Of a stretch of DNA of 15,376 nt, positions 1-15,376 are shown in pieces (positions within the stretch are counted from its first letter, which is position 1; each line of letters starts with the position of its first letter). The DNA lies in assembly GCA_039801885.1 (NCBI GenBank), contig JBDRVN010000042.1, positions 1-15,376 of the forward strand, in the 5' to 3' direction. This DNA comes from a candidate division WOR-3 bacterium (GTDB lineage Bacteria; Hydrothermota; Tepidihabitantia; Tepidihabitantales; DTDR01). The notes below the pieces were generated by a model that worked only from the letters and a program-made list of their open reading frames with translations, ran no database searches and was not told the DNA's origin. The translations under genes were made by a program, and so were the position numbers.

Positions 1-1350
1 AATTGGAAAGTTATTTATTTTATATTTTAAAGGAATTGATAAAGCCGGCAGACCGGCTAAAGATATTGGTACAGTTAATACATCCGAGAGATACATCATT
101 ATTGGGTCTACCAATCGCTCGCCTAATTTAAATGGCAGAGTTGGTGAGGTAGGTGCCAAAATTATATCAACTTTTTCAAAAGCCCGAGCAAAATCTTCGG
201 CTATTATTTTCCTCATCTTAACACCTATTCCATAATATTCTTCGTAATATCCCTTTGAAAGTCCGTAGGTTCCTAAAACAATCCTTCTTTTCACCTCTTT
301 GCCAAAACCTTCGCTTCTTACTTTTATATAAAATTCATCAATATCCTTTGCTATTAGATTTAATCCGTAGCGCACTCCATCGTATCTTGCTAAATTAGAA
401 GAGGCTTCGCAAGTAGCAACCAAATAATAAGCATAAATTCCGTATCTCATTGTTGGCAAAGAAAGTTCGCATATCTTTGCTCCATTTTTTTCTAATAATT
501 TTAAAAAATCCTCGTAAATTTTTGTTAAAGATATATCCATTTCCTTAAAAAAGAAATCCTTAGAAATACCAATCTTTACTTCTTTTAGATTACTTTTCAA
601 AGGTAAACAATCAGGAACCGGATATTTTGCTGATGTAGAGTCTAACTCATCATAACCGCTAATGGCTTCTAAAACAATCGCACAGTCTTCAACATATTTA
701 GAAATTACTCCAATCACATCTAAAGAAGAAGCAAAGGCAACTAAACCAAATCTCGATACTCGTCCATAAGTTGGCTTTAAACCACAAACACCACAAAAGC
801 CTGCTGGTTGTCTTACTGAACCGCCGGTATCCGAACCCAAGGCAACAGGGATGATATTTGCTCCAACTGCCGAAGCACTTCCGCCCGAAGAACCACCAGG
901 AACATATTCTCTATTTATTGGATTTAGACAAGGACCAAAATAAGAGAATTCATTGGAAGAACCCATCGCAAATTCATCCAAATTTGTCTTACCAATAATT
1001 ATTGCTTTCTTTTCTTCTAATCTTTTAACTGCGGTTGCCGAATAAGGAGAGATAAAATCTTTAAGAATTTTTGAACCACAAGTAAGTCTCTCTCCAGCAT
1101 AAGCAATATTATCCTTTATCGCGATGGGTATACCAAATAATGGATTAGGAATCTCTTTTAACTCATTAAATTTTCTATCACATTCTTCTGCCTTTTTTAT
1201 TGCCTTTTCGGAAAAGAGAGAAATAAAGGCATTTAATTCTTTATTCTCTTCAATCCTTTTAAATACCTCTTTTATAAGTTCTGAATAATTTAATTCTCTC
1301 CTTTTTATCAAATTTTGCATCTCCCTAATTTTTAATTTGAGAATATCCAT
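1..1350 (-). CDS. gatA: Asp-tRNA(Asn)/Glu-tRNA(Gln) amidotransferase subunit A; 3'-truncated by the window edge (450 codons visible)
   Basis: Not in the ORF track because its stop lies outside the window. Manual translation from ATG at 1350 gives MDILKLKIREMQ...PLFGIPIAIKDNI...GKTNLDEFAMGSS...PGGSSGGSASAVG...ALGSDTGGSVRQPAGFCG...KPTYGRVSRFGLVAFASSLD...SSNLARYDGVRYG...EVKRRIVLGTY. This is the amidase signature plus GatA-specific motifs. The start overlaps the gatC stop (TAATG). Confidence 0.97.
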   Translation of the reverse strand, partial: MDILKLKIREMQNLIKRRELNYSELIKEVFKRIEENKELNAFISLFSEKAIKKAEECDRKFNELKEIPNPLFGIPIAIKDNIAYAGERLTCGSKILKDFISPYSATAVKRLEEKKAIIIGKTNLDEFAMGSSNEFSYFGPCLNPINREYVPGGSSGGSASAVGANIIPVALGSDTGGSVRQPAGFCGVCGLKPTYGRVSRFGLVAFASSLDVIGVISKYVEDCAIVLEAISGYDELDSTSAKYPVPDCLPLKSNLKEVKIGISKDFFFKEMDISLTKIYEDFLKLLEKNGAKICELSLPTMRYGIYAYYLVATCEASSNLARYDGVRYGLNLIAKDIDEFYIKVRSEGFGKEVKRRIVLGTYGLSKGYYEEYYGIGVKMRKIIAEDFARAFEKVDIILAPTSPTLPFKLGERLVDPIMMYLSDVLTVPISLAGLPALSIPLKYKINNFPI

Positions 1351-1625
1351 TACAAAATCTTCTTTATTCGGAAATAATTTCCTTTAAAATTTGGTAATTC
1401 TTTTAAAAAATTTTTATTACCTAATTTTATAATATCCTCTCTTAAGGGACATTTCCATTCTAAATCTTCCTTTTTAGATATTTCTTTTCTTTCATTCTTA
1501 TATATTTTTTTTAACTCTTGGAAATAGTTAACAATTTTTTCGCACTCCTTAACAAAATTTTCTAACTCTTCTTTTGGAAAACTTAATTTTGCTAAATGGA
1601 TAACTTTTTTTATTATCTCTTCCAT
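1350..1625 (-). CDS. gatC: Asp-tRNA(Asn)/Glu-tRNA(Gln) amidotransferase subunit C (divergent)
   Basis: 91 aa with N-terminal IKKVIHLAKL helix, PLRED motif and C-terminal GNYFRIKKIL (cf. GYFKVPKIL). Lies directly upstream of gatA with a TAATG overlap. Confidence 0.9.
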   Translation of the reverse strand: MEEIIKKVIHLAKLSFPKEELENFVKECEKIVNYFQELKKIYKNERKEISKKEDLEWKCPLREDIIKLGNKNFLKELPNFKGNYFRIKKIL

Positions 1626-2296
1626 TAAATTAATTTTGTCTTATTAATATAAAGTTCAAATTCGCAACCTAAAAATAAAGAAGCTCTCCTTGCCATTATC
1701 ATTCTATTTAAAAAGATTTCAAAATATTCCATTACCGGCGCAATCTTGATATCAATCTCTAAATCAAATATAATCTTTCTCTTTTTATTATCAACAGTTA
1801 ACATTGATTTAGTAACCGCATAATTTACTCGGTCGTGAATATCAAACTTTACTAATTCCGGATTTCTTACCCTTGACCGATGGACATCAGATTTATCGGC
1901 AATAATTAACGAGGCTGAGATTTCGGAAATCGGTGTTCCGTCTTCTTCGTGATGATTGCCCAATGCCGAAACCACTTCTAAAATCTCATAGTAAGGCATC
2001 TTCATTCTTTTTAATATCTGATAGGCAAGGATTGCGGACATATGTTCATGTTTATCCCGATTAACCACATTGCCAATATCATGTAAGAAACCGGTAATTG
2101 CTGCCAGTTCGGCTTTTCTTTCATTATATTCTAACTTTTTTAAAATATAATAACATCTTTCTGCAACCAGCCGCGAATGTCTCAATCCGTGCTCGGTATA
2201 ACCAATCATTTCTAATTGTTTATCAGCCGCTTTAATTAAAGCGATAACTTCTTTATCTTTAGATAAAACCTCTAAATTAACTTTTCTATTCTTCAT
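1625..2296 (-). CDS. HD-domain metal-dependent phosphohydrolase
   Basis: GYTEHGLRH (H36, H40), FLHDIGN (H72-D73), GNHHE and IADKSD motifs give the complete HD metal-ligand set. TAATG-coupled to both aspS and gatC. Confidence 0.9.
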   Translation of the reverse strand: MKNRKVNLEVLSKDKEVIALIKAADKQLEMIGYTEHGLRHSRLVAERCYYILKKLEYNERKAELAAITGFLHDIGNVVNRDKHEHMSAILAYQILKRMKMPYYEILEVVSALGNHHEEDGTPISEISASLIIADKSDVHRSRVRNPELVKFDIHDRVNYAVTKSMLTVDNKKRKIIFDLEIDIKIAPVMEYFEIFLNRMIMARRASLFLGCEFELYINKTKLI

Positions 2297-3591
2297 TAGG
2301 GTGCCAAACGATACCGGTCGCGAGGAAACAAACTTGCTTCTCTAATATTTTTCAAATTTAATATTTGACAGGTAAGTCTTTCCGCACCGATTGCCAAACC
2401 ACCGTGCGGTGGCATTCCGTATTTAAAAATCTCTAAATAAAATTGAAAGCTTTCTGGATTGTAACCAAAATGTTTAATACTCTCAAAAAGCATATCATAA
2501 TCGTGAATTCTTTGGCTACCGGTGGTGACTTCCATCCCTTTATAAAGTAAATCAAAACCCCGAGAATAAGTAGGATTCTTATCCGGCATAGTATAAAAAG
2601 GTCGAATGCTTCTGGGAAATTTAGTAACGAAAATAAAACTTGTTCCATATTTATTTAAAGAATACTCACACAAAATTCTTTCCTCTTCCGGTGTTAAATC
2701 GTCGCCTAAAAATTCTTTATTATACTCTTTTTTCAATATCTCCTTTGCTTCATAAAAGGGAATCCTTGGTATTTCTTTTATTTCTTCTAATTCACTATTA
2801 TATTCCTTTAAAATTTCTTTATACTCTTTTTTTAAATATTTAAAAAGATATTTCAAAAATTTAACTTCCAAATCCATCACATCATCTTCATCTTCAATAA
2901 ATCCCATTTCCCAATCCAAAGAAAGATATTCATTTAAATGGCGCGAGGTCTCGTGGTCTTCTGCCCGATAGACAAAACCAACTTCGTAGACCCTTTCAAA
3001 GCCAGCACCAACAAGCATCTGTTTATAAAACTGGGGACTTTGGGCAAGATAAGCAACTTGATCAAAATATTCGACCTTAAAAAGTTGACTACCCCCTTCG
3101 GTTCCGGAAGAAACTATCTTCGGAGTGTGGACTTCTAAAAAATCATTTTTCTCCAAAAATTCCCGATAAACTTTAACAATCCCTGCCTGAATTCTAAAAA
3201 TATTACCAATCTTAATATTTCTTAAACTCAATGGTCGGTAATCTAAAATCATATCTAACTTTAAATTTAAAAGGGATAAATCCCGATAATATTCAAAAGG
3301 TAAATTTGATTTTGGCAGATTTAAAATCTCAACCTTTTCAATCAAAATCTCCATTCCTTTTGGTGCCTGTGCCTCTTCTTTTACCTTACCAAAAATCTTA
3401 ACAACCGAAGCCTTTTCTAATTTATCTAAATTCTCAATCTCCTTATCACAAACTCCTTGAATCTGACCACTTCTATCCCTAATAATAAAAAACTTCAACT
3501 TACCAAGTTTTCTTATTCCTTCAATCCAGCCATAAATCAAAACCTCTTTATTTAAATATCTACCTAAATCCCTTATTAAAACCCGCTTCAT
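2296..3591 (-). CDS. aspS: Aspartate--tRNA(Asp/Asn) ligase, short archaeal/eukaryal-type, probably non-discriminating
   Basis: 431 aa with OB-fold anticodon domain (FFIIRDRSGQIQ), TEGG, Asp-specific LAQSPQFYKQ, motif 2 YRAEDHETSRHLNEY, GSQRIH and motif 3 GMPPHGGLAIGAER. No bacterial GAD insertion. Pro77 in the anticodon-domain loop (QAPKGME). Operonic with gatCA. Confidence 0.93.
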   Translation of the reverse strand: MKRVLIRDLGRYLNKEVLIYGWIEGIRKLGKLKFFIIRDRSGQIQGVCDKEIENLDKLEKASVVKIFGKVKEEAQAPKGMEILIEKVEILNLPKSNLPFEYYRDLSLLNLKLDMILDYRPLSLRNIKIGNIFRIQAGIVKVYREFLEKNDFLEVHTPKIVSSGTEGGSQLFKVEYFDQVAYLAQSPQFYKQMLVGAGFERVYEVGFVYRAEDHETSRHLNEYLSLDWEMGFIEDEDDVMDLEVKFLKYLFKYLKKEYKEILKEYNSELEEIKEIPRIPFYEAKEILKKEYNKEFLGDDLTPEEERILCEYSLNKYGTSFIFVTKFPRSIRPFYTMPDKNPTYSRGFDLLYKGMEVTTGSQRIHDYDMLFESIKHFGYNPESFQFYLEIFKYGMPPHGGLAIGAERLTCQILNLKNIREASLFPRDRYRLAP

Positions 3592-3598
3592 ACTCTTT

Positions 3599-3626
3599 AT
3601 TTTAATTAAAAAAATAATATTGTCAA
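3599..3626 (-). promoter_or_regulatory. Putative sigma70-type promoter for aspS-HD-gatC-gatA (leaderless)
   Basis: Minus strand: TTGACA (3626-3621), 16-bp spacer, TAAAAT (3604-3599), then 7 nt to the aspS ATG at 3591. No Shine-Dalgarno. Confidence 0.7.
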
Positions 3627-3631
3627 AATAG

Positions 3632-3649
3632 AAGAAGATTTATCTTCTT
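3632..3649. promoter_or_regulatory. 18-bp inverted repeat, candidate transcription-factor operator
   Basis: AAGAAGAT-TT-ATCTTCTT with perfect 8-bp arms, between the two divergent -35 boxes and overlapping the rightward -35 by 2 bp. Confidence 0.5.
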
Positions 3650-3675
3650 GAATTATTCTAAAGATTTATTATAAT
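3648..3675 (+). promoter_or_regulatory. Putative sigma70-type promoter for the four-gene membrane operon (leaderless)
   Basis: TTGAAT (3648-3653), 16-bp spacer, TATAAT (3670-3675), then 7 nt to the ATG at 3683. No Shine-Dalgarno. Confidence 0.68.
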
Positions 3676-3682
3676 TTATTCA

Positions 3683-4828
3683 ATGTATTTTTTTCTTTTT
3701 ATCTTTCTTTTCCAATATAATTATTTTGAATATATAAAAGTCTATGATACACCTTCGGATGAGGGTGGCAGTATTAGTTTAGAATGGCAGATAAAAGAAG
3801 AATTTATTTCCGAAGAAAACCCAATAAAATTTTTTGAGATTTATCGGAATGAGAAGAAAGATACTCTTTTAGAAAATGTTGGTTTTGTTTTATCTCAATA
3901 TAATTATTATGAAGATAAAGGCTTAAAAGATAATAAAGATTATTATTATCAAATTTGGGCAATAAGAGAGAAAGATACATTAAAATCAGAAGTTATTGGT
4001 CCGGTTATCTCTCGTCCCCAATGGTTTAACAAAAATCGTTTTAATGTCTTAATTATTACTATTATTTTATTCATTGTCTTTTTATATTATATTGAAAAGG
4101 CAAGAAAAGGTGAGAGGTTATTTGTTAGAAAGATAAGTGGTCTTGATGCGATTGATGATGCGGTGGGTCGGGCAACGGAAATGGGCAGGCCAATTCTATT
4201 TTCTTTTGGTCTTGGTTTTATTACTGATGTGGTAACAATTGCCGCCTTATCTATTTTATCAAAGATTGCCCGAAAGGCTGCCGAATATGGCACAAGATTA
4301 CTTATTCCTAATTATGACCCAATTGTGATGACTGCTGCCCAAGAGACAGTGAAAGAAGCCTATTTAGAAAGTGGCAGACCGGATTTATATAAAGAAGGTG
4401 ATATTACCTATTTGACTTCTGACCAGTTTGGTTATGCGGCGGGGTGTGATGGAATAATTATGCGAGAAAAGCCTGGTGCGATATTCTGGCAAGGATATTT
4501 CTTTGCCGAATCTTTAATCTTGGCGGAAACCGGCCACGCAGTTGGTGCTATCCAAATTGCCGGCACAACGGCGATAACCCAATTGCCCTTCTTCATTGCT
4601 GCCTGTGATTATACTCTAATTGGCGAAGAGATGTTTGCTGCCTCTTGCTATTTAAAACCCGAACCGCAAATGCTTGGCTCTTTAAAAGGTGAAGATTTTT
4701 TAAAGGCAGTTATCCTAATTATCTTTATCATTTCTGTTATCATTGCCACATTCTCAATCATCTTCAAAAATTTCTCTTTCTTAAATAATTTATACGAATT
4801 TATAAAAAATATTTTTACGATAAAATGA
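3683..4828 (+). CDS. Membrane protein with N-terminal fibronectin type III-like domain and C-terminal DUF6754-like domain
   Basis: Hydrophobic N-terminus and FN3-like beta-sandwich pattern (DTPSDEGGSISLEW...FEIYR...YEDKGLKDNKDYYYQIWA). Then a TM helix (VLIITIILFIVFLYY), an alpha/beta domain (RKISGLDAIDDAVGRATEMGRP...ESLILAETG...QIAGTT...ACDYTLIGEEMFAA) and a C-terminal TM. The DUF6754 assignment is from recognition of these motifs and needs HMM confirmation. Confidence 0.8.
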   Translation: MYFFLFIFLFQYNYFEYIKVYDTPSDEGGSISLEWQIKEEFISEENPIKFFEIYRNEKKDTLLENVGFVLSQYNYYEDKGLKDNKDYYYQIWAIREKDTLKSEVIGPVISRPQWFNKNRFNVLIITIILFIVFLYYIEKARKGERLFVRKISGLDAIDDAVGRATEMGRPILFSFGLGFITDVVTIAALSILSKIARKAAEYGTRLLIPNYDPIVMTAAQETVKEAYLESGRPDLYKEGDITYLTSDQFGYAAGCDGIIMREKPGAIFWQGYFFAESLILAETGHAVGAIQIAGTTAITQLPFFIAACDYTLIGEEMFAASCYLKPEPQMLGSLKGEDFLKAVILIIFIISVIIATFSIIFKNFSFLNNLYEFIKNIFTIK

Positions 4829-5523
4829 TTAGAAGTCAATTACCATTAATTATAACTTTCTTTACCGGAATGTTATTAATTATCACTTTTTTTATTCCCC
4901 ATAAGCCTTTTGGTGATTTAGAACAGAGGTTTTTAATCTGGTATTCAATTATTTCTGGTTTTACGGTCTTACTGGGCTTAGATAGTCTTGTGCGATACCA
5001 TTTGACAAAATTGAAAAGAGAATTTAATATCCATAGTCTTATTTTACTTTTTTCATTATTTTTAACTTTAATCTTAGGGTTCTATTCCTGGTTTAAATTT
5101 AAAACACCTTTTGCCTTAAATTCACCTTTTATGTATCTTTATACCTATGTGATTATACCATTACAAGCAACAATGTTTGCTTTGCTTGCCTTTTTTATTG
5201 CTTCGGCTGCCTATCGGGCATTTCGGGCAAGAACCTTTGAGGCAACTTTATTATTAATTGCGGCAACCATTGTTATGCTTGGTCGGGTACCGATCGGTTC
5301 TTATATCTGGAAAGGGATTGCCTATCTTATCTCATCTATCTTCCCAAAAATCCCTTACGAAGAACTTGCTAAAAAAGAAATCTTTGCGTTGATAAGTGAT
5401 TGGATAATGAATGTTCCTCAGAATGCCGCAAAAAGAGGAATCTTTATTGGCACCGCTCTCGGTGGTATTGCGATGTCAATAAGAATTATTTTAGGTATTG
5501 AAAGAACTTATATAACCAAATGA
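4825..5523 (+). CDS. Uncharacterised polytopic membrane protein (about 6 TM)
   Basis: 232 aa with multiple hydrophobic segments and conserved-looking motifs FALLAFFIASAAYRAFRAR and AAKRGIFIGTALG...RIILGIER. ATGA overlaps with both neighbours. Confidence 0.85.
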   Translation: MIRSQLPLIITFFTGMLLIITFFIPHKPFGDLEQRFLIWYSIISGFTVLLGLDSLVRYHLTKLKREFNIHSLILLFSLFLTLILGFYSWFKFKTPFALNSPFMYLYTYVIIPLQATMFALLAFFIASAAYRAFRARTFEATLLLIAATIVMLGRVPIGSYIWKGIAYLISSIFPKIPYEELAKKEIFALISDWIMNVPQNAAKRGIFIGTALGGIAMSIRIILGIERTYITK

Positions 5524-6341
5524 AAGATATTTGGACAAAATTAGCAACTATTGACCGAAGAATAATTTACCTTTTAGTATTTTTGGTTGTCTCTTTGCCA
5601 ATGATATTCAGAATGATTATGCCCATTCGGGTTTCTTCTGAAGTGAAAATGGCTTTTTCGGAGATTGATAATTTAAAACCTGGTTCAATTGTAATGATTT
5701 CTATTGATTATGACGCTGCCTCCGAGCCGGAATTACAACCAATGCTGATTGGGATTTTAAGACATTGCTTTTCCAAAGATATCAAAGTAATCTTATTAGG
5801 TCAATGGGCACTTGGACTTCCTTTAGGTGAGATTGCTTTAAATCAAGTTGCCAAGGAATATAATAAAAGATATGGTGAAGATTATGTGAACTTGGGTTAT
5901 CGACCCGGTTATACTGCCTTAATGGTTGGTATTGGAAAAGAGATAAGGGATTTCTTTCCTACGGATTATAAAGGAATTCCAATTGATTCTTTTCCTTTTA
6001 TGAGAAAAGTGAGAAATTATCAGCAGATTGATATCTTAGTTGGTTTAGAAGCCGGCGCAACTGGTGATGCTTGGGTTCAATTTGCTGGTGCCCGTTTTAA
6101 TCAAAAAATAATTTTAGGAACTACCGGTGTTGTCGCTCCGGATATGTTTCCTTATTTACAGGCAAAACAGATTGTTGGTTTAATTGGTGGTCTCCAAGGA
6201 GCAGCGGAATATGAGACATTAGTAAGGAAAGCGGGTAGTGCTATTTTGGGAATGCCTGCCCAATCTTTTGTCCATTTATTAATAATTATCTTTATTATTA
6301 TTGGTAATATTGGCTATTTTATTTTAAGAAAAAGGAAATGA
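5520..6341 (+). CDS. Uncharacterised membrane-anchored protein (TM - alpha/beta domain - TM), probable paralogue of the DUF6754-like domain
   Basis: 273 aa. N-terminal TM after IDRR, soluble domain with YGEDYVNLGY, ILGTTG and GLIGGLQGAAEYE, and a C-terminal TM followed by RKRK. ATGA-coupled on both sides. Confidence 0.85.
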   Translation: MKDIWTKLATIDRRIIYLLVFLVVSLPMIFRMIMPIRVSSEVKMAFSEIDNLKPGSIVMISIDYDAASEPELQPMLIGILRHCFSKDIKVILLGQWALGLPLGEIALNQVAKEYNKRYGEDYVNLGYRPGYTALMVGIGKEIRDFFPTDYKGIPIDSFPFMRKVRNYQQIDILVGLEAGATGDAWVQFAGARFNQKIILGTTGVVAPDMFPYLQAKQIVGLIGGLQGAAEYETLVRKAGSAILGMPAQSFVHLLIIIFIIIGNIGYFILRKRK

Positions 6342-6952
6342 TATTAAATATTATTGGCACTTGGCTGGCAGCTACTTTAACCTTAGCAATTTTCTCTTTC
6401 TTATATAAAGATAATCCCTTTTATAAACTTGCCGAACATATTTATGTTGGTGTCTCGGCTGGCTTTTGGGTTATTTATGTCTGGTCTTTTGATATCAAAC
6501 CAATGCTTATTGACCGATTTATAACAACAACAGGAGTTGAAAAATGGATATTATTAATTCCGGCAATCTTAGGTATCTTAATGCTTACCAGGTGGTTTCC
6601 CAAAACTGCTTGGATATCAAGAATTCCTTTATCTTTTACGATTGGTATTGGTGCCGGTTTAGGAGTTACTGCCAGTATCCAAGGTTTTCTAATTCCCCAA
6701 ATCGGTGCTACTTTGTTACCTTTAACAACAATTAATAATATCTTATTGGTTATTGGTGTTATCTCAACAATTATCTATTTTTATTTCTCAAAGGAATTTA
6801 AAGGAACTTGGAAATTTTTCTCCCGTTTAGGCATTATTTTTATTATGGTAGCCTTTGGTGCCTCTTTTGGTTATACTGTTATGGCAAGAATTTCATTATT
6901 AATTGGTAGGATTTATTTTCTTTTACATAACTTCTTACATATTATCCCTTAA
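6338..6952 (+). CDS. Uncharacterised polytopic membrane protein (about 6 TM, three internal hairpin repeats)
   Basis: 204 aa, highly hydrophobic, with FSFLYKDNPFYKLAEHIYVGVSAG and FGASFGYTVMARISLL motifs. ATGA-coupled to the upstream gene. Confidence 0.85.
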   Translation: MILNIIGTWLAATLTLAIFSFLYKDNPFYKLAEHIYVGVSAGFWVIYVWSFDIKPMLIDRFITTTGVEKWILLIPAILGILMLTRWFPKTAWISRIPLSFTIGIGAGLGVTASIQGFLIPQIGATLLPLTTINNILLVIGVISTIIYFYFSKEFKGTWKFFSRLGIIFIMVAFGASFGYTVMARISLLIGRIYFLLHNFLHIIP

Positions 6953-7952
6953 TCCTTTCTTTCCAATCTTTATATACTCGGGAAATACGATAGATAATAT
7001 AAGCAAAAATTAAAATTAAAAGGAGAAAATAAAAATAACCAGAAAAATAAAGGAAAATATTTCCCTTCTTGCCAATTTTCACAATTTCTAAACCCCGGTC
7101 ACTATCTAAATAGGCATAAGGATAAATTACAAAAACATCTTTTATATTATTTTCACTTTGATAATAATTAATCTCTTGTGGTGAATAAGGGTCTTTCACA
7201 TCAATTATGCTTAAACCAATATCCGTAGCCAGATAGATATAAGGCTTCTTATAAAATAAAGCAAGGGAATAACCAGCTACTGAATAGTCAATTATCTTTT
7301 CGGGATAACTTTTTATTTTTACATCAACAATTCCCAAACCCCTTTTACCACAAGCGAGATATATCAAATTATTTTCTCCATCAACATCTAAAATCGGTTT
7401 AATATCTTTTAGATAGCCAACTTCTCGCGGATTATAAATATCTTTTATGTCAATAATCTTTAAACCTTCTTCCTTATCAACAATATAACAGTAATTTTTA
7501 TAAATAAAAAAATTGCGACAAGAAGCAAAACCAGAAAGACGACCAATTTGATAAGGATTATTTAAATTCTCAATATTATAGATTTCAAAACCTCTTTTTG
7601 TTGCCAAATAGATATAAGAATTGATAACTTTAATATCATTACAACATTCTTTTAGGTCAAAAGAATTTATCAAAAAAGGAGAGTAATGGAAAGGATTTTT
7701 CACATCCCAAATTTCTATTCCCTTTTTTGTAGCCAGATAGAGTTTATCTTTTAAATAGTAAAGGCTATTTACTTTATCTTTGGCAATTATCTCTTCAGAA
7801 AGGATTTTTAAACTTTCTTTATCTTGGGCATTGTAGATAAAAACTTTTTCTCCCAAAGCATAAAAAAGGATTTCTCTTTTCTTATCATAGGTAATTGTCT
7901 TATTGATTAAAAGGTTAAAAAGAAAAAGTAAAAGAAATATTTTACTCTTCAC
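6942..7952 (-). CDS. LVIVD-repeat beta-propeller surface protein with N-terminal signal-like segment and C-terminal TM anchor
   Basis: About seven repeats of roughly 40 aa, e.g. YIYLATKRGFEIYNIENLNNPYQIG, YCYIVDKEEGLKIIDIKDIYNPREVG, YIYLATDIGLSIIDVKDPYSPQEIN. C-terminal FYFLLLILIFAYIIY followed by basic residues. GTG start. Confidence 0.85.
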   Translation of the reverse strand: MKSKIFLLLFLFNLLINKTITYDKKREILFYALGEKVFIYNAQDKESLKILSEEIIAKDKVNSLYYLKDKLYLATKKGIEIWDVKNPFHYSPFLINSFDLKECCNDIKVINSYIYLATKRGFEIYNIENLNNPYQIGRLSGFASCRNFFIYKNYCYIVDKEEGLKIIDIKDIYNPREVGYLKDIKPILDVDGENNLIYLACGKRGLGIVDVKIKSYPEKIIDYSVAGYSLALFYKKPYIYLATDIGLSIIDVKDPYSPQEINYYQSENNIKDVFVIYPYAYLDSDRGLEIVKIGKKGNIFLYFSGYFYFLLLILIFAYIIYRISRVYKDWKERIKG

Positions 7953-9453
7953 TGATTATTAAACCTTCAAAGATGTAAATTTCGATATCTTTATCTTTGT
8001 AACTATCCGGCTCTAAACCGGCTTTTAGGCAGGTATGCTTTAAAAAGGTTTCTCTGTCCCAACCGTATTCGGTGGCAACCTGGGGCAGAAGAAGACCTTG
8101 ATAAAAACCTTTTTTGATAAATATCCCATGCTTACCAACAACAATCTTATTAATATCATCTATCTTTCTTAATGGTGAAAGGACAGTAATCTCAATTTTA
8201 ATATCTTTTAACTCTCGCAAGCTGACCGGTGGAAATCTTGGGTCTCTTAATGCCGCATTTATTGCGTTATCAATAACTCCTTCGTATAATGGTTTTATCC
8301 CTTCAACATAACCAATACAACCCCTTAACTCACCAAACTTATTTAAGGTAACAAAGACACCGTATCTCTTTTTTAAATTCTCAGAAGTTATTTTAAAATC
8401 TGGTATATTTTTATTATTAAGATAATTTTCTAAGGTTTTTCGGGCAATATTTAATAATTCCTTTTTATCATCTTCACTCAGTTTTAATTCAAACTCTTCT
8501 TTGCTTAAATTTTTCTCTTGTTTATTTTCCTTCGGAATAACAAATGCGACTGAGCCATAGCCAACACAATATCCGGTCTTTACACCCATCACATCATTAG
8601 AATTGGTATAATTTAAGATAATTGCCTTTGCCTTTTTAGAAAGATTTTTCGCCGTTAAAATTCCAATAAGAATAGGAAAACCGCCACAGGCAGCAATACT
8701 TTCTCTTAATAATTTTTCATAGAAATCTTTTGGTTCTAATTTTTCAATATGACTTAATGTCCGCTTATCAGTCTCAACACATTCTTGATAAGAATAGCCA
8801 TGATATAAATCGGAAGAGATAAGAAAGATAATTTTTTTCTGGGAAGTTTTTATCACTTCGCTAATTGCCTTTGCCAGGTTTTCACATTCTTCATATTTGG
8901 GAAATAGAACCATTATCGGCACAATTTTAAAATCTTTATAAATTACTTGTAAAAAGGGAATTTGGACTTCTAAAGAATGTTCGTAATTATGTACTTCTTT
9001 TAAATCTTTTAAATAGGGACATTTATTTTTCAACTCTTTTGCTATCTCTTCATCAATCATAACTTCACCTAATGGTGTCTGCCAAGAACCATCTCCGTAT
9101 AAAGCAAAACCAGTAAAACTTGCCTGGTGTGAAGGACCAAGAAGAATAATTGTTTTGACATCTAAATCTTTAATAAATTTATAAGAATGGGCAGCCACTT
9201 TACCAGAAAAAGGATAACCAGCATGGGGAGAAAGCACGCCAATAATCTTATCTTTTATTTCGGAAACTTTTGCCCAATTGAGATAGCTTCTAATATCTTT
9301 CTCTAATTGAATCTTATCAGCCGGATAAAACTCGCCACTCACATAAGGTTTTCTAATCATTTTTGCCTCCAATTTCTTTTGTGGCTTTGAGCCACACATT
9401 AAAATTGATATTAAAATTAATATTAAAAAAATAATAATATTTTTAAACTTCAC
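7942..9453 (-). CDS. amrB: AmmeMemoRadiSam system protein B (MEMO1-like) - protein A (AMMECR1-like) fusion with N-terminal lipoprotein-like signal
   Basis: MEMO domain: RKPYVSGEFYP, SPHAGY, LLGPSH, EHSLEVQIPFLQ, SSDLYH, ACG, VGYGS. AMMECR1 domain: GVFVTL, LRGCIG, AALRDPRF, IEITVLSP, GKHGI, GLLLPQVATE, CLKAGL. The GTG start overlaps the TPR stop (GTGA); there is an alternative ATG at 9360. Confidence 0.93.
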   Translation of the reverse strand: MKFKNIIIFLILILISILMCGSKPQKKLEAKMIRKPYVSGEFYPADKIQLEKDIRSYLNWAKVSEIKDKIIGVLSPHAGYPFSGKVAAHSYKFIKDLDVKTIILLGPSHQASFTGFALYGDGSWQTPLGEVMIDEEIAKELKNKCPYLKDLKEVHNYEHSLEVQIPFLQVIYKDFKIVPIMVLFPKYEECENLAKAISEVIKTSQKKIIFLISSDLYHGYSYQECVETDKRTLSHIEKLEPKDFYEKLLRESIAACGGFPILIGILTAKNLSKKAKAIILNYTNSNDVMGVKTGYCVGYGSVAFVIPKENKQEKNLSKEEFELKLSEDDKKELLNIARKTLENYLNNKNIPDFKITSENLKKRYGVFVTLNKFGELRGCIGYVEGIKPLYEGVIDNAINAALRDPRFPPVSLRELKDIKIEITVLSPLRKIDDINKIVVGKHGIFIKKGFYQGLLLPQVATEYGWDRETFLKHTCLKAGLEPDSYKDKDIEIYIFEGLIISEE

Positions 9454-9716
9454 TCTTTTACTAATTCATCAAGCCTTTTATTGGCTTCATCAAAATCGGG
9501 TTTTAATTCCAAACTTTTCCGATACATCTCCTTTGCCTTATCAATTTCATTTAAACCTTCATAGGCAATTCCTAATTGATAATAGATAAGATAATCTTCT
9601 TTTATTTTTAATGCCTCTTTAAAAACTTCAATTGCCTCCTTATAATTTTTATTTAAAAGATAAAACTGCGCAGTTTCCAATAACTGGTCATAATCTTCTT
9701 TCTTTATCTTTTTCAT
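9450..9716 (-). CDS. Small tetratricopeptide-repeat protein
   Basis: 88 aa with two TPR-like units (AQFYLLNKNYKEAIEVFKEALKI; YYQLGIAYEGLNEIDKAKEMYRKSLELKPDF). ATGA-coupled to trkA. Confidence 0.85.
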   Translation of the reverse strand: MKKIKKEDYDQLLETAQFYLLNKNYKEAIEVFKEALKIKEDYLIYYQLGIAYEGLNEIDKAKEMYRKSLELKPDFDEANKRLDELVKE

Positions 9717-10396
9717 TCTTTAACAATCCTTTCTAAATCCTTTTCTTTTCCTAAAACCACTAAGATATCATTTTCTAATATCATATCTTCACCTTTGGGC
9801 GAAACAATTATCTCTTCTTTCATTTCCGGAATGCCATTTTCATTAAGATAGGGATTTTTCCTTTTAATCAAAATTACCGTAAGACCAAATTTCTCCCTTA
9901 AATTTAATTCTTTTAATGTTTTATTATAGAAACTTTTGGGCGCGGAAATTTCGGCAATGGAATATTCCGGATTTACCTCTAACACTTCAAAGAATCTCTT
10001 GGAATGGTATGCCTTTGCCAACCTTATTGCCGTCTCTTTTTCCGGTAGAATTACTTTATCCGCACCAACCCTTTTTAAAATCTCGGCATGCAATTCATCC
10101 ACCGCCTTTGCTACTACCTCTTTAACTCCCATCTCCTTTAAAAGCATTGTAATCAAAATACTGGCATCAATCCGTTGACCAACACTAACAATTACACAAT
10201 CCACTTCATTAATACCACTCTCTTTTAACGCCTTATCATCGGTCGCATCCATAATTAAAGCACTGGTTGCCTTATCACTAAACTCATTTACTTTACTATC
10301 ATCCTTATCAATCACAATCACATCAAAACCTTCATCAATTAGTGCCTTTGCCATTTGGCTACCAAATCTTCCCAAACCAATCACACAAAAGGTCAT
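9713..10396 (-). CDS. trkA: TrkA/KtrA-family potassium uptake regulatory subunit (RCK_N plus RCK_C)
   Basis: VIGLGRFG Rossmann motif, VIVIDKD, MDATD, VVAKA, GADKVILPEKE, and RCK_C KTLKELNLREKFGLTVILIKR...DILVVLG. At 227 aa it is the single-RCK-pair (KtrA-like) type. Confidence 0.92.
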   Translation of the reverse strand: MTFCVIGLGRFGSQMAKALIDEGFDVIVIDKDDSKVNEFSDKATSALIMDATDDKALKESGINEVDCVIVSVGQRIDASILITMLLKEMGVKEVVAKAVDELHAEILKRVGADKVILPEKETAIRLAKAYHSKRFFEVLEVNPEYSIAEISAPKSFYNKTLKELNLREKFGLTVILIKRKNPYLNENGIPEMKEEIIVSPKGEDMILENDILVVLGKEKDLERIVKE

Positions 10397-10401
10397 AATA
10401 T

Positions 10402-10430
10402 ATAATAAGTAAAAACTTCCTAATAGTCAA
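10402..10430 (-). promoter_or_regulatory. Putative sigma70-type promoter for trkA-TPR-amrBA-LVIVD (leaderless)
   Basis: Minus strand: TTGACT (10430-10425, inside the last codons of the C25 gene), 17-bp spacer, TATTAT (10407-10402), 5 nt to the ATG at 10396. Confidence 0.55.
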
Positions 10431-13400
10431 TTATTAACTTATTAATGATTTCTTTCTTCTCTTTTCTTTCTAAGGAAGATAAACTTAATTTGTAAAGATA
10501 AATACCCTTTGCGAAATTGTTTATTTCGATCGGCAGGGAGTTAAAGCCAAAATTAAAGAGCAAATTGTTCTTTTCTAATATCTTTCTGCCATTAATGGTA
10601 TAAATTTTAATACTTCCCAAGCAGCCTTCGTTTAAAAAGAAAGTAAAATATAGATGATTTTTCAGCCGGACAACCGCCAAATCTTTTAGCTCAATTTTTG
10701 GTTCTATCTTGGTCTTTAAGATAATTACTTTCTCTTTTTTATTTAAAAGGTTATCATAGATAATAATCCGGCAGTTATTAAAATCTCTTTTTAAACTTAT
10801 TGGTATTTTAGAATAATAAAAGGTATCAATAAAATAAAAATAGCCGCCCAAATCAATAGCCTCATCTTCAACTATTATCTTTGGTGAATAAATTTCTCCC
10901 TTTTTTAAAAATATCCCGCTCTCATCAAATGCCCTTATCGCCAATTCAAAATTCTTTTCTACTTCACTGGTATCTTTCAGGTTTTTATTATTGGCATATA
11001 AGTAAATATTTGGTGGCAAACTATCAAAATTCTCATAAGGTAATGTATCCCTAAAAAAGGTATCAATGTTAAAGGTAAAAGAAGAATCTTTTGTCTTATA
11101 AAATATTGATAGTTTTAAACTTTTAGGTATTTCCCAATAATAATTTTCCGGTGAACCTAAAAAGATAGTATCTAATCTTAAACCTTTCGGAAAGACAAAG
11201 GAGAAAGAATAAAAAGTATCTTTTAATATCTTCTTAGAAAGAAAAATATCTTCACCCGGAAGGTTATAAAAGATATCAATAACCGGTGATTTATATCTTC
11301 TTTTTCTTTTACCCAAAGAAAACCTTATCTCACTAAATTCTACCCCTTTTTTAAGAAAAATCTTTCCGTTAATCTTTTTACCCGGTAAAAAAGGCTGTTC
11401 GGTTATCTCTAAATCTAATTCTCTTCTTTTTGGCAGGTTTATTTTTGTTAAGGGCTCACCAAATAAATGGTAAAAGGTATTTACCAACCAGGCATTATAA
11501 AAACAATCTCCTAAAATATCTTTATTATTATAAATAAGTGCCAAAACAAATCTCCTTAAAAGCTCTTCATTACCTGGTGGTGAAGTTCCCTTTATCGCAC
11601 CAATTGTCGCAATAAAACCTTCTCTATTTCTGATAAGTTCTTCGGATAATGCCTCATATTTTGTATCATCAAACCGACCAACACCACAACTACCAAAATA
11701 ACCAATCGGATAATTTGGTCTTGCCTTTATTCGCTTCACATCAAGTAAGGTTAATAATTTCTCGTGGGCAATCTGAAAACCAGCACCATGACCAAAATAG
11801 AAACAAAAAGAAATCCCTTTATCATTTAATAGTCTTATAAACTCATCACGAGCATTGGTCTTATCCTCATTACCAAGAAAGGGAAATTCCGTAAGATATA
11901 ATTTATCAACATCATAATCCTTGGGAATAATTGAAGCAACATTCTCACAATTTATAATATGGTCTGCCCGAAACTCATCCGGCTCACTTGGACTTCCTTT
12001 ATACTCATCATCCGCCAAGAAAAGAATTCTCTTTTTATAACCCGTTAAATTCTTCTCATATTCTTTTAATTTATCCAAATATTCCTTTATCTCACTTTCC
12101 CTTCTTAATGGTAATCTTGTTAAAACGAAATCCGGACTTCTGCCATTGCCTTCAAAATCAGCAAAATAGGAATCTAAGGCATAAATAGCCGTATTATAAA
12201 CATTGTAATCAAAACCATAACCAACCTCATAAGTAAATATTTGTGGTTTATTATACAAAAGATTCCGATAATCATAAGTGGCATCACCAACCAAACAACC
12301 ATACAAAGGTCTCTTTAAAGAGAAAAATTTCTTTAATGAATAAGGTTCCTCACACCCAAATAGATAATGGTCAATTATCTCTTCTATCTTAAAAATCTCA
12401 GTGCTTATCTCTTTATCCCGATATCTTTTAAGTTGCTGACAGGCATAATATAAATCACTTGGACAAATAATGAGATAGAAAGCCGACCTTAAATGGATAT
12501 CACTATTTTGATAATAACTCTTATTCTCTATTCTTTTTACTCTCTTTATTCTATCTAAATCACTAATATATAAAATTGTTGTATCAAAGGCATTATAAGA
12601 AAAATATAAAGTATCTTTCTCAATTTGATAATCTTTTAATATCTTTGGTGAAAACTCATTTGTGATATCTAAAATAATTGGTTTTTTAACTTTACTTATT
12701 TTTATATTATGCCTCTTTATGCTATCTAAGATAATAAAAAATGGTGCATCTTGGAAATTTAATTGCCTTAAATAGCCAAACTCAAAATAATCGGTATAAA
12801 AATTCATTGCCTTATTCTCTCTATAAAAAACAAGTTTCAGATTTATTTTATCTTTTATTGGATACTCTATTTTCTTGGTATAAACTGAACCAGCAGGCGG
12901 CAAAGCAGAAAATATTTTTAAAGTATCGATTAAATTATTATCCAAAAAAATTTCCATTTTAAAATCAAAATAACTATCCGCAAATATCCTAAATTTTAGG
13001 CTATCTAACAAAAAGGAATTATTGATATTAAAACTATAACTTATCTCTTTACTTACCTCGTAACTTGCCTTTTCTATCTTATCCCAAATCCATAATAGGC
13101 CACCACGCGCAGGACAATCCTTATCCAATTCAATATGCTTCTTCTCATAGCCAAAATTCTTAAATATTTCACTTCTATCCGCAAATCCCGATACCTCTTT
13201 CATTCTCTTTCCCTCTTTCTCACCAATACATAGCCAATAGATATTATATAAGGTATATAAATTATGAGAATAATCTTTAAATTTATTTCTAAAATAAGAG
13301 GCACCACGCGCATAAAATAAAATATAATCATCTTCATTAAATCTATTACTATCTTTAATAAAAAAGAGATAAGGTATTTCGGTTAAGGTATCAGGATAAT

Positions 13401-14025
13401 AGGTATTTGGAGTATAATCACCAATATTAAAAATCCTTATCTTCTTTGGCGAAATTAAAGAGAGATTAAGTCCCGCCTCTTTTAAATCCTTACCGGTTAT
13501 TTTATATAAGCCCGAACTATCAATATAGATCTTAAAAATATAATAAAAATCCGAAAAAAAATTCCTTAAAGTATCAAGAGAATTTAATGGGGTCAAAGAA
13601 ATGGTATCTTCTTCGTATTCTAAACTTATTGGATTATAAATAATTCTCTTATTATCAATTTGAAAGGGATAATAGGTTATTTTCAATATCTCTTTATTGC
13701 GAAAATTTAATGTCTCAATTATAAGAAAATTCTCAGGATATTTTACCAATTCTAAATTAATATCACCGTCTCCTTCCAAAATACCAAATCTTGATGCCTT
13801 AGGAATGGTAAAAGGAAAATCGCTCTCTTTACTTCTTAAATAATTTATCTTAACCGAATTCTTTTTCGCAAAGAGCACTTTACTTGGCAAATAAGGATAA
13901 GGATATGCCTCCTGAAATAAAAAACCCTTCTTAATTAAAGTCTCTTTAAAAGAAGAGAAGTTATCAAAGTTTAAAGATAGATTACTAAAATCAAGATATA
14001 AATTAAAGAGAAAAAGAACTAACAT
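10420..14025 (-). CDS. C25 (gingipain-family) cysteine peptidase, PorU-like, with T9SS type A-like C-terminal sorting domain
   Basis: PorU-like N-terminal region (KIYIDSSGLYKITGKDL, DYILFYARG, HNLYTLYNIYWL), LVGDATYDYRN, FLADDE, catalytic FGHG (His746) and GSCGVGRFD (Cys780), YHLFGEP, DSLPPNI, DESGI. C-terminal domain IKIYTINGRKI...GIYLYKL...KLII. Confidence 0.88.
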   Translation of the reverse strand: MLVLFLFNLYLDFSNLSLNFDNFSSFKETLIKKGFLFQEAYPYPYLPSKVLFAKKNSVKINYLRSKESDFPFTIPKASRFGILEGDGDINLELVKYPENFLIIETLNFRNKEILKITYYPFQIDNKRIIYNPISLEYEEDTISLTPLNSLDTLRNFFSDFYYIFKIYIDSSGLYKITGKDLKEAGLNLSLISPKKIRIFNIGDYTPNTYYPDTLTEIPYLFFIKDSNRFNEDDYILFYARGASYFRNKFKDYSHNLYTLYNIYWLCIGEKEGKRMKEVSGFADRSEIFKNFGYEKKHIELDKDCPARGGLLWIWDKIEKASYEVSKEISYSFNINNSFLLDSLKFRIFADSYFDFKMEIFLDNNLIDTLKIFSALPPAGSVYTKKIEYPIKDKINLKLVFYRENKAMNFYTDYFEFGYLRQLNFQDAPFFIILDSIKRHNIKISKVKKPIILDITNEFSPKILKDYQIEKDTLYFSYNAFDTTILYISDLDRIKRVKRIENKSYYQNSDIHLRSAFYLIICPSDLYYACQQLKRYRDKEISTEIFKIEEIIDHYLFGCEEPYSLKKFFSLKRPLYGCLVGDATYDYRNLLYNKPQIFTYEVGYGFDYNVYNTAIYALDSYFADFEGNGRSPDFVLTRLPLRRESEIKEYLDKLKEYEKNLTGYKKRILFLADDEYKGSPSEPDEFRADHIINCENVASIIPKDYDVDKLYLTEFPFLGNEDKTNARDEFIRLLNDKGISFCFYFGHGAGFQIAHEKLLTLLDVKRIKARPNYPIGYFGSCGVGRFDDTKYEALSEELIRNREGFIATIGAIKGTSPPGNEELLRRFVLALIYNNKDILGDCFYNAWLVNTFYHLFGEPLTKINLPKRRELDLEITEQPFLPGKKINGKIFLKKGVEFSEIRFSLGKRKRRYKSPVIDIFYNLPGEDIFLSKKILKDTFYSFSFVFPKGLRLDTIFLGSPENYYWEIPKSLKLSIFYKTKDSSFTFNIDTFFRDTLPYENFDSLPPNIYLYANNKNLKDTSEVEKNFELAIRAFDESGIFLKKGEIYSPKIIVEDEAIDLGGYFYFIDTFYYSKIPISLKRDFNNCRIIIYDNLLNKKEKVIILKTKIEPKIELKDLAVVRLKNHLYFTFFLNEGCLGSIKIYTINGRKILEKNNLLFNFGFNSLPIEINNFAKGIYLYKLSLSSLERKEKKEIINKLIIDY

Positions 14026-14401
14026 AAAAAACCTTTCCCTTTATTATCTTCATTATCTCTTTTGGTCTTCTATTAATAGATATAACCCTTATGCCCCATT
14101 TCTTTTTCTGCCAGATTTCCAAGGAGTTATACTTCCTACTTAAAGGTATTTTCTTTATCTTTTCCGTTCTTCTTTTTAGCGAAGAGTCGCAGGTTGCCTG
14201 AATCCACCTTATCTTCTTATTCTTTTTAATAGCAATCAAATCAAAGAGACCAAAAATATCCTGATTGGTATTCACATAAAAACTTCTGCTTTTATTTCTC
14301 ACCAACCTGCCACCCGCCTTTTGATTATGAACCAAATAACCTCTATCTTCCAAGAATTTCTTAATCCAGTTTTGGAAAATCAGCCCTTTTTTACGTTTCA
14401 T
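14003..14401 (-). CDS. Small basic PD-(D/E)xK-fold nuclease-like protein resembling Hjc-type or phage Holliday-junction resolvases
   Basis: 132 aa. KKGLIFQNWIKKFLEDRGYLV parallels the Hjc N-terminal helix (KG..xE....L...G+.V), and FDLIAIK...RWIQAT parallels D-L-I-A....I-E-V-K. GAGGAG lies upstream. Overlaps the C25 gene start by 23 bp. Confidence 0.6.
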   Translation of the reverse strand: MKRKKGLIFQNWIKKFLEDRGYLVHNQKAGGRLVRNKSRSFYVNTNQDIFGLFDLIAIKKNKKIRWIQATCDSSLKRRTEKIKKIPLSRKYNSLEIWQKKKWGIRVISINRRPKEIMKIIKGKVFYVSSFSL

Positions 14402-14408
14402 TAAAAAT

Positions 14409-14702
14409 CTACTCCTCTTTTTGTTTTAACAATCCTCTTAGCAGTTTGATTAGCCTATTTAATATCACACTCAATATTCCCATTCTCAAAAATACCTGAT
14501 AGCGAGAAAGTCTTATAAGTCGATAAGCCCAATCAAAATGGGGTTCAAAAATAAGTTTGTCTTCCTTGTCAATTAAATCCCATTTATCATCCAGCCCTTT
14601 AAAAGGAACCGATTTGCCATCATTATCCTGATCACCATAAGCAAAAAAGAAAAACAGAAGACCAAATAATAAACCCAGTTTTCTAACCCCTTTCTTTTTC
14701 AT
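14409..14702 (-). pseudogene. Probable truncated or decayed secreted WG-repeat gene (signal peptide plus one degenerate repeat)
   Basis: SD AGAGGA, signal peptide MKKKGVRKLGLLFGLLFFFFAYG, then KWDLIDKEDKLIFEPHFDWAY, which matches the neighbouring KWGYINKEGKYVIEPQFDYA with both conserved Gly replaced by Asp. Similarity stops abruptly afterwards. Confidence 0.6.
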
Positions 14703-14725
14703 AAACCATCCTCTTATTAAAAATA

Positions 14726-14753
14726 ATTTTAACCATTTTCACAATTATCTCAA
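14726..14753 (-). promoter_or_regulatory. Putative sigma70-type promoter upstream of the 97-aa ORF / nuclease / C25 peptidase
   Basis: TTGAGA (14753-14748), 16-bp spacer, TAAAAT (14731-14726), followed by a short leader with SD AGAGGA (14714-14709) 6 nt before the ATG at 14702. Confidence 0.45.
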
Positions 14754-14755
14754 AA

Positions 14756-14983
14756 TTATTCATACCCATATACAATCTGACCTTCGTTGTTAATGTAAAA
14801 GTATTTATCACCAATCTTTACCTTCGCCCGTGCCAAACCTTCGGAAAAAGGAAAAGCCTCATCAAATTGGAGTTCGATAACATATTTACCTTCTATATTG
14901 ACATAACCCCATTTGCCCGTTTTCCCATCATAAAGGGGAGATAATTCTTCAGTCATTTTGCCTTTCTTTTTAAATTCATCCAT
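14756..14983 (-). CDS. Short WG-repeat protein, probably a gene fragment
   Basis: GKWGYVNIEGKYVIELQFDEAFPFSEGLARAKVKIGDKYFYINNEG, about 1.5 WG (KWG) repeats. No signal peptide or clear SD. Confidence 0.7.
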   Translation of the reverse strand: MDEFKKKGKMTEELSPLYDGKTGKWGYVNIEGKYVIELQFDEAFPFSEGLARAKVKIGDKYFYINNEGQIVYGYE

Positions 14984-15016
14984 AATTCTAATTCTAATGA
15001 TTAATTAAGTATATGT

Positions 15017-15376
15017 TCATTTAATTTCTTTAATTTCCTTAACAATTTTGCCTTCTTTGTTGATATAAAATAATTTGTCGCTACTCATTACCCGTGCCAA
15101 GCCTCCAGAAAAATCTTCCGCATAATCAAATTGGGGCTCTATCACATACTTGCCTTCCTTGTTTATATATCCCCATTTGCCAATTTTCTCGCCACCAACA
15201 TTTACCACTGCCAATCCTTCAGAAAAATCAGAAGCCCAATCAAATTGGGGATCGATCACAACTCTGCCCTCCTTGTCAATATATCTCCATTTGCTACCAG
15301 TAATAAAACCATATTCATCTAGTTTACCACCAATCCTTACCACTGCCAATCCTTCAGAAAAATCAGAAGCCCAATC
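15017..15376 (-). CDS. WG-repeat (KWG) protein, 5'-truncated by the window edge
   Basis: The frame is open from 15376 (DWASDFSEGLAVVRIGG...), so the track start at 15349 is an internal TTG. Repeats KWRYIDKEGRVVIDPQFDWASDFSEGLAVV and KWGYINKEGKYVIEPQFDYAEDFSGGLARV. Confidence 0.9.
   Translation of the reverse strand, partial: DWASDFSEGLAVVRIGGKLDEYGFITGSKWRYIDKEGRVVIDPQFDWASDFSEGLAVVNVGGEKIGKWGYINKEGKYVIEPQFDYAEDFSGGLARVMSSDKLFYINKEGKIVKEIKEIK
15202..15376. repeat. Exact 40-bp direct repeat within the WG-repeat gene (15202-15241 and 15337-15376)
   Basis: TTACCACTGCCAATCCTTCAGAAAAATCAGAAGCCCAATC occurs twice, 135 bp (45 codons) apart, encoding DWASDFSEGLAVV. The second copy is cut by the window end. 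Confidence 0.95.

Follow-up and report, generated by a model that had tools for sequence, protein, structure and literature searches.

The Rnf and Na+-NQR complexes comprise two ~200-aa subunits with six transmembrane (TM) segments each, anchored periplasmic and cytoplasmic alpha/beta subunits and a peripheral subunit whose N-terminus is a barrel-sandwich. ECF transporters and the PTS are modular, with many membrane modules and shared general components. Characterised relatives of GlmL assist B12-dependent mutases as accessory proteins and are not known to be transporter ATPases. Also named among the closest known systems is MTH777/MT0777 (PDB 1kjn), a structural-genomics protein without known function. 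We analyzed a 15,376-nt stretch of DNA (hereafter the window) from a candidate division WOR-3 bacterium, which carries a cassette of four membrane-protein genes, g1 to g4. The cassette and its cytoplasmic partner c1 are similar to Rnf/Na+-NQR in layout only; the cassette proteins show no match to the subunits of these pumps among the families listed, and there is no RnfD/NqrB equivalent. The copy-number logic is that of ECF transporters and the PTS, with many membrane modules per genome and one cytoplasmic module in most genomes, but the cassette shows no homology to EcfA/T/S or EI/HPr/EII, and it would be energised by an actin-fold protein, not by phosphotransfer or a P-loop ATPase. Judged from sequence and fold comparisons, the four-gene module appears to match no characterised family or paper, and its solved-fold matches seem to be limited to the Fn3 domain of g1. 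The constant gene order in hundreds of bacterial species, together with an actin-fold ATPase partner, suggests an undescribed membrane machine. The features of the window are:

2296-3591, - strand: AspRS gene, upstream flank of the cassette
3648-3675, + strand: promoter-like TTGAAT-16-TATAAT, 10 of 12 matches, its end 8 nt upstream of the g1 start codon
3683-4828, + strand: g1, 381 aa, DUF6754 protein (ORF, Pfam)
4825-5523, + strand: g2, 232 aa, polytopic (ORF, hydropathy)
5520-6341, + strand: g3, 273 aa, TM-alpha/beta-TM (ORF, hydropathy, AlphaFold2)
6338-6952, + strand: g4, 204 aa, polytopic (ORF, hydropathy)
6942-7952, - strand: LVIVD/PorZ-like beta-propeller gene, downstream flank, 11-nt convergent overlap with g4
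10420-14025: PorU-like C25 peptidase with T9SS tail

The coordinates and sizes of the four + strand genes were reproduced as given in the original prediction, and the cassette is bounded by oppositely oriented genes (AspRS and LVIVD/PorZ-like) as it had stated. The letters at all three junctions confirmed the consecutive ATGA overlaps that arrange the genes as an operon (4825-4828, 5520-5523 and 6338-6341); the downstream ATG plus A covers the upstream TGA stop. Hydropathy indicates the membrane character of all four proteins, and AlphaFold2 does so for g1 and g3. The proposal that the cassette has its own promoter was not confirmed: TTGAAT-16-TATAAT is present, but promoter-like matches in this AT-rich region are at chance level (18 found versus 16.1 ± 4.3 expected). 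A second, paralogous cassette in the same genome has TATAAT 6 nt before its ATG. The promoter at 3648-3675 is thus putative, and a transcript from it would possibly be leaderless; no obvious Shine-Dalgarno site was found upstream of any of the eight genes in both cassettes. One RNA-library contig (340 nt with 3 mismatches) matches 4113-4452 and the remaining RNA pieces are short or divergent, too few matches for a claim of transcription or of an operon transcript. The window cassette adjoins AspRS and GatCA, and the paralogue adjoins AsnA. An Asp/Asn link was dropped since it did not recur in other loci.

The predicted co-occurrence of the four genes in other genomes was borne out. The second full cassette in the same genome has the same order and 38-50% identity, and the two cassettes fall in different deep clades. 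The order 1-2-3-4 is kept in 78/78 related loci from at least 12 phyla, as far as the contigs reach, with median intergenic distances of 12, 22 and 13.5 nt. It was concluded that the tight linkage of the four genes is far beyond chance. Complete cassettes number 79 in 62 loci, 16 of which carry two or more in tandem. The four genes also co-diverge by paralogue type, with 79 of 136 locus pairs concordant versus 17 expected (the pairs are not independent). Because of this synteny and co-divergence, the four proteins may form the heterotetramer proposed originally. In a collection with one genome per species, at least 599 stretches encode a relative. The g3 gene is present in 140/151 genomes of the window's phylum, usually with 2-3 matches per genome, and in 51/51 genomes of a second phylum, to which an Ignavibacteriales MAG belongs (5 matches in most of them); copies per genome across both phyla are usually 2-5 (maximum 6). 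No internal homology was detected: BLASTP of g1 versus g3 and of g2 versus g4 gave no match, and the hhalign probabilities were 0.5% (A2 versus A4) and 0.6% (A1 versus A3).

The architecture foreseen for the cassette, two polytopic subunits (g2 and g4) and two anchored alpha/beta subunits (g1 and g3), agrees with hydropathy and with the AlphaFold2 models of g1 and g3, in both of which the alpha/beta domain sits between two TM helices. Residues 111-360 of g1 match PF20539 (DUF6754) positions 2-251 of 257 with 378.4 bits (Pfam cut-off 27), and g1 of the paralogue likewise matches end to end (388.7 bits). In the predicted structure, g1 has a hydrophobic N-terminus, an Fn3-like beta-sandwich (~13-112), a TM helix (117-141), a (beta-alpha)6 domain (154-324) that probably lies on the cytoplasmic side, a second TM helix (328-360) and a C-terminal helix. 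The polar residues D338 and K341 are invariant within a TM helix, and in the alpha/beta domains of g1 and g3 the beta-strands carry conserved acidic/polar residues at their C-terminal edges. The outer domain is variable: among the 40 longest g1 relatives it is Fn3 in 3, a PQQ-like beta-propeller in 9, HEAT repeats in 1 and unrecognisable in 27. A PDB profile search with g1 gave matches to Fn3/titin only, at the N-terminus. In fold searches Fn3 matches fill both lists and hardly cover the DUF6754 alpha/beta domain; the Foldseek "Nir2" matches are meaningless (TM 0.22, rmsd 27). No paper in the literature searched mentions DUF6754/PF20539. DUF6754 is a catalogue entry without assigned function, and its obligate partners g2, g3 and g4 are without any family model.

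The predicted structure of g3 consists of a TM helix (13-29), a (beta-alpha)6 domain (40-235) and a second TM helix (240-272), in which H252 is invariant and N263 nearly so, followed by a basic C-terminus (RKRK). The alpha/beta domain would be periplasmic and the RKRK tail cytoplasmic. A PDB profile search with g3 gave E >= 0.88, and in the ESM Atlas g3 and c1 fall solely in "hypothetical" clusters. Only 2 matches to g3 exceed 478 aa, and both are probably artefacts of assembly; long fusion-like ORFs in the gene calls were discarded as start-codon artefacts.

By hydropathy, g2 has six hydrophobic segments and g4 about six TM segments. The g2 topology is likely N-in/C-in, which would place the conserved loop AYRAFRAR (127-134) in the cytoplasm; the second conserved motif of g2 is the C-terminal GIER. 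Conserved motifs of g4 are FLYKDNPFYK and FGASFGYTVMAR. Searches with g2, g3 and g4 found 0 families in Pfam and in NCBIfam (both at E <= 0.01), including curated transporter models (PTS, TRAP, TTT, MFS and others). Homologs of g2 form more than 6863 clusters at 90% identity, and the named ones among the matches listed are all "hypothetical" or "uncharacterized". PDB profile searches returned noise only for g2 (K-channel, E >= 0.39) and 0 sequences at E <= 10 for g4. When relatives were scanned singly against Pfam, 70 g4 relatives showed no consistent family, and 19/77 g2 relatives had weak TMD0_ABC matches (best E 8.7e-5), which probably reflect helix-bundle composition; the window g2 has none. 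The Rnf-Nqr family is absent for the window g2 and g4 and among the matches listed for the 77 g2 and 70 g4 relatives. Neither a Walker A or Walker B-like motif nor CxxC, nor any flavin or Fe-S motif, is found in the eight proteins of both cassettes, and there is no ABC_tran match. An ABC ATPase occurs beside cassettes in one small neighbour cluster only (3 loci, opposite strand). The earlier statement that Walker motifs are lacking agrees with this result, and no characterised transporter family is matched in the Pfam/NCBIfam and PDB profile searches or the single scans.

The original prediction took the four genes as the unit. They are indeed conserved together, but the unit is incomplete, since c1 and a GlmL-like protein strictly co-occur with the cassette. 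c1 is a soluble 375-aa protein, c2 is a small protein, and the GlmL-like protein has the actin fold (ASKHA). All three are found directly upstream of the cassette on the same strand: 16 loci have the GlmL-like gene there, 16 have c1, and 13 have the two together. A separately encoded ATPase had been anticipated as a recurrent partner, and the GlmL-like protein answers this description. Among 61 Planctomycetota genomes, g3 is present in 16, and c1 and strong PF13941 matches are found in exactly those 16. The only genus of the window's phylum without g3 has c1 in 0/5 and PF13941 in 0/5 genomes, and five sister genera have c1 in 5/5 and PF13941 in 5/5. All these co-occurrence counts are drawn from related genomes and represent few independent events. 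In the Ignavibacteriales phylum c1 is a single match in 47/51 genomes, against mostly 5 g3 matches there.

The GlmL-like protein of the window's genome aligns with PF13941 along its entire length (431.7 bits). DCGSTTTK and DIGGATTD, which we take to be the ASKHA phosphate motifs, are intact in this copy and in 13/13 full-length copies. Compared with GlmL/MutL (PF13941, TIGR01319), a family of accessory proteins for glutamate mutase and the ornithine degradation cluster, the partner differs in several respects. It is about 600-625 aa long including an extra C-terminal domain of ~120 aa, and the copy tested scores below the NCBIfam equivalog cut-offs (GlmL, 226.6 bits versus 475; Or-4, 205 versus 600). 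No B12 mutase gene lies beside it among the neighbors examined, and in this setting it accompanies the membrane cassette, c1 and c2. Nothing relevant on GlmL was found in the literature searched. For c1 the weak matches to RnfC_N (21.2 bits, E 3e-4) and Biotin_lipoyl (20.8 bits) are below the Pfam cut-offs and fit any barrel-sandwich hybrid. RnfC_N occurs in 19% of the members of its ESM Atlas neighbor clusters, and the best PDB profile match has E 0.015. PADLOC assigned 0 families to the four cassette proteins, c1, the GlmL-like protein and c2. The genes gcvPA-gcvPB precede the c2-GlmL pair in three Fermentibacteria/Aegiribacteria loci as well as in the genome of the window. A 277-aa gene after c1 in the window's genome was rejected as a partner (no relative in 78 loci).

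Our tentative explanation, with a probability of about one in three, is a modular uptake system in which paralogous membrane cassettes are served by one shared cytoplasmic ATPase module. g1 to g4 would be subunits of one inner-membrane complex with g2 and g4, of about six TM segments each, as the membrane core. g3 would put its alpha/beta domain into the periplasm; g1 would expose the variable Fn3/beta-propeller domain outside and keep the conserved DUF6754 domain in the cytoplasm. The complex would work with a mostly single-copy cytoplasmic set, the GlmL-like ATPase, c1 (as a barrel-sandwich protein) and c2. Each paralogous cassette may have its own specificity and share the general component, in the way known from ECF transporters and the PTS. 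Solutes derived from amino acids or peptides would be the probable substrates. The variable outer domain of g1, the conserved strand-edge residues and the peptidase, amino-acid and TonB neighbors (the amino-acid genes counted without a baseline for enrichment) were taken in favor of uptake. These neighbors are scattered and heterogeneous overall, with peptidases, amino-acid catabolic enzymes and TonB/ExbBD. Counted against it are the lack of a transporter family match for g2/g4, the mutase-accessory role of the characterised GlmL relatives and the gcvPA-gcvPB genes beside c2-GlmL, which would be just as compatible with a metabolic role. The presence of several cassettes per genome, typical as it is of transporters, does not prove that this is one. 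A bolder version, which we consider unlikely, is that the whole set represents an unrecognised class of primary active membrane machine driven by an actin-fold (ASKHA) ATPase, not P-loop, P-type or rotary. One cytoplasmic engine would then drive several interchangeable four-subunit modules, and many uncultured lineages (FCB group, Planctomycetota, Poribacteria and relatives) would rely on this as a core uptake/translocation system.

Other roles were weighed against the same data. The periplasmic g1 arm and the g3 domain could instead extend from an inner-membrane platform to the cell wall or outer membrane, as parts of a machine that exports, inserts or tethers envelope components (for example surface protein, polysaccharide or lipid) and is driven or controlled from the cytoplasm by the GlmL-like protein. 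This is a rather unlikely alternative. The g1 outer domains are of scaffold types (Fn3, BamB/PQQ-like beta-propeller, HEAT), and carriers, by record title, belong mostly to FCB-group lineages, Planctomycetota and Poribacteria, which are diderm. Genes for surface proteins are found repeatedly in the vicinity: PorU-like C25 peptidases with T9SS tail in the window and two other loci, LVIVD and FG-GAP proteins in the window and three others, and TonB/ExbBD in five loci. However, such neighbors are inconsistent between phyla, none of the Lpt, Lol, Mla, Tol, T9SS or exosortase families was matched in Pfam/NCBIfam, and envelope machines are usually single-copy, against usually 2-5 g3 matches per genome here, often in tandem cassettes. 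An Rnf/Nqr-like pump, in which ions would be moved at the expense of a cytoplasmic reaction (glycine decarboxylation, or hydrolysis of ATP by the GlmL-like protein) and c1 would be the peripheral subunit with an RnfC/NqrA-type barrel-sandwich N-terminus, would account for the parallel subunit inventory, the weak c1 matches, the gcvPA-gcvPB genes, LplA downstream of the cassette in 4 loci and the polar TM residues (g3 H252 and N263; g1 D338 and K341). We regard it as improbable: the window g2 and g4 lack any Pfam match and contain 0 Cys, the Rnf-Nqr family and cofactor motifs are absent as described above, a counterpart of RnfD/NqrB is lacking, the c1 matches are not specific, and five paralogous pumps in one genome would be odd.

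A transmembrane sensor would have the g1 outer and g3 periplasmic domains bind a ligand and DUF6754 relay the signal to c1 and the GlmL-like protein. The variable extracytoplasmic and invariant cytoplasmic domains of g1 fit such a role, as do alpha/beta domains on both membrane faces, and paralogues could detect different ligands. We nevertheless find it quite improbable, given that no kinase, cyclase, methyl-accepting, HD-GYP or DNA-binding domain is found in the cassette or recurs beside it, two six-TM subunits exceed a sensor's needs, and near-universal multi-copy presence in 1.5-Mb genomes better suits housekeeping. Finally, the near absence of natural subunit fusions would be expected if the four proteins shared only an operon and acted independently on a common process. 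The invariant order across many phyla with very short spacers, the duplication of whole cassettes rather than single genes, the co-divergence, and the invariant polar residues inside TM helices of g1 and g3, which suggest packing against other helices, make this last reading hard to credit.

Returning to the modular uptake system, if the interpretation is true, this would be among the most widespread unstudied bacterial membrane systems, with annotation limited to one DUF number. The cassette is near-universal across two whole phyla and is present there in several copies, including in genomes of 1.5 Mb. Models of the metabolism of WOR-3, Zixibacteria, Ignavibacteria, anammox Planctomycetota and the like largely guess at substrate entry, a gap that the system would fill. 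The GlmL-like link gives a testable function to a family without one outside B12-mutase operons, and it may point to a new coupling of ATP to membrane work. Whatever mechanism proves right, a seven-gene set has been defined: g1 to g4, c1, c2 and the GlmL-like gene.

The stretch is the complete contig C42 of a genome (G000) of 1.56 Mb in 70 contigs, estimated at 91% completeness. Its GC content is about 31%, homologues that carry organism names are mostly from candidate division WOR-3, and the stretch is present in sequencing runs labelled hot-spring metagenome. The four membrane-protein genes g1 to g4 (the cassette) are flanked on both sides by genes of the opposite strand:

Upstream, opposite strand: HD-domain protein
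Upstream, opposite strand: GatC and GatA ORFs (identity read from translations)
2296-3591, minus strand: AspRS
3683-4828, plus strand: g1, ORF of 381 aa
4825-5523, plus strand: g2, ORF of 232 aa
5520-6341, plus strand: g3, ORF of 273 aa
6338-6952, plus strand: g4, ORF of 204 aa
6942-7952, minus strand: LVIVD/PorZ-N-like beta-propeller of 336 aa with a C-terminal hydrophobic anchor, convergent with g4 (11 nt overlap)
7942-9453, minus strand: Memo and AMMECR1 fusion
Downstream, opposite strand: TPR protein
9713-10396, downstream: TrkA
10420-14025, minus strand: PorU-like C25 peptidase, 1201 aa

Memo and AMMECR1 are usually separate proteins; here Memo-like (219 bits) and AMMECR1 (202 bits) domains share one 503-aa ORF with a hydrophobic N-terminus. 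The PorU-like peptidase has a T9SS C-terminal sorting domain and scores 300.6 bits against the T9SS sortase model, under the cut-off of 420; PorU-like C25 genes also lie immediately 5' of the cassette in loci L004 and L005, and LVIVD proteins occur near cassettes in L072 and L077. An ORF at 15017-15376 (minus strand), open at the contig end, encodes repeated units of ~45 aa with the motif DPQFDWASDFSEGLAVV in each. In the Stahlbacteria locus L006, TrkH-TrkA (4871-6973) is found two genes 3' of the cassette. The proximity of Trk and cassette in L006 and the window is shared synteny of close relatives and probably not a functional tie.

A second complete cassette with identical gene order is found in G000 on contig C11 (locus L003). 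The two cassettes share 49, 38, 38 and 50% identity for g1, g2, g3 and g4, and fall in separate deep clades of a concatenated tree. AsnA directly precedes the C11 paralogue, and 5' of it, at 4431-6345, are DUF6653, DUF2703, ferritin and Fe/Mn superoxide dismutase genes, an oxidative-stress cluster that seems unrelated to the cassette. Scanning one genome per species gave 604 pattern matches, 599 of them encoding a g1 relative; the best 80 yielded 78 loci. These are labelled as WOR-3/Stahlbacteria, Eisenbacteria, Zixibacteria, Coatesbacteria, Fermentibacteria/Aegiribacteria, Edwardsbacteria, Latescibacterota, Ignavibacteriales, Cloacimonadota, Poribacteria and Planctomycetota (Brocadiaceae, Scalindua), with single MAGs labelled Bacillota and Proteobacteria. 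The original prediction treated the four genes as one unit, and their co-occurrence was borne out: the order 1-2-3-4 on one strand is kept in 78/78 loci, as far as the contigs extend. Four complete ORFs are present in 79 cassettes from 62 loci, 16 loci carry two or three cassettes in tandem, median spacers between the genes are 12, 22 and 13.5 nt, and subunit fusions are almost absent. In the window the ATGA overlaps already noted were likewise confirmed, the ATG of g2, g3 and g4 each overlapping the TGA of the preceding gene. It is firmly supported that the cassette is a conserved, ancient four-subunit membrane module.

A promoter belonging to the cassette, also part of the original prediction, could not be established. 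A TTGAAT-16-TATAAT match stops 8 nt short of the g1 ATG, but such matches are no commoner here than in shuffled sequence (18 in the region versus 16.1 ± 4.3). The TATAAT hexamer stands 6-8 nt before the g1 start in both G000 cassettes (3667-3675 in the window; ~9365-9370 in L003), and neither g1 start has a Shine-Dalgarno motif. Judged from sequence, the cassette mRNAs may be leaderless. Expression data for the cassette consist of a single 340-nt contig from an RNA library.

The g1 protein matches Pfam DUF6754 (PF20539) at 378 bits, and g2, g3 and g4 had zero matches in Pfam and NCBIfam. Walker A and Walker B-like motifs are absent from all eight proteins of both G000 cassettes. The g3 model (pLDDT 96.4, alignment of 76 sequences) predicts a TM helix at 13-29, a six-stranded alpha/beta domain at 40-235 and a second TM helix at 240-272. 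Its domain would be periplasmic, because the C-terminus (RKRK) is basic and the N-terminus (DRR) conserved. We infer a cytoplasmic position for the DUF6754 domain of g1, since Fn3 is the outer domain and a K/R-rich stretch follows the first TM helix. By profile-averaged hydropathy and K/R counts, g2 has six TM segments (N-in/C-in) with the conserved AYRAFRAR loop in the cytoplasm; profile-averaged hydropathy gives about six for g4. Both alpha/beta domains (g1, g3) have a cluster of invariant polar residues where the beta-strands have their C-terminal edges, and the single-span helices also hold invariant polar residues (H252 in g3, where N263 is near-invariant; D338 and K341 in g1).

Profile searches of all PDB chains gave no match but Fn3 with g1, and just noise with g2, g3, g4 and c1 (a soluble putative partner protein). 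In the g1 fold searches the Fn3 domain fills the hit lists, so that they do not probe the DUF6754 domain. Homology between g1 and g3, or between g2 and g4, was undetectable. Relatives scanned one by one against Pfam gave weak, scattered matches, among them TMD0_ABC (weak, in 19/77 g2 relatives), and no consistent family for g4. PADLOC gave no match, and a literature search found no mention of DUF6754 or PF20539. The g1 family has 2306 representatives at 50% identity, the g2 family more than 6863 clusters and the g3 family 1640 clusters at 90% identity; among the matches listed for g2 and g3, all names are 'hypothetical' or 'uncharacterized'. The tests made tie the cassette to no characterised system, although g2 or g4 may yet prove to have a known transporter fold.

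Clustering of flanking ORFs revealed a recurrent same-strand upstream block of three putative cytoplasmic partners: c2 (about 100-165 aa, without Pfam match), a GlmL-like ASKHA protein (PF13941, 600-625 aa) and c1 (about 375 aa). Matches of c1 to RnfC_N and to the Biotin_lipoyl barrel-sandwich are weak and under cut-offs; its identity between phyla is 55-60%. Both ASKHA phosphate-binding motifs are intact in 13/13 full-length GlmL-like copies and in the G000 copy. Of the 78 loci, 16 have the GlmL-like gene and 16 have c1, the two occurring together in 13; where 3 kb or more of upstream sequence is available (44 loci), each is present in 12. The partner genes are scattered in G000: the string gcvPA-gcvPB-c2-GlmL-like is on C38 (12786-17519, L082), with QueF and a Vut_1 transporter coming after it, and c1 is at the end of C3. 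Three Fermentibacteria/Aegiribacteria loci (L018, L019, L021) have the string gcvP-c2-GlmL-c1-cassette. The gcvP-c2-GlmL link is a hint of some connection with glycine cleavage; LplA lies 3' of the cassette in four loci. In some genomes a second, diverged GlmL-like gene (about 338-365 bits) adjoins a c1-like gene with partial matches (residues ~55-300), which suggests a sister system (G018:C118, G081:C53, G181:C4, G212:C106, G205:C19 and G168:C95).

The counts of presence across genomes are drawn from related genomes that represent few independent gains or losses. Of 151 genomes sampled from the window's phylum, 140 have g3 (123/131 of high quality), usually with 2-3 matches and at most 6; 10 of the 11 genomes without it belong to one genus. 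Five genomes of that genus have neither c1 (0/5) nor PF13941 (0/5), and five sister genera have both (5/5 each). In Planctomycetota g3 and c1 occur in the same 16/61 genomes, c1 in no others; strong PF13941 matches coincide with these 16, with one weak extra elsewhere. Cassette carriers from five other lineages have c1 in 5/5, in some genomes with over 1 Mb between it and the cassette. In the phylum of an Ignavibacteriales MAG, g3 is found in 51/51 genomes, mostly with five matches, and c1 in 50/51, with a single match in 47. A functional link of the module with c1 and the GlmL-like protein is firmly supported, and c2 is probably part of it.

Co-divergence bears on assembly. In 17 multi-cassette entries (the 16 tandem loci and the two G000 cassettes), all four genes agree on cassette-to-cassette pairing in 79 of 136 pairs, against 17 by chance, the pairs being non-independent. 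The four proteins very likely form one complex; that they stay unassembled is highly improbable. CxxC is not found among the eight proteins of both G000 cassettes, and an Rnf/Nqr-like ion pump working without cofactors appears unlikely, with a sensor a shade less probable still. The DUF6754 domain is always C-terminal, and the outer N-terminal part varies in length from ~30 to ~1000 residues. When the 150 best g1 relatives are ranked by length, the top 40 comprise 3 with an outer Fn3 domain, 9 with a PQQ/BamB-like beta-propeller, 1 with HEAT repeats and 27 in which the outer part is unrecognised. A machine for envelope biogenesis or tethering is a more serious rival than the pump or the sensor, though we still consider it doubtful.

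Among the genes found here and there beside cassettes are those for M28 and C25 peptidases, SHMT, urocanase, formiminotransferase, ornithine/arginine decarboxylase, aminotransferase, GcvP, AsnA and TonB/ExbBD; they suggest a substrate class only weakly. The genomes have many membrane cassettes and mostly a single cytoplasmic set. In this copy-number pattern, and in pairing variable outer with constant cytoplasmic domains, the cassette resembles modular transporters with shared general components. Because of this likeness we favour, tentatively and with a probability of about one in three, a modular uptake system that would be powered by the GlmL-like ATPase.

Follow-up and report, generated by a model that had tools for sequence, protein, structure and literature searches.

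Several described systems bear a partial likeness to the locus analysed here. Among the auxiliary proteins of ABC transporters, those of the GldG type consist of a transmembrane (TM) helix, a large alpha/beta ectodomain and a second TM helix; they are encoded beside polytopic partners and are common in the FCB group. A different kind of precedent is provided by Fluc channels, one case of homologous membrane proteins arranged in antiparallel. Other such antiparallel homologous pairs are YdgE/YdgF, YdgQ/YdgL and the DUF606 pairs (PMC3962082).

The present locus consists of four plus-strand genes, g1 to g4, within a window of 15,376 nucleotides (the whole stretch of DNA that was analysed) from a candidate division WOR-3 bacterium. 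According to the list of open reading frames, each junction is a 4-base overlap, the start and stop codons of neighbouring genes sharing four bases throughout:

3683-4828, plus strand: g1, 381 aa, with a hydrophobic N-terminus, an FN3 ectodomain, TM1, a DUF6754 domain, TM2 and a short tail
4825-5523, plus strand: g2, 232 aa, with about six TM helices, both N- and C-terminus predicted inside
5520-6341, plus strand: g3, 273 aa, with a basic N-terminus, TM1, a Rossmann-like alpha/beta ectodomain, TM2 and a basic tail
6338-6952, plus strand: g4, 204 aa, with six (possibly seven) hydrophobic segments, the N-terminus predicted outside

With GldG-type proteins, g3 shares the bitopic hairpin, the exported alpha/beta domain and the polytopic partners; unlike those systems, the operon holds no ABC ATPase, no ABC-2 permease model matches g2 or g4, and g3 itself has no Pfam match at E<=1. 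The likeness to YdgE/YdgF, YdgQ/YdgL and the DUF606 pairs lies in the sharing of one operon and in the opposite K+R bias and orientation of the two partners; natural fusions of such pairs are described as requiring the number of linker helices to be odd, and a g3-g4 fusion shows this too (see below). In those pairs the homology is recognisable and it is the membrane domains themselves that are inverted, whereas homology between g1 and g3 was not detected, each of the two contributes no more than two helices, and soluble domains of about 190-210 residues are what occupies the opposite faces.

The order g1-g2-g3-g4, which places g1 and g3 in the same operon with g2 between them, is kept in 83 of the 84 g1 copies with 2.3 kb or more of DNA downstream. 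The sole exception is L016, in which g4 is split by a run of N; if it is counted, the order is kept in 84/84. The whole operon has been duplicated as a unit, and two or three old tandem copies are common. To judge by their record titles, relatives of the operon are found in many candidate phyla, among them WOR-3, Zixibacteria, Latescibacteria, Eisenbacteria and Fermentibacteria, as well as in Stahlbacteria, Coatesbacteria, Cloacimonadota, Eremiobacterota and further groups; g1 has at least 7999 relatives, and g3 has 4446 cluster representatives at E<=1e-3. A gene for a soluble protein of 375 aa adjoins the operon in one third of the genomes.

The first of the four proteins, g1, is built from parts of very different conservation, arranged as follows:

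3725..4012, plus strand: g1 FN3-like ectodomain, residues ~15-110, predicted outside
4040..4096, plus strand: g1 TM1, residues ~120-138, running from outside to inside, by hydropathy
4127..4690, plus strand: g1 DUF6754 globular part, residues ~149-336, predicted cytoplasmic
4709..4765, plus strand: g1 TM2, residues ~343-361, running from inside to outside, by hydropathy and the AlphaFold model

The protein is a clear member of Pfam family DUF6754 (PF20539; E 1.7e-113, 378.4 bits over residues 111-360, with a gathering cut-off of 27 bits), a family without an assigned function to which g3 does not belong; the domain is present in all 120 of the g1 relatives listed, and a literature search on both names found no paper that mentions DUF6754 or PF20539. 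The FN3 identity of the N-terminal part comes from profile A2, which matches titin FN3 chains in the PDB (E 3.2e-13), and from Foldseek, in which the AlphaFold model of g1 matches FN3 domains at TMt 0.6-0.78; the Pfam fn3 model gave no match to the g1 of the window alone at E<=1. All Foldseek matches come from the FN3 part and not from DUF6754, and the model has a pLDDT of 82-93 over FN3 and below 50 over residues 247-337 of DUF6754, with helices at 117-142 and 336-360. The DUF6754 part is the best-conserved piece of the operon, with a mean identity to the window of 65% among 52 relatives, against 26% for FN3. Identity of 65% across phyla is a level typical of core enzymes, and the exported module is freely exchanged. 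By hand count of the 120 long DUF6754 proteins listed, PQQ-type repeats are present in 30 and FN3 in 12, and in 119 of these 120 the DUF6754 domain is C-terminal, with at most 39 residues after it (the exception, P0423, has 179 residues beyond the domain). It is well supported that g1 joins a variable module outside the cell (FN3 in the window; in relatives, PQQ-type propellers or g3-type domains) to a near-invariant DUF6754 domain whose predicted place is the cytoplasm.

The third protein, g3, has a TM1 at residues ~15-33 by hydropathy, followed by two further features:

5637..6257, plus strand: g3 globular domain, residues ~40-246, predicted extracytoplasmic
6264..6326, plus strand: g3 TM2, residues ~249-269, with the invariant polar residues H252 and N263

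Its AlphaFold model (pLDDT 89.7, pTM 0.86) places six beta-alpha units between two helices (13-29 and 240-270), and TM2, at 54%, has the highest mean identity among the TM helices of g1 and g3. No match was obtained for g3 in Pfam at E<=1, in NCBIfam, in PADLOC or in a profile search of PDB sequences. When Pfam was run on 53 members of the g3 family it returned noise, the best family being an unrelated one found in six members at E 0.026. A feature search of the ESM Atlas gave 30 matches, all of them to unnamed clusters, and the same search restricted to named clusters gave no usable match. Foldseek retrieves generic Rossmann-like folds only, at TMq <=0.37 and an rmsd of 7-10 A. Ranked by how much of the target is covered, 2iz7 (TMt 0.55, E 5.8e-4) and 1wek (TMt 0.43), both Rossmann-like domains of the LOG or Moco-carrier type, come first, each at a probability >=0.97. 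Since glycosyltransferase, eIF2B, PGK and SDR folds score alike, only the fold class of g3 is established. That g3 consists of a Rossmann-like domain outside the cell with both termini inside is a prediction, and a well supported one.

An earlier note on this DNA had proposed that g1 and g3 are paralogues whose soluble domains lie on opposite sides of the membrane. The topological half of this proposal stands. Hydropathy and the AlphaFold models agree that the globular part of each protein lies between two hydrophobic helices, and the basic patches on which the note relied are present after g1 TM1 (where the family mean is 4.3 K+R per 10 residues), before g3 TM1 and at the C-terminus of g3. 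Five independent lines support the prediction that the two globular domains face opposite sides. Relatives of g1 begin with signal-peptide-like N-termini, as judged by eye, followed by FN3. The K+R counts fit the proposed orientation in 53/53 rows of the g1 alignment and in 53/53 rows of that of g3. The g3 relative P0269 carries, inside its globular part, an insert of 556 residues with CARDB, which is an extracellular domain type. In three of the 120 long DUF6754 proteins listed, the N-terminal part, which is led by a signal peptide, contains between one and three g3-type domains, and a single TM helix parts these from DUF6754. Finally, in P0388, one of the 150 best-listed g3 representatives, g3 and g4 are fused, and the joint between them holds one additional hydrophobic helix.

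The two remaining proteins, g2 and g4, have no match in Pfam, NCBIfam or PADLOC, and a profile search of the PDB gave noise for g2 (best E 0.087) and no match for g4. Their predicted orientations are opposite and their helix counts similar (about six each): the K+R bias of g2 fits an inside N-terminus in 51/53 rows, with one tie, and that of g4 an outside N-terminus in 45/53 rows, with five ties. Paralogy of g2 and g4 was also considered and was rejected as unsupported, the hhalign probability being 0.2% without a collinear path and the best i-Evalue of an HMM cross-search being 0.001, out of register.

The homology half of the earlier proposal is unsupported. The motif strings that the note quoted for the two proteins are all present, and its numbering of G294 (g1) and G200 (g3) is correct, but the similarity does not rise above chance in BLASTP, shuffling, hhalign or HMM cross-searches. 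BLASTP between g1 and g3 has a best E of 1.8, and the segment that spans the second and third motif pairs (11/32 identical) has an E of 4.4. With BLOSUM62, the soluble parts (g1 150-336, g3 40-246) align locally at a z of -0.85, with 418/500 shuffles scoring at least as high as observed, and globally at a z of 0.52 (155/500 shuffles); the global score reaches a z of 2.0 (17/500) only once the C-terminal TM helices are included, because a hydrophobic segment occupies the same end in both proteins. The hhalign probabilities for g1 and g3 were 0.5%, 1.4%, 1.5%, 5.3% and 1-2%, no better than those of a g1-g4 control (2.3-4.5%), in a comparison whose sensitivity is limited by shallow DUF6754 profiles (Neff 2.0-3.2), and the best-scoring matches were TM helices, except in two runs with soluble parts only (57 and 53 columns). 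Likewise, cross-family HMM searches matched TM helices alone, and HMMs of the soluble domains searched against the other family gave best i-Evalues of 1.4-1.9, the databases being as small as 104 and 222 sequences. The g3 HMM finds the N-terminal parts of the three fusions and not their DUF6754 (domain E up to 0.1), and the DUF6754 HMM matches none of the best 150 of the 4446 g3 representatives. Significant profile similarity, on which the note had let paralogy depend, was given by no test, and the paralogy is for that reason not supported.

Some weaker signals do run in the proposed register. At -mact 0.01, hhalign produces a single collinear path of 195 columns in exactly that register, with a Sum_probs of 55.4, along which conserved glycines coincide (G168/G55, G294/G200 and G314/G223). 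Single-reversed controls reach 21-22 and the best control family for g3 reaches 31.4, while the comparison of g1 with c5, an unrelated soluble family, reaches 56.5. Five of the 15 control families (numbers 0, 1, 2, 9 and 12) fall inside the operon, either on its opposite strand or overlapping it on its own strand, and are unlikely to be genes; therefore, the null rests on about ten real families. A local match between the soluble parts (g1 166-223 with g3 53-111) also turns up repeatedly in one and the same register (P 0.023-0.035). With -glob, hhalign returns a one-column alignment. Along the proposed register the secondary structure agrees in 86/169 columns (51%), and this collinearity does not discriminate between registers because shifted ones agree in up to 57%. 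In our reading, the resemblance of g1 to g3 is generic, consisting of about six beta-alpha units, small residues after strands and a terminal TM helix, and common descent of the two domains is not demonstrable.

We consider it probable that g1 to g4 are four subunits of one inner-membrane complex, in which g1 and g3 are different bitopic-hairpin subunits with alpha/beta domains. Three other readings have to be set against this. Were the four genes mere neighbours that form no complex, neither the persistence of their order (83/84 copies, or 84/84 with the gapped L016) nor the duplication of the operon as a whole would be expected, and the 4-base overlaps of start and stop codons, together with the fusions of g3 to g4 (1/150 best-listed g3 representatives) and of g3-type domains to DUF6754 (3/120 listed), also tell against a reading to which we give very little credence. 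It is equally hard to believe that the two globular domains share one side of the membrane, either because one predicted TM segment does not span it or because DUF6754 hides membrane segments. The N-terminus of g1 in the window does lack a basic n-region, and DUF6754 is fairly hydrophobic, with a TM-like stretch at 170-196 in the single sequence; however, the family-mean hydropathy has no TM-like core at residues 139-342, g1 relatives have classic signal peptides, and the K+R bias (53/53 rows for each protein), the single helix between the exported g3-type domains and DUF6754 in the three fusions, and the CARDB insert of P0269 all fit opposite faces.

The reading closest to the earlier proposal takes g1's DUF6754 domain and g3's globular domain to be ancient paralogues in opposite orientations; in its fuller form, a module of two genes was duplicated and inverted. 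The shared architecture (TM helix, about six beta-alpha units, TM helix), the collinear hhalign path, the weak local match that recurs in register, the opposite orientations of g1 and g3 and of g2 and g4, and the similar helix counts within both pairs all speak for it, the state of g2 and g4 being the expected remnant of such a duplication. It is nonetheless unlikely: six kinds of sequence test yielded no significant score, controls match the scores that were observed, the secondary structure agrees no better than in shifted registers, g2 and g4 give 0.2% in hhalign without a collinear path, and g3-type domains stand beside DUF6754 in a single polypeptide and are plainly a different sequence family. 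Quite unlikely, too, is the structural corollary that the operon goes back to the ancient inverted duplication of a bitopic alpha/beta hairpin together with a six-helix protein, which would yield an antiparallel, pseudo-symmetric hetero-tetramer (g1+g2 / g3+g4) displaying one large soluble domain per face, the two being homologous. For the note's claim of homologous domains on both faces, then, the five topological lines uphold the opposite faces, and the homology is left with no significant score. We know of no characterised transporter or channel with large homologous soluble domains on both faces; if the duplication were true, inverted-topology evolution would take in not just membrane domains but entire subunits that bear large soluble domains.

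The four-subunit complex that we prefer would comprise roughly sixteen helices (2+6+2+6). Its exported parts, contributed by g1 and g3, may bind or process an extracellular substrate, the membrane path may be formed by g2 and g4, and DUF6754, possibly with the soluble 375-aa partner, could be the cytoplasmic catalytic or energising end. Such a combination of exported handling, membrane path and cytoplasmic end would make the complex a machine of the transporter, translocase or transmembrane-signalling type; the analysis turned up no ligand, cofactor or catalytic motif.

The paralogy that made g1 and g3 striking is unsupported. The claim of newness applies to the complex and not to the idea of inverted paralogues. 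Neither g2, g3 nor g4 belongs to any Pfam, NCBIfam or PDB family, and g1 has a DUF label alone. The probable four-protein complex is widespread, uncharacterised and outside every characterised system tested, and with thousands of relatives it still merits attention.

Four consecutive genes, each junction between them a 4-base overlap, form the operon considered here:

3683-4828, + strand: g1, 381 aa
4825-5523, + strand: g2, 232 aa
5520-6341, + strand: g3, 273 aa
6338-6952, + strand: g4, 204 aa

A promoter-like site at 3648-3675 (+), with 10/12 matches, ends 8 bases 5' of the g1 start codon; such sites are not above shuffled expectation in the region (20 found against a mean of 17.1).

In the g1 product, a hydrophobic N-terminal segment leads into an FN3-like domain, identified by a profile match to titin FN3 (E 3.2e-13) and by Foldseek (TMt as high as 0.78). 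A first TM helix (~120-138) and a strongly basic patch then precede the globular part, which is ~190 residues long and is followed by another TM helix (~343-361). Pfam assigns residues 111-360 to DUF6754 (PF20539; E 1.7e-113). In the g3 product, ~205 residues of globular domain lie between TM helices at ~15-33 and ~249-269, with basic residues at the N-terminus and in the tail. Thus, two TM helices flank each soluble domain, as an earlier note on this DNA had described, and all the motif strings it quoted are present with its numbering. The predicted model of g3 (pLDDT 89.7, pTM 0.86) comprises six beta-alpha units flanked by two long helices; its 11 PDB matches at E<=0.001 are all generic Rossmann-like (TMq <=0.37), with 2iz7, a Moco carrier protein, ranking first by target coverage (TMt 0.55). 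The g1 model is good over FN3 and falls below pLDDT 50 at residues 247-337, the region holding the quoted motifs.

The proposal that the soluble domains of g1 and g3 lie on opposite membrane faces is borne out at the level of prediction, as five lines agree in placing DUF6754 in the cytoplasm and the g3 domain outside. Signal-peptide-like N-termini precede FN3 in g1 relatives (52 relatives, judged by eye rather than with a predictor). The K+R bias favors the proposed orientation in 53/53 rows for g1 (mean 7.2 inside, 3.5 outside) and likewise in 53/53 for g3 (mean 7.4 vs 3.0), in keeping with the note's positive-inside reading. In one g3 relative (P0269), the globular part holds a 556-residue insert with a CARDB domain. 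Additionally, in three of 120 long DUF6754 proteins (P0452, P0449 and P0415), a signal peptide leads into between one and three copies of the g3-type domain (i-Evalues down to 2e-32), and DUF6754 (i-Evalue ~1e-120) comes next with a TM helix on either side of it; therefore, a single membrane pass separates the g3-type domain from DUF6754 in one polypeptide. Finally, a g3-g4 fusion (P0388) has one extra hydrophobic helix at the junction, which fits a g3 C-terminus inside and a g4 N-terminus outside. Family-mean hydropathy gives no hidden TM core within DUF6754. As for the other two subunits, the predicted orientation is N-in for g2, which has about six helices (51/53 rows, 1 tie), and N-out for g4, which has six or seven hydrophobic segments (45/53 rows, 5 ties).

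Domain arrangements vary among the relatives. DUF6754 is C-terminal in 119/120 long g1 relatives, P0423 having 179 residues beyond it, and the N-terminal part carries PQQ-type propeller repeats in 30 and FN3 in 12 of the 120, as counted from the matches listed. Some g3-type matches in P0452, P0449 and P0415 run C-half then N-half (e.g., P0449 212-291, then 378-507), an order that suggests either circular permutation of the domain or tandem domains that were detected only in part. The g3 domain has insertion hot spots after ~residue 113 and after ~238, just before the last TM helix, with inserts of 45 to 556 residues in relatives P0241-P0390; in P0312, the segment between the TM helices contains a tandem pair of complete g3 domains.

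The further claim that the two domains are paralogues is not supported, the similarity being no higher than chance in BLASTP, shuffles, hhalign and HMM cross-searches. The best BLASTP E-value between g1 and g3 is 1.8, and the segment with the note's second and third motif pairs (11/32 identical) has an E of 4.4. Against 500 residue shuffles, the soluble parts give z -0.85 in local alignment (418 score as high) and z 0.52 in global alignment (155 as high); adding the C-terminal TM helices raises the global z to 2.0 (17/500 shuffles) because both proteins have hydrophobic ends, not because of the domains. In hhalign, g1-g3 probabilities span 0.5-5.3%, against 2.3-4.5% for g1-g4 controls: 0.5% with 41 vs 39 relatives; 1.4% for whole proteins and 1.5% for soluble parts with deeper sets of 104 g1 and 222 g3 sequences (controls: g1-g4 2.3%, g1-g2 0.8%); 1-2% with 335 DUF6754 sequences (Neff 2.8) vs 4.5% for g1-g4; and 5.3% with locus-matched alignments of 53 rows each, in which TM1 and the basic patch of g1 pair with the C-terminal TM and basic tail of g3. 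Soluble-part HMMs searched against the opposite family reach i-Evalues of only 1.4-1.9 in tiny databases, and the g3 HMM has no match in the DUF6754 part of P0452, P0449 and P0415 (domain E up to 0.1).

In favor of paralogy, hhalign with -mact 0.01 returns a single collinear path of 195 columns that pairs the motifs exactly as the note did. Its Sum_probs of 55.4 exceeds the single-reversed controls (21-22) and all g3 controls (<=31.4); however, g1 reaches 56.5 against c5, an unrelated soluble family, and scores higher against two control families. The null for this path is thin because 5 of the 15 control families fall within the span of the operon, either on the opposite strand or overlapping it, and are unlikely to be genes. 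A short in-register match between the soluble parts is seen repeatedly (P 0.023-0.035). Secondary structure read from the two models is the same in 86/169 aligned columns (51%), with shifted registers reaching up to 57%, an agreement expected between any two beta-alpha repeat domains. Collectively, g1 and g3 are different families by every sequence test, and the simplest explanation of their resemblance is a generic alpha/beta architecture common to both, together with TM composition.

Comparison can be made with the antiparallel pairs YdgE/YdgF and YdgQ/YdgL, as described in PMC3962082. Opposite K+R bias is common to these pairs and g1/g3; however, homology within each Ydg pair is readily recognised and the inverted units there are the membrane domains, whereas g1 and g3 are separate families by the sequence tests. 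If a module resembling g1+g2 had long ago been duplicated in inverted orientation, this would account for the similar helix counts and opposite predicted orientations within the g1/g3 and g2/g4 pairs, and the DUF6754 profiles are shallow, which limits their sensitivity. We regard this origin as improbable.

A DUF6754 profile scan of one genome per species gave at least 568 confirmed relatives among at least 595 matched stretches, and 79 loci were kept. Among g1 copies followed by 2.3 kb or more of sequence, 83/84 have g2, g3 and g4 next, in that order; in the lone exception (L016), g4 is present and split by a run of N. The whole operon occurs in two or three tandem copies at at least 23/79 loci (among them L013, L018, L023, L031, L037, L038, L049, L050, L055, L057, L059, L063-L067, L074, L076, L078 and L079). 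A quick tree places first copies apart from second copies, in distinct and well-supported clades that span genomes; therefore, the duplications are old and have been retained. Mean identity to the window is 65% for the DUF6754 soluble part, 46% for the g3 domain and 26% for FN3. The second TM helix of g3 is the best conserved of those in g1 and g3 (54%) and contains two invariant polar residues:

6273-6275, + strand: g3 H252, inside the C-terminal TM helix
6306-6308, + strand: g3 N263, inside the C-terminal TM helix

They may lie at a contact between subunits or along a polar path through the membrane. No match to g2, g3 or g4 was found in Pfam, NCBIfam, PADLOC or PDB sequences, and no paper naming DUF6754 or PF20539 in the literature searched.

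The c5 family, a highly conserved soluble protein of 375 aa, matches nothing in Pfam, NCBIfam, PDB or PADLOC. Its gene is immediately 5' of g1, in the same orientation, at 21 of the 65 loci that have 1.4 kb or more of upstream sequence, and is present anywhere in the locus at 30/79; it is absent from the window. Examples are:

L058:9619-10746, + strand: c5
L034:4649-5776, L028:11824-12951 and L066:1741-2868: c5, likewise

The c5 protein may be a fifth, cytoplasmic partner of the complex. Nine loci (L043:12320-13072, +, and eight others) have a gene of the MotA/ExbB family 2-3 kb beyond the 3' end of the operon, an arrangement that may be lineage-specific synteny and not a functional link.

In the window (G+C ~31%; nearest protein relatives labelled candidate division WOR-3), the operon is surrounded by housekeeping genes (GatA, GatC, an HD protein, a class II aaRS, a Memo-AMMECR1 fusion and TrkA) and type IX secretion (T9SS)-type cargo, and none of these neighbours is linked to it. 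The following are on the - strand:

6942-7952, - strand: LVIVD/PorZ-like beta-propeller protein, 336 aa, adjoining the operon
7942-9453, - strand: fused Memo-like and AMMECR1 domains, 503 aa, N-terminus hydrophobic
10420-14025, - strand: Peptidase C25 protein, 1201 aa, with a weak match to the Por secretion tail (E 1.4e-4, under the Pfam cut-off)

The C25 peptidase and the PorZ-like propeller both point to a T9SS-type export system in the source organism.

The earlier note had envisaged a complex presenting homologous domains on both membrane faces; a single predicted complex with soluble domains on both faces stands, with g1 and g3 among its subunits, and the homology is not supported. In such a complex, the g3 domain and the exported part of g1 would act on something extracellular, the membrane path would be built by g2 and g4, and DUF6754 would be the conserved cytoplasmic working end.
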